The notes: a model not told the origin generated them from the sequence alone. Positions 1-64,000 are shown, counted from the stretch's first letter. The stretch: 64,000 bases of DNA from Candidatus Latescibacterota bacterium (GCA_965248265.1 CBDFJF010000002.1:256001-320000); one strand, 5' to 3'. Numbers and translations are program-made.

Positions 1-495
1 GATCCGTTGGCGCTGACCACCGGAAAACTCATGGGCGTAGCGATGGATGTGGTTGGGGGAGAGCCCGACGATCTCCAACAGTTCCTTGACTCTCTCCTCC
101 GAATCCTTGCGCGTTCCCATCTTGTGGACGACCAGGCCCTCGCCGACGATGGCGCCTACCGTCATCCGCGGATTCAGCGAGCCGTAGGGGTCCTGAAAGA
201 TGATCTGCATGCGTTTGCGGATGTCCCGCAGTTCCTGTCCAGCCAGGGACAGGACATCGATGCCTTCGAACCGAACGTCGCCTGAAGTGGGTTCGATGAT
301 GCGCAGTACGGTGCGTCCCGCTGTGGTCTTGCCGCAGCCACTCTCGCCGACCAGGCCAAGGGTTTCGCCTTTGTCGATGTGGAATGAAACGTCGTCGACG
401 GCCTGGACTTGTGCCGCGACGCGAGAGAAGACTCCCTTGCGGATCGGGAAGTACTTTTTGAGATTCTCCACTCTCAGCAGGGGTTCGTTACTCAT
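1..495 (-). CDS. oppF: Oligopeptide/dipeptide ABC transporter ATP-binding subunit (OppF/DppF-type), 3' end runs off the window
   Basis: My minus-strand translation from ATG at 495: [58 protein letters not shown] (Walker A), later LSGGQR. Start overlaps the stop of the upstream ATPase. Not in the ORF track because it is truncated. Confidence 0.9.
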
Positions 496-1450
496 AGAGC
501 ACGCATGATACCCAGTGGCCGGGTTTGACTTCTAGAAGCTCGGGTTCAACGGCGCTGCAGTTTTCTTTCACCTGATCGCAACGGGGATGGAACTTGCATC
601 CACTGGGAAAATACAAAGGATTCGGAACCGACCCCGGAATCACCGCCAGCGCATCCTCAGGGTTCATTCCGAGTTTCGGGCGCGACCGGAAGAGGCCCTG
701 CGAATAGGGATGCATCGGATTGCCGAACAGCTCGCCGGTTTCGGCGTATTCGACAATCTTCCCAGCGTACATCACCACGACTTCGTCAGCCGTTTCCGCG
801 ATTACACCCAGATCATGAGTAATCATCAGGATCGACATGCCGAATTCACTCTGCAGCTCCTTCAGCAGATCGAGGATCTGCGCCTGGATGGTGACGTCGA
901 GTGCCGTCGTCGGCTCGTCTGCAATCAACAGCGCAGGGTTACAGGCCAGGGCCATGGCGATCATGACCCGCTGTCGCATGCCGCCAGACATCTGGTGGGG
1001 GTATTCGTCGATTCGCTGTTCGGGGGAAGGGATGCCGACCTTCTGCAGCAACTCAATGGTACGTTGGCGGGCCTCGCCCTTCGTGGTTTTTTCGTGAAGG
1101 ATGATGGCTTCCCCGATCTGGTTGCCGACCGTGAAGACGGGGTTCAGCGATGTCATCGGCTCCTGAAAAATCATGGAAATGCGATTGCCGCGGATTGCCC
1201 GCATGTCCGCTTCCGACAGGGTACTCAGATCGTTCCCATCGAACAGGACCTGGCCCTCGACGATCTTGCCAGGGTCGGGAATAAGACGGAGAATGGAGAG
1301 CGCGGTTATCGACTTGCCGCAGCCCGACTCACCGACCACCCCCAGGGTCTTGCCGTGGGGAATCCGGTAGGTAACCCCGTCGACGGCGCGCACGACTCCG
1401 GCTTCGGTGAAGAAGTGTGTCTTCAGGCCCTGCAGTTCCAGGAGATACAC
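488..1450 (-). CDS. oppD: Oligopeptide/dipeptide ABC transporter ATP-binding subunit (OppD/DppD-type)
   Basis: GESGCGKS Walker [19 protein letters not shown] signature, [11 protein letters not shown] Walker B, HPY and C-terminal GCKFHPRC oligopeptide-transporter tail. Confidence 0.95.
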
Positions 1451-1508
1451 AGCCGCGTCTACCTTATTATATCCCTATGCATTATCACACCAAGATAAGG
1501 TCAGCATC

Positions 1509-3545
1509 ATGAAGATCCGCTGGATTCCCATATTCGCTGTCGCCGTATTTCTGGACAGCGCCATGCTGTCGGGGGATGAAGACAAGGGCAAGGCGCCGAA
1601 GCATCCGCCTCACTGGCTGGCGCTGTGGACAGGCTCCAATCCGACGAGTTTCAACCCGCTCACGACACGGGATGCGAACGCATCCAGAATCAAGGCCCAC
1701 ATCTTTGAGTCCCTCCTGGTGATTGATCTGCAGGCCTGGGATCCGGATCTCAAAACCTACGGCAAGCGGGGTTTCCTGGCTTCAATGTGGGAGGTCTCCG
1801 AGAACACGATTGAGAAGGGCGAAGACATCGACTGGGAACTGGTGGACTCGATGAAAGACGGAAAGCCCTGCAAGGCCTACAAAGAAGTGAAGACGGAAAA
1901 GGACCAAGACAGCTACACAATCACGTTCCAGCTGCGGAAGAATGTCAAGTTTTCCGACGGCGAGCCCATGGACGCCGATGACGTCGTTTTCTCCTGGCGC
2001 ACGCGATGGAACCCCTTCGTCGATAACCCTCACCTGAAGGCCTACATGACCGACGTCAACGAAAAAGTCGGATTCAACGGCCTCGAGAAAATCGATCAGT
2101 ACACTGTAAAGTTCCACATGAAGAACCTGCACTTCGATGCACTCGGCAATTCGGCGATCGCCGTAATGCCTGAGCACATCTACGGGACCTACGGCGCCGA
2201 CGGCGAAGGCTTCAAGAAGGGTGACAAGATTCCCAACTGGACCGGGGTGTCGGTCGATGAGGATGTCGATTGGGTGCGCTGCGACCATGGTCACATTCTC
2301 GCCGAGGAGAAGGAAGCAGGCGGCGGCGAGAAGACCTGGGTCAAGGTGAAGGGTCCGAGGCAGACGAAGCGCGACGAGATTCTCAAGGGGTTCGCCGATG
2401 CCTTCAACACCCATGCACGCAATCTCAAACCGCTGGGAAGCGGTCCCTACACTCTGGAGGAGTACGTCAGGAACGAGAAGATCGTCCTGGCGCGCGACCC
2501 GAATTACTGGAATGCGGAGGAGGCTCGGGAGCGCGGCGACTACCGGATTCAGAAAAAGCTGTACCGAATCATCGAGGACCGGGGACAGATGTTCCAATCG
2601 GCCCTTGCCGGCGAGCTCGACACGATCGGCATGGACGCCGAGCAGTGGGACGAGAAAACATCCGATCCGGAGTTCAAGGATCGCTTCGCTAAGTTCCGCT
2701 ATTACAGCGCCAGCTACGGATACGTGGGCTGGAACATGCGGCACAAACTCAAGGATTCCGATACGGGAACGCGGATACTGCACCAACGCGATGTCCGAGT
2801 AGCCCTCACCTACATGACCAACCGACCCCGGATGCTCGAGGAGATCTCGCGCGGACACGGAAAAATCGTGACCGGACCTTTCTACTTCGAGCTGGGGGCC
2901 AATGATGCCAATCTCAGGCCGCGCCCTTTTGATATTGAGCGAGCCGTCGCCAAGCTGGAGAAGGCGGGGTGGATGCTGAACGACGAGACCGGCATCCGGG
3001 AGAAGGAAGTGCTCTGCCAGGAAGAAGACGGCACGGAATACATGCAGACGATTCCTCTTTCCATCCGGCTGATGGTTCCGAGTTCCGGTGGTGCGACTGG
3101 GGTAGCCATGCGTCGTGCTACCATGATGAAGGAGGACTTCAAGAAGGGCGGCGTCGAGCTGATCGTCGAATCGGTGGAGTGGACGGTTTTCACCGATCGC
3201 CTCGACAAGCAGGATTTCCAGGGATGTATGCTCGGATGGCGTCTCGGCCTCGAACCTGATCCCTACCAGATCTGGCATTCGTCGCAAACGGGAAAATCCG
3301 GATCCAACTTCGTGAATTTCGTCGACGAAGAGGTGGATGACTGGATCGTTGAAGGGCGCCGCACCATGGACCCCGTCAAGCGGGCGGAGATCTTCCGCAA
3401 GATTCACCGACGCATCTATCGGGAGCAGCCCTACACTTTCATGTTCACCGGAGAGGCGCTGACGGGAATCCACAAACGCATCCGGAACGTGAAGGCCTAT
3501 CCGGTGGCAGGCGTCGATCAGAACGAGTGGTTCATCGACTGGTAG
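1509..3545 (+). CDS. oppA: Peptide/nickel-type ABC transporter substrate-binding protein (family 5) with large insertions
   Basis: Signal-like N-terminus MKIRWIPIFAVAVF; TITFQLRKNVKFSDGEPMDADDVVFSW family-5 motif; GSGPY; DPYQIWHSSQ. Start placed at ATG 1509 after an AAGGT RBS. Confidence 0.88.
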   Translation: MKIRWIPIFAVAVFLDSAMLSGDEDKGKAPKHPPHWLALWTGSNPTSFNPLTTRDANASRIKAHIFESLLVIDLQAWDPDLKTYGKRGFLASMWEVSENTIEKGEDIDWELVDSMKDGKPCKAYKEVKTEKDQDSYTITFQLRKNVKFSDGEPMDADDVVFSWRTRWNPFVDNPHLKAYMTDVNEKVGFNGLEKIDQYTVKFHMKNLHFDALGNSAIAVMPEHIYGTYGADGEGFKKGDKIPNWTGVSVDEDVDWVRCDHGHILAEEKEAGGGEKTWVKVKGPRQTKRDEILKGFADAFNTHARNLKPLGSGPYTLEEYVRNEKIVLARDPNYWNAEEARERGDYRIQKKLYRIIEDRGQMFQSALAGELDTIGMDAEQWDEKTSDPEFKDRFAKFRYYSASYGYVGWNMRHKLKDSDTGTRILHQRDVRVALTYMTNRPRMLEEISRGHGKIVTGPFYFELGANDANLRPRPFDIERAVAKLEKAGWMLNDETGIREKEVLCQEEDGTEYMQTIPLSIRLMVPSSGGATGVAMRRATMMKEDFKKGGVELIVESVEWTVFTDRLDKQDFQGCMLGWRLGLEPDPYQIWHSSQTGKSGSNFVNFVDEEVDDWIVEGRRTMDPVKRAEIFRKIHRRIYREQPYTFMFTGEALTGIHKRIRNVKAYPVAGVDQNEWFIDW

Positions 3546-3551
3546 ATATCG

Positions 3552-4568
3552 TTGGTAACCTATATCATCCGGCGCGTCCTCTTTCTGATCCCGACCCTGA
3601 TCGGGATCACCATGCTCGGCTATTGCATCATGCGAGTCGCGCCCGGCAGTCCGGTGCAGCAGTCCGCCATGGATGACTTCGGCGGGATCGAGGGCACGGC
3701 GGCGGAGGCTCAGCGGGAAGCGCAGCAACGCAAGATCGAGGAGTTCCATCTCGACAAACACCCCGTCGTCGGCTATCTCCACTGGGCCAACGACGTCTTA
3801 CGCGGCGACATGGGGCGGTCGCTGATCGGCGAGCGCGAGCCGGTGGCGGACAAGATGTGGAGCGGGCTGCGCGTCACGATTCCCCTCAACGTCATCGCTA
3901 TCATCATCAGCTACATGGTGTCGATTCCGCTGGGGATCTACGCAGCGGTCCGGCACAACGACATCTTCGATCGTGTTTCCGCGATAGCGCTGTTCTTCCT
4001 CTATTCTATCCCAAGTCTGGTGGTCTGTTACATAGCGCTCTGGGTATTTGCCTATGGCCAGCCATTCGATTTTATGCCAAGTCGGGGTTTGTACGGCGAT
4101 GAGTGGTCAACCATGGGACTCTTCGCCCGGCTCGCCACCTACGGCCATCACGCCGCGCTGCCCATTTTTGCCATGACCATCGGGTCATTCACCGTGATGT
4201 CGCGCTTCATGCGCACGGCGATGCTGGAGGTCATCCGGCAGGATTATATCCGGACCGCCCGCGCGAAGGGTCTTAGTGAGAGCGTCGTCATTCTCAAGCA
4301 CGCTCTGCGCAACGGCGTGCTGCCGGTCATCACGATCATGGCGGGGCTGGTTCCCGGCCTGATCGGAGGATCCGTGATCCTGGAGACCATATTCGGATTG
4401 CCGGGAATCGGCAGGATTGGATTCGCGGCGGTGCTGGAGCGGGACTACACCATGGTGATGGGGACATTCCTCGTAAGCGGCTCACTCACTCTGATCAGCC
4501 TGCTGATCGTCGACATCGCCTACGTCCTGGTGGATCCCCGAATCTCTTTCGAATCAAGGGCGCGCTGA
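3552..4568 (+). CDS. oppB: Peptide ABC transporter permease (OppB/DppB-type)
   Basis: YIIRRVLFLIPTL N-terminus, GDMGRS, EAA-loop region DYIRTARAKGLSE...HALRN, ETIFGLPGIG, DPRI end. Confidence 0.93.
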   Translation: MVTYIIRRVLFLIPTLIGITMLGYCIMRVAPGSPVQQSAMDDFGGIEGTAAEAQREAQQRKIEEFHLDKHPVVGYLHWANDVLRGDMGRSLIGEREPVADKMWSGLRVTIPLNVIAIIISYMVSIPLGIYAAVRHNDIFDRVSAIALFFLYSIPSLVVCYIALWVFAYGQPFDFMPSRGLYGDEWSTMGLFARLATYGHHAALPIFAMTIGSFTVMSRFMRTAMLEVIRQDYIRTARAKGLSESVVILKHALRNGVLPVITIMAGLVPGLIGGSVILETIFGLPGIGRIGFAAVLERDYTMVMGTFLVSGSLTLISLLIVDIAYVLVDPRISFESRAR

Positions 4569-4569
4569 C

Positions 4570-6252
4570 ATGGCCGACGAGTTCAGAGAGGAGCAGGCAA
4601 GCCCTCCATATTGGGAACGAGTCTGGGCTTCGTTCTGGCGCTTCCGGACGAACCGGATCTCAACCCGTGTCGTCTACGCCATGTTCGCTATCGGCGTACT
4701 GGCCCCCCTGCTCGCCAACGGATTCCCCCTGGCCATGAGCCTACCCGTGGCGCTGCCGACGCTGGAGGACCAGAAGACCGCGATGTTTCGGGAACGCAAC
4801 AAGGCGCTCGAAGCGGAGCGCAGTGCGGCCCTGGACTCCGTCGACGAAGGAGAACCTGACGCTTTCGAACGACTGGAGCGCGCCGAGGATGCTCTGAAAG
4901 CCGCCAAACCCGATTTCGACAACAACGTCTGGCCTGATGAAAGGGCGAAGATTCTACAGGCATCGGAAACGACGCTCAGTTTTCCCGTCATGATCGATCT
5001 GTGCCGGCCACAGCGGGAATCGGCCATCCTCGACTATGTCTACAACGGGTTCCTCCTCGGCTTCCTCATATGTATCGTGCCGATTCTGATCTGGCGCTTC
5101 TCCAGGGGTCCGATCGGATTCAGGCGCACGGTCCAGATGATGCTGGTGATGGAGGCGGTTGGTGCCATCGTCATCTTCATCGGAGCGGGGCAGACCAGTT
5201 CGACCTTCGTTGACTACTACCAGATCTCCAGGTTATCGGAGGACGAGAACGTCGGATGGGTGCTGTGGCCTCCAATACCTTACAGCTACTACGGGAACCC
5301 CAAGGGGCACATCCTTTTGCCCCCGCCGTACCTGGCTGATCCGGAAACCTACCTTGAGCGTGCCCAGGCGGCGCGTCTTGCAAAGGCAGATGCCGAGACG
5401 CAGGTTGCCGAACTCTCCCTGGAACTCGAACGCCTGCGGCCGGTCGGTGCGCCTGCGGCGATTGCTCAAGCGGTGGCAGACCTGAGTGACGCGGAAAAGC
5501 GGGTCGTGGATGAGGGCGACAACATCCGCAGTGCTGAGAACGTGGCAAAACGAGAACAGTTTGCGCTGGAGGTGGATGCCCACCTGATCGGCGCTGACGC
5601 GAATGGCCGCGACGTGCTGTCACGCCTTATCCACGGGACCCGGATCGCGCTTTCGATCGGCTTCATCGCCGTGACTATTGCGAATCTCATTGGGATCACT
5701 CTCGGTGCCTGCATGGGCTACTTCGGTGGAATCTTCGATTTTTTGGGAATGCGCCTGCTCGAGCTGATGATGGGCGTCCCCACCTTCTTCCTCATGCTCA
5801 CGATCATCGCGCTGTGGCCTGACGTGGGCATCTGGGGAATGATGTTCGTTATCGGCCTGACGTCCTGGCCGGGGAGTGCCCGCCTGATCCGGGGCGAATT
5901 TCTGCGCCTTCGGCAGTTGGACTACGTGAGCGCCGCCGTCGCCCTTGGAAGTCGGCCAAGCCGGATCATGTTCCGCCATCTTCTGCCCAACGCTCTGGCG
6001 CCAATCATGGTCTCCGTGCCCTTCGGAGTTGTCGGTGCGATTCTGGCAGAATCGGGACTGTCGTTTCTGGGAATCGGATTGCGCCCCCCGGTGGCGTCAT
6101 GGGGCGAGATCCTCTCTGAAGGACGGGCGTTCTTTCCCGATAGTTCGTGGTTGATCTGGTTTCCGTCGCTGGCAATCTTCGTGACCGTGACCTGCTACAC
6201 TCTGGTGGGCCAGGGGTTCCGAGATGCAACCGATCCACGGCTGAATTCCTAG
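4570..6252 (+). CDS. oppC: Peptide ABC transporter permease (OppC/DppC-type), enlarged to 560 aa
   Basis: HLIGADANGRDVLSRLIHGTRIAL, YVSAAVALG...RHLLPNA, ESGLSFLGIG, SWGEIL, DATDPR; extra helical inserts in the N-terminal half. Confidence 0.88.
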   Translation: MADEFREEQASPPYWERVWASFWRFRTNRISTRVVYAMFAIGVLAPLLANGFPLAMSLPVALPTLEDQKTAMFRERNKALEAERSAALDSVDEGEPDAFERLERAEDALKAAKPDFDNNVWPDERAKILQASETTLSFPVMIDLCRPQRESAILDYVYNGFLLGFLICIVPILIWRFSRGPIGFRRTVQMMLVMEAVGAIVIFIGAGQTSSTFVDYYQISRLSEDENVGWVLWPPIPYSYYGNPKGHILLPPPYLADPETYLERAQAARLAKADAETQVAELSLELERLRPVGAPAAIAQAVADLSDAEKRVVDEGDNIRSAENVAKREQFALEVDAHLIGADANGRDVLSRLIHGTRIALSIGFIAVTIANLIGITLGACMGYFGGIFDFLGMRLLELMMGVPTFFLMLTIIALWPDVGIWGMMFVIGLTSWPGSARLIRGEFLRLRQLDYVSAAVALGSRPSRIMFRHLLPNALAPIMVSVPFGVVGAILAESGLSFLGIGLRPPVASWGEILSEGRAFFPDSSWLIWFPSLAIFVTVTCYTLVGQGFRDATDPRLNS

Positions 6253-6986
6253 TGACTGAAGCGCAACTACACAAGTGCTGTCAGGAGATACTGACCGACG
6301 GGTTCTGCATCCTCCGCGATCTCCTTCAGGTAACCGTCATTGACGAGTGCGCCAGGGCTTTCGAGCCGATCCTCGAAGCGCACATGGATGAAATCCGCGA
6401 GAAGCCGAATCGCGGGCCGAACCGGCATTTCATCAAATGCCCCTTCGAGCCACCCTTTTCCAATCCCGTGCTCTACGAAAACGAGACGGTGCTATCGATC
6501 GTCGACCAACTGCTCGGCGAGGACGCGGCCATCGGCAGTTACGCCACGGACACGCCCCTGCAGGGCTCCGTTCATCAGGATTTTCACGGCGACGTGGCGG
6601 CGCTGTTCCCGGAGACCGGTCTGGTAACGCCGCCCTATATCCTGGCGTTCAACTTTGCTTTGGTTGACGTGACTTTTGAAAACGGTCCCTTCGAAACAGC
6701 GAGAGGAAGTCATCGGTTTACACGCGAAGAAGGGTTGCGCAAGGTCAAGAGCGGTGAGTTGGCGCTGGAGCCCCTGTTGCTGAACCGGGGTGATGCCCTG
6801 GTGCGAGATCCGCGTCATATCCATCGGGGCACACCAAACAACTCTCCGACGCCAAGGCCGGTGGCCGTGATCGGCTACGTCAAGGGATGGTACCGATTCG
6901 ACAAGATGTCGACAATATCGAAGGAGGAACAGGAGAAACTATCCGAGCGGGGAAGGCAATTATTGCGGTTCGCGCCGCAGGAATAA
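6252..6986 (+). CDS. Phytanoyl-CoA dioxygenase (PhyH) family Fe(II)/2-oxoglutarate oxygenase
   Basis: DGFCILRDLL N-terminal motif, QDFHGD (HxD), ENGPFETARGSH, HRGTPN...R. GTG start overlaps the oppC stop. Confidence 0.82.
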   Translation: MTEAQLHKCCQEILTDGFCILRDLLQVTVIDECARAFEPILEAHMDEIREKPNRGPNRHFIKCPFEPPFSNPVLYENETVLSIVDQLLGEDAAIGSYATDTPLQGSVHQDFHGDVAALFPETGLVTPPYILAFNFALVDVTFENGPFETARGSHRFTREEGLRKVKSGELALEPLLLNRGDALVRDPRHIHRGTPNNSPTPRPVAVIGYVKGWYRFDKMSTISKEEQEKLSERGRQLLRFAPQE

Positions 6987-7009
6987 GAGCGCGCAATGCC
7001 CTTAACGCG

Positions 7010-7810
7010 TCACCCCATGGCCACGCCACCATCCACATTGATGGCCTGACCAGTGATGTTGCGGGCCTCTTCCGAGGCCAGGAAAGCCACTAGATTGCCG
7101 ACATCTTCCGGAGATTGCTCGCGCTGCAGTGGCGTTACATTGCGCACGTATTGCTCGAAGGCGGCGCGGGGTTCCAGTTCGGCGAAGGCAGCTTCCGTTT
7201 TCGCCAGCTCCGGTGCGAGGCTCTTCCAGAAAGGTGTCCACAGCATGCCAGGGCAAACGGCGTTGACGTTGATGTTGTGGCCCCCCAGATCCTTGGCCAG
7301 CAATCGGGTCAGGCTCAGCAACGCGTTCTTGGCTGCGGCGTAGGCCGGCAGAAACACCGGATCACGCTTGGCGGCGATGGATGAGATGTTGATGATCTTG
7401 CCGTACTTTCGCTCCTTCATGTGGTCGACGACGGCCCGGCACAGCATGAACGGTCCCTTGACGTTGATGTCGTAGTTGTCGTCCCAGGTGGATATCGAAT
7501 GGTCGGTAACGGCGCCGCCGACGTGGGTGCCGAAGTGTCCGGCGTTGTTGACGACGATGTCGACGCGGCCAAAGGTGTCTATCGTCTGAGCCACCAGGTC
7601 ATCGCAGGACGAGGCATCGGTAACATCGGTGCGCACGACGAGACCGCGCCGGCCCGTCTTTTCCGCTTCGTCGACGACCTTTTGCGCGTTCTCGGTATTG
7701 ATATCCGAGACGACGATGTCCGCCCCCTCCCGGGTCAGGCACCGGCAGATGCCGCTGCCGATGCCGCCGCCACCGCCCGTGACGATGGCAATACTATCCT
7801 TTAATCGCAT
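7010..7810 (-). CDS. Short-chain dehydrogenase/reductase (classical SDR)
   Basis: TGGGGGIG Rossmann motif, NNAG, SS, YAAAK catalytic motif, NAVCPG, ITGQAINVDGG. Confidence 0.93.
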   Translation of the reverse strand: MRLKDSIAIVTGGGGGIGSGICRCLTREGADIVVSDINTENAQKVVDEAEKTGRRGLVVRTDVTDASSCDDLVAQTIDTFGRVDIVVNNAGHFGTHVGGAVTDHSISTWDDNYDINVKGPFMLCRAVVDHMKERKYGKIINISSIAAKRDPVFLPAYAAAKNALLSLTRLLAKDLGGHNINVNAVCPGMLWTPFWKSLAPELAKTEAAFAELEPRAAFEQYVRNVTPLQREQSPEDVGNLVAFLASEEARNITGQAINVDGGVAMG

Positions 7811-8010
7811 GGTCTACGCTCCTTGATCGGCGTTAGTATCCCGACGCCGGTGGCTTCGTCCAGTTCTTCCACACTAGCCAGAACCGGATTCACCTTCGGG
7901 TATTGCGCTACAATGCGCAAGTCCTTGACCCTCCGGAGGGTTGGCTTGAAGCTTCGTTGGCAGATGCACGTGTCGACGATGAGAGTCGGGCGAAGGAACA
8001 GGAGGATGTC

Positions 8011-10410
8011 GTGAAAGAAATGTTGCTGGTAGTGATGAGCACAGCTGTTTTCGGCGCGGCCGTGTGTCATGCTCAGATCATCGAGACCATTGCCGGAGGG
8101 TACATCGTCGATGGCGGACCAGCGGCGGAAGCGAACTTTCTCGAGCTCAACGCCGTTCACGGCGACGGAAGCGGCAATCTCTACCTCGCCGATGCTAACC
8201 GGATCCGCCGCATCGATGCCACCACGGGCGACATCACCACACTGGCCGGCAACGAAAATGTGGGTTACTCCGGCGATGGCGGGCCGGCTACGGAGGCCAG
8301 GATTTCGTTGCCTATTGCTGTGACAACGGATCCTGAAGGAAACGTCCTCTTTGCCGACTTGAACAACAACCGAATTCGCCGTATCGATGTGCACACGGGC
8401 ACCATCGAGACTCTTGCCGGCACAGGAACTGAGGGTTTTTCTGGTGATGGTGGACCAGCCATCGCTGCGGCGCTGGCTCGACCTCGCGCGGTAGTGGTGG
8501 ATGGGAGCGGCACTGTGTACCTGGCGGGCGAAAGTCTGAGAGTCCGCAGAATCGACGCAACGTCTGGGGTAATCAGCACCTACGCTGGTACGGGTTCCTT
8601 GACGCCTGACTATGAGGGTGGCGAGGGTGGGCCCGCTATCGAGGCCGATCTGGGTGTGATTCGGGCAATGGCGCTGGCCGCTGACGGGACGCTTTACTTC
8701 GACCTCAATCGTCGTGTCGTCGCCAAGATTGATCCCATCACAGGGACACTGTCCCGGATCGCCGGACAACACCAGCACACCAACTTAGACTCCGGAGATG
8801 GGGGTCCAGCGCTAGACGCGAAGCTGACCGCAGTCAATGCTCTGGCTGTGGACACGTCCGGGGATCTTTACGTGGCTACCAACTACCGAGTCCGTAAGGT
8901 CGACACCGAGACCGGTGTGATATCAACCATCGCAGGCGCCGGTTACGGCCCGTTCTCCGGCGACGGAGGTGCAGCCGTAGATGCCTACTTGAGCGATCCG
9001 GCTGGCCTCTGGGTCGACGCCGACGGCAACATCCTCGTGGCCGACCAGGGCAATCATCGCCTGCGACGTATCGAAGAGACGAGCGGGGTCATCACCACTG
9101 TAGCTGGCGGCCATGTCGGCGACGGCCGGACAGCCCTGGAGGCTTCGTTCTCCGGTGCGTTTTCCGTGGCGCCGAATGGCGACATCCTCATCGCCGACGA
9201 CATGAATTACCGAGTGCGCCGGATCGACGCGGAGAGTGGGCACATCTCGACCGTCGCAGGAACGGGAATCCAGCGGGAGACTTCTGGGTTGATCTCATCA
9301 GGTCCGGCTCGAGATGTGCGGTTGTGGCGCCCGCAGGACGTGGTCACGGACTCTCACGGCACCATCTATATCACAGACGGGCTCCAGGTACTGAGGCTGG
9401 ATCCGCAGACTGGTCAGCTGGCCGCGTTTGCGGGTAACGGACAACTGGGGGCCTATGGGGGTGACGGTAAGGCCGCCCTGGAGATCGCGATGGTTCCGAG
9501 CGCGATCGCCGCCGGACCACTCGGAGATCTTTACGTCTCCGGCCATAGCGTGGTGTCGCTCGATTGGGGTCGAGTCCTCAAAGTGGATGCTGCTACCGGC
9601 ATCATCTCGACAGTTGCCGGCGGCGACTCGTCAGGGTTCTCGGGCGATGGTGGTCCAGCCGTCGAGGCGCGGTTGCGCCCACCAAGAGATTTGTTGGTCA
9701 CTGGTGACGGCGACCTGTACATCGCCGATGGCAGCCGGGTTCGTTATGTGGACGGGGCTTCGGGACGGATTACGACGATCGCGGGCAATGGCGACTCAGA
9801 CTATCACGGCGATGGCGGTCCGGCAATCGAGGCCGGTCTCGAGGAGATCAGTGCGATGGCCTTGGACGATGGCGGGAACCTGTTTCTGTTTTCGGGTGTG
9901 AGGGTCCGCAAGGTCGACGCAAACACCGGTATCATCACCACCGTCGCCGGCAACGGGCAGCCCGGTGACTCCGGTGACGGGGGATCGGCCCTGGAAGCAA
10001 GCCTGTTTCCAGGCTCCCTCGGTGTGGACCGCAGCGGCGGGTTGCTGATCGGTGGATTGGGGCGTATCCGGCGGGTGGCCGAGGTTGCCACCGCCGTTGT
10101 CAACATGGAGTCAGTCTCGCAACGACCCCTGCGTGCTGCTCTCCACCAGAATTACCCCAACCCATTCAACTCGGGAACCAACATCCCTATTGATTTGCCG
10201 CGGTCGCAGAAGATCGAACTGCGGGTATACAATACGGCTGGTCAACGAGTAGCTACGCTGGCGTCAGGGCATCACACAACGGGTAACCACTCGTTGTACT
10301 GGGATGGACGCGATGATGAAGGGAGGGACCTGGCATCAGGCGTGTACCTCTATAGACTCATCACCGGCAGGGGGCAGGTACAAACACGAAAGTTTGTGCT
10401 CGTGCGGTAG
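8011..10410 (+). CDS. Secreted NHL/teneurin-like repeat beta-propeller protein with C-terminal FlgD-Ig/Por-secretion-type tail
   Basis: Signal peptide (…AAVCHA-Q); about 12 repeats of TxAG…GDGGPAxxA…xxDxxGNLYxAD…RIRxID; C-terminal LHQNYPNPFN…YNTAGQRV…WDGRD…ASGVYLYRL. GTG start after AGGAGGA. Confidence 0.88.
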   Translation: MKEMLLVVMSTAVFGAAVCHAQIIETIAGGYIVDGGPAAEANFLELNAVHGDGSGNLYLADANRIRRIDATTGDITTLAGNENVGYSGDGGPATEARISLPIAVTTDPEGNVLFADLNNNRIRRIDVHTGTIETLAGTGTEGFSGDGGPAIAAALARPRAVVVDGSGTVYLAGESLRVRRIDATSGVISTYAGTGSLTPDYEGGEGGPAIEADLGVIRAMALAADGTLYFDLNRRVVAKIDPITGTLSRIAGQHQHTNLDSGDGGPALDAKLTAVNALAVDTSGDLYVATNYRVRKVDTETGVISTIAGAGYGPFSGDGGAAVDAYLSDPAGLWVDADGNILVADQGNHRLRRIEETSGVITTVAGGHVGDGRTALEASFSGAFSVAPNGDILIADDMNYRVRRIDAESGHISTVAGTGIQRETSGLISSGPARDVRLWRPQDVVTDSHGTIYITDGLQVLRLDPQTGQLAAFAGNGQLGAYGGDGKAALEIAMVPSAIAAGPLGDLYVSGHSVVSLDWGRVLKVDAATGIISTVAGGDSSGFSGDGGPAVEARLRPPRDLLVTGDGDLYIADGSRVRYVDGASGRITTIAGNGDSDYHGDGGPAIEAGLEEISAMALDDGGNLFLFSGVRVRKVDANTGIITTVAGNGQPGDSGDGGSALEASLFPGSLGVDRSGGLLIGGLGRIRRVAEVATAVVNMESVSQRPLRAALHQNYPNPFNSGTNIPIDLPRSQKIELRVYNTAGQRVATLASGHHTTGNHSLYWDGRDDEGRDLASGVYLYRLITGRGQVQTRKFVLVR

Positions 10411-10440
10411 TCCTCGAGCACTCTCCAATGTTCCAATTTG

Positions 10441-10932
10441 TCATTTGAGTTCGTAATCGCCTTCCCACTCGTAGGTCAGACCCTCCGCGGTAATACGCCC
10501 CGAGTAGGTACCGCTGCCGCTGGCGCCCGAGAACATCCCGGTTCCCCCGGTGAACTTCCATGTGCCTTCGAACGTGGTGTGCGGTGTGCCTTCGCTGTCG
10601 ATTACAGTGGTTGTCGTCCCCTCGTAAACCGCGAAGGCGAGGTCTCCATTGGCGTGAGTGACCTTCCTGTGTCCCCAATGCTCTCCCGAGCCGGCCGTGT
10701 AGTCTGAAACATTAATGTGCTGGACACGTGAGTTGTCGAAGTTGGGGTCATCGCTGCTATCGAGGTAGAGTGCGTTAGTCATGGTGATCTCGTGAGCCGG
10801 GTGGTCGCCGGGGAACATCTTGGTCTCGGCAGCGATTCCGATACCCACACCAGTGGCGCTGACTTTTTTGGCGTTTGCCTCGCCAACAAGGACGACCAAA
10901 CACATTGCCGCGACTACAGTAAATCTCAACAT
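10441..10932 (-). CDS. Secreted hypothetical protein, dirigent/allene-oxide-cyclase-like beta-barrel motif
   Basis: GAGGAGG RBS, signal peptide MLRFTVVAAMCLVVLVGEANA, C-terminal GTWKFTGGTGMFSGASGSG. Confidence 0.6.
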   Translation of the reverse strand: MLRFTVVAAMCLVVLVGEANAKKVSATGVGIGIAAETKMFPGDHPAHEITMTNALYLDSSDDPNFDNSRVQHINVSDYTAGSGEHWGHRKVTHANGDLAFAVYEGTTTTVIDSEGTPHTTFEGTWKFTGGTGMFSGASGSGTYSGRITAEGLTYEWEGDYELK

Positions 10933-11027
10933 GGGAACCTCCTCGGGGCGGTAGGTGAGCGAAGTGGCGGGATCATACACATGGATTGGCTGGCCATCAA
11001 GACGTGGTGGAGGTTAGTTTTCGGCGC

Positions 11028-11981
11028 ATGATGGACTATCACACTCTTGGGCGCACAGGATTGCGGGTGTCATCGCTTGGTCTGGGCACCGTCGAGCTGG
11101 GGAGAGACTACGGTATCGAGGCACCGGGTCACTTCGGTCAACCCGCCGCGGCAGACGCCATTCGCCTGGTACACGCGGCTCTCGATGCCGGCATCAATTA
11201 TGTCGACACTGCGCGGGCGTACGGCGAGAGCGAGAAGGTGTTGGGCACGGCTCTGGATGGTCGGCGAGATCAGGTGGTGTTGGCGACGAAGGCCTTTACC
11301 CGTGATCCTGACGGCAATGCCCTAGCGGGGGACGCATTGCGACGCCATCTGTGCGATGAACTCAACACCAGCCTGGAGCTGCTGAAGACAGATTACCTCG
11401 ACCTGTGGCAGCTACACAATCTGGATGCCAATGTGCTGGACCAGATCGATGTGGTGGCTGAGGTGTTTGGCGAGGCGCAGCAGACCGGCAAGGTGCGCTG
11501 GACCGGGGCTTCTGGCTACGGCACCGAGTACCCGTTTCTGGCGCTGGAAACAGATGTCTTCGATGTGCTGCAGGTGCCCTACTCCGTGTTAGATCAACGC
11601 CTCAACGACGAGGTCATTCCCATGGCGGAGCAAAAGGGCGTGGGAATTGTTTCGCGCTCGATTCTGCTCAAGGGAGCACTGACTCCCAAGGCAGACCACT
11701 TGCCTGATCGACTCGAGACACTACGATCTCATTCACGCCGTTTCCGCGATCTGGTAGAGGCCTCCGAACTGGAGTTGACACCGGTACAGGTCGCTATCGC
11801 TTTCGGTCTGGCTCATCCGAAGATATCCACGGTGCTCGTAGGGGTCCGTACTGAGCAAGAACTGGGGGAAAACCTGAAGGCTGCAGAATGCTCCCTTGCA
11901 GAGGATTTGCTTGCGTCTCTTCGTGAGTTGCGCCTGAATGATCCGGACCTGCTAAATCCGGGTACCTGGGGAATTCCCTGA
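11028..11981 (+). CDS. Aldo/keto reductase
   Basis: LGRTGLRVSSLGLG, GINYVDTARAYGESE, LATK, LKTDYLDLWQLH. Confidence 0.92.
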   Translation: MMDYHTLGRTGLRVSSLGLGTVELGRDYGIEAPGHFGQPAAADAIRLVHAALDAGINYVDTARAYGESEKVLGTALDGRRDQVVLATKAFTRDPDGNALAGDALRRHLCDELNTSLELLKTDYLDLWQLHNLDANVLDQIDVVAEVFGEAQQTGKVRWTGASGYGTEYPFLALETDVFDVLQVPYSVLDQRLNDEVIPMAEQKGVGIVSRSILLKGALTPKADHLPDRLETLRSHSRRFRDLVEASELELTPVQVAIAFGLAHPKISTVLVGVRTEQELGENLKAAECSLAEDLLASLRELRLNDPDLLNPGTWGIP

Positions 11982-12917
11982 GCAACAGCCAAACATCGCA
12001 AAGTCATAGGCCGAACGGGCAATCTGCGCGATCACCTGCGCCGACTCCGGTGCCCCGATGAAATCGCTGGCCGAGACGGCCTTGACGAAAACGGCCACGA
12101 TGGCGTGACCGCCACTCGGTAGTGTGACGATTCCCACATCATTGGCGCAGGCTCTGGGAATGGTGCCGGTCTTGTGTGCGACGGTAATTCCAGGCGGTAG
12201 CAGCCCGCGCATCCGGTCCTGGCCCGTGTCGCATCGTTCCATGATGTCGAGGAGAACCTTGGTGCTGGACGGGCTCACCAGCTCTCCTCCCAGCAGCTGC
12301 TGCAGCAGATCCACCATCGCTTCGGGAGTCGAGGTGTCTCTGGGATCAATCAAGAACCGATCGGCCGGCTCGTCGTCAGGATCCTTTTCAAACACGCTTT
12401 CCTGGTTTTCACACAGAAAATCGTACGACCATTGTCCGTCTGGAACTCGATCGGTCACGCCGAAGGCATCGGTGAGCAACAGCTTGGCGGGGCGGTCGAT
12501 GCGCATGCCGTGGATGCCCCTGGCATGCAGGTAATCATTCATGGCCTGCTGCCCACCGGCGAGTTCGAGCATCTTGTCGGTGGCGGTGTTGTCGCTGATC
12601 GTCATCGCCAGGTTGATCAGGTTGTGCACGGACATGGCCAGCCCCGGATGGTGCAGGTGTTTCCTGAGCAGGCCACTGCCGGGACTGAGTTCGTCCTGAT
12701 CGATGGCGATCATGTCGTCGAGTCCGATCGCGCCGTCGTCGACCAGACTCAGGAGCCTGGCCGCCATGGCGATTTTGTAGGTACTGGCCATCGGAAATCC
12801 CTGTCCCTGGTTGAGGATCAGGCGTTGCCCGGAGCGTGGATGCAGGAACCCGAATCCAACCACGGCGCCGGAGGTGTCGGCGATGCGGGTGACTTCCTCA
12901 GCAAGCTGGGTAGTCAT
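11952..12917 (-). CDS. Class A beta-lactamase-like serine hydrolase (no signal peptide, atypical omega loop)
   Basis: FPMASTYK (SxxK), ISDN, DPRDTSTP, HKTG motifs. Confidence 0.82.
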   Translation of the reverse strand: MTTQLAEEVTRIADTSGAVVGFGFLHPRSGQRLILNQGQGFPMASTYKIAMAARLLSLVDDGAIGLDDMIAIDQDELSPGSGLLRKHLHHPGLAMSVHNLINLAMTISDNTATDKMLELAGGQQAMNDYLHARGIHGMRIDRPAKLLLTDAFGVTDRVPDGQWSYDFLCENQESVFEKDPDDEPADRFLIDPRDTSTPEAMVDLLQQLLGGELVSPSSTKVLLDIMERCDTGQDRMRGLLPPGITVAHKTGTIPRACANDVGIVTLPSGGHAIVAVFVKAVSASDFIGAPESAQVIAQIARSAYDFAMFGCCSGNSPGTRI

Positions 12918-13951
12918 GCTGCTGCCGCCACCGTGCGAAAGGCTTCGACGGTATAGTCGACGTCGTCGCGAGTCAGGTGGCGGTGAAGGACGAGTCTCAA
13001 GTCGTTCGGGGGCCGCTTGATTACCAACACACCCTGCGCCTGCACCCGCTCACTCAGTTCCTCGCTCGACCAGCCCAGCTCGGTTGCCTGGACCATGACG
13101 AAGTTGGTCGGATTCGGCGGCTGGCGCGGAGTGATGCCGTTGATGGTCTGCAATCCTTCGCACAACAGGCGTGCGTGCTCGTGATCCTCTGCGAGCCGGT
13201 CGACCATCTTTTCCAGAGCAATGATCCCAGCGGAGGCGATGGTGCCAGCCTGGCGCATGGTTCCACCGATGCCGCTGCGCAGTTTGCGGGCATCTGCGAT
13301 GAAATCAGCGCCTCCGCACAAAAGCGAGCCCACGGGTGCGCTCAGTCCTTTGGAGACGCAGAACATGACGGAGTCGACGTGCAGGGCGTAGTCGCTGGCG
13401 TCGACGCCAAGGGCAACGCAGGAATTGAAGAGGCGCGCCCCGTCCATGTGAATCTTGAGGCCGTGACCACGTGCAGCGGTCGTCGCCGCCTCAACCTCGT
13501 CGAGCTGCCAGGCGTAGCCGCCGCTGAAGTTGTGGCTGTTCTCGATGAACAGCAGGCTCGGGTTACCGTCTTGATCTCGAACGGACTTCACGAGTTCAGC
13601 AAGTAAGTCCTGGTCAATGACGCCGAATGGGGTGGCAAAGGTAGACGGTGTGACCCCGCCGGTGGTGTGAAACGGCTGGCGTCCCATCACGTGGGCGCGC
13701 TCGTGGCAGAAGAAGGTGTCCCCCGGTTCGGTATGGAGGAGCAGCGCCAAGCCGTTGGCCATCGATCCTGTTGGCAGCAGCAATGCGGCTTCCATGCCCA
13801 GTTTTTCGGCGGCCAGATCCTGCAGGCGGTTGACGGTCGGATCCTCGCCGAAGGCGTCGTCGCCGACTTCCGCCACCTTCATGGCCTCACGCATTTCATC
13901 CGTCGGACGTGTGATGGTGTCGCTCCTCAGGTCTACGGTGCGCGGTGCCAT
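12914..13951 (-). CDS. ltaE: Low-specificity L-threonine aldolase (PLP-dependent)
   Basis: DLRSDTITRPT, VGDDAFGEDPTV, PTGSMAN, ENSHN, HMDGARLFN, CVSKGLSAPVGS, GGTMRQAG. Confidence 0.9.
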   Translation of the reverse strand: MAPRTVDLRSDTITRPTDEMREAMKVAEVGDDAFGEDPTVNRLQDLAAEKLGMEAALLLPTGSMANGLALLLHTEPGDTFFCHERAHVMGRQPFHTTGGVTPSTFATPFGVIDQDLLAELVKSVRDQDGNPSLLFIENSHNFSGGYAWQLDEVEAATTAARGHGLKIHMDGARLFNSCVALGVDASDYALHVDSVMFCVSKGLSAPVGSLLCGGADFIADARKLRSGIGGTMRQAGTIASAGIIALEKMVDRLAEDHEHARLLCEGLQTINGITPRQPPNPTNFVMVQATELGWSSEELSERVQAQGVLVIKRPPNDLRLVLHRHLTRDDVDYTVEAFRTVAAAA

Positions 13952-14892
13952 CACTCCTCCTCTTCCTCCGTCACGTTTTCGGGAGAAAAGGCGGCTGCCG
14001 CCATGCGCGTGACGCGAGCGATGGCGAGGGACCCCAGCTCGGCGTTGTTACCGGGTCGCCCCAGCGCAAAACCTGCGACGACCAACGGTCCGGACGGCAG
14101 GTAGACGATGCCGACATTCCCCTTGATGATGCCGCTCGAGCCGTACTTGTGAGCGATGGTGATATCCGGGTTGATGTAGCGAGGGATCATGCGGCGGTCG
14201 CGCCCTTCTTTGAGCATGCCGAGCATGGTCGCTGAACTCTCGGCGCTGAGCATCTGCCCCAGATGGATCTTCTTGAGCATGTCCGCCATCTCGCTGGGGG
14301 CAGCCACGTTGTTCTCGGGAGAATCAGTGTAGGAGATGCTTTCGTAGTCGTGGCCGTTGGCCTTGGCGTTTTCCTTTTGCAATACGTCGTTCGCGGGGCA
14401 CGTCGGCACATCGTCGCTCAGTCCCGCCATGCGATAGTGATAGCGCCCCATCGTCACCGAGGTCCGCGTCTGGGTATAGCCCATGTCATCGAGCATGGCG
14501 TTGACGGCTCCGTCCCCGACGGCGTCCATCAAGACGCCCATCAAAAAGTCGGTCGCCGTGTTGTCGCTGACTGTGATCATCATCCGGCAGTAATCCCGCA
14601 GTGTCAGCTCGGGCGCATCCTGCGTCGTGTCGAGTACCTGCGAGCCGCCACGGCATATATTCCCGCCTTCGAACCGGCGACGGTCGTCCAGCGACAGCTG
14701 GCCGGCCTCGGCCTGGCGGAACAGCTCCATCATCACCGTCACCTTGCAGACGCTGGCGGTGGGGAAGCGCTCGCTGTCGTGGTAGGCGTACACAGCGCCG
14801 CTGTCGAGCTCTTCGACGTGGATGCCGAAGCGTCCGTCGAATTCCTCACCGACGCGATCCATCTCCGCTTTGGGAAACACGTGCTCAGCCAT
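13951..14892 (-). CDS. Class A beta-lactamase-like serine hydrolase (second copy, no signal peptide)
   Basis: FPTASVCK (SxxK), VSDNTATD, AHKYGS motifs. Confidence 0.8.
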   Translation of the reverse strand: MAEHVFPKAEMDRVGEEFDGRFGIHVEELDSGAVYAYHDSERFPTASVCKVTVMMELFRQAEAGQLSLDDRRRFEGGNICRGGSQVLDTTQDAPELTLRDYCRMMITVSDNTATDFLMGVLMDAVGDGAVNAMLDDMGYTQTRTSVTMGRYHYRMAGLSDDVPTCPANDVLQKENAKANGHDYESISYTDSPENNVAAPSEMADMLKKIHLGQMLSAESSATMLGMLKEGRDRRMIPRYINPDITIAHKYGSSGIIKGNVGIVYLPSGPLVVAGFALGRPGNNAELGSLAIARVTRMAAAAFSPENVTEEEEE

Positions 14893-14971
14893 AGATCACG
14901 ATCCTTTCTGTGAATACCAGAGCACAGGTCTACCGACGCGCAGCACCATGCCAATGCGAACGTCTTGCATT

Positions 14972-15769
14972 TCAGGAGACATCGGCACTGATGATGAGGT
15001 GCTCGACCCAGTCGTCGCTGTCATTGGTCAGACCGTGGGGGACGCTCGGAGGTCCGTAGACGGCATCGCCGTCCCGCACATCGATGGTTTCGTCGCCGAC
15101 GATCATCTTGGCCCGGCCTTCGGTGAAGTAGTAGACCTGCTCCATGTTGGCGTGCGAATGCGGTTTGGTTTCCAGGCCGGGCTGGAGTCGATGGATCGTC
15201 ACTTTCTTGATGCCCTCTACTGGCGCCTCGTTGTAGGACCTGCCTTCGGCACCCTTGGGGGCGAAGATGGACCACAGTAGTGCCGCGCCGTGAGAGATAT
15301 GGGGCTGGCTGTCGAGCCAGTTGCGATGGGCGATCGGCAGCTTGGAGCCGTGAGCACCATTGGCCGCAATCGCCTCCTTGTTTTTCGCCTGCCGTTCCTG
15401 CGATTCGGGCAGACCGTTGATGATGAGGTGTTCGAGCCACTCGTCGGTGTCGTTGATCATCTGATGGTGGCAGGTCGTGGGGATGCAGACGGCGTCGCCC
15501 TTCCTCACCTGGTAGATGACCTCGTCGATGTTGAGCTTGCCGTTACCGCGGGTGAAGTAATAGACTTGCTCGCGATCGAAGTGGACGTGGTTGTCGCCCG
15601 ATTTACCGGGCTGGATCTGGTGGAGGGTGAGCGCCTGGAACCCCTGCAGGACGGCCTGGTCCGGTGGTGCGTCGTCTCGCAGCCCTACCATGTGGAAGTA
15701 TGGCCATACGATGGCGGTCTCGTGGGCGATGTTGGGTACGATTCCTCTCCAATTGCGGACGGCTGCCAT
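14972..15769 (-). CDS. Bicupin protein (two tandem metal-binding cupin domains)
   Basis: Internal repeat HVHFDREQVYYFTRG…HHQMINDTDEWLEHLII / HSHANMEQVYYFTEG…PHGLTNDSDDWVEHLII. Confidence 0.85.
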   Translation of the reverse strand: MAAVRNWRGIVPNIAHETAIVWPYFHMVGLRDDAPPDQAVLQGFQALTLHQIQPGKSGDNHVHFDREQVYYFTRGNGKLNIDEVIYQVRKGDAVCIPTTCHHQMINDTDEWLEHLIINGLPESQERQAKNKEAIAANGAHGSKLPIAHRNWLDSQPHISHGAALLWSIFAPKGAEGRSYNEAPVEGIKKVTIHRLQPGLETKPHSHANMEQVYYFTEGRAKMIVGDETIDVRDGDAVYGPPSVPHGLTNDSDDWVEHLIISADVS

Positions 15770-15861
15770 GGTTTCTCCCTTGCTTTCTTTGAATGGTTTC
15801 GGACTCAGTGTACGGCATGAGGAGACCGGGCACCACGATTGAGCGGCGAGGTGACTTTCAA

Positions 15862-16845
15862 ATGGAATACAGGATGATCGGCAATACTGACATGAAGGTC
15901 TCCGTCATCGGGCTGGGGACCTGGCCCATGGGTGGGATCGACGGCGGTGTCATCGGCGAGAGCAAGAAGGTGCAGAAGCTAGGTTGGTCGGGCGCGGTCG
16001 ACGAAGAGTCGATGAAGACGGTGCGCAGGGCCGAGGAGTTGGGGGTCAACTTCCTGCACAGCTCCGAGGCCTACGGCGGCGGCCATGCCGAGACCGTGCT
16101 GGGTACAGCGCTAAAGGGTCGCCGCGACCGATTCATCGTGGCGACCAAGGTGCGTCCGATCATGGAGAATGGAGATGAGACCGCGGCTCGCCAGCGCATC
16201 CACGAGGCATTGGAGGGCAGCCTGCGACGGCTGCAGACCGACTACATCGACATCCACCAGCTGCACTCGTTTCCGCACAAGGACACGACGGCAGCCGTCA
16301 TGGAGGAGTACTCCAAACTCCAGCAGCAGGGGAAGGTGCGGCACGTGGCGATTTCGGCTACCGATCCCCAGCGGATTCGTGAGCTCAAGGGCCTCGGTGA
16401 CCTGGTAGCCATCATGTTCGGACAGAATTTGATGACGGCGCGCAACGACGAGGCCTTCGACCTTGCCGCGCGATTGAATATAGGGACCATAATCCTCAGC
16501 TCTCTGCATCAGGGGGTACTGGCCGGTCAGTGGTTCGGCAAGGTGCCCGACATCGGTCCGAACGACAAACGCTACGCCAATTTTACCTCGCCGGAAGCGA
16601 TCAAGGCTTTAGGAGTCCTCAAGGAGTTGGAGTTCCTGACTCAGGACGGAAAGCGCACGATGGCCCAGGCGGCGTTTCGCTATCTCATCGACATGCCCGG
16701 CGTCACCTCCATCCTCACCGGCGCACTGCGACCCGATCAGATCGAGGAGAATGTCCGTGCTCTTGAGACACCTCGGCTGACGGCAACGGAGACTGAGCGC
16801 GCTCTGGCAATTACGGCGGAGGCGACGAAGGTGTGGCAGGGGTAG
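15862..16845 (+). CDS. Aldo/keto reductase
   Basis: MEYRMIGNTDMKVSVIGLGTW, AYGGGHAE, VATK, SLRRLQTDYIDIHQLH. The usual catalytic Asp region reads FLHSSEAY. Confidence 0.9.
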   Translation: MEYRMIGNTDMKVSVIGLGTWPMGGIDGGVIGESKKVQKLGWSGAVDEESMKTVRRAEELGVNFLHSSEAYGGGHAETVLGTALKGRRDRFIVATKVRPIMENGDETAARQRIHEALEGSLRRLQTDYIDIHQLHSFPHKDTTAAVMEEYSKLQQQGKVRHVAISATDPQRIRELKGLGDLVAIMFGQNLMTARNDEAFDLAARLNIGTIILSSLHQGVLAGQWFGKVPDIGPNDKRYANFTSPEAIKALGVLKELEFLTQDGKRTMAQAAFRYLIDMPGVTSILTGALRPDQIEENVRALETPRLTATETERALAITAEATKVWQG

Positions 16846-16853
16846 GGAGGGAT

Positions 16854-17810
16854 CTACTCGATCGGAACCGGTCGGGAGTGGTTGACGTATAGCTCTTCGT
16901 CCGCGGGATGGATGACTTCGGAGATCTTGATCGTCGTCTTGCCGTGCGGCCCGGTGAACGGTACTCCCAAATACTTGGGTTCTTCCCCCACGAACAGGAC
17001 CACAGGTTGGTCCTTCTGAGCGTCGAGTTGTAGGACGTCACCCACCTGGGCCCGGCGGGCTTCGCCCACTGACAACTGGCCGCGACCCAGTTCCGCGCGT
17101 ACGGGCAGGTGGGTCTTTTCGAGACGGCGCTTGTTGCCACGGATCGTCTCCTCGCGGTTCTGGCGTCCCTGACGCACATAGGTCTGCTGACCCAAACGTG
17201 GCAGAATGGATTCCAGTGTGAAGAACGGGTAGCACAGGCTGATCAGGCCCGAAGCGTTTGACGAGCTGACCTCGAAGGCCAGCAGAATGACGATCTCGGA
17301 CGCCGCCGTGATCTGCATGAACTCCGGATTGGTCTCCAGCTCGATGTCGCTGATCTCCACTCTGAGGATGGGTTCCCACGTCGCCTCGAGATCTTCAATG
17401 GTGCGCTTGACGATTTTGGCGAAGATGCCCATCTCAATCTGCGACAGCTGCCGCGCGTCCACACCTGCCGACGAGCCCTTGCCTCCGAAAACGCGATCGA
17501 CGGACGAAAACACTATCGGCATGACGAAATCGAGGATGGCCTGCCCGTTGGTTGGCCCCAGGGTGAACTGATAGGAGCAACTCGGGTTCGACAGCGAATT
17601 GATGAACTCGGCATAAGTTGTCTGGTCGACGAAGGCCGTGTCCACGTCGACGACCTGACGCATGGCACCCGAGAACGTCGAGCTCAGAAGACGGGCGAAG
17701 TTGTCGTGCAGGTTTTCCAGCGTGCGCAGCTGGTCTTTGTTGACCCGCGCCGGATGCTTGAAGTCATAACTGGTGATGATGCGATTGGCGTTCATTTCGG
17801 TATTGGCCAT
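16854..17810 (-). CDS. fliM: Flagellar motor switch protein FliM homolog lacking the N-terminal CheY-binding peptide
   Basis: YDFKHPARVNKDQLRTLENLHDNFAR, VDQTTYAEFI, FGGKG (GGxG FliG-binding loop), ETNPEFMQI, LCYPF, C-terminal SpoA-like domain (VRAELGR…VGDVLQL). Confidence 0.9.
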   Translation of the reverse strand: MANTEMNANRIITSYDFKHPARVNKDQLRTLENLHDNFARLLSSTFSGAMRQVVDVDTAFVDQTTYAEFINSLSNPSCSYQFTLGPTNGQAILDFVMPIVFSSVDRVFGGKGSSAGVDARQLSQIEMGIFAKIVKRTIEDLEATWEPILRVEISDIELETNPEFMQITAASEIVILLAFEVSSSNASGLISLCYPFFTLESILPRLGQQTYVRQGRQNREETIRGNKRRLEKTHLPVRAELGRGQLSVGEARRAQVGDVLQLDAQKDQPVVLFVGEEPKYLGVPFTGPHGKTTIKISEVIHPADEELYVNHSRPVPIE

Positions 17811-17822
17811 GGCGTCTTTCTC

Positions 17823-19079
17823 CTAGCACATCTCATCTGCGTCGCCGCGGACTATCGTGATCTTACCCTGCTCCTCCAGCCGACGCACCTGCTGCACGAT
17901 ACGCAGCTGCACCTCCTCGACCTCCGACAGCCGCATCGGCCCCAGGGCCTCCATCTCATCTCTTACGGACTTGCGCACCTCTTCGGACATGTTGACCAGG
18001 ATCTTCTCCTTCAATACCTCCTCGGCCGCTTTGAAAGCGACGACGAGATCTTTCTGGTCTGTCTCCCGCAGAAGCAGCTGGATCTCCCGGTCTGTCAGCT
18101 TGGAGATATCGGCAAAGGTGAACATCAGATTGCGCACCGCCTCAGCTACCCCCGGATCTTGTGCATGGAACTGGTCGAGAACGTTTTTCTCCACACTCGA
18201 ACCGGTCAGATTCAGTATGTCAGCCACGACCTTGGGACCGCCAACATCCTGATTTCCCCTGAGGATGTCGGCTAGCGACGCTTCCAGGCATTCCTCGACG
18301 ACGCGGATGAGAGCCGGAGTGATGTTCTCCATCGTCGAGATGCGGTAAGTCACGTCCGACTGCATGCGCTCGGGCAGCTGGGCCAGGATGCCGGCCGCCT
18401 GGTTTGGATCGAGCTGGGACAACAGGAGGGCGATGGTCTGCGGATGCTCGTGCGAGATGAAAGGCGCCACCTGCTCCGGCGCCACATTCTTCAACAGATA
18501 AAAACCCCCACCCTCATCCCCGGGCTCGGAACGCAACAGCCACTGCCCCCGGCCCGTGCCGAAGGCTCGCTCCAGGAGAGCGCTGGCGAGGGCGGGTCCG
18601 CCGTCCTGCAGGTAGTCTCCGGCCTCGATCCGCTGACGCAGGGTCTCCAGCGCGTGCATGGCAACATGATGCTTGACCTCTGGCTCTTCGGCGACGGCGC
18701 TGGCAATCCAGCGAGCGTCGGCTTCGCGCAGGTGTTTGACAACTAGACCACCCACTTCCGCGCCCAGACCAGACATCAGGGCGGCTATCTCTTGACGAGG
18801 TGACATCCCAGCCTGCGGTCCCTCCGTCGCGTCCCCATCATCACGATGAATGATCGTGCGCACGACAGCCGCCGCGGCCTGGTCGTTTTCCCAGACAAAG
18901 GCATGCATGCTGCCGCTCTGTACACCTTGTGGATAGTGATGTCGTGACCGTGCTGACTGGGTCGACGATTCCGAAGCCGGCTCCTTCTCTTGAGCGACTT
19001 CGGCAGTTCGGGCCGGGGCCGAGGGTTTGGGTGGAATCTTGGGCCAGACGACCAGTTGGACTCTATTCTCCTGGTTCAT
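17823..19079 (-). CDS. fliG: Flagellar motor switch protein FliG homolog with ~90-aa N-terminal extension
   Basis: EHPQTIALLLSQL, DVGGPKVVADILN, LMFTFADI (MFxF), NMS…LGPMRLSEVEEVQ…RRLEEQGKI; start overlaps the stop of the upstream FliN-like gene. Confidence 0.9.
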   Translation of the reverse strand: MNQENRVQLVVWPKIPPKPSAPARTAEVAQEKEPASESSTQSARSRHHYPQGVQSGSMHAFVWENDQAAAAVVRTIIHRDDGDATEGPQAGMSPRQEIAALMSGLGAEVGGLVVKHLREADARWIASAVAEEPEVKHHVAMHALETLRQRIEAGDYLQDGGPALASALLERAFGTGRGQWLLRSEPGDEGGGFYLLKNVAPEQVAPFISHEHPQTIALLLSQLDPNQAAGILAQLPERMQSDVTYRISTMENITPALIRVVEECLEASLADILRGNQDVGGPKVVADILNLTGSSVEKNVLDQFHAQDPGVAEAVRNLMFTFADISKLTDREIQLLLRETDQKDLVVAFKAAEEVLKEKILVNMSEEVRKSVRDEMEALGPMRLSEVEEVQLRIVQQVRRLEEQGKITIVRGDADEMC

Positions 19080-19339
19080 GCCGGCACCTTTGGTGGTTCG
19101 AGAAGTCGGGTGACGCGGATGGCCATCAAATCGGTGACGACGACGATTTCGCCCTCGGCGAAGAGCCGCTGGTTGATCCGAATGTCGAAGGCTTCGCCGG
19201 CAAGCTTGAAGAAATCGATGCAGTCTCCCTTCTTCAGGCGTCGTGCCTCACCAAGGGTGATCTCCCTACGACCCAACTCCACGGTAACATCCGCATAGAC
19301 GTTGTCGACGCTGGCGCGATCGGGTTGCTGGTCAGTCAT
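19076..19339 (-). CDS. FliN/SpoA-domain protein (second copy)
   Basis: VTVELGRREITL…LAGEAFDIRINQRLFAEGEIVVV…IRVT SpoA pattern; GGAGGAGGAG RBS before ATG at 19339. Confidence 0.82.
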   Translation of the reverse strand: MTDQQPDRASVDNVYADVTVELGRREITLGEARRLKKGDCIDFFKLAGEAFDIRINQRLFAEGEIVVVTDLMAIRVTRLLEPPKVPA

Positions 19340-19349
19340 CTCCTCCTCC

Positions 19350-19625
19350 TCACGCCGGCTCGACGATCTCGATGATGCGCACGCCAAAATTCTCACCGAT
19401 GGTCACCACTTCTGCGCGCGCAAACAACTTGCCATTCAGCATTACCTCGATGGGCTCGCCGACGGTCTTTTCCAACTCCACCAGTGACTGGTCACCCAGT
19501 TCGTGGATGTCTGCCATGGTACGGCGGGTGCGGCCGAGTTCGGCGGTGAGCATCATCGGCATCGATTCCAGCAGTTCGATGTTGTCTGCGGGGGTTGACG
19601 CTTTGGTATCCGCCTTCTTTGCCAT
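19350..19625 (-). CDS. fliN: Flagellar motor switch protein FliN homolog
   Basis: NIELLESMPMMLTAELGRT…VELEKTVGEPIEVMLNGKLFARAEVVTIGENFGVRIIEI; GAGAGG RBS. Confidence 0.9.
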   Translation of the reverse strand: MAKKADTKASTPADNIELLESMPMMLTAELGRTRRTMADIHELGDQSLVELEKTVGEPIEVMLNGKLFARAEVVTIGENFGVRIIEIVEPA

Positions 19626-19698
19626 TGGGTGCCTCTCTGACTTGGGTTTGTCGTCTGCCGCGTACAATCGTGTATTGAGGTGCGAGGGACAAGGAAAT

Positions 19699-20472
19699 TT
19701 ATCCAGTAGCGCCCTTACAACTCCAGACTGAACCGGTGGTGTAGGTATTGCGTTCGGAACAGAGAAACTCGGCGACCTCTGCTACTTCTTCAGGATCGGA
19801 GTAGCGTCCCAGTGGGTTGCCAGGATCGGCCAGGTGTTCGGCCGAGAATCGCGGTACCACCATGTCCGTCAGCGCTCTGCCGGGCTCGACGCCGTTGACG
19901 AAGACGCCCTGCCTGGAATAAGCATTACCCAGCGACTGGATGAGACTATAGACGGCGCCCTTGGACACGGCGTAGGGCAGCTTGTCCGGCGAGCCGAAGC
20001 GGGCGGCCGAGGTGATGGTCACGGTGCGTCCCCAGCCACCCTCCAGCATGTGCGGGATGGCGGCATGGTGGGCATGGAAGACGCCGTGCACGTTGATGGA
20101 CATGACCTTCGAAAACTGCTCGGCCGATTGCTCGTGAAAGGGCGCTTCAATTCCAAGTACCCCAGCAGCGCATGCAAGGATGTCCAGTCGTTTGAACGCG
20201 CTGACAGCGGCTTCAGCGGCGGCCACCACTTCGGCTTCGATTGTGACATCGGTGCGACAGAAGATTGCTTCTTGCCCGAGGGCTATGATGTCGTTGACCG
20301 TCTGCTGACCCTGCTCTTCCAACAGATCGGCGATGACGACATCGCGGCCCTCGGCTCCGAAGCGCAGGGCCATGGCACGGCCGAGCCCACGGGCGCCGCC
20401 GGTGACGAGGGCGGCACGGCGTTGTTTTGGCGCGGCAAAGCGGAGCTCGCGTGGATCAACCGGAGATGTCAT
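19699..20472 (-). CDS. Short-chain dehydrogenase/reductase
   Basis: TGGARGLG, YAVSK catalytic motif, NGVEPG, PLGRYSDPEEVA. Confidence 0.88.
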   Translation of the reverse strand: MTSPVDPRELRFAAPKQRRAALVTGGARGLGRAMALRFGAEGRDVVIADLLEEQGQQTVNDIIALGQEAIFCRTDVTIEAEVVAAAEAAVSAFKRLDILACAAGVLGIEAPFHEQSAEQFSKVMSINVHGVFHAHHAAIPHMLEGGWGRTVTITSAARFGSPDKLPYAVSKGAVYSLIQSLGNAYSRQGVFVNGVEPGRALTDMVVPRFSAEHLADPGNPLGRYSDPEEVAEVAEFLCSERNTYTTGSVWSCKGATG

Positions 20473-20521
20473 GGTGTACCGTCAGCTGGCGTGATGGTGG
20501 AAGGTCGGGTAATATAGCTCC

Positions 20522-21643
20522 ATGAAGATCGAGCGAATAGAGTCCTTCCTAATCGGCGGTGGTTACGTCGTCCGCCTCACCACCGACACAGGGTTAACCG
20601 GTGTTGGCCAGACGGCGTGCTGGGGTTATCCCGAAGCGGTGGGCCAGACCGTCGTTGCCTTCGAGCGCTACCTGATCGGCCAGGATCCGATGCGCATCGA
20701 GCATCACTGGCAGTATCTCTACCGGATGTCAGCATTCCGCGGGACGGCGCTGGCGGGCGCAGTCAGCGCCATCGACATCGCCCTGTGGGACATAAAAGGC
20801 AAACACTTCGAGGTCCCGGTGTGGGAGTTGCTGGGAGGCCGGTGTCGCGACAAGATTCGTCTGCACCTGCTCGGTCGTGCCGACAATCCCGAGTCCATGG
20901 TCGAAGCGGCTCGTAAGGCGGTCGAGGAGGGATTCACCGCATTCAAATTCGATCCCGTCAATCATATTGACACCGGCATCGATAAAATGGTAAAGACCGC
21001 GGTTGCTCTCACCGCCGCGGCACGCGAAGGCGGGGGAGCGGATCTCGACCTCATCGTCGAGGTCCACCGCAAGCTGACGCCGATGACGGCGCGCACCCTG
21101 TGCGAAGCCCTGGCGCCGTTCAATCTCTACTTCCTGGAAGATCCCATTCAGATCGACTCCATCCAGGCGCAGGCGGACATGGCCAGACGCACGCAAGTGC
21201 CGATCGGCAACGGCGAACGGCTGACGACGATCTGGGAATTTCGCGAGCTGCTGGAAGGGGGAGGTCCGCAATACGTGCGACCGGATGTCGCTCTGGCCGG
21301 GGGGCTGACTCATTGTAAGAAAATTGCCGCGATTGCTGAGAGTTATCACAGCGCCGTCGTCACCCACAATTTCCTGGGCCCCCTGATCACGGCTGCCTCC
21401 TGTCATTTGGATGCGACGATTCCGAACTTCATTACCCAGGAGTACAGCAAGGGGGATGAGTCGGAGGCCAATGCAGTCTACGCTTGTGCCCACGCTCGCG
21501 AGGGAGGTTACATCCCGCTGACCGACGCACCCGGTCTCGGTGTCGAGCTCGTCGACGAACTGATAGCGTCACGACCCTTCAAGCCGATGAACACGGGTTC
21601 GACTCCGCTGCGCGAGGATGGGTCGGTCGCCTATGCTGTGTGA
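20522..21643 (+). CDS. Mandelate racemase/muconate lactonizing enzyme family sugar-acid dehydratase (galactonate dehydratase-like)
   Basis: SAIDIALWDIKGK, LLGGRCRDKI, FTAFKF (KxK region), EVH, FLEDP, GER, PGLGVE. Confidence 0.88.
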   Translation: MKIERIESFLIGGGYVVRLTTDTGLTGVGQTACWGYPEAVGQTVVAFERYLIGQDPMRIEHHWQYLYRMSAFRGTALAGAVSAIDIALWDIKGKHFEVPVWELLGGRCRDKIRLHLLGRADNPESMVEAARKAVEEGFTAFKFDPVNHIDTGIDKMVKTAVALTAAAREGGGADLDLIVEVHRKLTPMTARTLCEALAPFNLYFLEDPIQIDSIQAQADMARRTQVPIGNGERLTTIWEFRELLEGGGPQYVRPDVALAGGLTHCKKIAAIAESYHSAVVTHNFLGPLITAASCHLDATIPNFITQEYSKGDESEANAVYACAHAREGGYIPLTDAPGLGVELVDELIASRPFKPMNTGSTPLREDGSVAYAV

Positions 21644-21652
21644 CACCCCGGT

Positions 21653-23554
21653 TCAATAGGGTGGGTGGGCGTAGGTGGGTTGATTGACGAAGCGCTGATA
21701 GCCGATCCTCAGCCGCACCGTACTGTGGGGTGGCAGGCGTACCCGGAAGTACTTCGAATCGACGCGGACGGTTTTTTCCACATCGCCATCGACGAACCCT
21801 ATTTCTGAAAAGGCATGTTCCCCGAAGGCCCCCGCCTGAACGATCACTTCTCTGGTGGCGTCAGTGCTGAGTGAGGCCAGCTGCAGGCCCAGTCGGTCCG
21901 GTGACAGTTCGTCGACCAGGGCGGACACGTCTGCTGGCAAGCCAGGCCGCCTCTTCTGGGGATCGAAGTAACGAACCGTCGCCCGCAACAGACCTCCACA
22001 GTAAACGCTCTGGGGCGCGCCCATCGCGACCTGCGTCAGTCCCTTCGTGAACACCGGGTTGGGGGCATTCTTGTGCTCGGCCTTGATCTGTTCCCTGTCC
22101 CTGGGATCGTTCTGGATGCCCTCGTACACGGTCAACGCCGAGTCGTATTCCGCAGTCAGGATCTTTTCCGGCCAATCTGGATTGTGGCCTTCGTAGTACT
22201 GGAACCGGCCCTTCTCCGTGGCACCGCTGCCCTTCTCCGAGGTGGGCGCCACGTCGTTCCAGTCGGTGCCGACATCACCCTTTCTGAGTGCGTGGACGAG
22301 CTGGCGATCCTCCTCTGACATGGAGGCGTGAAAGAGGTGGGCCAAATCCTGAAAGCGATACACCCGTGGATCGGTATGCCGGTAATGGCCCCAGCCGTGG
22401 TCGTAGCGGTTGGGGGTAACGAGCCGGCCGTCCTCCTCCTCGTAGGAGCGGCTCAACATCAATTCGATCTGCGAGCGCAACAGTTCGAGGTAGCCGTCGT
22501 CACCGGTCAGCATCTGGCAGCACTCGGCGGCAATAGTCAGCCCGTGGAACATGACATTGTAGCCCTGGTAGTGATTCCAGCCATGCATGCCGCCCCACCA
22601 CTGCCCGTTTCTGCGTTCGCCGACCACGCCGGTGGGTCCGACGTTGTCCGGCATCAGCCCGTCGTTTTCCCACATGCGTTCGATCCAGGCTTCCGTGTAG
22701 TCGAGTACCCACTTCTTGTACTTCTCCTCCCCGGTGTATAGATAGGCATTGGAAACCAGGGCGGTGGCGGCCAGGTTGTTCGGGGTGTCGGCCTGCAGGA
22801 CAATCTCATTGAACAACCTGGTGACTTCGCTCCTTCGCGGTGCGCTGTCGTACCAATCCGGTTCCAGATCATCGATGATCGGTGAAAGCGATCCGCGGAT
22901 GCCGTAGTAGCGGTACTCCTCACCGATTCCTCCCTGCAGCCACAAGGCCGCCTCCAGGGGTGTATTCTGGTGCATGGGTCCCTGGCTGGTCGGCATGGGG
23001 GAGCGAATGACCCGGTAGCGCGGGTCGTAGTTTTCGGCATTCGGGTCTTCACCGGTGTACATCGCGGCGAATTTCTCGGCCCGTGCGCGGTTCTCAGCGA
23101 TCGAAGGATCGGCGACGCCGAAATCGTAGAACGCCATGTTGCCCTCGCCCTGATGGTGCCAGTGGGGGACGCGTCGTTGGCCGGCGATGGTCGTGGCCAC
23201 GGATGCGGGCGCCATGTTGTAGTACTCGTTGTGGATCTGCGGGATAAACCAGGGATAGATCGGGTGGGGGGAGCGGTCGTCGCAGGCCCTGGTGGTTGCG
23301 TTCCATCCGTCCAGGGCCATGTGGTGGAGCTTCACATCGGCGCCGAGGGCGTAAAACAGTCCCCAATTGTAGAAGCGTTCGTAGAGGTCGTCGACGTCAT
23401 CGACGAAGTACAACACTCCACCAGGATCGGTGTAGCGCTCGAACATGAGCGCGGCCGCCTCTTCCATCACCGTGATGAGCTTGCGCTCGAGCAAAGCCCA
23501 TGACGGCGGTGCCTTGCCGGCATTGCCCGCCGTTATCGTGACGATGTCTTCCAT
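21653..23554 (-). CDS. Conserved hypothetical ~630-aa protein (paralog 1 of 3 in window)
   Basis: Long ORF with typical codon usage; shares many motifs with 37322-39199 and 40909-42876 (DDVDDLYERFYNW, WHHxGEGN, DNVGPTG, GQWWGG, QAGAFGEH). Confidence 0.85.
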   Translation of the reverse strand: MEDIVTITAGNAGKAPPSWALLERKLITVMEEAAALMFERYTDPGGVLYFVDDVDDLYERFYNWGLFYALGADVKLHHMALDGWNATTRACDDRSPHPIYPWFIPQIHNEYYNMAPASVATTIAGQRRVPHWHHQGEGNMAFYDFGVADPSIAENRARAEKFAAMYTGEDPNAENYDPRYRVIRSPMPTSQGPMHQNTPLEAALWLQGGIGEEYRYYGIRGSLSPIIDDLEPDWYDSAPRRSEVTRLFNEIVLQADTPNNLAATALVSNAYLYTGEEKYKKWVLDYTEAWIERMWENDGLMPDNVGPTGVVGERRNGQWWGGMHGWNHYQGYNVMFHGLTIAAECCQMLTGDDGYLELLRSQIELMLSRSYEEEDGRLVTPNRYDHGWGHYRHTDPRVYRFQDLAHLFHASMSEEDRQLVHALRKGDVGTDWNDVAPTSEKGSGATEKGRFQYYEGHNPDWPEKILTAEYDSALTVYEGIQNDPRDREQIKAEHKNAPNPVFTKGLTQVAMGAPQSVYCGGLLRATVRYFDPQKRRPGLPADVSALVDELSPDRLGLQLASLSTDATREVIVQAGAFGEHAFSEIGFVDGDVEKTVRVDSKYFRVRLPPHSTVRLRIGYQRFVNQPTYAHPPY

Positions 23555-23688
23555 GATAGCACCTCTGGATTCGATAACACCTGATTCCCCCTCTCTTCTG
23601 AAACAGCCAATTGACTATGATGATGATGCAGGCGCGATTTCCGATCAAGCGCCTGCCTCACACTTTCCTAACCGGAGCAGTATCGACG

Positions 23689-24138
23689 ATGACTTTGCGA
23701 CTGATCCAGTCTGTTTCACTGTGGCTGTTGAGTATCACTGCGGCCGTGGTCGCGGCAGATCCCGCGACGCATGTCGATTCCACCAGCCGCGAGCGCGCGG
23801 CCGAGATCAAATCACTGGGATGGCGGCAGGTCGTGGAGAGTGAGGTGCCGCCTCTGCGCAATGCATTGGGCGAGCACTGGCCGATGATCATGTGGCACGG
23901 GCCCGGGTTCGGCGCCCCTGGAACCGGAGCAGATTCGCTTTCTGCTGGATCGCGGCGTCACCCAACATGTGCGGCTCGACACCGGTTACATCGAGGCTGC
24001 CACACGGCTCAAGGCCCTGAGTCGGCGCAGGTGGAGATCCCGGCCTGGGAGGATGTGCGGGTGACACTGGAGGCATCTACCGCCGGCGCGACTTATCTGG
24101 TAGAACGCTCCAGCGGTGCGGTCGTGGAAGTCGAGTAA
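23689..24138 (+). pseudogene. Remnant of a secreted protein gene (frameshift plus probable internal deletion)
   Basis: Signal peptide then …WPMIMWHGPGF. The protein-like, high-GC3 reading continues in the +1 frame (APLEPEQIRFLLDRGVTQHVRLDTGYIEAATRLKA) and then returns to the original frame (QVEIPAWEDVRVTLEAST…VVEVE*). Confidence 0.55.
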
Positions 24139-24165
24139 GAGATCGCAGAATCAGACGACCCGGTG

Positions 24166-24963
24166 TCAGCGCGCGCCGCACGCTTGCAGGCTTGCCTGCA
24201 TGTGTCCTCGAGTCTCGGCGGCGATGATGCAGCACTGCTCCAGCGAGTACTCCCTGGCACCGATCACCTCAAGATTGAGTGGGCCGTCGTAGCCGTTGTC
24301 GTGCAGGACGCGTACGTAACTGACGAGATCGATGTCGCCTCTGCCGTTGGCCTGATCCTCCGGGTTACCTGGACCTGTCTGTCGCCCCTTGCAGTCGCGG
24401 ATGTGGACGTGCTTGATGCGTGATATGACGGCGGCGATCGCCTCCACTGGATTTTCATTGGCGCGGTGGATGTGGGAGGGGTCCATGTCGATGCCGAAGG
24501 CCGGCGATGAGATCGCCTCCATCACCTTCAGTGTGGTCGGGGTGTTGTAGATGCTGGCACCGACGTGGGCTTTGACGCACAGGGTGACACCGTAGCGCTG
24601 GGCCATGTCGGCCAGCGATCCGAGTGAGTCGATGGATTGTCGCAGGCTGCCTTCGTCATCGGTGGTGCCGCCGGGACCGCAGTTGATGATGGGAATGCCG
24701 ATCTCGGCCGCCGCCTGAAAAGCCGATTCCATCACGGCTGGATCCTGCTTGGGCTGCTCCATGGCCAGCAGTTCGAGCTGGTACTGTTCGGCCAGCTGGC
24801 GGATCTGCGGTGCCAGTTCGCGCCAGCGGTCGAGGACCAGGTGTTCGCTCATGCTGTCGATGGCGGAGATTTCTATTCCGTCATAGCCGGCCATGACCAC
24901 GCACCGGAAGGCCGTTTCCATGTCGTAACCGCCGAACAGGACGGAGTTGGCCCCGAGTTTCAT
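24166..24963 (-). CDS. Sugar phosphate isomerase/epimerase (xylose-isomerase-like TIM barrel)
   Basis: GYDGIEI, DMDPSH, HVHIRD, GRGDID, GYDGPLNLEV. Confidence 0.87.
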   Translation of the reverse strand: MKLGANSVLFGGYDMETAFRCVVMAGYDGIEISAIDSMSEHLVLDRWRELAPQIRQLAEQYQLELLAMEQPKQDPAVMESAFQAAAEIGIPIINCGPGGTTDDEGSLRQSIDSLGSLADMAQRYGVTLCVKAHVGASIYNTPTTLKVMEAISSPAFGIDMDPSHIHRANENPVEAIAAVISRIKHVHIRDCKGRQTGPGNPEDQANGRGDIDLVSYVRVLHDNGYDGPLNLEVIGAREYSLEQCCIIAAETRGHMQASLQACGAR

Positions 24964-24974
24964 GATATCTCCCT

Positions 24975-25967
24975 CTAGTAATTCACGGTGACGACGGTGC
25001 CCTTGTCCCAGGACTCGATGGCCGCCTCGATGATGAGCTGAGCCCGCAGGGCGTCTTCCGCCCTGGCGTCGATCTGGTCCGGCGCAACCTGCTCGAGATT
25101 CTGCTCGATCCAGCGTGTGATGCGGCTGCCGAAGGTTTCGGGAAAGGCCATCATGCCGCCGAGGTGATCGAAGGTCTCGGTCTCTTTGGTGAAACGCGGG
25201 TAAAATTCGAGGCTCTGACAGGCCTCCCGAATGACAAAGCGGCCCTGTGAGCCGACGACTTCGCAGGTCTCGAGCCCGTAACTGCCACCGGCGTCGTAGC
25301 TGCCGGTGAGATGGCCGATGATGCCATTGGAGAACAGCATGTTAACCTGGACGTTCGACCATATGGCGCGTCCCTCTCCCTTCTTGAAAAAGGCCTGGAC
25401 CTTTTCGACGTCGCCGCAGAAGTAGCGCATGACGTCGATGGAGTGGGGGTGCAGGGCGCGCATGTGGAAGTGGGGTGAGGACTCGTTCGGGTTGTTAATC
25501 CACATGGTCATGTTGATGATGTTGAGATCGCCGAGACGGCCGGCCTCCACCCATTCCTGGGCGCGCAATGCGGCAGGGGTGAAGCGGTGATTGAGATTGA
25601 TGCCGTAGCGCAGGCCTTTGTCCCGGGCCAAGGCGACCATCTCCCGAGCCTTGGGGATTTCGTTCGAGATCGGCTTTTCCCCCAGCACCGGTATGCCGGC
25701 ACCGAGAAGGTCCATGGTCGGCTGGTAGTGGTCGCCACCGTTTTCGACGCCTGCCGTGCAGACGCTGGCGATGTCGACGTTGACTGCCGCGACCATGTCG
25801 GCGACCGTGGCAAAGGCCTCACAGTCATAGGTTGCGCTCGCTGCTTCCGCCTTCTCAGCGATGGCGTCGACGACGGCGACGATCGTGCACTCAGGATGCT
25901 CGTGGTAAATACGTGCGTGTGTGTTGCCGATGCCACCCAGGCCGACGATGGCCACATTCAAACCCAT
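24975..25967 (-). CDS. Gfo/Idh/MocA family oxidoreductase
   Basis: VAIVGLGGIGNTH, VLGEKP, NHRFTPA, HSID. Confidence 0.9.
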   Translation of the reverse strand: MGLNVAIVGLGGIGNTHARIYHEHPECTIVAVVDAIAEKAEAASATYDCEAFATVADMVAAVNVDIASVCTAGVENGGDHYQPTMDLLGAGIPVLGEKPISNEIPKAREMVALARDKGLRYGINLNHRFTPAALRAQEWVEAGRLGDLNIINMTMWINNPNESSPHFHMRALHPHSIDVMRYFCGDVEKVQAFFKKGEGRAIWSNVQVNMLFSNGIIGHLTGSYDAGGSYGLETCEVVGSQGRFVIREACQSLEFYPRFTKETETFDHLGGMMAFPETFGSRITRWIEQNLEQVAPDQIDARAEDALRAQLIIEAAIESWDKGTVVTVNY

Positions 25968-25978
25968 TGATCTGTCTC

Positions 25979-27388
25979 CTATTTGCGCCCTCTGGCCTGT
26001 AGCTTGGCTGCCTCGCTGGGACCGCTGATGTGCATGGTATCGTAGGCCTGCTGCGATGTCTTGAAGGCGCCGACACCGACGTGGCCGTGCCAGTCGCCCT
26101 GGGTCAACATCGGATTCTTCAGCCCGGTCTCCGTTTCTCTTTTCGCGATCCAGCTGGTCATCCGTTTCTTCAATGCTTTAACGATGTCTGGATGGCTGTC
26201 CGCCAGATTCTCGTTCTCATCCGGATCTTCGACCAGGTTGTAGAGCTCGACCGGTGGCTTGAAGTGAAAATCCGGCTCCAGAGCGACGATGAGTTTCCAC
26301 TGAGGAGTGCGCCAGCCGTGCTTTCTCATCCAGGTGCATTCGGTGATATAGAACTCACTCTCGTGGGAGGCCACGTCGCCACGCACCATCGGCATCAGAC
26401 TCTGCCCATCGAAGCTCGTGCCGCGTGGTTTCTTGAAGCCGGCCAACTCGAAGATGGTAGGCACGAGATCCTTGTGTTGATTGTAGCCGGAGACGCGCTT
26501 GCCGGCCGGCACGACACCGGGATAGCGAATGATCAGCGGCACGTGCAGGGTGACATCATAGATGCCGTGGTGGTCGAACCAGCATTCGTGGTCGTAGAGG
26601 GTTTCGCCGTGGTCGCCGTTGAAGATGATGATGGTCTCGTCGAGGATGCCGTGGGCGCTCAAGGCGTTGAAGATGCTCTGAATGCAGGCATCCATGTAGG
26701 CGATTGCCCCGTCGTACTGGGCAATGATGTAGTCCTTATCTGTAAGGCCCGGGGGCATCCACGTGGCGAAGTAGTTGCAGAACGGCTTGAAGGACATGAC
26801 AGGCCGCATCGATTTGTTTCTGGGGTCGCACTCGTCGCCGTGGTAGAACATGCGTTCGTAGGGCGCCGGCGGCAGGTAGGGCGAATGCGGATCCATGTGT
26901 CTGAGGAATAGCAGGAAAGGCTTGTCGCCGGCCACGAGCCGGTCGAGCTCGGGAATGGCAACTCGGTTGAGGTTTTCAGCCTTCGGGCTGCGGCCCTCCG
27001 ATAGATTGCCCCAGCCAGCGTAATCGAGATAGGTGTCGAAGCCCCGAGCGGAAGGATTGCCACTGAAGCCGACGCAGGTAGAGGTGTAGCCCTGCTTGCG
27101 CAGCAGCTCGGGCAAGGTCTTGATGTCCGTCCTGAGCCCACCCTGGTGTCGCAGGGCTACTACTTGAGTGCCGAAACAATCTTTGCCGCTCAGCATGGAG
27201 GCATAGGCACTCGTCGTGGGCACATGGGCACAGTAGGTGCGTTCGAAAAGGGTGCTACCCTCAGCGAATCGATCGATGTGCGGTGAAGTCAGCCGCGGGT
27301 AGCCGTAGCAGCTCATGTGATCAGCCAGCAGGGAATCGACGGCTATGAGAAGGATGTTTGGCTTGGAGGGGGAGGTGCTTTTTGGCAT
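25979..27388 (-). CDS. Sulfatase-fold (alkaline phosphatase superfamily) hydrolase with non-canonical nucleophile motif
   Basis: KPNILLIAVDSL, SCYGY, DPHSPY, YDGAIAYMD, GDHGE, LHVPLI, ELYNLVEDPDE; nucleophile region reads VPTTSAYASMLSG. Confidence 0.88.
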   Translation of the reverse strand: MPKSTSPSKPNILLIAVDSLLADHMSCYGYPRLTSPHIDRFAEGSTLFERTYCAHVPTTSAYASMLSGKDCFGTQVVALRHQGGLRTDIKTLPELLRKQGYTSTCVGFSGNPSARGFDTYLDYAGWGNLSEGRSPKAENLNRVAIPELDRLVAGDKPFLLFLRHMDPHSPYLPPAPYERMFYHGDECDPRNKSMRPVMSFKPFCNYFATWMPPGLTDKDYIIAQYDGAIAYMDACIQSIFNALSAHGILDETIIIFNGDHGETLYDHECWFDHHGIYDVTLHVPLIIRYPGVVPAGKRVSGYNQHKDLVPTIFELAGFKKPRGTSFDGQSLMPMVRGDVASHESEFYITECTWMRKHGWRTPQWKLIVALEPDFHFKPPVELYNLVEDPDENENLADSHPDIVKALKKRMTSWIAKRETETGLKNPMLTQGDWHGHVGVGAFKTSQQAYDTMHISGPSEAAKLQARGRK

Positions 27389-27580
27389 GGAAATTCGGTG
27401 GGTAACTAAGGGTTGACCAGGATTTAGAGCCCATGGAAGCGGCTATAATATGGTCAACGACCCACGATTGAGCGAACCGCTTGGCTTCACTCGCGAGGAC
27501 AGTCGGCAATGAGGCATATTACCGCTCAGCAATCATCCATTCAGCGGGCGTCAAGGACTCCAACAGCAGGAGAGATTCGC

Positions 27581-29146
27581 ATGACCACGTCGAAGGAACT
27601 GCCCGTGCTCGAAGGGGCGCCGTATTACCATTTCACCAAGCACAGCATGTCGATTCGGGGGTCGCATTCGATCATTCCGGCACAGGCGATCGTCGTGGGC
27701 GACCAGCGCCAGCTGCTGATGGACAAACAGACCGTCGACACGACATGGAACCTCGTGCGGCGAGTCCACGAGCCGATCAAGCATCCGGCGAACCCGTTGA
27801 TTCCCGGTGGGAAGTACACGCCGGAGGGGTACCTGGCGCCGACCAATTGGGGGACAGTTGCCTACGATGCCGAGTCGGGCCGCTTCAGGCTGTGGACGCT
27901 GTTGTGGGATACGATGGCGAAATCGAAGCAGGAGCGGATCGCCGCCCAGGTCTACTGGGAATCGGAGGATGGTCTCGAGTGGACTGCGCCGCAGCTGGGC
28001 CTGTTCGAGCTGGACGGCTCGACGGCCAACAACGTCATCCAGCTGTCGGCGGAACGGAACTACAGCACGCCGTGTGTGGTGGAGGTGCCCGAGCGACTGC
28101 GTCAACAGGGGCGGTTCGTCATGCTGTACGGGGCGAACCCGGCCGAGCCGGTGCCGGGGACCGGTCACGCTATGTCGGATCGCATCGCCTGGAGCGAGGA
28201 CGGCATCCGCTGGATGGACCAGCCGCAGAACCCGGTCTTCGGCGGCCGCAACGACACCTTCGGGAACATGGTATATGACCCCGAGCGGGACGTGTTCATG
28301 CAATACCGCCGAGCCTCCGTCAACGCCCACGAGTGCCGCCGGTTTGCCTACACGGAGAGCTCTGATCTGGTGTCGTGGACGCAACCAGAGGTCATCCTCG
28401 ACGCCGATGAGCTGGACGCACCCATGCTCTACGACTTCGTCGTCAATCGCTACCATGGTATTTACCTGGGATTCCTGCATCCGCTGTACTCCGCCAATGC
28501 CGGCTACGCCAACGGTTCGCGCCTGTGGAAGGACGGCCACATCCGCAAACAGTCGAAGACGGACGTGGAGCTGTGCTGGAGCCGCGACGGCAAGCGCTGG
28601 GAACGGCACCCGGAGCGCCCCGTGTTCATTCCGAACGGGCCGTGGGCGAAGGAGACGATGTACGACTGGGGGCTCATATACGTCTGTCAGGGCATCGTCG
28701 AAAAGGACGGGCTCCTGCACATCTACTACCGCGGCGACGGCATGCTGCACCAGGACATGCCCGGGACGCTGTGTAACTTCTGCCTCGCAACTCTGCGCAT
28801 CGACGGCTTTGTGTCACTGGGCAACATCGGGTTCTCTCAGCACCCAGGTTACATGCTGACGAGGCCGATCGAATGTTCGGGCGGTGACCTGCGCATCAAC
28901 GCGCGCACTGGGCCGGACGGGTTTGTGCGGGTGGCCGTGCGCAGCGGTAGCGGTGACCAGGACGGTACCTGGCTGGAGGGCTGGAACTTCGAGGACATGG
29001 AAGCGCCCTTCAGCGGAGACAGCACCGAAGCGGCCCTGCGCTGGAAGGGAAAAAGACTGGATCAGCTACAGGGTCAGGCGGTACGGCTGCATTTCTGGTT
29101 GCAGGACGCGGAGCTGTATTCGTGGCGGTTTGGCGGCACAGCCTAG
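27581..29146 (+). CDS. Hypothetical protein, glycosidase-like five-bladed beta-propeller plus C-terminal beta-sandwich
   Basis: Asp-box-like repeats SEDGLEW, SEDGIRW, SSDLVSW, SRDGKRW; LATLRIDGFVSL; C-terminal LRINA…ELYSWRF; AGGAGA RBS. Confidence 0.7.
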   Translation: MTTSKELPVLEGAPYYHFTKHSMSIRGSHSIIPAQAIVVGDQRQLLMDKQTVDTTWNLVRRVHEPIKHPANPLIPGGKYTPEGYLAPTNWGTVAYDAESGRFRLWTLLWDTMAKSKQERIAAQVYWESEDGLEWTAPQLGLFELDGSTANNVIQLSAERNYSTPCVVEVPERLRQQGRFVMLYGANPAEPVPGTGHAMSDRIAWSEDGIRWMDQPQNPVFGGRNDTFGNMVYDPERDVFMQYRRASVNAHECRRFAYTESSDLVSWTQPEVILDADELDAPMLYDFVVNRYHGIYLGFLHPLYSANAGYANGSRLWKDGHIRKQSKTDVELCWSRDGKRWERHPERPVFIPNGPWAKETMYDWGLIYVCQGIVEKDGLLHIYYRGDGMLHQDMPGTLCNFCLATLRIDGFVSLGNIGFSQHPGYMLTRPIECSGGDLRINARTGPDGFVRVAVRSGSGDQDGTWLEGWNFEDMEAPFSGDSTEAALRWKGKRLDQLQGQAVRLHFWLQDAELYSWRFGGTA

Positions 29147-29169
29147 ATCACGTCAGCAAACGATCAATC

Positions 29170-30054
29170 TCAGATATACCCCGGCGAGCTGAGAAAATCC
29201 GCCTGGTCGCTCAGGCGTTCGAGCACATGATCAGGGTATATGGACATGCGCTGGCTGGGCAGGTTGTTGCGGCCGATGGCCGGCATGTAGTTGAAAAACA
29301 CGGAGCGGCGAACCGAGTCGTCCGTCACTGGGAAGGCATTGTGGGTCATGCCCTCGGTGAAGATGATGACGTCGCCGGGGGCAGCGAAGACCGGCACCGC
29401 CATCGGATTCTTGCTGGCATCACTCATGTCGTACGGGCTGGCGAAATTGGCCTTGTGGCTGCCGGGAATCGCCGCGAACGGGCCGCTCTCTATGTAGGTC
29501 ATGTCCGAGAGGATCACCACGCTTTTCGTGCTCTTGCAGGCAAAACGCTGATTGGTGTGGTCGTAGGCGTAGTAGATATCCCGGTCTACTGGATAGCCGC
29601 CGTTGTGGAGGCCGCCGCCGGGGGCGGGTCCGACTTTCTCGATGAAATATGTTGCGGAGATGAAGAAGGGTCCGCCGCCCAATGTCGTGTGGATCGATGT
29701 GAGAATCGGGTCGCGGACGATGCGGTCGAATTTGTCGGTGCCGCACAGGGCCTGATCCACCCGGCCGACGCCCCCGGTCTCGGGGTTGAGCGGCCGGTAC
29801 TCGCTGTGGTCGCCCTGCCATACCGGGTGTTGGGGATCCTCCATGGCACGGGCCAGGAAATAGCTGGCTACCCCCACTTTCTTATAAGTCTCATACTCGA
29901 TCGGGATGGCCTGGAGTTCGTCGATTCCGGCGTGGAATTCCGCGATTGCGTCCTGATGGTAGTGCTGCCTGAGAATGATATACCCCCGCAGATCAAACTC
30001 ATACTTCTGTTCGGGACTCAGCTGGAAAGCAGGGGCGGGCTCTGAGGCTGTCAT
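29170..30054 (-). CDS. PhyH-family Fe(II)/2OG oxygenase with HxG instead of HxD
   Basis: QKYEFDLRGYIIL, LHNGG, GPFAAIPGSHK, PGDVIIFTEGMTH…RRS. Confidence 0.8.
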   Translation of the reverse strand: MTASEPAPAFQLSPEQKYEFDLRGYIILRQHYHQDAIAEFHAGIDELQAIPIEYETYKKVGVASYFLARAMEDPQHPVWQGDHSEYRPLNPETGGVGRVDQALCGTDKFDRIVRDPILTSIHTTLGGGPFFISATYFIEKVGPAPGGGLHNGGYPVDRDIYYAYDHTNQRFACKSTKSVVILSDMTYIESGPFAAIPGSHKANFASPYDMSDASKNPMAVPVFAAPGDVIIFTEGMTHNAFPVTDDSVRRSVFFNYMPAIGRNNLPSQRMSIYPDHVLERLSDQADFLSSPGYI

Positions 30055-30308
30055 CGCAGTACCTATGCTCCTTTCAATGGCAGAATCCAGGTGCACCACC
30101 CGCCGATGTCATATTCCTCGACGGGTTCGAGTGCGCCACGGGCGCCTATTCTGAACATCGGCCATTGCCGTTCGGCTGGCCATTGCGCTGTTGGACCAGG
30201 GTCCCTCATGTGACGGAGCCTTTACACGCCTGAGGGATGCGCTGTACCATTCCTTCTCCCTGGTCGATCTCCGCATCAACCAAAACAGAATGCCAACAGG
30301 ATTGACAA

Positions 30309-31433
30309 ATGACCACGATTACCGGCATGCGCAGGCTGGATGAGACCATCCATCGGATGGGTGGCAGGGGCGATAACTGGCACACGACGTGGGCTGCCAA
30401 TGACAAACTCTACACCGGGATGTGTGACGGAACCGGTTTCGCCGACGTCGAAGGGCACACCGGGATGTTCTACATCAGCCGGGTGTACGCCATCAATGGC
30501 GATCCGCCGCATCATTCGTTCGAGCACCTGCCGGGTTTTCCTGACCTGACCAAGGGGCCGGGACCGGACGACCGCAACACCTACTACGGCTTCGGTCTCA
30601 TCGCCATCGATGAACATCTCTATTACTATCTAAGCACGCCCAACCACCCCTTCACCTACGAGGGAGCCCGCTTCGTCGGTTCCAAGCTGATCTACTCGCC
30701 CGACCTCGGCGAGACCTGGCTGAATCAGGATGGCTCGGCGCTGGTGTGGGAGGGGTGGGCGGAACGCAGCCGCAACAACATGGCCTTCTTCGAAGAGCCG
30801 GACGACGTGTTTTCGCTCATTACCGTGCTGCAGATGGGCAAAAATTACGAGCACAACCGCGACGGCTTCGTCTACATCTATACGCCCAACGGCAGCGTCG
30901 AAGGCAGTATGAACCAACTGGCGATGCTGCGGGTTCCCAAGGGCAGGATTCTCGATCGCTCGTCCTATGAGTACTTTGTTTCACGCAACGACGACGGCTC
31001 TGCCACCTGGAGCAGTGACATCAATGACCGCGGTGTCTCGCACACCTTTCCCTCCGGTCATGTCAACGTCAAGGTCCATCCCTACGCGTGGCAACCGGGT
31101 GTGGTGTATAACGCGCCGCTCGATGTCTACATGATGTCGAACTGGGGGATGGCGGTCAGCGACGACGGGACATGGTTCGACGGGCCGAGTTACCTGGGAT
31201 TCTGGGTGGCCGACCAGCCGTGGGGTCCGTGGCGACAGGTGCATGAAGACACGTCGTGGACGCCGGCCGGAGACGAGCTGGCCACGGCCTACCAGCCGCA
31301 GATTTCGTCGAAGTGGATCGCCGAGGACGGCAAGTCGTTCTGGATGGCCTGGACGGATTTCCAACGCGTCGGCGGTGGCAAACGGCCGTACTATGATTTC
31401 AACATCCAAAAAGTCGAGATACTTACTGAGTAA
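30309..31433 (+). CDS. Hypothetical protein, DUF4185-like beta-propeller
   Basis: GDNWHTTWA…CDG N-terminus, YSPDLGETW Asp-box, DGFVYIY, LAMLRVP…YEYF, PWGPW, YQPQISSKW. Confidence 0.6.
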   Translation: MTTITGMRRLDETIHRMGGRGDNWHTTWAANDKLYTGMCDGTGFADVEGHTGMFYISRVYAINGDPPHHSFEHLPGFPDLTKGPGPDDRNTYYGFGLIAIDEHLYYYLSTPNHPFTYEGARFVGSKLIYSPDLGETWLNQDGSALVWEGWAERSRNNMAFFEEPDDVFSLITVLQMGKNYEHNRDGFVYIYTPNGSVEGSMNQLAMLRVPKGRILDRSSYEYFVSRNDDGSATWSSDINDRGVSHTFPSGHVNVKVHPYAWQPGVVYNAPLDVYMMSNWGMAVSDDGTWFDGPSYLGFWVADQPWGPWRQVHEDTSWTPAGDELATAYQPQISSKWIAEDGKSFWMAWTDFQRVGGGKRPYYDFNIQKVEILTE

Positions 31434-31450
31434 CTGACAGGGGATTTGTA

Positions 31451-32824
31451 ATGCTGGATCTGATGAACATGGCACGAACCGGGCAGGATGGGGGCGACCT
31501 CTTCAGCCTGCTGGAAGCTCTGTACGAGCCGGCGGACATCCGCCCAACCGGTTACCCGGACGCCGTCGTCTGGCAGGGGGGCAACCACGATGGCACGGTC
31601 AACCCGATCGCGCATTCGTTGACCGACGCCTATGCCCTGCTGGGCACGGTCTCCGCGATCGACATTCTGGGCCTGCCGTGCTATTGCGTGCCGATGTGGT
31701 CGCAGTACCGGCATGACCACAACCTCGAGCCCCTGAGCTGGTTCGGCAATATGCCGGTCACTTCGATCAAGTGGTCGACGGCCGGCGACACCTACGTCAA
31801 CGACGGCAAAGGCGGCAAGGTTGTGGTGATGGGAAAGTCCGGCAATGCGCCATTGCGTACACAAGCGGGTGTTTACTGCAATGTCCGCCCGTATGGACCG
31901 ATTACCGTTGTCCGTTGCATGCCCTGCCTGCCCTATTCGCAGGACAAGGCAAAGTTCGACGTCGATGCGGAGTCGGGTTTGATCCACTCGGAGATGAACA
32001 CGCCCGGGGTGCAGATGGCCTACGCCAACCGGCGGTTTCTGCAGATGGTCAACGACACCGGCCGGATCGGCCGCGTCGCCTTCAAGCCGACCCAGGCCAT
32101 GGAAGACGGCATCAACGCCGGCCTGCTGTCATGGCTGTTGCAGGGAACGAAGTTCAAGATCGGCAGAAAGTGGGCTGTTGATGGGTACGTCGAGCACCGT
32201 GAGCGCGTCGACCGCATCATCTCGCTGTTGCCGGCGGACTTCAAGGACGGCATGGAGAACTGGAGCGGTCAGGTCGAGCAGCACATCGCCGATACCAACT
32301 ACGGCGTCATGCTGTGGGACCTGATCGACAAGCAGGACGCGATCATCCTCGCCACCGATCTGGACGGCGATCGCCTGACCGACCTGCTGGCCGATGTTTC
32401 CGACCCGCTGAGGGCCTTCGGCCAGCGCGTGCTGGATCACGTCGGTGCCAGCGGAGACATGGACACGCTGTGGAATGAGATGGGCTATACAACCGGCAAC
32501 GGGCGCGACATGACTTCGGTGATGTACCGCATGGAAGGACCGCCAATCCACGAGCAGACCCTGGGATCCGCCGACGCCATGTTGCTCCGCCTGCTGGATG
32601 GCGATGAATCGATGGGGGGCACCAAGCGACCCTACGATCCGCGCATTCACTTTGTCCTGATCCGCGACGCCTACATCGATGCCAACCCGGGCAACAAGGA
32701 GCTCGAGGATTGGCTGAACAAGGCGGTAGATACCTTCGACGAGGTCTATGCCGGTGAGCGCCCGGGCTTTATCCAGGGCTACGAAAAGCTGAAGGCGGCG
32801 ATCGTGCCATGGGGTAGTGCGTAA
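31451..32824 (+). CDS. Highly divergent isocitrate/isopropylmalate dehydrogenase-family (beta-decarboxylating dehydrogenase) protein
   Basis: Motifs in the correct order matching E. coli Icd: KSGNAPLR, NVRP, VVRCMPCLPY, AFKP, HIAD, DLDGDRLTD, HEQTLGSA. Confidence 0.62.
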   Translation: MLDLMNMARTGQDGGDLFSLLEALYEPADIRPTGYPDAVVWQGGNHDGTVNPIAHSLTDAYALLGTVSAIDILGLPCYCVPMWSQYRHDHNLEPLSWFGNMPVTSIKWSTAGDTYVNDGKGGKVVVMGKSGNAPLRTQAGVYCNVRPYGPITVVRCMPCLPYSQDKAKFDVDAESGLIHSEMNTPGVQMAYANRRFLQMVNDTGRIGRVAFKPTQAMEDGINAGLLSWLLQGTKFKIGRKWAVDGYVEHRERVDRIISLLPADFKDGMENWSGQVEQHIADTNYGVMLWDLIDKQDAIILATDLDGDRLTDLLADVSDPLRAFGQRVLDHVGASGDMDTLWNEMGYTTGNGRDMTSVMYRMEGPPIHEQTLGSADAMLLRLLDGDESMGGTKRPYDPRIHFVLIRDAYIDANPGNKELEDWLNKAVDTFDEVYAGERPGFIQGYEKLKAAIVPWGSA

Positions 32825-32835
32825 CGGGCGATACC

Positions 32836-33738
32836 ATGGCCTTTCAGGTGTACAACGTCGGCGGCGCCAGTGAAGTTTTACTGCAAGATCCGCGTGTCGA
32901 AGACGACATCAGCATTGCCTATCTGACCGATCTTCATCTATCCCCTGGCGCTGCCGCCGCTGGCCCCCGCTACAGCGATGCGGTGGACTGGTGGGACCAG
33001 GCCTTTGGCCGTCCCGTCGGCATGCTGCAGCGGCTGCTGGACGAAATCGCCGATACCGGTGTTGACCTGGTCGTCTTCGGGGGAGACAACCTCGATTTCT
33101 TCGATCCGGATGTCGCGGCCGAAGTGCGGCAGATGTGCACGCAGAGGCAACTGCGCCCGTGCTTCGTGTTCGGCAACCACGACTTCGAGGCAACGGAAAC
33201 CCGTTTCGTAACCCACGACGTTGATGCTCCTGAGCGTGACGAGAACATGGCCGCGCTGGCTCACATCTGGCGGATGGAGCCCCCTGTAGAGGCCATCGAT
33301 CTGGGTGGCATCCAGGTCCTGTTGTTGAACATGCGGTATCGCCATGATACCGAGCTTGGCGCCGTCGTCGAAGCAGATGCGGTCGCACGGCTTCGCGAAC
33401 TGTTGGCCTTGTCCCGGCCGACGATCATCTTCCATCACTATCCGTTCGTGCTGCCGACGCTGAGGCATCGCCTGAGCGCCGTGTGGCGCGGCGTTCTGGC
33501 CGGCGCCAGGATCGAGGACAACGAAACGGCGTTCGAGCTGATTGGCAACAGCTCGGACGTGCTGGCCACGTTCTCCGGGCATGCTCATATCAACAGCGAA
33601 GATCCATTTTCAACCGAGGATGGTCCGTGGCAGTTCGCCACCGGGGCCGGACTGGACGGCATCTGGCGCTACATCCGGGTCAGCGGGGGTCAAGCGCCCA
33701 AGTCGCTGCGGGTGGCGGGTACTCCAAGCGTGGCGTAA
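32836..33738 (+). CDS. Calcineurin-like metallophosphoesterase
   Basis: TDLH, GGDNLD, GNHD, FHHYP, FSGHAH motifs. Confidence 0.87.
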   Translation: MAFQVYNVGGASEVLLQDPRVEDDISIAYLTDLHLSPGAAAAGPRYSDAVDWWDQAFGRPVGMLQRLLDEIADTGVDLVVFGGDNLDFFDPDVAAEVRQMCTQRQLRPCFVFGNHDFEATETRFVTHDVDAPERDENMAALAHIWRMEPPVEAIDLGGIQVLLLNMRYRHDTELGAVVEADAVARLRELLALSRPTIIFHHYPFVLPTLRHRLSAVWRGVLAGARIEDNETAFELIGNSSDVLATFSGHAHINSEDPFSTEDGPWQFATGAGLDGIWRYIRVSGGQAPKSLRVAGTPSVA

Positions 33739-33809
33739 GATCGACCGCCCCACTCAAATCAGGATTTGAATCGCGAGCTGAGAGGCCAGATCCGAGCGAT
33801 CACGATACC

Positions 33810-35819
33810 ATGACCAACGCCAGGTCCAACAGCGAGCTCCTGGAAGAGCTCGAAGTCGCGCGCGCCGAGTTGGCCATTCAGAGCGCGCTCGAGCGCGTGC
33901 GTTCACGGGCCCAGGGCATGCGCCACAGCGATGAGCTGGCGGAGGTCGCCTCCCTCGTGTTCCGCGAATTCAAGGGACTCGGCATCGAGCTGTGGCGGTC
34001 GGGGTTCTGGATCCTCGACACCGGGACCGACAGCGGTGAAGTGTGGCTCACCAGCACTTCCGGTGAGATGCAGGCGGGCGACCGGTTCCGCCTGACGGAG
34101 ATGGACGAGCACCCGGCGGTCCACGAGGTCGCCGAGGCCTTTCGACGGGGCGATCCCTTCTATCACGTGCATTTTCACGGCGACGCCATGTGGAGCTTCC
34201 TGCGCTTCGCCATCGACCGCATGAACCTGCGCATGCCCGACTGGGACCTGCTACCAAAGGAAGAACTCCCCAGCAACTTTTACTTCCACACGGCCTTCTT
34301 CGAGCACGGACTCATGCACCTGCCCGCGATCAAAGAGATGACGCCACCGCAGCAACGCACGGCGTGTCGCTTTGCCGATGTCTTCGGCTTCGCCTACGAG
34401 CGCTTCCGTGAGCTCAGCGCTGCCGAGACCCAGACCCGCGAGGCGGAACGCCGTTCGGCCGTCGACAACATCCGCGCCGAGATCGCCGCCATGCACACCA
34501 GCGACGACCTTTCCCGCGTCACGCCGCTGCTGTGGCGGACGCTGGATCGCCTCGGGGTACCCTTCTACCGCTGCGGCGTGTTCGTCGTTGACGACGAGGT
34601 GAAGCGATTGGCCATGTACATGAGCGATGCCCAGGGTGAGCCGATAGCCTCGGTGGATGTGCCCTGTGACGTGCACCCCGTGATCGCTGCTACCGTCGAC
34701 CACTGGCGGCGGGGTGAAGCCTACGTCGAGACCCTGAGCCGTGAGAATTATATCGGACTGGTTGAGGCGGCACAGTCTGGCATCCAGGATCTGCAGGGTG
34801 AGCGCTACATCGATCCGGGCACGATTCCCGAGCAGGTAGTCGTTCACAGCCTGCCCTTCACCCAGGGCACGCTGTACGTAGGAAACGCCGACCGCCTGTC
34901 CGCCGAAGATCTCGCTTTCGTCAGCGATCTGGCCTCCGCTTTTTCAGTGGCCTACGCACGCTACCTCGATTTCCAGGCCCTGGAAGCGCAGAACCGCCAA
35001 CTGGAGGAAGCGCTGGCGCAGCTGGGGGCAGCGCAGCAGCAGCTGGTTCTGCAGGAGAAAATGGCCTCTCTCGGCAATCTGGTGGCCGGCGTTGCCCACG
35101 AGATCAACACTCCTCTGGGCACGATCCACAGCGGCCAGGACACCCTGCTGCGCGCCGTCGAGCGGTTGCAGGAGCGCCTCGACGCGGCCGCCCCGGGAGC
35201 AACTGCCGACGACAGAGTAGCGGCAGTGTTACGCGTGCTCGGTGACGCCAACAGCGCAATGGCCTCGGGCGTCGAGCGGGTCTCGGAGATCGTGAATGGC
35301 CTGCGCAAGTTCGTTCGGCTGGACGAGGCCGAGCAGCAGATGGCCGATCTGCGGGAGGGAATGGATAGCTGCTTGTCGTTGCTGCAGGGGCAAATGCAGG
35401 ATGGCATCACCGTAGTGCGTGACTACGCTGAGATGGAGCCACTCTACTGTGCCCCGGGGCGACTCAACCAGGCCTTTACCGTGTTGCTGACCAACGCCAT
35501 CCAGATTCTGCCGGAGGGGGGTGACATCGCCGTCCGGCTGTTCGACGAGGGCCACGAGATCTGTGTGCAGGTGACCGACAACGGACCGGGGATTCCCCCA
35601 GGGCAACTCGAGCACATCTTCGACGTCGGCTTCCGCGCTGACGACGACCGGGTAAAGATGAGCTATGGTCTGCCCACGGCCTACGCCATCGTCCACGAGC
35701 ACGATGGCCACATCGACATCGACAGCACGGTCGGACAGGGAACCACCGTCACTATTCGCTTACCGCGAAGGTCCGAAGCACCGGACTCCGGGGTGGCCGG
35801 GTCTTCTCTCAATGCGTGA
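33810..35819 (+). CDS. Cytoplasmic sensor histidine kinase (NtrB-like core) with two tandem GAF-like input domains
   Basis: QEKMASLGNLVAGVAHEINTPLG H-box, LNQAFTVLLTNA N-box, DNGPGIP G1, SYGL G2, GQGTTV; no TM segments; repeated N-terminal units (ALERVRSRAQGMRHSDEL / AVDNIRAEIAAMHTSDDL). Confidence 0.88.
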   Translation: MTNARSNSELLEELEVARAELAIQSALERVRSRAQGMRHSDELAEVASLVFREFKGLGIELWRSGFWILDTGTDSGEVWLTSTSGEMQAGDRFRLTEMDEHPAVHEVAEAFRRGDPFYHVHFHGDAMWSFLRFAIDRMNLRMPDWDLLPKEELPSNFYFHTAFFEHGLMHLPAIKEMTPPQQRTACRFADVFGFAYERFRELSAAETQTREAERRSAVDNIRAEIAAMHTSDDLSRVTPLLWRTLDRLGVPFYRCGVFVVDDEVKRLAMYMSDAQGEPIASVDVPCDVHPVIAATVDHWRRGEAYVETLSRENYIGLVEAAQSGIQDLQGERYIDPGTIPEQVVVHSLPFTQGTLYVGNADRLSAEDLAFVSDLASAFSVAYARYLDFQALEAQNRQLEEALAQLGAAQQQLVLQEKMASLGNLVAGVAHEINTPLGTIHSGQDTLLRAVERLQERLDAAAPGATADDRVAAVLRVLGDANSAMASGVERVSEIVNGLRKFVRLDEAEQQMADLREGMDSCLSLLQGQMQDGITVVRDYAEMEPLYCAPGRLNQAFTVLLTNAIQILPEGGDIAVRLFDEGHEICVQVTDNGPGIPPGQLEHIFDVGFRADDDRVKMSYGLPTAYAIVHEHDGHIDIDSTVGQGTTVTIRLPRRSEAPDSGVAGSSLNA

Positions 35820-35869
35820 GGGCCTACTGGTCAGGCGGGCAGCGGCGCAAGCAGGCATCACGAATTTCC

Positions 35870-36254
35870 CTACTCGAACCAGAAGCTGAACAGCTCCGCG
35901 TTCTCCAACCAGAACTGGAGGCGCATGGCGTTGGCGGGGAAGGAGGCCAGCGTCTCATGTCCCTCCCAGGTGACAACGGCGGCGAGGCTGTCGCCGGAGA
36001 ATGGTCGGTTGTCATCGAAGCGGAAGCCCTCGGGCCATTCGCCGTCGCGCACCCCAAGGGCCTCGCGGGCGGCTACGCGAATGAAACCGTCAGCCCCGGT
36101 CCGGGCGTTCACCGGCCGAGGCCCATCCGGGAGGCCAGATTTCGAGGTGCGCATCCAGGACGCGATCGGGAACGAACGAGGAGAGCTCGCGATCGAAGAA
36201 CTCGAGCGCCTGCTGGTGCCGCAGGCGACTGTCGCTGTCGTGCTCATGTGTCAT
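35870..36254 (-). pseudogene. Chimeric remnant: amidohydrolase-like N-terminus joined out of frame to the C-terminus of a paralog of 27581-29146
   Basis: ATG at 36254 gives MTHEHDSDSRLRHQQALEFFDRELSSFVPDRVLDAHLEIW…*. Another frame gives NARTGADGFIRVA…PFSGDS…RLQFWLENAELFSFWFE*, which aligns to NARTGPDGFVRVA…PFSGDS…RLHFWLQDAELYSWRF. Confidence 0.7.
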
Positions 36255-36447
36255 CGGCGGCAGCCACAGGATTATGAGTGCGTTGCGAGGTAATGGGCAG
36301 GGGCCAAGCGCCTATTGTCGCAAACTCCGGGAGCCCCGGCCAATCAAGCTCGGTCTCGTATGTTGATGGGACGCCCTGTTTCCGTTATACAGATGGTCAT
36401 CGATTGAAGCGGCAGACCGGATTCGGAGAGCGGGGGATGACAACGCC

Positions 36448-37266
36448 ATGCAGCTGAAGTCCGTGTACATGATCACCGACATGGAAGGGGTGGCCGGCGT
36501 GGATGACTGGGACCCCCGCCACCGCGAGGACGCGGCACAAGCTCGGGGGGCCTACGACCGCGCCGAGATCCAACGACTGCTCACCGGCGAGGTGAACGCG
36601 GCTGCCGAGGGGTTATTTGCCGCCGGTGTCGAAGAGATCACGATTAACGACGGTCATGGCGCCGGTCGCACCATCCTGGTGGAAGAGCTGGTATCGGGCG
36701 TCCAGATCGCCCGCGGCACGATGCGGCCTGAGGTGCTGATCGGTTTCCACGACAACCACCAGGCGCTGGTGCAGGTGGGCATGCATGCAATGGCAGGAAC
36801 TGAAGGCGCATGCTTGGCGCACACGATGTCGAAAGACGGCACCATCCATCGGCTCAACGGCCGAGAGATCGGCGAGATGCAGTATGCCGCTTTTCTCTGC
36901 GGACAGGTCGGGGTGCCCTGGATCTACACCTGCGGTGATGGGTACGCCGGTCGCGAATCCGAGGCCTGGGTGCCCGGCATCGTGACCGCGGCGGTCAAGG
37001 AGGGTCTGTCAGAGCAGAGCGCCGTGCACATGGCCCCGGTCGATGCGCGCGCGCTGATCCGGGAGAGCATTCAGGAGGCGGTGGCCAAATTCGGCGACAT
37101 CGCCCCGCTGGTGGCGGAGTCGCCGGTCGTCCTCGAAATCCAGCGTCCCACGCCACAGCCGGAAACCCAGCCCGGTGCCGAGCGGGTGGACGATTTTACT
37201 ATGAGATGGACAGGGTCTGACTTCAGGCAAGTGGTGATGCAGATATACGGCCCCGGGAGGGGATAG
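36448..37266 (+). CDS. M55-family zinc D-aminopeptidase (Bacillus DppA-like)
   Basis: YMITDMEGVAG, EVNAAAEG, NDGHG, VGMHAMAG…LAHT, GEMQ, GD, VKEGLS. Confidence 0.88.
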   Translation: MQLKSVYMITDMEGVAGVDDWDPRHREDAAQARGAYDRAEIQRLLTGEVNAAAEGLFAAGVEEITINDGHGAGRTILVEELVSGVQIARGTMRPEVLIGFHDNHQALVQVGMHAMAGTEGACLAHTMSKDGTIHRLNGREIGEMQYAAFLCGQVGVPWIYTCGDGYAGRESEAWVPGIVTAAVKEGLSEQSAVHMAPVDARALIRESIQEAVAKFGDIAPLVAESPVVLEIQRPTPQPETQPGAERVDDFTMRWTGSDFRQVVMQIYGPGRG

Positions 37267-37321
37267 ACACAGAGCCACGCGTGACCTGACAGGCAACTCA
37301 CACAGGGAGCAGGGTAGATAG

Positions 37322-39199
37322 ATGATTTCGATAACGGCGAACAAGGCATCCGAATCTCCGAAATGGGCCATCCTTCAGCGGCGTCTGTTCGGAGTCATGG
37401 AAGAGGCCGCCCGGCTGACGGTCGACAAATTCACCGACGACGACGGCATTCCCTACTTCGCCGACGATGTCGACGACCTGTATGAGCGCTTCTACAGCTG
37501 GCCGCTGCTCTACTCGATGGGCGCCAGCGACGACATGTTGCGGATAGCGGTTCACGAGTATGAAATCATCACCGAGTCCAACGGTGATCACACTCGCAAC
37601 CCGCACTTTCCGCGGTTGTTCCCGCAGCTTCACAATGAGTATTACACCCTGACTGTGCCCGAGGGGGAAGCTGCAAATTGGATACCGGGTCAGCGCATCA
37701 TCACCGACTGGCACCACATGGGCGAGGGCAATCAGCTGTTCTACAACATCGGCATGGCTGCTCCGGCCACGCCGCAGCACGCAACGCGTTCAGAACGCTT
37801 CGCCGCCATGATGATCGGAGAGGACCCGGAGGCGGACAATTACGATGCGGATCTCAATCAGTTTCGCTCGGTGTACACCGATGCCCGTGGGCCGATCTAC
37901 GAGGTCAACGTCGAACAGGCCAAGGGGTTCCTGCACGGGGGTAGCCCGACGGTGCCGGGGTGGGAGCCGCAGCCGGCGGGGGTGCGGGCATCCATCTACC
38001 CGGTGGAGAAGCAGCTGGAAGAGAATTGGTACGCCAATCCCCAACGGGCGGCTCAAGTTGCCGACACCTTCGGCAAGCTCATCATGCGGGGAGACATCCC
38101 GCACAACATGGGCGCCACAGGCCTGGTCACCAACGCCTACCTGCACACGGGCGACGACCGCTACAAGGAATGGGTGCTGCGCTACGTCGAGGGCTGGCTG
38201 GAGCGCATGAAGAAGAACAACGGCATCATGCCCGACAACATCGGGCCCACCGGCAAGGTCGGCGAGCACCGAGACGGCCAGTGGTGGGGCGGCTGGTACG
38301 GTTGGAATTGCTACAAGGGCATCAACATCGGTCTCACCTCGATGACTATCGGCGCCCAGTGCGCGCAGCTGCTGACGGGCGACGACGAGTACCTGGATGT
38401 GATCCGATCACAGATGAAGCTGCTGTTCGAGCATTCGCAGACACGGGACGACGGCCAGCTCGTGTTCTCGTGGCGTTATGGTCCGGATGGGTGGTTCGAC
38501 TACAGGCCCATGCCGATCAAATGGCTGCCCCCTCTGTACCACGCCTCAATGAGCGACGGTGACCGGCAGATGATGGAGCAGGTGCGCGACGGCGACGTCG
38601 AGGGTAACTGGGGAGGGGTGTCGCAGATCTCCGCGAAGGGCGGTGGTGACTCCGGGTTTTTCCAGTATCACACCGGCAAGTTCACGGATTGGCCGGAGAA
38701 GCTGATGGAGTTCGAACTCCAGTCGGCCGACGAAGCGCTGGAGCGGGTCAAGGCCGAGTCTCGAACACCTGAGCAAATGATTGCCGACAACAGCGGCATC
38801 CCCAATCCGGTCAAGACCGAAAGCCTGACGGAGATGATGTTCGGAGCTCCGGGTACGGTCTATAACGGCGGATTGCTGCGGGCGACCGTTCGCTACTTCG
38901 ACCCGAAGGCCGGCCGAGCAGGCTTACCACCGGATGTTTCCGCCCTGGTCGACAAACTGGGAGCCGATATTGTCGGCTTCCAGCTCGTGAACCTGAATCG
39001 CGACGAAGAGCGCAGGGTCATCGTGCAGGCGGGAGCCTTTGGCGAGCATCAGTTCACGAGCGCGACCTCCGACGGCTCCACGGCGGATATCGATTCGAAG
39101 CACTTCGAAATTACGCTGCCTGCAGGCACCTCGATTGCGGTCGAATGCGGTCTCAACCGATTTGCCAATCAACCCAGCTACGAGACGCCGGCGATGTAA
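37322..39199 (+). CDS. Conserved hypothetical ~630-aa protein (paralog 2 of 3)
   Basis: DDVDDLYERFYSW, LHNEYY, DWHHMGEGN, TNAYLHTGDDRYKEW, PDNIGPTG, GQWWGG, GGLLRATVRYFD, QAGAFGEH. Confidence 0.85.
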   Translation: MISITANKASESPKWAILQRRLFGVMEEAARLTVDKFTDDDGIPYFADDVDDLYERFYSWPLLYSMGASDDMLRIAVHEYEIITESNGDHTRNPHFPRLFPQLHNEYYTLTVPEGEAANWIPGQRIITDWHHMGEGNQLFYNIGMAAPATPQHATRSERFAAMMIGEDPEADNYDADLNQFRSVYTDARGPIYEVNVEQAKGFLHGGSPTVPGWEPQPAGVRASIYPVEKQLEENWYANPQRAAQVADTFGKLIMRGDIPHNMGATGLVTNAYLHTGDDRYKEWVLRYVEGWLERMKKNNGIMPDNIGPTGKVGEHRDGQWWGGWYGWNCYKGINIGLTSMTIGAQCAQLLTGDDEYLDVIRSQMKLLFEHSQTRDDGQLVFSWRYGPDGWFDYRPMPIKWLPPLYHASMSDGDRQMMEQVRDGDVEGNWGGVSQISAKGGGDSGFFQYHTGKFTDWPEKLMEFELQSADEALERVKAESRTPEQMIADNSGIPNPVKTESLTEMMFGAPGTVYNGGLLRATVRYFDPKAGRAGLPPDVSALVDKLGADIVGFQLVNLNRDEERRVIVQAGAFGEHQFTSATSDGSTADIDSKHFEITLPAGTSIAVECGLNRFANQPSYETPAM

Positions 39200-39209
39200 T
39201 CGATTCGAA

Positions 39210-40850
39210 ATGGATATTCCCCCACGCCTGATATATTACCAGGATGCCCACCACTTTCACGCCAAGCGCCTGGATCCCCCGGTAAGCCTCCACCAATTGC
39301 GGTGGCCGGTAGACGAGTTGGTGGGTACCGGCGTTGACGTGCTGGCCTTCGCTCTCGGTTACGGTGACGTCTACTTCCACGACAGCAAGGTAGGCCGGGT
39401 AGTCGGCGACCGGCAGGAGGTGTGGGACAGCTTCATCGACTGGCGCATCATGCGAATGGTCAGGGATGCCCGGGCTATGGGCACCGACCAGTTGCGGGTC
39501 GTCATCGAGCGCGGCAAGCAGCAAGGCCTCGCGGTTTTTCCCAGTCTCAAACTACAGAGCTGCGATCCGGTTGGATCAGACCGCTGTGGTGCGCTCAAGT
39601 GGGAACGCTGGAAAGAGGTGTGCACGCTCGAGAAGGACGAGGCGCACCCGCGCTACGAGTTCTGTTACGACTATTTGAGCCCGTTGGTGCGTGAGGACAA
39701 GCTCAACATCCTGCGTGAGGTCATCGAGGATTACCGGGTTGACGGCGTCGAGCTCGACTTCATGTTCGTACCCCGGTTCTTCAAAAGCGGGGAGGAAGAA
39801 GCCGGCACCCCGGTGATGACGCAGTTCGTGGCCGGCGTGCGCGAGATGGCCGACGAGATCGGGGCGGCGCAAAACAGGCACGTTTCAGTCTGTGCCAGGG
39901 TGTTCGACCAGCGGGACGCGAACCTCAAACTCGGTCTGGACGTGGAGTCGTGGTTGACCAATGGCAGCCTCGACATGGTAGTCGGGCAAATGTCAGAACA
40001 GCTGTTCGACACAGCCGGTTTTGATGTCAGCTGGTTGGTAGAGGCGGCACAATCGCACGGCTCGGGGGTCTACGTGCGGCCTCCTCGCCGGGTGTACGAC
40101 GAACGCACGGCCAAACCCTCCATCGAGATGTACCGCGCCCTCGGTCAGACGCTGCAGCGGCAAGGCTGCGACGGCATGTACTTAGGCTACCTGCAGTGGC
40201 CCTTTGCTGATACCGAATACGAGATCCTCAGGGAGGCGGCCTGTCCCGAGGCAGTGTCGAGACGGGTCAAGCGCTACCTGCTTCAACCTCGCGAATCAGG
40301 GCTGGTTTTCGAGGAACTGCTCGACTACCAGGGCGGTTACCCACGCAAGCCTCGCGAGCCGAACGATGAGATTACCGACCCACCGAAGAGAGATCTGCCG
40401 ATTGAGCTCAAGGAGGGGGAGACCGCGTCCACCTCGATCTTTGTTTCCGACGAGTTGGAGAAGGCCAAGGCCGACGGCGAGATGCGAGCGCCGATTCTGA
40501 CGATTCGGTTCGCGTTCTTCTGTGTCGAGGATGAGATCGTCATCCGGTTCAACAACCGCGTGCTCCCCATCGAACAGGCGGAGATCACCGATGAGCGCGC
40601 CCTGGTGATGGCGATGCAACCACGGGGCAGTCCGCTCGAGGCGCCGCTCGGGATGTCCGCCCACTGGTTCCGCTACCGGCTGGACGTCGACCTGCTGCGA
40701 GAGGGAGAGAACGTGGTGAGTGTTGAGGTGGTACGCATGGAAAGGACAGCGGGTTTTACCCGGTCGATCAATGGTATTGAAATCCAAACACGATACAAAG
40801 ACTTCGACCGGCCCGAGGGGTTGGAGCCACCAAGAATCGCTGCGCTGTAA
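39210..40850 (+). CDS. Hypothetical protein, glycoside-hydrolase-like TIM barrel (GHL10/DUF187-like) plus C-terminal beta domain
   Basis: IYYQD N-terminus, LVGTGVD, YDYLSPLVRE…EVIEDYRVDGVELDF, GLDVESWL. Confidence 0.6.
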   Translation: MDIPPRLIYYQDAHHFHAKRLDPPVSLHQLRWPVDELVGTGVDVLAFALGYGDVYFHDSKVGRVVGDRQEVWDSFIDWRIMRMVRDARAMGTDQLRVVIERGKQQGLAVFPSLKLQSCDPVGSDRCGALKWERWKEVCTLEKDEAHPRYEFCYDYLSPLVREDKLNILREVIEDYRVDGVELDFMFVPRFFKSGEEEAGTPVMTQFVAGVREMADEIGAAQNRHVSVCARVFDQRDANLKLGLDVESWLTNGSLDMVVGQMSEQLFDTAGFDVSWLVEAAQSHGSGVYVRPPRRVYDERTAKPSIEMYRALGQTLQRQGCDGMYLGYLQWPFADTEYEILREAACPEAVSRRVKRYLLQPRESGLVFEELLDYQGGYPRKPREPNDEITDPPKRDLPIELKEGETASTSIFVSDELEKAKADGEMRAPILTIRFAFFCVEDEIVIRFNNRVLPIEQAEITDERALVMAMQPRGSPLEAPLGMSAHWFRYRLDVDLLREGENVVSVEVVRMERTAGFTRSINGIEIQTRYKDFDRPEGLEPPRIAAL

Positions 40851-40908
40851 TAGGGCTGACAGTAAGAGGAATGAGTGACAATGCAGGATAGCCAAGAGAG
40901 GTAATGCC

Positions 40909-42876
40909 ATGGGCACAACCAGCACCATGCCAGACCTGGTCAGCGTAAAGGCCGCCCAGGTCGCCGCCCCGCCCACCTGGGCGCTGCTGGAGCGCAAGCT
41001 CATCAGCCTGATGGAAAAAGGGGCGCACATGATGAGCGCGAAGTACGCCGAGCGCAGCGGCGCCTGGTACTGGTCAGACGATATGGATGACTACTACGAG
41101 CGGTCGTACAACTGGTGTCTGCTGTACAGCATGGGTGGTGACGAGAGCCTCGTGGACCTGGCGCTCAAGCACTGGAACGCGACGACGCGGCTGTTCGACG
41201 ACCGGGACAACAATCGGGCCAACAATCTGGACTACTTCCACGGGACTACTCCCAAGACACTGAAGCATAATATTCACAACGAATACTTCAGCATCGTTCA
41301 TCCCGAAGACGCCGAGTGGCACCATATGGGTGAGGGGAATATGGGGTTCTACGACCTGGCTCTAGGCGACCCGACCGTCTCCGAGAACGTGCGCCGGGCC
41401 CGCAGGTTCGCCGACATGTTCCTCGGCGAAGACCCGGAAGCGCCGATCTGGGACGACGAGCACAAGATCATCCGCTCACCCATGCACGGCAGCCTGGGAC
41501 CCTACCACAACGCCCGGCTCGACCTGGTCAAGAGTTACCTGCACGGCGGTCACTCCAGATCGCCCGACTGGGACCCCAAACCGATGGGCAGGCGCGTCTC
41601 TCTCTACCCCGCGGTCAAGGAGCTCGAGCTGGGTTGGTGGGATGACCCGAAACGGGCGGAGGAGATCGTGCAGCTGTTCAATCACGTCGCACTGGATGGC
41701 GACTGTGCTTCGAACCTGACCGCCACTGCCCTGGTGACCAACGCTTACCTCTACACGGGAGACGAGAAATACAAGCGTTGGGTGGTGGAATACGTAGAAG
41801 TGTGGATGGACCGAATCAAACAGAACGACGGCATCATCCCGGACAATGTCGGTCCTACAGGCAAGCCTGGTGAGCACCGCGATGGTGTCTGGTGGGGGTC
41901 TTCGTGCGGTTGGAACAGTGTCTACGGCTGGAGCCACATCTTTCACGCCATCGCCGTGGCGGCTGAGTGCGCCCATCTGCTCACCGGAGACATGGTCTAC
42001 CTTGAGCTGCTGCGCTCCCAGGTCAAGATGCTTCTGGAAAATTCGATCATGGGCGAGGACGGCCGGCTGATGGTTCCGTGCCGGGCGACACCGGATGGTT
42101 GGGATTACAGCTGCGAGGGGGATGGAACTGCCACGACCAATCTGCGCATCTACGAGTTAGTCCACCTCTACCACGCCTCCATGTCCCAGGAAGACTACGA
42201 CATCATCCTCCGGGTGCGCGACGGCGACCGGACACGCGACTGGAACAAGGAGGAGATCGGGGCGGCGAGAGCCGAGTGGTACTCCGAGTACAGCCGCTTT
42301 CAATACTACGATGGCAAGAATCCGGACTGGCCCACGAAGACGCTGCAGGTCCAATACCAGCTGGCTCTGGAGACGTACCACAAGATGGAGGCGGACACGC
42401 GCACGGTGCCCGAAATCATCTCGGACAATCTGGAACCGGTGAACGCCGTGTTCACCAAGGTGCTGACGCAGGTGATGCTCGGCTCACCGCAGTATTTGTA
42501 TCACAGCGGGATGCTGCGGGCGACAGTGCGCTACTACGACAGGGACCGCGTGCGCCCGGGGCTGCCGCTGGACGTCGCCGCACTGGTGGACGAGTTGAGT
42601 GCTGATTCTGTGGGGGTCCAATTGGTGAACACCAGCCGAAATGAAACACGGAACCTGATCGTACAGGCCGGAGCTTTCGGGGAGCATCAGTTCACGCAGG
42701 TGCGGTACGACGGTGCAGACGGTGAGCAGGTCGTGCCGCTGGACGGGAAGTACTTCGCAGTGGAACTACCGCCGTCGACGGCGATTCGGGTGGACGCCGG
42801 CTTGCGGCGATTTGCCAACCAGCCCAGCTATGCCTTCCCATGGCATGGTGATACCATTCCGGTGCCGTTCAAGTAA
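40909..42876 (+). CDS. Conserved hypothetical ~650-aa protein (paralog 3 of 3)
   Basis: PPTWALLERKLI, DDMDDYYERSYNW, IHNEYF, EWHHMGEGN, TNAYLYTGDEKYKRW, PDNVGPTG, LRATVRYYD, QAGAFGEH, RFANQPSY. Confidence 0.85.
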   Translation: MGTTSTMPDLVSVKAAQVAAPPTWALLERKLISLMEKGAHMMSAKYAERSGAWYWSDDMDDYYERSYNWCLLYSMGGDESLVDLALKHWNATTRLFDDRDNNRANNLDYFHGTTPKTLKHNIHNEYFSIVHPEDAEWHHMGEGNMGFYDLALGDPTVSENVRRARRFADMFLGEDPEAPIWDDEHKIIRSPMHGSLGPYHNARLDLVKSYLHGGHSRSPDWDPKPMGRRVSLYPAVKELELGWWDDPKRAEEIVQLFNHVALDGDCASNLTATALVTNAYLYTGDEKYKRWVVEYVEVWMDRIKQNDGIIPDNVGPTGKPGEHRDGVWWGSSCGWNSVYGWSHIFHAIAVAAECAHLLTGDMVYLELLRSQVKMLLENSIMGEDGRLMVPCRATPDGWDYSCEGDGTATTNLRIYELVHLYHASMSQEDYDIILRVRDGDRTRDWNKEEIGAARAEWYSEYSRFQYYDGKNPDWPTKTLQVQYQLALETYHKMEADTRTVPEIISDNLEPVNAVFTKVLTQVMLGSPQYLYHSGMLRATVRYYDRDRVRPGLPLDVAALVDELSADSVGVQLVNTSRNETRNLIVQAGAFGEHQFTQVRYDGADGEQVVPLDGKYFAVELPPSTAIRVDAGLRRFANQPSYAFPWHGDTIPVPFK

Positions 42877-42981
42877 TTCCAGGTGATCATCGCCACACCA
42901 CGCTGGGAACCAATGGTGATATTGCTGGGGGCTTCACGGAGGTGCGCAAGATAGTGCCGTGGACGTGCTCACTATCTTCCA

Positions 42982-44688
42982 TCACTCGTCCGGCACGGGA
43001 TCTGGCAAATTGTCAAATACGACTATTTTCTCGTCGGCCAACCCTGCCGCGCGCATGCTCGTCGCCACTGCATCGGCCAGCCGGGTTGGCAATGAACTGT
43101 TTTCCATGATCAACAGGAATCCAACCTCCGCAAGGTCTGCGAGGTCGAGGAATGCGAGCACGGGGTTGTCGCTGATCTCGAGCACCTCCACGACCGAACT
43201 CAGGGACGAGAGATCTACGGTCCGCAGGTTGGGGTTGCCGATTATCCACAAGGTGTGGCCGATCTGCTCGACGGCTGCCAGACCTCCCGCATCGGTCAGG
43301 GCGCTGTTGTTGGTGACCAACAGCGAGCGGGACACCTGCCTCAATCCACTCAGACCATCCAGATCTGCCAGTGCCGTGTTAGACTGGATGACGACCTCAC
43401 TGAGGTGCAGCAGACTTCCATCGTTCGGCCCATCGACGCGGGATACGTTGTGCAGTCCCTCCAGGCTCGTCATCGCGGTGTTTTGTGCGATCCACAGAGT
43501 CTCGAGAGTTTGCAGCCCGGACAGCGCAGTCAGATCGGTCAGCGCCCGGTTGGATACCAGTTCAATCCCGGTTACCCCCTTCACGTCCTCGATTCCGACC
43601 AGGCTGACCAGGTCGCTGTCCTTGACTTGCAGCGGGCCGTCGATCCGTTGCAGTGAAGAGAACGCACTCAGGTCCGCCATGCCAGTCTCGCCAATGGACA
43701 GCCCACCCACCCTCTCCAAGTTGGGCATGGCCAAATCACTCAAGTCGGCGCCCCGAAGGCTCAGGAATCCGCCTACGTGGCGGACGCCGGCGAGCACATC
43801 GAGGGCATCCGTCAGGCCCGGGTTTCTGATCCCTAGATTCCTCTCCAACTCTGGCAACAGATGGGCCAGCGGCTGCAACCGCGTGAGGCTTTCATTATCG
43901 GTCAGGGACAGCCCGCCGATGCTCTGCAATTGGCGGAGAGGCTCGAGGGAGGTCACGCCGGGCAGGGCAGACAGACCCAACCCTCCGCCCACATGGCGCA
44001 GCGCCCGCAGGCCGTCCAGGCTGGGAAGTGCGGGATTTGATCCAACACTGAGACTTCCGGACACGATCTCGAGGTTCATCAAACCCAGTTCGGTAAGTTC
44101 CTGGTTGCCGCTGATGCGTAAATTGCCATGCACAGCCACCAAATTCGACAGCGTCGAAAGGGACGTCAGGTCGGTGGATCGAATGATCAAGTCGCCTCGC
44201 ACCTCGAAGGGATCGTCGCCGGCAGCCAGGGCTTCCAGGCCGGCGGGGTCCTTGATCTCGAAGCTGCCAACACGCTGGACGACCCCGTCCGGTGGTTCCA
44301 GGACCCGTACCTGTGCCTCTTCCGACCAGGCTACGGTGCCAGCGGTCTCCGTTGACACACGGTAGCCGTGGATCTTGCCCGGTAGCACGCTTCGATCGAC
44401 GAATACCGTGTCGTCGCGGGCCATGCGAGCCACGATTTCCAGCGAATCCCCGACGCTGCGTTCCACCGCGTAAGCGATGAAGTCCTCCGTGAAGCCGTAG
44501 CGGGTCCAGACCACGGTAACCCAGCCACCGCGCTGGTAGTCAGACGTGGCGGAGAGGATCTGCACCTCGCCTGAGCCAATACCCAGATCCGGACCACTAG
44601 GGCTGTTGTCGCTGGAGCTGCACCCGAGCCATCCGGCCACCAGCAGCAAGCAAGCAAGAAGCAGTCGCAGGTCGCGGGTCGTGCACAT
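42982..44688 (-). CDS. Lipoprotein with FN3-like domain and receptor-L-domain/leucine-rich repeats
   Basis: Lipobox WLG-C after a hydrophobic stretch; repeated LxxLxGLxxLxxVxGxLxIxxNxxL units. Confidence 0.8.
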   Translation of the reverse strand: MCTTRDLRLLLACLLLVAGWLGCSSSDNSPSGPDLGIGSGEVQILSATSDYQRGGWVTVVWTRYGFTEDFIAYAVERSVGDSLEIVARMARDDTVFVDRSVLPGKIHGYRVSTETAGTVAWSEEAQVRVLEPPDGVVQRVGSFEIKDPAGLEALAAGDDPFEVRGDLIIRSTDLTSLSTLSNLVAVHGNLRISGNQELTELGLMNLEIVSGSLSVGSNPALPSLDGLRALRHVGGGLGLSALPGVTSLEPLRQLQSIGGLSLTDNESLTRLQPLAHLLPELERNLGIRNPGLTDALDVLAGVRHVGGFLSLRGADLSDLAMPNLERVGGLSIGETGMADLSAFSSLQRIDGPLQVKDSDLVSLVGIEDVKGVTGIELVSNRALTDLTALSGLQTLETLWIAQNTAMTSLEGLHNVSRVDGPNDGSLLHLSEVVIQSNTALADLDGLSGLRQVSRSLLVTNNSALTDAGGLAAVEQIGHTLWIIGNPNLRTVDLSSLSSVVEVLEISDNPVLAFLDLADLAEVGFLLIMENSSLPTRLADAVATSMRAAGLADEKIVVFDNLPDPVPDE

Positions 44689-44744
44689 GCGATTATCCAA
44701 GTTTGGCTGAGGGGAAATCGAGGGTCTTCCTCTACGGTATCTAT

Positions 44745-44762
44745 TATAACATCTATAACATC
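44745..44762. repeat. Perfect 9-bp tandem direct repeat TATAACATC x2 in a divergent promoter region
   Basis: Sequence reads TATAACATC TATAACATC, AT-rich within a GC-rich background. Confidence 0.6.
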
Positions 44763-44842
44763 GGCACAATTCTGCCACTGCTTCAGCACCTACAATCGGC
44801 CGGGATTCGCCAATGGCGGCCCCAATCCCGTTGTTCTATGCC

Positions 44843-46642
44843 ATGGTCTTTCTGATCCAGTTCTGGAATATCCTGGCCGGCCGTCGCCGGTTGCTGGCGC
44901 TGTCGGTGTTGTGCGGCCTCCTGTTCGCCGGCGCCAATCTGGTGCCGCCGTTGCTGATCCGCCAGCTGATCGCCTGGGTCACGGAGGGGGGTGGCAGCCC
45001 AGACGAGCTGCTGCTGCTCAGCGTCGGACTCCTCGGCGTGTACCTCCTGCGCGGCACAGCTCGGTATGGCTACGGGAGGTTTTCTCACCATGCTGCCTAC
45101 GGCACAATGCATGAACTGATGGTACGCGCTTACCGGCACATACAGAGCCTGCCACACCGCTTCTTCACCGGCGAGCGCACCGGCAATCTCATCTCGCGCT
45201 CCATCAATGACATCGAAGCGGTAGAGGACTTCATCGCCCACGGTGTGCCCGAGACCATCCTGGCCCTCGTCATCCCCACGGCGATGATGATCGTTCTCTT
45301 CGTCCTCGATCCTGAGCTGGCGGCCATTACCCTGCTGCCGATCCCCATCGCCGGGTTCCTGGTCTATCGATTTGTCCGGCGGGTGCGTCAGATGTGGCGT
45401 GACGTGCGTTGGCGGTTGTCGGACCTGGTCGCCCGCGTGCACGACAACATCGCCGGGATTCGGGTCATCAAGGCCTTCGTGCAGGAAGAGCGTGCGGCGC
45501 GACAGGTCGAGGAGCACAGCAGCGCTTTCCGCGACGCCTCCATCAAGGCGAACTCGGTATCCCTGATGCCGGCCGGCCTGGTCGAAGCAGCCGGGGGTGT
45601 CGGCATCGTCCTTGTCATATGGGCCGGCGGCTCGGCGGCCCTCGCCGACCGCATCAGCGTCGCCGATCTCTTCGTCTTCATCGTCTACCTGGGCCACATC
45701 TACCAACCCTTTCTGCAGCTGGCATCGATCAACGATGTGCTGCAGAAAGCCGCCGTCAGTACCGACCGCGTTTTCCAATTGTTGGCCGTCGAGTCCGATA
45801 TCGTCGATGCGCCACAAGCCCGAGCCCCCGCTGCCACTACCTGGGACGTCCACTTCGACCATGTCACTTTCGCCTACGATGAGACTGACGGCCGGGTGCT
45901 GCACGATGTTGATTTCCATGTGCCCGCCGGTGCCGTCGTTGCCCTCGTCGGACACACGGGGGCGGGTAAGACAACGATCTCACACCTGCTGCCACGCTAC
46001 TACGATCCGCAGCAGGGGGCCGTTCGTATCGGCGGCCACGACCTGCGTGACCTGCCGCTGGTCTGGGTGCGAGGCCATATCGCCTCGGTGGACCAGGACG
46101 TGTTTCTTTTTCATGGTACCGTAGCGGAGAATATTGCGTTCGGACGTGGAGGCGATCCACCCGCCGGCAGGAATGGTAACCCCGAGGCCGATTTGCGCGC
46201 GGCGGCGGCCGCCGCCAATGCCGACGAGTTCATTGACTAGCTGCCTGCCGGTTACGACACCCTCATCGGCGAGCGAGGTGTGCGCCTCTCCGGGGGTCAG
46301 AAGCAGCGCCTGGCGATCGCCCGCGCCTTACTCTCGGATGCACCCATCCTCATCCTGGACGAGGCGACTTCGGCCGTCGACACCCATACCGAACTGCTCA
46401 TCCAGGAAGCACTCAACCGGTTGATGGCGAGCCGGACCACCCTCGTGATCGCCCATCGCCTGTCGACGGTCAGACACGCCGACCTCATCGTCGTCCTCGA
46501 GCAGGGCCGCGTCGTGGAGACGGGGCGCCACGACGAGCTGCTGACTGACGACGGTCCGTACCGAAGGATGATCGAGGCCCAGGAGCTGCTCGCCGATGTC
46601 AGCCCCGATTACCTTCCCGACGACTCCGACTTTAAAGGTTAG
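44843..46642 (+). pseudogene. ABC exporter (TMD+NBD, MsbA-like) interrupted by an in-frame TAG at 46238-46240
   Basis: GHTGAGKT Walker A before the stop; …[34 protein letters not shown]…ILDEATS…IAHRLST continues in the same frame. Confidence 0.85.
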
Positions 46643-46648
46643 AATCGC

Positions 46649-48853
46649 ATGGTCTATCGAGTAGGCATTATTGGCGGCGGGCGCATGGGAACCCATCACG
46701 CCCGCGCGTACACACTAAATTCGGCAACGGAGATCGTAGCCGTCGCCGATACCGATGAAGAGAACCGGGAGTTGTTCGCAGGCCGTTTCCAGGCCCGGCC
46801 GTACGCCGGCTATGAACAGATGCTGGGGGCCGAGAATCCCGACATCGTGGGAGTGGTTCTGCCCGTTCGGGCCAACGCCGCCGCCGTCGTGGCCGCCGCT
46901 GAATCCGGTGCCAGGGCCGTCTTCTGTGAGAAGCCGATGACGGCGCGCCTGTCGGACGCCGACGCCATGGTTGAGGCCTGCGAGCGCAACGGCGCCGCCT
47001 TTGCCGCCGGAGTGATCCCTCGCAACTATCCTGAGTACTGGAAGGCCCGTGACATGGTCGACGCTGGTGAAATCGGCGAGATCACTGGTATCAATGTCTA
47101 CGACCCGAACGGACAGGGTGGCTGTCACGGCATCAACCTGGCGCTCATGTTCGCGCAGGACGCCGATGTCGAGTGGGTGGTGGGCTCGGTTGGGGGTGAT
47201 CCGCACAGTGACGAGGACGGTGACGGGGCGCTGCAGGGCGTTGGCGGGTACTTCCGATTCGCCAGCGGCATCGAGGTCTTCTGCCATACAGCGGCGGGTG
47301 TGCGTACCCGGGCCGGCGAGTCGGGTCAGGGAATCGAGGTCGTCGGCACTGGTGGGTTGATCTGGAACGACTTCGACGGACTCCACATCGCCAAGGCTCA
47401 GGTTGACTACGATCCAGGCGAGCGCTCTCAACTCACAGAGATCGAGGGCGTTTTTGAGGATACTCGCAACCTTGCCGACCGCGGCTACGACGCCGACGGC
47501 TGGCGGCTCCCGACCCCGGGCATGATGGCCAGCGTTCAGGCGCTGGTGGATGCACTGGAGGCCGGCACCACGCCCCGCATGAGCACGGGCCAGAGTCTTC
47601 GCAGGGCCCTGGAGATCTGCATCGCACTGCGCGAATCGGCTCGCCGTGACCACGAGACAATCAAGTTTCCACTAGAGGACCGCAGTCTCGTAATGTACCC
47701 GGTGCCCTCTCGCTGGAACTTCAAGAAGGAGATACACGGACGGGAGAGCTACATGCAGGTCGATCGCGACATCGTCCACCAGATCGCTTTCGACTGCGCC
47801 AGGAGTCGTGGCCAGTCGCTGGAGCCGAAGTCCGTTGACGATCTCGTTCACGACTTGAGGGATGTGGCCAGGTTCCGTGTTGCCCAGGAGTCGAGGAGTG
47901 AGGAGCTGATCGATCAGTTGGTGAAGGCGGGTCTGCCCGGTATCGTCGCGTTCTACGATGCTGTCGCTGACGAACACGCAATGGGCAAGGCCTACATTAC
48001 CTCCCTGGATGCTGTTGATCTGGTCGACGAGTTCAGGGCCAAGATCCAGGAGTTGTCGGGGACGGGGCCTTCCGGTGTTCCCAACAGTGTCAGCAACGAC
48101 GTGCGTGACTATCTGGGTGCACGGTTGCTGCGCCAGCTCAATGCCGAGTACGAGGGCTTCATGGATTTGCCCAAACGCGAGCGTCTCGAGGGTCGCTACT
48201 TCCTGCGCACCCTCATTCTGAAAGCGCTTGAGCTGGCGCGGCCGGATCTGGACGAGGCAACCCGCGAAGAGATGGTTGAACCGCCGCCGCGAGATGTCGG
48301 ACCGGTACATCATGTCAGAAAACTGGCTGACGTTGCCGAGAGTGTGCTGCGCCGGTTGCCCCCTGACCGCGAGCCGGAACTGCTGTTCGACATCCTTCGT
48401 AAAATGGATCTGCATCCCGAGTACTATGATTTGCTGTTGCCTCAAGCCCGTGAGCTGCGCCAGGATGAAGAGCTAGATTGGGGCGATAACGAGCGCGCCT
48501 TCCTCAGTGATCTACGGGCAGTGGTACCTGAGAACGCCCATGCTGTCAGCTCCGATCCGGCCGGTGTCCGCGCCCGGTTGAACCGGTTCGACTACATGCA
48601 ACGTCATGCCCCCGATGACCCTGAGCTGGTGGAACTGCTGGTCGGCGTGCTGATTCGCCTCGACCGTCACAACGACTACGAGCAGTTGGTCGAACGGGTG
48701 ATATCGGCGGGCGAGGCAGCCATTCCCGAACTGACGGAACTGGTCACGCAGATCGACGACGTCGAGACCTATCGCCTGCGCATCCGCGACGGTGCTGCCA
48801 GAGCGCTCAAGGCCGTGCGGCACGGCGCGCAGACAGCAGCGCTCACCCAATGA
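46649..48853 (+). CDS. Gfo/Idh/MocA oxidoreductase fused to an unrelated ~360-aa helical domain
   Basis: RVGIIGGGRMGTHH, FCEKP in the first ~370 aa; the remainder is helical and ends in a HEAT-like repeat (GEAAIPELTEL…RDGAARAL). Confidence 0.72.
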   Translation: MVYRVGIIGGGRMGTHHARAYTLNSATEIVAVADTDEENRELFAGRFQARPYAGYEQMLGAENPDIVGVVLPVRANAAAVVAAAESGARAVFCEKPMTARLSDADAMVEACERNGAAFAAGVIPRNYPEYWKARDMVDAGEIGEITGINVYDPNGQGGCHGINLALMFAQDADVEWVVGSVGGDPHSDEDGDGALQGVGGYFRFASGIEVFCHTAAGVRTRAGESGQGIEVVGTGGLIWNDFDGLHIAKAQVDYDPGERSQLTEIEGVFEDTRNLADRGYDADGWRLPTPGMMASVQALVDALEAGTTPRMSTGQSLRRALEICIALRESARRDHETIKFPLEDRSLVMYPVPSRWNFKKEIHGRESYMQVDRDIVHQIAFDCARSRGQSLEPKSVDDLVHDLRDVARFRVAQESRSEELIDQLVKAGLPGIVAFYDAVADEHAMGKAYITSLDAVDLVDEFRAKIQELSGTGPSGVPNSVSNDVRDYLGARLLRQLNAEYEGFMDLPKRERLEGRYFLRTLILKALELARPDLDEATREEMVEPPPRDVGPVHHVRKLADVAESVLRRLPPDREPELLFDILRKMDLHPEYYDLLLPQARELRQDEELDWGDNERAFLSDLRAVVPENAHAVSSDPAGVRARLNRFDYMQRHAPDDPELVELLVGVLIRLDRHNDYEQLVERVISAGEAAIPELTELVTQIDDVETYRLRIRDGAARALKAVRHGAQTAALTQ

Positions 48854-51135
48854 CATCATCCACCATCGACACCCGTCGCCTGCTGGAGACGGTTTCAGCG
48901 GACGAGGCTGAAATCACCGAGGCGATCACTTCTCAGCTGGAGCCAGAGGAGCAAGTGCTCATCCGCGTGTTCTCTGATCTGGCTCCGGACTTCCGCTTCG
49001 CGGCGCAATGGATGGCGGTAACCAATCGACGGGTGCTGATCGCCGGTGATGATAGCGTTCCGACGGACAACGCGACTGCTTCGCCAGTTACTACCATTGC
49101 CCTGAATGATTTGAGCGCCGTCCGCGCCGAGGCTCTGGTTGGTGGAGGACGGCTGGAGCTGGAACACAAGAGCGGGCCGGCACTGTACCTGCCTTACAGC
49201 AGCTCCCTGGCGGTCAAATTCTCCGAGGTCGCGCGCGGACTCGAGCAGCTTCGCAAGGGCGAGCCGTTGCAGATCAACACCGAGCGCGATCGCCTGCGCT
49301 GCGACAAGTGCGGTCGTCTGCTGCCCGAAAAGAATGGTCTGTGTCCGGCATGCGTGAAGCGTCTACGCACCCTGGGGCGCATCGTCTCCTACATGAAGCC
49401 ACACAAATGGCGGGCGGCCGCGCTGGCCCTGGCTTCGGTGGCTACGACGCTGGCCGAGCTCGCGCCGCCGCTCATTCACCGACGACTGGTCGACGATGTG
49501 CTGGTCCCTGTGGAGGGCGCGGTGAGTACAGTCGACGAGCGTATTGTCTTGCTTGGGTGGCTGATACTGACGCTGGTCGGCGTGCGTGTGCTGAGCTGGA
49601 TCGCCGAGCTGGCTCACGGTTGGGTTGTTACTTGGCTGAGCGCGCGAGTAACCGCGGATATCCGCGCCGAGCTTTACCGGCGGCTTGAGCTGCTATCTCT
49701 GCAGTTCTACGACAAGCGCCACGTAGGTGCGCTGATCTCGAGAATCACCCGTGACGCCGGCATGCTGCAGGAATTTCTCATCGATGGCCTGCCCTACCTG
49801 ATCATCAATGCACTGATGATCCTCGGTATTCTCGTGTTCATGTTCACGATGAGCTGGCAGGTGACACTGTATATACTGATCCCGGTGCCGCTGTTGCTTG
49901 GTTGGAGTGCGCTGTTCTGGCGTCGCATGCGGCGGATTTTCCACCACTACAGCCAGGGCTGGTCGTCGCTGGGCTCCCGACTGAACGAGGCCTTGAACGG
50001 CATTCGCGTGGTCAAGGCGTTTTCCCAGGAGCACAGGGAAGTCACAGCCTTTGAAGAGAAAAACGACAAGCTGGCGCGTGTCTCCAGGCGCGCGGCACGC
50101 AACTGGTGGGTGCTGTGGACGATCATGGGCATGATGTCGGCGTTCGGCATGTTCATCATCTGGCTGGCAGGGGGCATGCAAGTGCTGGATGGGACCATCA
50201 CAATTGGCACGTTGCTGGCGTTGTACTCCTACATGTGGCTCGTTTACGGCCCGATGGAATGGTTCGCCAAGGTGAACTCGTGGATGACGCGGGCTTTCGC
50301 CGGGGCCGAACGGATCTTCGAGATCATCGACACCCCGCCCGAGTCCTACGAAGACCCGGATGCCGTGGCCATGCCGAAGATGGATGGGCGCGTCGTCTTC
50401 ACCGAGGTCACCTTCGGCTACGACAAGAGCAAGCCGGTGTTGCACGAGGTCACTCTCGACGTGGCTCCGGGAGAGATGATCGGCCTCGTCGGCAAGTCCG
50501 GGGTTGGGAAGACGACGACGGTAAACCTGGTGTCCCGATTCTACGATGTGGACCATGGCTCGATCTCCATCGACGGCGTCGACATCAGGAAGATCAAGCT
50601 GGAGGATCTGCGACGACAGATAGGCGCCGTGCCACAGGAACCGGTGTTGTTCAGCGGCAGCATCGCCGAGAATATCAGCTATGGAAACCCAGAGGCCTCG
50701 TTGCCGGAAGTCATGGAGGCGGCCCGCGGCGCCAACGCCCACAATTTCATTGTTGGTAAACCCGACGGCTATGACACGCACGTGGGAGAGCGGGGCTCCG
50801 GGTTGTCTGGAGGAGAGAAGCAGCGCATCGCCATCGCCCGGGCGATTCTGCACGATCCAGCCATACTGATCCTCGACGAGGCGACCTCATCGGTTGATGT
50901 GGAAACCGAGAGGCAAATCCAAGAATCGCTGGCTCACCTCGTTGCCGGACGTACGACCTTCGCCATCGCTCACCGCCTCTCTACCCTGCGCAATGCCGAC
51001 CGCCTGGTGGTCCTCGAAGGTGGCAGGATAGTGGAGGTCGGCAGTCACGACGAGTTGACGCAGAGCAAGGGGGCCTTCTACGAGCTGGTGCAGATGCAGG
51101 AAGCCGTGTCGCAGATCATCGCGGTGAAGGAGTGA
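48850..51135 (+). CDS. ABC exporter (TMD+NBD) with N-terminal PH-like domain and Cys4 zinc ribbon
   Basis: CDKCGRLLPEKNGLCPAC before the TMD; GKSGVGKT, LSGGEKQR, ILDEATS, IAHRLST. Confidence 0.9.
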   Translation: MTSSTIDTRRLLETVSADEAEITEAITSQLEPEEQVLIRVFSDLAPDFRFAAQWMAVTNRRVLIAGDDSVPTDNATASPVTTIALNDLSAVRAEALVGGGRLELEHKSGPALYLPYSSSLAVKFSEVARGLEQLRKGEPLQINTERDRLRCDKCGRLLPEKNGLCPACVKRLRTLGRIVSYMKPHKWRAAALALASVATTLAELAPPLIHRRLVDDVLVPVEGAVSTVDERIVLLGWLILTLVGVRVLSWIAELAHGWVVTWLSARVTADIRAELYRRLELLSLQFYDKRHVGALISRITRDAGMLQEFLIDGLPYLIINALMILGILVFMFTMSWQVTLYILIPVPLLLGWSALFWRRMRRIFHHYSQGWSSLGSRLNEALNGIRVVKAFSQEHREVTAFEEKNDKLARVSRRAARNWWVLWTIMGMMSAFGMFIIWLAGGMQVLDGTITIGTLLALYSYMWLVYGPMEWFAKVNSWMTRAFAGAERIFEIIDTPPESYEDPDAVAMPKMDGRVVFTEVTFGYDKSKPVLHEVTLDVAPGEMIGLVGKSGVGKTTTVNLVSRFYDVDHGSISIDGVDIRKIKLEDLRRQIGAVPQEPVLFSGSIAENISYGNPEASLPEVMEAARGANAHNFIVGKPDGYDTHVGERGSGLSGGEKQRIAIARAILHDPAILILDEATSSVDVETERQIQESLAHLVAGRTTFAIAHRLSTLRNADRLVVLEGGRIVEVGSHDELTQSKGAFYELVQMQEAVSQIIAVKE

Positions 51136-51142
51136 GCCGCAG

Positions 51143-53386
51143 ATGACGGATGTTTTTAGAGAGCAGGCACCGTCAGCCGTTCAAGCGCTGGTAAAGGAAC
51201 GCATCTCATCGAGGGAGTCGGTGCAATTGTGTGTGGCGACGGACATGGCGGATGAGTTCACGTTCGGTGAGCAGTGGTTGATCGTGACCGACCAACGTGT
51301 TCTGCTGGCGCCATTGCCTGGTACCGACGGTGTGCAACTCGTCGAGTTGGCCATATCCGATGTGGGCGAAGTCCGAAGCGTGGAACTGGTCGGAGGCTCC
51401 CGTCTGGAGATCGACAGGCCGCACACGGCTCCGTTGAGCATATGCTATTCGAGTTCGCAGGTAGCCAAGTTCACGGAAGTGGCTGGTGCCCTGAGGCAGC
51501 TGGCAGCCGGCGACGAACTGTCGTTGCCGACCACACTCGAGCGCCGCACTTGCGAGCGCTGTGGGCGTCTGCTTCCAGAGAAGGACGGCTTGTGTCCTTT
51601 CTGCATTCGCAAATGGGACACCATCAAACGCATCGCCGGGTTTCTTCTGCCCTATCGGACAAAGACCATCGCCTTCATGCTGTCGTCTTTGATCCTGACG
51701 CTGATGAACCTGGTGCCTCCGTACATCGTCAAGCGCATCATCGACGATGTGCTGACGCCACCGACAGCCGGCGTGGAGCTGTTGCTGTTGCTGGCTGGCT
51801 CCTTGCTATCCCTGAAGTTTGTGTCTTTTGGACTGAATATCGTAGACGGCTTCATCCGCGCTGACCTGTCCGCGTACACGACGCGTGACATCCGCTCCCA
51901 GCTGTACCAGAAGTTGCAGTTCCTGCCGGTGAGGTTCTACGACAGGCGCAAGGTCGGTAGTCTGATGTCACGGTTCATGAACGACGCCGATCGCCTGGAG
52001 ATGTTCCTGCTGTTCGCCATTCCGTTTGTGTTCAACAACGCGGTCATGGTCATCGGCATCACGGCGTTGCTGTTCTACCTGAACTGGCAGTTGACGATCT
52101 ACGTTCTGCTTCCGGTACCCCTCCTCATCGCCGCCGGCTGGAGGAAATGGGGCACCCTGCGACGGCTGTACAATCGCTGGCACGCCAAGTGGTCACGGCT
52201 CAACAGCCATGTCAACGAATCGATCTCGGGAATCCGTGTGGTCAAGGCGTTTGCTCAGGAAGACCGCGAGGAGCGTCGTTTTCTGGAGCGCAACGATGAG
52301 CTCCGGGATGTCGCGGTAACGAGCGAGCGCACCTGGTTCATCTTCTCGGCGATCCTGAATTTCCTGACCAGTTTCGGGTTGTTCTTTGTCTGGTACTTCG
52401 GCGGGCGTCAGATCCTGGATGAGGAGTTGACGCTGGGCGAACTGATGGCGTTCGTCAGTTACATATGGATGCTCTATGGCCCGTTGCAGTTTTTTAGTAA
52501 CGCGGCCAACATGCTGACACGCTCTTTTGCCGCGGCCGAGCGCATCTTCGAGATCATCGACCAGCCTCCAGAGTCGTTCGAAAACCCGGATGCCATCGCC
52601 ATGCCGCGGCTGAACGGTGCCGTCCGTTTTACCGATGCACACTTTGGCTACGATCCGGGCAAGCCAGTGCTAAAAGGCATCGATCTGGAGGTCGAGCCCG
52701 GCGAGATGATCGGCCTTGTTGGGAAATCAGGGGTGGGCAAGAGCACGCTGATCAACCTGATCTGCCGCTTTTACGACGTGGATCGCGGCGTGTTGCGCAT
52801 AGATGGGGAAGACATTCGCGACATCAAGCTCACTGACCTGCGCACTCAGATCGGCATGGTCTCCCAGGAGTCGTTTCTGTTCAACGGCAGCCTATCAGAT
52901 AACATCAGTTACGGTAAACCCGGGGCGACGTTCGATGACATCGTGCGAGCAGCCAGGGCGGCCAACGCCCACGAGTTCATCATCGCCAAGCCGGATGGCT
53001 ACGACACCCTGGCCGGGGAGCGCGGCGGCAAGTTGTCGGGAGGAGAGAAACAGCGCATATCGATCGCCCGGGCCATTCTGCACGATCCGAGGATTCTGAT
53101 TCTGGATGAAGCGACCTCGTCGGTCGATACTCCGACCGAGAAGAAGCTCCAGGAGGCCATCGCACGGTTGGTGGAGGGGAGGACGACCTTCGCCATCGCC
53201 CATCGACTGTCGACTCTGCGCAGTGCCGACCGGCTGGTTGTGTTGGATGAGGGCAAGATCGTGGAGATAGGCACGCACGAAGAGCTGATGGCACGCGAAG
53301 GGATCTTCTACCGGCTGGTCAAGACTCAACAAGACACGACTGCCGTGATGGCTGTGGGTGGCGGCAAGGACGATGTCAACAAGTGA
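51143..53386 (+). CDS. ABC exporter (TMD+NBD) with N-terminal PH-like domain and Cys4 zinc ribbon (tandem paralog)
   Basis: CERCGRLLPEKDGLCPFC; GKSGVGKS, LSGGEKQR, ILDEATS, IAHRLST. Confidence 0.9.
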   Translation: MTDVFREQAPSAVQALVKERISSRESVQLCVATDMADEFTFGEQWLIVTDQRVLLAPLPGTDGVQLVELAISDVGEVRSVELVGGSRLEIDRPHTAPLSICYSSSQVAKFTEVAGALRQLAAGDELSLPTTLERRTCERCGRLLPEKDGLCPFCIRKWDTIKRIAGFLLPYRTKTIAFMLSSLILTLMNLVPPYIVKRIIDDVLTPPTAGVELLLLLAGSLLSLKFVSFGLNIVDGFIRADLSAYTTRDIRSQLYQKLQFLPVRFYDRRKVGSLMSRFMNDADRLEMFLLFAIPFVFNNAVMVIGITALLFYLNWQLTIYVLLPVPLLIAAGWRKWGTLRRLYNRWHAKWSRLNSHVNESISGIRVVKAFAQEDREERRFLERNDELRDVAVTSERTWFIFSAILNFLTSFGLFFVWYFGGRQILDEELTLGELMAFVSYIWMLYGPLQFFSNAANMLTRSFAAAERIFEIIDQPPESFENPDAIAMPRLNGAVRFTDAHFGYDPGKPVLKGIDLEVEPGEMIGLVGKSGVGKSTLINLICRFYDVDRGVLRIDGEDIRDIKLTDLRTQIGMVSQESFLFNGSLSDNISYGKPGATFDDIVRAARAANAHEFIIAKPDGYDTLAGERGGKLSGGEKQRISIARAILHDPRILILDEATSSVDTPTEKKLQEAIARLVEGRTTFAIAHRLSTLRSADRLVVLDEGKIVEIGTHEELMAREGIFYRLVKTQQDTTAVMAVGGGKDDVNK

Positions 53387-53399
53387 GAGTGGGGGGAGT

Positions 53400-56102
53400 C
53401 TACAGCTTTCGCACCACTTCCGCTGTCAGCGCCGCATCGATTCTCTCCCTCACCTCACTCAAGTGCGCGCTGGTGTAGGCGTCGAGATAGGGTTGTTTGA
53501 GCCTCGGTTTGATTTCGTCGGCCAGGGCCTTGAGGTCAGCGCGCGCGAGTGAGCGAGCGTCTTCGGGCCTTGTTCCCGGCGTCAGTGCCAGTTTCAGCAA
53601 GTGTTTGAGGTGCTCGCGTTGCAGGTTGCGGCGGAAGCCGTTGATGGACGCACCCGTCTCCAGCTCCGCCCAGATCGCCTGGCGCAATCCTGAGAACAGC
53701 TCCGGCATGGTGAACGGATTCTCCGTCTCGTAGCGCAGTTCGAGGTCCTGAAGACGGCTGAGCGTGGTAGTATCGTAGAGGCGGGCCAGGGGTGCGCGTT
53801 GTATGGCGAGCACATAGTCGTGAACCGGGAAATCGATGCGGCGGACCTTCCAGATTCTGTTTGTGAAATCCCACTGGCGCTCAGGTCCCAGCTTGTTGAG
53901 CAGCTGGGGCGACCAGTGGAAGGCGTCAGGACCGAAGATGTGCTCAACCAGAAATTCCAGGGCCTCGCGCTGACGGGTGGCGGCTACGGGAACCAGAGGT
54001 ATGCGGCCTTTGGGGTCGCCGACGTGATCACGATGGTGGTAGATGCCACCGATGTAGCGGGCGACGTTGCCGCCGCCAGTCCAGTAGGGTCTGAAACCAT
54101 ATCCGAAGACGCGACGCAACTTCTGGTAACGCTCTCCCTTGTTCTCGAACTCGCTTTCGATTCTGTTCCAAAGCTCCGCCGACACGTACACGAGGTTAGT
54201 GTAATGTTCGATGGCGTCGTCACCGAGGTCCCAGCGAGCCGCGGTCGGGTCGATGCCGCGCGTCGACCAGAAGGCGTCTTCGTCGGTTCCGTAGGGTAAA
54301 TCGGGATCGGCCACTTTGGAGGCGATCTTGTTCAGTTGGGCTCGCTCGCTCGCCGGGTTGTCGGCAGCAATCGGACTGTAGCCGTATTCAATCGCCCAAT
54401 GGTCGTAGGGCCCCAGGGCGGTCTGGTAGTACTGGCCCTGCTCCACACCCTGGGGAGCGATGTTGACGGGATTGTAATCCATGACCGAGCTGGAGAGGCC
54501 CTCTTTTGCCGAGACCTCAAGATCGTGTAGCTCTTCAGTTGCATGGATGGTGCTGGCCTTGAAGTTATGGCGTAGTCCGAGTGTGTGTCCGACCTCGTGC
54601 GCTACCACCATGACGATGAACTGGTGGATGAATTGCTCAGCGTCCGCCTCGAGTGCAGCTCCAGACGAGCGTGCCTCCAGCACATGCCAGCCGAATGCGG
54701 CCTCCTGAACCAACCCAGCCGCCATGTCGCAATATCCGTCTGCATGGCGATTACCCAAGCCCAGTGCCTGGGCGATCGAGTCGCCGACGGCAACGGTCCC
54801 TACCGGGCCGACGTACTCCTCGAATTGTAGATAGAGATAGCGGATGATGTCGGCGCTGATGCGTATGTCGGCGTCGAAGATTTCGCCGGTAAAGGGGTTG
54901 GTCCTCGAAGGTCCTACGGCATAGCCGGCGCCCGGACGGACCATCCAGCGAATGGTGCTGTAGCGGACATCGGCCGCGTCCCAATCGGCGTCATCGGGTT
55001 GGTCCTTGACCTGGATGGCGTCTTTGAAGCCGACGCGCTCGAAGGCCGTGTTCCAGACAAGCACTCCCTCTCGGACGGACTCGCGGTATTCGACGGGGAT
55101 CGAATTCTCTAACCAGAATACGATCGGCTCCTGCGGCGCCGACAGCTTGAACTTTGGCTCCGCCTTCTCCAGGTGCCAGCGATTGATGTTGTGGACATAC
55201 GGGTCCTCGCGCAGCACTGAGGTGTAGTCCTGGTACGCGGTCGTGAAGTAACCGACGCGGTCGTCGGCCAGGCGGGGTTTGAAGTCGGATTCGGGCAACT
55301 CGCACAGGCTGTAATGGTAGGTGTGCTGAAAACTGCGGTAATCCGGCAGGGTGTAGGCGTTTACCTTTGGTGCATCCGTGTGAAAGTGCAGGACGACATC
55401 GATCTCGGTGTTGCCGGGAAAATTGGTCAGCGTGCCGAAGTAGCTGTTGTCGCTATCAAAATTGTAGGTGACCGATTTTATGTGTTCGCTGAAGAGGTAG
55501 CCGATGAGGGCGATGTCCTGGATGAAGAGCGAACTCGGATCGACCAGCACGGCGCCCGTCTCGGGATGGGGTTGTCCTTCTATCGTGACGGTGCCGAGGA
55601 TGGAGTCGGAGACACCGCGGTCGACGGCGCGATGGATGGCGGCGTCCTCGTCAGCGCGGAAGTAGACGTTCTTGTGTTTGAAGAAGATTTTCTTGCCGAT
55701 TTTCTCGAACACGATCGGGAAAGTTCCCCAACCTCGTCCACGGGGGTGGATGAGTGACGCTGAGTCGAAGAAAAACCCGTCCCCCTGGGTGCGGGTGACG
55801 TTACATAGATAGATCTGATCGAGCTGGTCGGGACGGATGGCGAGGTAGACCTTGTTGTCCTCTTCGTCGCGGTAGAGATCAAACAGGCCTGCAATCTTAT
55901 CGAAGTCCTCGATGACTTCATCGAATTCCGGGTCTTTGTCCTCGTCTTCTTCCTCCTCCTCCTCCTCTGCTTCTACCTCTTCGGATTCAGTGGAGTCTTC
56001 CACGGCCTCTTCATCATGCGCGGTACTCCCCGACAGTGGAGCTGCGTCAAGGGTTGAGGCGAGGAACAAGAGTGCGATGAGTGCGCTGAGTGGAAACAGC
56101 AT
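53400..56102 (-). CDS. Secreted zinc-dependent metalloprotease (metzincin; DUF5117/DUF4953-type architecture)
   Basis: Signal peptide, poly-Glu linker, PRLADDRVGYF, NPFTGEIFDADI, HEVGHTLGLRHNF, SSVMDY Met-turn. Confidence 0.9.
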   Translation of the reverse strand: MLFPLSALIALLFLASTLDAAPLSGSTAHDEEAVEDSTESEEVEAEEEEEEEDEDKDPEFDEVIEDFDKIAGLFDLYRDEEDNKVYLAIRPDQLDQIYLCNVTRTQGDGFFFDSASLIHPRGRGWGTFPIVFEKIGKKIFFKHKNVYFRADEDAAIHRAVDRGVSDSILGTVTIEGQPHPETGAVLVDPSSLFIQDIALIGYLFSEHIKSVTYNFDSDNSYFGTLTNFPGNTEIDVVLHFHTDAPKVNAYTLPDYRSFQHTYHYSLCELPESDFKPRLADDRVGYFTTAYQDYTSVLREDPYVHNINRWHLEKAEPKFKLSAPQEPIVFWLENSIPVEYRESVREGVLVWNTAFERVGFKDAIQVKDQPDDADWDAADVRYSTIRWMVRPGAGYAVGPSRTNPFTGEIFDADIRISADIIRYLYLQFEEYVGPVGTVAVGDSIAQALGLGNRHADGYCDMAAGLVQEAAFGWHVLEARSSGAALEADAEQFIHQFIVMVVAHEVGHTLGLRHNFKASTIHATEELHDLEVSAKEGLSSSVMDYNPVNIAPQGVEQGQYYQTALGPYDHWAIEYGYSPIAADNPASERAQLNKIASKVADPDLPYGTDEDAFWSTRGIDPTAARWDLGDDAIEHYTNLVYVSAELWNRIESEFENKGERYQKLRRVFGYGFRPYWTGGGNVARYIGGIYHHRDHVGDPKGRIPLVPVAATRQREALEFLVEHIFGPDAFHWSPQLLNKLGPERQWDFTNRIWKVRRIDFPVHDYVLAIQRAPLARLYDTTTLSRLQDLELRYETENPFTMPELFSGLRQAIWAELETGASINGFRRNLQREHLKHLLKLALTPGTRPEDARSLARADLKALADEIKPRLKQPYLDAYTSAHLSEVRERIDAALTAEVVRKL

Positions 56103-56249
56103 ATGGGTTCTCCCTCTGGTCTCGACACGGGGTCGCGATCCATCGTGTACCGCTTGGTCTGGACCGCATCTCATACTATGCTAATGGCAAGGAAGGTAAT
56201 ATGAGGACAATGGAGGCTGCCATCATCAAGATCGAACTGGCCGGGGAGG

Positions 56250-57044
56250 ATGACTGATGCTCATATGCTGAGTGCGCAACAGGTAAACCACTTCGAGGCC
56301 TTCGGATTCCTGCTGTTGCGGGAGCTGTATTCGCCTGAGGAGATGGCTAAGCTCAGCCGCGAGGTTGCCGTGTTGATGGAAACGCAGCCGGCCAAGCGCG
56401 ACGGTCCCAACTTCTGGTCGCTATCGCCCTTCATCGAGCATTCTACCAGGCTGATCGATCTGCCTGTCGACGATCGCATTTACCAGCCGATGGAGCAGCT
56501 GCTGGGCAGCGGTTTTACCTGGGGTGGTTCAGAGGGTGTGTCTGGAAGCTTCAACGAGACCAACGATCACCAATGGCACAGCGACCGCGGCGGTCAGATC
56601 GATCTAGCCTACCGGCGCATCAAGATCATGATATACCTGCAGTCGGTGAGACAAGAGACAGGAGCGTTGCGCGTCATTCCCGGGTCGCATCATGCGCCGT
56701 TTCACACCATGCTGCTGCCGCTTCAGGAGCAGAAGCAGGAAACGAGTCCCAGTGCCTTCGGAGCTGCAGGCTGCGACTTGCCCTGCACGACTCTGGAGGT
56801 TGACCCTGGAGATGTCGTCGTCTTCGACCACTACCTGTTTCATGCTGTCTATGGCAAGCAGGAAACGCGGCGATACGTGGCCCTGAAGTTTGCCGCCAAG
56901 CCCGAAACAGAGGTGCACTACGAGGCCCTGCGAGCACACTCGCAGGACGCATCACGGTTACACGAGCTCCTGCGGCACAGCCAACACCCGCGTATGAAGG
57001 GCATGGTAGAAGGATTGCTGCACTGGGAAACGAAGCTCGGTTAA
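56250..57044 (+). CDS. PhyH-family Fe(II)/2OG dioxygenase
   Basis: HFEAFGFLLLREL, WHSD (HxD), GALRVIPGSH, PGDVVVFDHYLFHAV…RR. Confidence 0.87.
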   Translation: MTDAHMLSAQQVNHFEAFGFLLLRELYSPEEMAKLSREVAVLMETQPAKRDGPNFWSLSPFIEHSTRLIDLPVDDRIYQPMEQLLGSGFTWGGSEGVSGSFNETNDHQWHSDRGGQIDLAYRRIKIMIYLQSVRQETGALRVIPGSHHAPFHTMLLPLQEQKQETSPSAFGAAGCDLPCTTLEVDPGDVVVFDHYLFHAVYGKQETRRYVALKFAAKPETEVHYEALRAHSQDASRLHELLRHSQHPRMKGMVEGLLHWETKLG

Positions 57045-57066
57045 GTAGACCCCCGGGTCCTCAGAG

Positions 57067-58059
57067 TCAGTCAGCGAGCTGACGCATGGCGGCCAGGATT
57101 TCCAGGGACCGGTGGCATGCGGCGGGATCGAATATACGCACGGTCGTCATGAGTTCATCGGCATCGGTCTCGGCGATGAGGGCGCTGACGCCGCCCTTCA
57201 CCGTCTCAGGTGAACCCACGTAAGAGTAGGTCAGCTTGTGCTCGACTGCCGGTTTCTCCATCGGTGTCCAGCAGGTGTCTATGTCATCAACCGCAGGTCC
57301 CAGCTGGTTGCGCTGACCGCGCACCATGCCGATGGCCTGAATCTGCTGTGAAGTGAACAGCCGAACGGCCTCCTCGTCGCTGTCTGCGGCAACAACGTTC
57401 AGACCAACGATTACATAAGGCTGTGGCAGATGCTCTGAAGGTTGGAAGCCGCTGCGGTAAGCATGTAGCGCATCATGCAGCATGTCAGGTGCAAAGTGCG
57501 AGGCGAAGGCATAGGGCAATCCCAGGTGCGCAGCCAACTGGGCGCTGAACAGGCTCGAGCCTAGCAGCCAGACGGGCACCTGCAATCCCGCACCGGGCAC
57601 GGCGCGAACCGTCTGTTCCGGCTCCGGAGTGCTGAAGTAGGTCTGAAGCTCGATAACGTCGTGGGGGAATTGCTGTCCTGACCCGGTACGGTCGCGCCGT
57701 AGCGCCCGTGCCGTTATCGGATCCGTCCCCGGCGCACGGCCCAGCCCCAGATCAATTCGACCGGGGAACAGCGACTCCAGGGTGCCGAACTGCTCGGCGA
57801 TTACCAACGGCGCGTGGTTGGGAAGCATGATGCCGCCGGCGCCGACGCGGATCGTTTGGGTTCCTGCGGCGACATGACCGATCAGAACGCTGGTCGCGGC
57901 GCTGCCGATGCCGCCCATGTTGTGGTGCTCGGCGAGCCAGTAGCGGTGGTAGCCGAGCTTTTCGGCGTGTTGCGCCTGCTCGAGCATGAGGTGGAAGGCC
58001 TGTGAGGCGTCACCACCTTGCCGGATCGGCGCGAGATCAAGGATGGAAAAGGGAATCAC
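57067..58059 (-). CDS. Luciferase-like (LLM class) flavin-dependent monooxygenase, YhbW-like
   Basis: [64 protein letters not shown]; start placed at GTG 58059. Confidence 0.92.
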
Positions 58060-58476
58060 AGGGGAGGCTGGACAGTCAAAAGGTTGGGGTAATCGTAAGT
58101 TGCTGACTTCGAGCCCATGAAGGTAATGGCTGTGGACAAATTCACCACAATCGAACCTGGGACTCAGAGCTGGCCGCAACTAACCGAGCGGAGTCAACGC
58201 CTCTCCCGGAGTCGGGCCCCATCATCGTTTCCGAACGAGGTCGAAACTCTAAACAAAATAGTATTAACAACGTATATACTTTTTCCCGCCTGCTGGAGCA
58301 CCGTTGGCAGATCAAATACATTGGTCATCCGTTGCCAGGTGGTGGATGGCTAAAAAGTGCAAGAATAGCGGCAAATTGCCAACCGTCACGGATTCCACTG
58401 TGAGATTCATCACCGCTTCTGTGCAGACTGTGCGTAGCTTTCATCAAGTTTTCGTCACACTCCGTTCGAGGAAGAT

Positions 58477-58806
58477 ATGAGCTGGGTATTTGCCTTGGCT
58501 AGCATAGGAATGCTGTTGGTGCTGGGAGAGATGGTTATTCGGTACCTCAAAGAAGTCGAAGGTACGAAGCGGCAGGGGCAGGAGACTCATCTGCAGATCG
58601 AGGCCAACCTCAAGGCCATAGAGGAGGCGCGAAAGGAAACGGAGGAAGTCAGATCGAGGGTCTTGCGGGCGGAAACGGAAGTTCAATCGCTCAAAGAGAA
58701 ACTGACAAAAGGTGTCGCTGAGGAGATTGAGCTCGAAGGCAGGGAACTGAAGCGAAATCCCACCCGGCATAAGCTGGAGGATACCGAGAGCGACTCAGAT
58801 GACTGA
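58477..58806 (+). CDS. Small single-pass membrane coiled-coil protein
   Basis: GAGGAAG RBS, N-terminal hydrophobic helix, E/K/R-rich heptad-like region, acidic tail. Confidence 0.65.
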   Translation: MSWVFALASIGMLLVLGEMVIRYLKEVEGTKRQGQETHLQIEANLKAIEEARKETEEVRSRVLRAETEVQSLKEKLTKGVAEEIELEGRELKRNPTRHKLEDTESDSDD

Positions 58807-59116
58807 ATTCCTGGTAGCCGTAACAATTCTCATGGCGCTCGGCAGCGTGCTCTTGAAGGGCCATCTGGCCGGCAATGTGGAGCGCTACAAGAAGGAACTT
58901 GCCAACATGATTGTCGAGCAACAAAAGACGGCGCAGCTGCTGCGTCAAACTGAAGCCGTTCTGGCGACCGTCAACGACAAGGAACGTGATATGCTGCGGA
59001 ACAAGAAGAAAGCGGCCGCGGAGTTGGCGGCGTTTCAGGGTGCGGGGGATGGCGATGGCGATGCCGATTCGGAGGCAGATGACTCTGGTGAGGACGCCGG
59101 TGAGGAGAACGGATAG
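58799..59116 (+). CDS. Small single-pass membrane coiled-coil protein
   Basis: Overlaps the previous stop; N-terminal hydrophobic helix, coiled-coil-like region, D/E/G-rich tail. Confidence 0.65.
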   Translation: MTEFLVAVTILMALGSVLLKGHLAGNVERYKKELANMIVEQQKTAQLLRQTEAVLATVNDKERDMLRNKKKAAAELAAFQGAGDGDGDADSEADDSGEDAGEENG

Positions 59117-59800
59117 CTACTCGCCGAACCTTCTGCGTAGCCAAACGAACGGTAGGTGCATAATAGCAAAGCAGGTCATGAACGCCAGCGAAGTAACCGC
59201 AAGGAAGAACCAATGCGGGTACTGATGGAGAAACTCGATTTTCGGTGCTGACAGGGTGAAAAAGTAGTTGGTGTGAAGGAAGAGGTTGATTGGCGTGATG
59301 AGCAAAGCGTACAGATGAACGGCGAGATAGCTGTACATGACGGCACCAAAACGTGGGTGGTAACCCCGGCCGAACGTGAAGTAAAAACCAACACCGACAA
59401 GCGCGATGTGGGTGACGAAATAGCGAATCTCGGCGATGGGACGGATCGATCCGGTTTCTGAAATTGCCGGCACCAAGACTGCGATCAAGGCGCCGGTGAC
59501 GCCAGCGTAGTACGAAAGTTCAGCCAGCCGCCTGTTCGCCGTCGCCAACGTGATCAGCATGATGAACACCGATATGTCGCACAGGTGCAGAGGCAAGTTA
59601 TCGACCAGCGCAACGCCACCTGTGGTATGTCTGTAGAGAAACCAAGCCAGCTCGTTCAACGACACGATGACGAACAGGGAGGCGCGCGCGACACCGTGCC
59701 AGCGAGAATCAAGCTGAAGACGGACCATCGCGATACAGCAGGCGACGAACAGGACGCCAAGACCCAGCCAGATCAAGTGTTGAGGCGAGAAGACTGTCAT
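59117..59800 (-). CDS. YwaF/TMEM164-like integral membrane protein
   Basis: FSPQHL start, LPLHLCD motif, YFVTH, TNYFF; multiple TM helices; true start is the internal ATG at 59800. Confidence 0.8.
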   Translation of the reverse strand: MTVFSPQHLIWLGLGVLFVACCIAMVRLQLDSRWHGVARASLFVIVSLNELAWFLYRHTTGGVALVDNLPLHLCDISVFIMLITLATANRRLAELSYYAGVTGALIAVLVPAISETGSIRPIAEIRYFVTHIALVGVGFYFTFGRGYHPRFGAVMYSYLAVHLYALLITPINLFLHTNYFFTLSAPKIEFLHQYPHWFFLAVTSLAFMTCFAIMHLPFVWLRRRFGE

Positions 59801-59807
59801 CGAGTAG

Positions 59808-60914
59808 TCAAAACACCTGCGAAAACGTGATGTAGATGGCGGTACGGTTTTTCGAAGAGCCGTAGTCCGCCCGCACGATCGTGCTGTGCCAGTGGTATCG
59901 AAGGCCGGCGCCCCGTCCGTGGCGCCACTCGTCAGCGTCAGGCAGATCGTTTCGCGCGAAGGTTTGGCCGCCATCGGCAAACAGGACCAGTCCCAGGTAC
60001 ATCTGCTTGCCGCCCCACAACTGCACTCCGCGCCACCGCAGTTCCCCGTTGTACAATACACGCGCCTGGCCACGATCTCTGGCGCTCGAGACGCCGCGCA
60101 CCGTGCTGCTTCCACCCAGTGCCAGCTCTTCGTAGAATGGCAAATCGCCCACAGTCCAGTCGACACCAACCCGGTGGGCGAAAACGATTCCGTCCCGCAA
60201 GGGCAGGAAGTGGCGGTGACCGAAACTGATACTGGCGCCGTTGAAATCACCGCCGCCTCCGATCCCGTACTCGACGAGGACCTCCTCGAGCATTCCGCGT
60301 GTGGTGTTGTTGTAGTTGTCGCGCGTGTCGTACCTGACGGCACCGTTCAGTTGGAAGAGGCTGCCTCCCTCCGATCCAAGTGGAGCGAGCTCCTCAAGGA
60401 TGCTGTTGGCTGCGTTCGGTGTGATGTCGTTGTAGCTGATGCGTCCCCCGGCACGCAAGTGCCAGCGACCGGCAAGCTCCCGAATCCACTTCACCTTGAG
60501 TTCGGGAAAGGCCTGCGAGAAGGTCCGTTCCTCTCGCGTGCGCGAATCAATCGCCTTATCTGGAAGGTCACCGTAGTAATTGGCGAAATCCTCCTTCTCG
60601 TAGACGAGCTCCACTTCCAATCGTTGTCCAGGCCGGTAGGCCGGGGTGTCCATCAACAGGCGGTGGACCCACTTGCCTTTGGTCGTAGCAAATGCTTGCG
60701 CGCTGTACTTGCGACGGTAGGGCACGCTCTCGCCGTCGTACTCGAAGAGATTGAAACGAACGCCGTACCCGGTGCCGTCGTCGGAGCTGAAATTGACGAG
60801 CGGCACGGCGGTCGGACGCCAGCCAACGCTTTCGTGAGATTGCACGGCATTGCACGGAGTTGGCACAAGGCTGGCGACAATGAGGGCGGTCGATAACGAC
60901 AACAGGATTGGCAA
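59808..60914 (-). CDS. Omp85/BamA-TamA family outer-membrane beta-barrel without POTRA domains
   Basis: PLVNFSSDDGTGYG first strand, YDTRDN, LGGSSTVRG (VRG motif), ELRW, FADGG, GAGLRY, RADYG, terminal Phe; start codon uncertain (ORF open to 61031). Confidence 0.82.
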   Translation of the reverse strand: MPILLSLSTALIVASLVPTPCNAVQSHESVGWRPTAVPLVNFSSDDGTGYGVRFNLFEYDGESVPYRRKYSAQAFATTKGKWVHRLLMDTPAYRPGQRLEVELVYEKEDFANYYGDLPDKAIDSRTREERTFSQAFPELKVKWIRELAGRWHLRAGGRISYNDITPNAANSILEELAPLGSEGGSLFQLNGAVRYDTRDNYNNTTRGMLEEVLVEYGIGGGGDFNGASISFGHRHFLPLRDGIVFAHRVGVDWTVGDLPFYEELALGGSSTVRGVSSARDRGQARVLYNGELRWRGVQLWGGKQMYLGLVLFADGGQTFARNDLPDADEWRHGRGAGLRYHWHSTIVRADYGSSKNRTAIYITFSQVF

Positions 60915-61199
60915 CCTGCTACGAATTCCAAAACAGCGTCTTGCCCTGGTCCGGACAGCTGTACGGGATATGGTTTTAACTGCCAGCATTTCTAACGGCG
61001 TTGCCCTGGGCAATCTCCTGTTTTTCATCACGTTATCGGCGCTCGGTTGTTTGCAGGTTCTGGCGAGATATTGGAAATCTTACCTGGTTCAATGCGGACA
61101 GCCGCACAAGGTTCACGCATCGGCTCCCGTTTGCTGGGCCTGGGGCCAATCCCTACAACAGCAAACCCCTGCAAACGCCATTCCAGGTCTTTCGATACC

Positions 61200-61345
61200 C
61201 GCCAGCTACATCACCGAGTGGGATACCATCGGCAGCGAATCAGTGATCCGATCTGGCAGTGGGAATTCCACAGGGGATTTTTCGCGTAACATCGCCATCG
61301 ACGATGAGGGCTCATTCTTCGTGGCTGATGCGAGGACGACAGATT
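61200..61345 (+). pseudogene. Possible remnant of an NHL-repeat protein gene
   Basis: Translates as YITEWDTIGS…GSGNSTGDFSRNIAIDDEGSFFVADA, resembling a single NHL blade; no convincing start or continuation. Confidence 0.35.
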
Positions 61346-61348
61346 GGC

Positions 61349-61828
61349 TTACCAGAGGCTCGGTTCGCCCTCACCTGCAGTCCGTACGGCGCCGACGCTG
61401 GCTCGGCGCACCCGGTGGGCCAACAACTCGACGGTTGTCTCCAGAATTTTCACGAAAAGTGCCGGTTGGCTGTCGATGAGTCCGTGCAGTGAGTCACGCG
61501 TCAGGGACAAAGCCGTAGACTCTTCGACCGCCGTGAAACCAACGAAGCGCTTGTTGCCGGTGAGACAGGCCATCTCACCGAAGGAAGCGCCAGGCAGGAC
61601 CTGGCCTATGACCTGTGCGGCTTCGTCGACGACGTGAAGCTTTCCGGTGATGAGGACGAGCATGTCGACGCCCTCGTCGCCTGGTTGCCACACCACCTCG
61701 TCGGCGGCAAAAGCGCGTCGCTGGCACAGCGAGAGGATGTGCAGGCCTTCGTCTTCCGTGAGTGCCCGAAATATCTCAAGCTTCTTGACGACTCTGATTA
61801 ATCCATATCGGTCTTTGGATTTCGCCAT
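61349..61828 (-). CDS. Stand-alone cyclic-nucleotide-binding (Crp-type sensory) domain protein
   Basis: IFRAL…F…VW.PGD.G..M.V.ITGKL.V, PGASFGEMACL…KR; no HTH. Confidence 0.82.
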   Translation of the reverse strand: MAKSKDRYGLIRVVKKLEIFRALTEDEGLHILSLCQRRAFAADEVVWQPGDEGVDMLVLITGKLHVVDEAAQVIGQVLPGASFGEMACLTGNKRFVGFTAVEESTALSLTRDSLHGLIDSQPALFVKILETTVELLAHRVRRASVGAVRTAGEGEPSLW

Positions 61829-62026
61829 TTCACTTTTCCACTCAAGGCACGTTCGACTTCCGGGTCTGGAACGGGGGTGCCACTATTACTGGACTCCTCG
61901 GGGATGGCAGTCTGATGCTGTGAATATAGTGAGTGAACAGCCCACCGCACGAGTCAGACTTGCCGAGTGACTTGCCTGTTCTACACATTTTTTATATAAA
62001 TTGCGCGTGCGGGAAGTACAAGACCA

Positions 62027-62947
62027 TCACGTGGGAGAAGGAAGCGTAGCCGGCACACCGCGCAGCGCTGCCAGCGGCATGTCGTAGAACACCGTGCGGA
62101 TTTGCGTCGATATATCCTCGATGTTGTCTTCGAGAAACACCCCGCCGTTGCGCAGGTCGGCCGTGTCGATGACGTAGAGGCGGGCCTCTTCTTCGGTGGC
62201 GCCGGAGTACTCCTGGACGAATGCCGTGGCGTCCTCCAACGCCAGCCTGATGGCTTCACGCCGGTCGACCCGGCTGGCAATGAAGGCCATGGTGTTATTG
62301 GTACGTACGGCCGGCCGTACCAGGGGCAGCTGGTTGTCTTTGCGAATGACGAGGGTGACTTCGCCGGCCATTTCGGCGGCGACGCCGAATGACTCGCCCT
62401 CTCCCATGATGCCGTGCAGATCGCCCAGCACTACCAACCCACCTTCAAGCTGAGACCGTAGATAGAGAACATTCCCCTGCCGGATCAGGGTGACGTCCAT
62501 GTTGCCACCGTGGTCGCCAGGGTTCGGTGCGCCGGCGTCGGCCGGTGTGACGTGGATTTCGCCGATCATGGTACGCAATGGAACCTGACCCACGCCCGGA
62601 AAGCGGCACATTCCATCGGCGATTTCCAGGAAACAGTGGCGGACGGTCTCATAGTATGCCCCCGTCTTCGCCATGGCTCTGCTGCGGGCGTGTCCTTCGG
62701 GGCGGATGTCGTGGATCTCGATGGCCAGCAGGTCGCCGGGTTGGACACCGCGCACAAAGATCGGCCCGGTCTGCTGGCGCGGGATGAAGGCATTCTCCAC
62801 GTCGCCGGCGTCGCGGATGATTGGCTGCCCGCTGTTGATGGTTTCGACGACGAGGGTTTCGCCGTCATCGATCTCGATGGCCGGATGGCGAAAGGCGTAG
62901 CTGTCCTGGTTGGGGACCAAGTGGTCGCGGGTGAGGCGGGAGATCAT
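62027..62947 (-). CDS. Acetamidase/formamidase family protein
   Basis: TGPIFVRGVQPGDLLAIEI, HGGNMD, GDLHGIMGEGE. Confidence 0.88.
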   Translation of the reverse strand: MISRLTRDHLVPNQDSYAFRHPAIEIDDGETLVVETINSGQPIIRDAGDVENAFIPRQQTGPIFVRGVQPGDLLAIEIHDIRPEGHARSRAMAKTGAYYETVRHCFLEIADGMCRFPGVGQVPLRTMIGEIHVTPADAGAPNPGDHGGNMDVTLIRQGNVLYLRSQLEGGLVVLGDLHGIMGEGESFGVAAEMAGEVTLVIRKDNQLPLVRPAVRTNNTMAFIASRVDRREAIRLALEDATAFVQEYSGATEEEARLYVIDTADLRNGGVFLEDNIEDISTQIRTVFYDMPLAALRGVPATLPSPT

Positions 62948-62961
62948 GGTCCCGGTGGCCC

Positions 62962-63310
62962 TCAGAAGCTCATAACGGTTTCTATGGTCGTGATGCGCTC
63001 GCGATCAAGGCGTCCATCAGCCCCGCGGGCGAACAGGAAGCGGGTATCCCACTGAATCGACACCCCACCGCTGACCTCCATGTCGATGACATACCCGTAG
63101 AAGGTGTCTTCCGTTGACTCGAAGAAGCCGTCGTCGCCCGTGCCGTCCTCGTTGAGCCCGACGCCGATGTTGTTTTTCTGATAGTAGGCACGTGCCTGGT
63201 TCAGGCGGGGTACCATGTCGAGCCAATCGCTTGGAGAGTTGGGCGCTGGTGTGCACCTGCTGCTTGGGGTCATCGCCTCCGGTGAGGAACTGGTAGTCAG
63301 CCGAACTTGG
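62962..63310 (-). pseudogene. Frameshifted 3' fragment of a probable outer-membrane/exported protein gene
   Basis: DYQFLTGGDDPKQQVHTSAQLSK in one frame continues as DWLDMVPRLNQARAYYQKNNIG…ITTIETVMSF* in another; no 5' part is present. Confidence 0.5.
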
Positions 63311-63443
63311 GCACCGACAACTTAGGGCACCGGCAACGGCGCGCCAGCGATCAAGGTGTTGCCCTCTTGCGCTCACAAGCACAAGAGGCCTTCGTTGGCG
63401 TTGACCAGGTTGTAGCCATAACCAGAAACCACACAGGAGTGTC

Positions 63444-64000
63444 ATGGATTTGGTTCGCTATCCGGACAGTCGAGTTGAAGTGCTTGACGATCGCTTCGCC
63501 AAATACAAGATAAACTCGGCAGCTCTTGAGATGCTGTGGACGGGGGGGCGCTGGTTGGAGGGTCCGGTCTGGTTCGGAGGCGGGCGCTACCTGCTCTTCA
63601 GCGACATTCCCAACAACCGGATACTGAAATGGGAGGAGGAAACGGGGGAGGTCTCCGTATTCCGCAAACCGTCCAACAACACCAATGGCAACACCCGTGA
63701 TCGGCAAGGGCGGCTGGTCTCGTGCGAGCACGACAGGCGCAGGGTTACGCGCACGGAGCACGATGGCTCCATCACGGTGTTGATGGACCGGTTTGAGGGC
63801 AAGGCGCTGAACGCTCCCAATGATGTTATAGTGAAATCGGATGACTCGATCTGGTTCACGGACCCGGGGTACGGCATTCTGATGGATTACGAGGGGCACC
63901 GGGCGTCGTTCGAACTCGACACCAGTGTCTATCGTCTCGATCTGCAAACCATGCAAGCAGAGGTCGTGGCCGATGATTTTTCGCGTCCCAACGGGCTCTG
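63444..64000 (+). CDS. SMP-30/gluconolactonase/LRE family protein, 3' end runs off the window
   Basis: My translation from ATG 63444 after AGGAG: MDLVRYPD…WLEGPVWF…LLFSDIPNNRI…NGNTRDRQGRLVSCEH…LNAPNDVIV…WFTDPGYG…RPNGL. Confidence 0.92.
   Translation, partial: MDLVRYPDSRVEVLDDRFAKYKINSAALEMLWTGGRWLEGPVWFGGGRYLLFSDIPNNRILKWEEETGEVSVFRKPSNNTNGNTRDRQGRLVSCEHDRRRVTRTEHDGSITVLMDRFEGKALNAPNDVIVKSDDSIWFTDPGYGILMDYEGHRASFELDTSVYRLDLQTMQAEVVADDFSRPNGL

Follow-up and report, generated by a model that had tools for sequence, protein, structure and literature searches.

A Latescibacterota fliN-fliN-fliG-fliM cassette encoding a FliG with a FliF-tail-like N-terminal segment

In ordinary flagellar motors, the C ring is anchored to the MS ring by the tail of FliF, which acts via the N-terminal domain of FliG (FliG_N). 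PDB entries 5TDY and 5WUJ contain the co-folded FliF_C:FliG_N 'split domain'. Residues K264, R281, D288, D289 and R297 of Salmonella FliG are taken here to be the stator-contact residues of the torque helix. Two FliG paralogs, FliG1 and FliG2, are present in spirochaetes, and injectisomes are not known to have a FliG.

Co-folding of FliF_C with FliG_N is described in two papers (PMC7355467, PMC8956890), the first of which ascribes to the co-folded domain an architecture like that of FliG_M and states, in general terms, that charged torque-helix residues set the rotor-stator contact (PMC7355467). Laboratory FliF-FliG fusions of Salmonella and Vibrio include full-frame and deletion types (PMC6079021, PMC10941966), and full-length fusions are reported still to build rings (PMC6079021). 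'Duplicate fliG genes' are known in species with multiple flagellar systems (PMC4642947). In the literature searched, with most subscription journals and supplements outside its scope, no description was found of stand-alone fliN-fliN-fliG-fliM (N-N-G-M) cassettes, of natural FliF-tail::FliG fusions, or of second FliG paralogs accompanied by a dedicated FliM and FliN pair or bearing a FliF-tail extension.

The DNA analysed here (the window) is a stretch of 64,000 nucleotides, C2:256001-320000, from Candidatus Latescibacterota bacterium. It contains an N-N-G-M cassette whose four genes, by sequence comparison, are judged to be a conserved, separately evolving set of paralogs and not flagellar copies. 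The chances are somewhat better than even that the FliG is a natural fusion with a FliF tail in cis and that the cassette forms a motility-linked, switch-like complex independent of the MS ring.

Four switch-complex genes in the window

The cassette (16854-19625, minus strand) consists of four intact, tightly packed frames in the order fliN-fliN-fliG-fliM (Table 1). A gap of 10 bp separates FliNa from FliNb, the stop codon of FliNb overlaps the fliG ATG as ATGA, and 12 bp lie between FliG and FliM. The original prediction described four tightly coupled genes between an aldo-keto reductase and an SDR; gene identities, junctions and flanks were all confirmed, and these neighbours are unrelated redox genes. 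Other flagellar genes had been described as absent from the window, in agreement with genome-wide family searches in which all FliF, FlhA, MotA-family, flagellin and CheW-domain matches fell outside it. No sigma-70-like promoter was found for the cassette, and the 3 terminator-like sites are about what chance would give (2.8 expected).

Table 1. Features of the cassette and its flanks, in window coordinates.
Feature	Position	Strand	Evidence
Aldo-keto reductase, flanking	15793-16845	+	
fliM paralog, 318 aa, FliM middle and C-terminal SpoA domain	16854..17810	-	PF02154 E 7.4e-51, PF01052 E 2.2e-13
fliG paralog, 418 aa, N-terminal extension, FliG_N, FliG_M and FliG_C	17823..19079	-	Pfam, TIGR00207
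FliG_C, residues 304-409, MFTF and torque helix	17853..18170	-	PF01706 E 7.5e-38
Glu367 codon, in the alignment column of Salmonella FliG R281	17979..17981	-	HMMER alignment to 8umd_B
FliG_M, residues 201-272, EHPQ motif	18264..18479	-	PF14841 E 4.5e-27
FliG_N, residues 92-182	18534..18806	-	PF14842 E 1.1e-19
FliF-C-tail-like segment, FliG residues 47-81	18837..18941	-	HMM, hhalign, AF2 model
Far N-terminal motif of cassette FliGs, V-V-W-P then acidic/proline-rich residues	19020..19079	-	
FliNb, fliN paralog b, SpoA/FliMN_C domain	19076..19339	-	PF01052 E 7.5e-17
FliNa, fliN paralog a, SpoA/FliMN_C domain	19350..19625	-	PF01052 E 1e-19
SDR, flanking	19699-20472	-	

FliNa starts at the ATG at 19625 with a GAGAGG box, the mechanical ORF reaching a TTG at 19667, and FliNb at the ATG at 19339 behind GGAGGAGGAGGAG, a strong GGAGG run, its mechanical ORF reaching a GTG at 19396. 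Both exceeded the PF01052 cut-off of 23.8 bits (FliNa 70.6, FliNb 61.5) and scored below the TIGR02480 cut-off of 84.05 (81.5 and 58.6, respectively). Over 76 aa, FliNa shares 60.5% identity with the flagellar-cluster FliN of the same genome; FliNb shares 68% over 72 aa with a FliN-type protein of 180 aa encoded at C2:3519228-3519770.

The window FliG passed TIGR00207 (270.8 bits versus 226.7) and exceeded the cut-offs of PF14842, PF14841 and PF01706. Its predicted fold matched Salmonella and Aquifex FliG structures with Z 19, and its FliG_C superposed on that of T. maritima with an rmsd of 1.0-1.5 A. The source gene call begins at Met58 (361 aa); Met1 is favoured as the start because of the ATGA overlap and because the N-terminal motif is conserved in orthologs. 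The window FliM passed TIGR01397 (225 bits versus 219.6). EHPQT, VGGP (the GG linker) and MFTF (the MFxF motif) are kept in FliG and the GGxG loop, as FGGKG, in FliM, which bears out the retention of C-ring assembly motifs noted originally.

The N-terminal CheY-binding peptide (LSQxEIDALL type) is absent from the window FliM, for which the TIGR01397 match begins at profile position 27 and just 13 residues precede the YDFKHP box. The peptide is present in this genome's flagellar FliM, which is 77.6% identical to the window FliM, and in most orthologous cassette FliMs (loci L015, L020, L024, L100, L105 and L115). In the torque helix, alignment to 8umd_B revealed four of the stator-contact charges retained as K350, D374, E375 and R383 and the replacement of R281 by E367, consistent with the proposal that the stator interface is altered. 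The R281 column is Arg in 20/20 lone FliGs and in 13/13 FliF-adjacent FliGs; among 27 cassette FliGs it is E in 14, K in 5, R in 3, Q in 2 and A, T or P in one each. With the CheY peptide gone and the stator-contact arginine replaced by Glu, the window copy probably does not sense CheY and accepts torque poorly. A dedicated stator carrying a matching charge change finds little support: the column varies among cassette FliGs, and none of the five MotA-family matches lies near a cassette.

The segment preceding FliG_N

An N-terminal extension similar to the FliG-binding C-terminal tail of FliF is present in every cassette FliG; in the window copy, helices are predicted at residues 58-64 and 66-78. 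When the complete set of 82,282 ORFs from the genome was searched with an HMM built from 11 extensions, the best match after three self matches was to residues 489-511 of the 513 of FliF (E 0.021). An HMM of six FliF tails of the lineage gave as its best matches, after FliF itself, two cassette FliGs (E 0.057 and 0.46), making tail and extension reciprocal best non-self matches among these ORFs. The two FliGs were the sister cassette copies; the window FliG was not retrieved at E <10. With an HMM of 30 outgroup FliF tails, mostly from Bacillota, the genome FliF scored E 4e-8 and the best cassette FliG E 7.9. Comparison of the extension profile with the FliF-tail profile by hhalign yielded a probability of 93.9% (E 1.6e-7, 35 columns). 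A search of 1.84 billion proteins with the extension profile yielded 40 representatives at E up to 0.001, 26 of which have FliG_N; FliF was not among the matches. The P, S, W and A of the extension motif are invariant across 10 diverse sequences. The far N-terminal motif, in a strict or looser form, was seen in all 23 aligned rows, and no other ORF of the genome matched it at E <3; in the window FliG model its pLDDT is low (45-56).

In the AF2 model, residues 51-80 have pLDDT 90-96 and form two helices in a single domain with FliG_N. Model residues 13-112 (FliG 56-155) aligned as one domain to FliG_C of 4fhr_B (Z 8.9, rmsd 2.1, 82 residues) and to FliG_M of 3hjl, residues 103-189 (Z 8.3); as modelled, extension and FliG_N align as one ARM-like domain. 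The pLDDT and the single-domain alignment suggest that the extension lies in the FliF-tail position of FliG_N. Foldseek retrieved nothing for the N-region model at E up to 0.001; its highest-ranked entries were FliG_N chains at E 0.016-0.28. Two-chain prediction of extension residues 44-87 with FliG_N residues 88-200 scored 0.47, with 0.00 for the best of three controls, and was rated 'weak support'; runs agreed in at least 88% of contacts and partner pLDDT was at least 61. The mark was reached by 58/80 solved complexes and 2/110 mismatched pairs, and passes at 0.60 or below comprised only 7 of those 80 complexes plus both passing mismatches. The pass may reflect likeness, since the similar complex FliF_C:FliG_N has already been solved, and it is given no weight here.

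It is improbable that the extension is a lineage-specific helical add-on resembling FliF by chance, the cassette being an ordinary second FliF-docking rotor set used under other conditions. The individual E-values are weak (0.021, 0.057 and 0.46), which also counts against the favoured reading, as do the absence of FliF from the matches among 1.84 billion proteins and the Foldseek result; the segment is short and alanine-rich, and the lineage FliF-tail HMM misses the window FliG. Set against chance are the reciprocal best matches, which fall exactly on the last 25 residues of FliF, the hhalign probability of 94%, and the alignment of extension plus FliG_N to complete ARM-like FliG domains.

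The cassette FliG would thus be a natural fusion in which a copy of the FliG-binding C-terminal tail of FliF directly precedes FliG_N. Its N-terminal domain may be complete on its own because the FliF-like tail is supplied in cis, and it would neither need nor easily take the tail of FliF. The altered MS-ring interface of the original prediction is upheld by a diverged FliG_N behind a FliF-tail-like segment. All three outward-facing interfaces are indeed altered in the window copy, and these changes make uncoupling from the MS ring plausible. Loss of CheY input as a family-wide trait is not supported, since most orthologs keep the peptide.

Paralogs, distribution and likely role

The genome holds about 9 FliG, 8 FliM and 9 FliN paralogs, including two further N-N-G-M-type cassettes, and a single FliF and a single FlhA (one FHIPEP match). 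The window genes are not its sole fliG, fliM and fliN: a separate full flagellar cluster at C2:4.094-4.120 Mb has its own FliM, with the CheY peptide, and FliN, and is without fliG, which is missing from the fliF-fliH slot. Five lone FliGs have no extension, no FliM or FliN alongside, very short branches and the invariant Arg. Upstream of the window cassette, the other cassettes and the lone FliGs, no sigma-28-like box, the type preceding several flagellin genes, was found. With no fliG in the flagellar cluster, the motor must use a FliG encoded elsewhere, a point for the cassette as a second rotor set, but the lone FliGs, extension-less, short-branched and with Arg invariant, are better motor-FliG candidates.

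Related MAGs keep the cassette, which has its own clade in FliG and FliM trees. The N-N-G-M order was found in 9 of 51 related loci (L009-L059) and variant orders in two more. In the 11 cassette loci compared, the window region among them, the four genes were widely common and the neighbours differed, none being conserved beyond the cassette. The window FliG lies in a cassette clade of 7 in a FliG tree of 62 rows (SH-aLRT 95); in a FliM tree of 34 rows the window FliM joins L014 and L015 (97), within a set of 21 cassette FliMs that cluster together (93). Values of dN/dS against four orthologous loci were 0.05-0.30 in 15/16 gene pairs, with dS saturated at 1.5-5 and one pair without an estimate. 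The cassette is under purifying selection, and the ratio is not near the 1 of relaxed selection. Loss of the CheY peptide and of the conserved Arg from the window copy, together with patchy presence across the family, would suit a decaying duplicate without a function of its own; that reading is very improbable in view of the four intact frames, the low dN/dS, the shared gene order and the invariant extension motif.

The N and M+C parts of FliG differ in their relationships. The window FliG_N is 46-53% identical to that of orthologs L014 and L015 versus 30-32% to the lone FliGs of the same genome, and an N-domain tree contains a single clade of 20 cassette FliGs with support 99. FliG_M and FliG_C together are 81-87% identical to three near-identical lone FliGs of the genome (FliG_M 83-87%), the N domain having diverged along with the extension. 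An M+C tree does not separate cassette FliGs from one lone clade, 29 rows falling together at 95, and is unresolved within this group as to recent gene conversion between the window FliG and lone FliGs.

The extension was found in 15/168 genomes of the phylum, all in one family (f1). Flagellar genes occur in 15/15 of these, FlhA in 13 and, in the other two, 9 and 5 flagellin genes; in one genus of 31 genomes, extension-bearing FliG and FlhA are both in the same 4. This distribution speaks against a role unrelated to motility, and the presence of one FlhA and no second export gate against a sorting platform, both of which had been envisaged. Of the motor-uncoupled ring first suggested, uncoupling from the MS ring remains plausible, for a more specific reason, and the non-motility role is not supported. 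The job of the cassette is most likely regulation or signal handling for motility, because it is found only in flagellated family members and most orthologs keep the CheY peptide of FliM.

The favoured reading is that the cassette is one member of a family-specific group of switch-complex paralogs, with two FliN types, one FliG and one FliM, whose FliG, FliM and FliN pair would form a switch-like complex without attachment to the MS ring, whether as a ring or as a smaller oligomer. From these results we infer occupancy of the groove in cis, independence of the MS ring and a regulatory role. A tentative alternative is that the proteins serve as variant or accessory subunits of the single flagellar C ring and alter how it works. 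FliG_M/FliG_C stacking and FliM/FliN contacts could bring them in, and unanchored, CheY-blind subunits engaging stators differently might act as an internal brake, clutch or bias setter. Because FliG_M/FliG_C is 81-87% and FliM 78% identical to flagellar-type copies, co-assembly into the C ring of the motor is possible, and the retained EHPQ, GG, MFxF and GGxG motifs, the unsplit M+C tree, the restriction to genomes with flagellar genes and the CheY peptide of most orthologous FliMs agree with it. That the cassette strictly accompanies flagella is explained equally well by incorporation into the motor and by the favoured reading, and the cis tail alone does not prevent ring formation, since full-length FliF-FliG fusions are reported still to build rings (PMC6079021). 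However, each tail-bearing FliG has its own FliM and two FliNs and the five lone FliGs have none, and therefore separate assembly fits better than subunit exchange. The cis tail and diverged N domain also speak against docking on FliF, and the extension is absent in 18/31 FlhA-positive genomes of the family and is therefore not needed for a working motor.

In one sister cassette the FliG is without FliG_C; in another FliG_N-FliG_M is fused to HisKA-HATPase-REC and a FliN to an FGE-sulfatase domain. These two have clearly left torque generation. A more radical proposal, possible but doubtful, is that the cassette makes a free-standing, self-templated cytoplasmic C-ring-like body through capture of the FliF tail, turned into a general signalling scaffold. 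The three cassettes would then represent stages: a full FliG with an altered torque helix, a FliG without FliG_C, and kinase/receiver and FGE-type fusions. If true, this would be the first rotor-derived organelle outside any motor or secretion system.

The lineage also has fusions of FliG or FliM domains with a kinase, a cyclase and an ECF sigma factor. The lone FliGs, the missing fliG slot and the fusions of FliG and FliM domains, an unusual expansion of switch proteins, suggest that regulators converge on the C ring in this little-studied and largely uncultured group. A naturally occurring FliG equipped with a FliF-like tail would be a ready-made test of the function of the FliF-FliG interface. 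It raises the questions of whether a ring of FliG, FliM and FliN can assemble when no MS ring serves as template, what determines ring size, and whether rotor parts can be reused for signalling; should the cassette join the motor, it would be a genetically encoded route to unanchored, CheY-deaf rotor subunits.

Comparison with described systems

The injectisome sorting platform (SctQ/SpaO/YscQ) is likewise a cytoplasmic assembly of SpoA-domain proteins, and both FliNs match the SctQ family TIGR02551 weakly (53.8 and 41.1 versus a cut-off of 100.8). Other FliG paralogs stand alone or accompany a second flagellar system, whereas the cassette FliG has its own FliM and FliN pair and the extension. 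The canonical C ring of Salmonella, E. coli and Thermotoga has the same families and domain order, with EHPQ, GG linker, MFxF, GGxG and SpoA domains in both. Unlike it, the cassette lies apart from fliF and export genes, in N-N-G-M order and with two distinct FliN types; its FliG brings a FliF-tail-like segment, and the window copy has Glu at the R281 position and a FliM without the CheY peptide.

The FliG_N of the model aligned to two chains from split-domain structures, 5tdy_B (Z 7.4, rmsd 2.0, 66 residues) and 5wuj_B (Z 7.2). The split domain receives two helices from FliF_C in trans, whereas in the cassette FliG two helices precede FliG_N in one chain. The FliF-FliG fusion chain of PDB 8z4d is a sequence match to the window FliG; it was absent from the structural match lists, which contained no one-chain superposition of tail plus FliG_N. 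In the laboratory fusions, the C-terminus of FliF and FliG share one polypeptide, so that such linkage is structurally tolerated. These fusions retain the whole membrane-embedded FliF and form the MS ring, in contrast to the cassette FliG with its approximately 35 tail residues, which is without a transmembrane or ring-building part of FliF and would therefore be cytoplasmic. Unlike the laboratory constructs, the putative fusion in the cassette FliG is natural and conserved.

The cassette and the switch-protein paralogs of the genome

The original prediction described a cassette of four genes, two fliN, fliG and fliM, between an aldo-keto reductase and an SDR, which was borne out by Pfam, NCBIfam and the coordinates (see table). 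All four are on the minus strand. Gaps of 10 and 12 bp lie at the first and last junctions, and fliN-b overlaps fliG by ATGA. The NCBIfam cut-offs were exceeded by both FliG (270.8 versus 226.7 bits, TIGR00207) and FliM (225 versus 219.6, TIGR01397). The C-ring assembly motifs reported from the sequence are intact, namely FliG_M with EHPQ, the GGxG loop of FliM and the SpoA domains, and FliG-FliM-FliN assembly should therefore be retained.

A role outside motility had also been proposed. The window corresponds to C2:256001-320000. A search of the 7.32 Mb assembly, comprised of two contigs, for fliF, flhA, the MotA family and flagellin revealed a full flagellar cluster elsewhere. The genome encodes one FliF, one FlhA and ten flagellins. 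Gene names in the cluster are based on order, size and family hits, the family scans having covered part of the genes. The usual slot for fliG between fliF and fliH (C2:4115021-4117625) is without fliG, and the FliM of the cluster (357 aa) has the usual N-terminal CheY-binding peptide. Several flagellin genes have boxes of the TAAAG-N15-CCGATA type.

The cassette and flagellar copies are not the only switch proteins of the genome. Outside the flagellar cluster, 12 FliG_C and 8 FliM matches were found and sorted by tblastn and ORF extraction. Five are full-length, monocistronic "lone" FliGs, each in an unrelated neighborhood; the genes of three are 85-89% identical in DNA sequence over the coding region only. 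A CGATAT-like box is common to the upstream regions of the lone genes at C1:265586, C1:710486 and C2:750807; neither this box nor the flagellin type was seen upstream of the window cassette. Two further cassettes were identified. In one (L132), FliG is composed of an N-terminal extension, FliG_N and FliG_M, without FliG_C. In the other (L127), Pfam showed FliG_N-FliG_M joined to HisKA-HATPase-REC in a protein of 1031 aa and the second FliN joined to an FGE-sulfatase domain (359 aa), and the whole resembles a scaffold of switch-complex proteins coupled to a two-component kinase. The remaining proteins include two with FliG_C, either fused to an adenylate/guanylate cyclase or in tandem, and two with a FliM middle domain, one partial and fused to an ECF sigma factor, the other preceded by an unrelated N-terminus. 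Despite the many paralogs, the only CheW-domain match of the genome is at C1:2062435-2062821, in a CheA-like frame of 766 aa.

Locations of the cassette genes (window coordinates) and of the flagellar and switch-protein loci on contigs C1 and C2 of the genome
Feature	Location	Strand	Content
fliN-a	19350-19625	minus	FliMN_C (SpoA) domain (Pfam); mechanical ORF to 19667
fliN-b	19076-19339	minus	FliMN_C (SpoA) domain (Pfam); mechanical ORF to 19396
fliG	17823-19079	minus	418 aa; FliG_N, FliG_M, FliG_C (Pfam)
fliM	16854-17810	minus	318 aa; FliM domain and SpoA (Pfam)
Sole flagellar cluster	C2:4.094-4.120 Mb		flgC, fliE, fliF, fliH, fliI, fliJ, flgD, flgE, motA, motB, fliM, fliN, fliOPQR, flhB, flhA, flhF
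Lone FliGs	C1:265586-266641, C1:710486-711529, C1:1502012-1503193, C1:384404-385618, C2:750807-751862		
Second cassette (L132)	C2:1677730-1680312		N-N-G-M order
Third cassette (L127)	C1:357620-363151		M-N-N-G order: FliM, FliN, FliN-FGE fusion, FliG-kinase fusion
Fusions	C1:823409-824536, C1:657150-658355, C1:778480-779196, C1:1005191-1006243		cyclase, ECF sigma, tandem and FliM types

Conservation and phylogeny of the cassette

The closest FliGs are from MAGs labeled Latescibacterota or Gemmatimonadota. FliF adjoins FliG at none of the 45 loci from these MAGs (L009-L053); it does so at most outgroup loci (Zixibacteria, Ignavibacteria, Bacillota and others). The four-gene neighborhood is conserved, with the N-N-G-M order present at 9 of 51 loci examined (L014, L015, L020, L024, L028, L046, L050, L052 and L053) and a variant order at two more (L023 and L025). 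When 11 cassette loci were compared, the window region included, wide sharing was limited to the four cassette genes and the neighbors differed. At L023 (3249-6023) the related MAG has a single open frame of 924 aa with FliM-, FliN- and FliG-like parts, either a fusion or an assembly artefact.

The cassette proteins form clades of their own apart from the flagellar copies. In a tree of 62 FliGs, built without rows below 240 aa and without four FliG_C-only proteins encoded by the genome, the window FliG belongs to a clade of seven cassette FliGs (SH-aLRT 95), separate from the 13 FliF-adjacent FliGs and nested in a lineage-specific radiation with several short-branched clades of lone FliGs. In a tree of 34 FliMs, the window FliM clusters with its L014 and L015 counterparts (support 97), and the cassette FliMs are a group of 21 (support 93) separate from flagellar FliMs. 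The domains of FliG were also compared individually. FliG_N of the window is 46-53% identical to orthologs L014 and L015 versus 30-32% to the lone FliGs of its own genome, and 20 cassette FliGs form one clade in the N-domain tree (support 99). For FliG_M and FliG_C, identity to the three near-identical lone FliGs is 81-87%, and the tree of these domains merges the cassette FliGs with one lone clade (29 rows, support 95) with no resolution inside. Estimates of dN/dS against four orthologous loci, rough with dS saturated, were 0.05-0.30 for 15 of 16 gene pairs, the other yielding no estimate. By these values the cassette genes are under purifying rather than relaxed selection, and none of the outcomes named in advance as refuting the original prediction was seen.

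CheY and stator interfaces

The window FliM starts 13 residues ahead of the YDFKHP box and matches TIGR01397 from position 27 onward only. The CheY-binding peptide is absent from this FliM, and likewise from the other two cassette FliMs of the genome and that of L014. The LSQxEIDALL-type start is kept by the cassette FliMs of L015, L020, L024, L100, L105 and L115, and judging from these sequences loss of CheY input is not a trait of the cassette family. An insertion of approximately 100 residues follows the CheY-binding peptide, ahead of the middle domain, in the cassette FliMs of L015, L020, L024, L105/L028 and L093.

Residues K264, R281, D288, D289 and R297 of Salmonella FliG are taken here to be the MotA contacts. 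In the HMMER alignment to 8umd_B, four of these correspond to K350, D374, E375 and R383 of the window FliG, and R281 corresponds to E367. The R281 column is Arg in all 33 non-cassette FliGs (20 of 20 lone and 13 of 13 FliF-adjacent), and in the 27 cassette FliGs it is E in 14, K in 5, R in 3, Q in 2 and A, T or P in one each. The predicted alteration of the stator interface is upheld. In general terms, rotor-stator contacts are described as set by charged residues of the torque helix (PMC7355467).

The FliF-tail-like extension of FliG

An extension with a conserved core is found at the N-terminus of every cassette FliG, whichever of the three types it belongs to, and is absent from lone and FliF-adjacent FliGs. 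Among 10 diverse sequences the core has invariant P, S, W and A residues. In the public annotation the window FliG is 361 aa long, beginning at Met58 and thereby missing the 57 N-terminal residues of the extension; Met1 is the favored start because of ortholog conservation and the ATGA overlap. Residues 1-20 (window 19020-19079) contain a V-V-W-P motif conserved in cassette FliGs, followed by acidic and proline-rich residues. The motif is of low pLDDT and has no relative among the ORFs of the genome, and it may be a docking site for a partner.

The core resembles the final residues of the FliF of the lineage. A search of 82,282 stop-to-stop ORFs of at least 50 aa from the whole genome with an HMM of 11 extensions retrieved the three cassette FliGs and then residues 489-511 of the 513-residue FliF (E 0.021, 16.5 bits). 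In the reverse direction, an HMM built on six FliF tails from the family retrieved FliF first and, as the best other matches, two cassette FliGs (E 0.057 and 0.46), with no match to the FliG of the window at E <10. Comparison of the two profiles with hhalign gave a probability of 93.9% (E 1.6e-7, 35 columns). A simple origin would be duplication from inside the 3' end of fliF, reading through into fliG.

The AF2 model of the window FliG (60-row alignment, mean pLDDT 83.8) predicted two helices in the extension, 58-64 and 66-78, with pLDDT 90-96 for residues 51-80; residues 44-200 modeled alone (26 rows) gave pLDDT 86.5 and pTM 0.74. Residues 13-112 of the N-region model, comprised of the extension helices and the first FliG_N helices, align as a single domain with FliG_C (4fhr_B 236-318; Z 8.9, rmsd 2.1, 82 residues) and FliG_M (3hjl 103-189, Z 8.3; 4fq0_C, Z 7.0), scores of 8-9 that are not strong alone for small helical domains, the targets here being FliG's own domains and ranked first. 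FliG_N alone matched the FliG chains of FliF:FliG co-crystals (5wuj_B, Z 7.2; 5tdy_D, Z 6.3).

The extension profile retrieved 40 representatives at E ≤0.001 from 1.84 billion proteins, with FliG_N in 26, FliG_M in 23 and FliG_C in 13, the remainder being fragments or a few low-complexity matches. Within the phylum it was found in 15 of 168 genomes, all of family f1 (14 of 75 besides the genome of the window; 0 of 92 in other families), counts that include non-independent related genomes and, for absences, are limited by incomplete MAGs. FlhA is present in 13 of the 15; the remaining two, with completeness of 83% and 92%, encode 9 and 5 flagellins, respectively. In genus g17, the extension and FlhA occur in the same 4 of 31 genomes. 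The cassette is thereby linked to motility. With 18 FlhA-positive f1 genomes lacking it, the extension is accessory.

In the ordinary motor, the groove of each FliG_N is filled by one FliF tail, which keeps the C ring attached to the MS ring. The cassette FliG has the tail in the same chain, so that its FliG_N should be whole and stable in the absence of FliF and should not admit it. The tail could possibly be swapped in trans between neighboring cassette FliG subunits instead. With a tail that would fill the groove of its own chain, the predicted uncoupling from the MS ring acquires a concrete structural basis. The non-motility role proposed with it is unsupported. Each tail-bearing FliG is accompanied by its own FliM and FliN pair and the tail-less lone FliGs by none, a pattern that speaks for separate complexes built by the cassettes and for a motor served by the lone FliGs together with the flagellar FliM and FliN. 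A departure of the family from torque is shown by the sister cassettes, of which one is without FliG_C and the other has a kinase replacing it. Overall, the observation behind the original prediction is confirmed and its interpretation partly supported.

No description of natural FliF-tail::FliG fusions or of stand-alone switch cassettes of this kind was found in the searched literature, which omitted most subscription journals. Lynch 2017 is the primary paper for the "split domain" of the FliF tail and FliG_N. As described in PMC7355467 and PMC8956890, the FliF C-tail and FliG_N of the ordinary motor co-fold into one domain of FliG_M-like architecture. The extension and FliG_N of the cassette FliG match this published co-folded unit.
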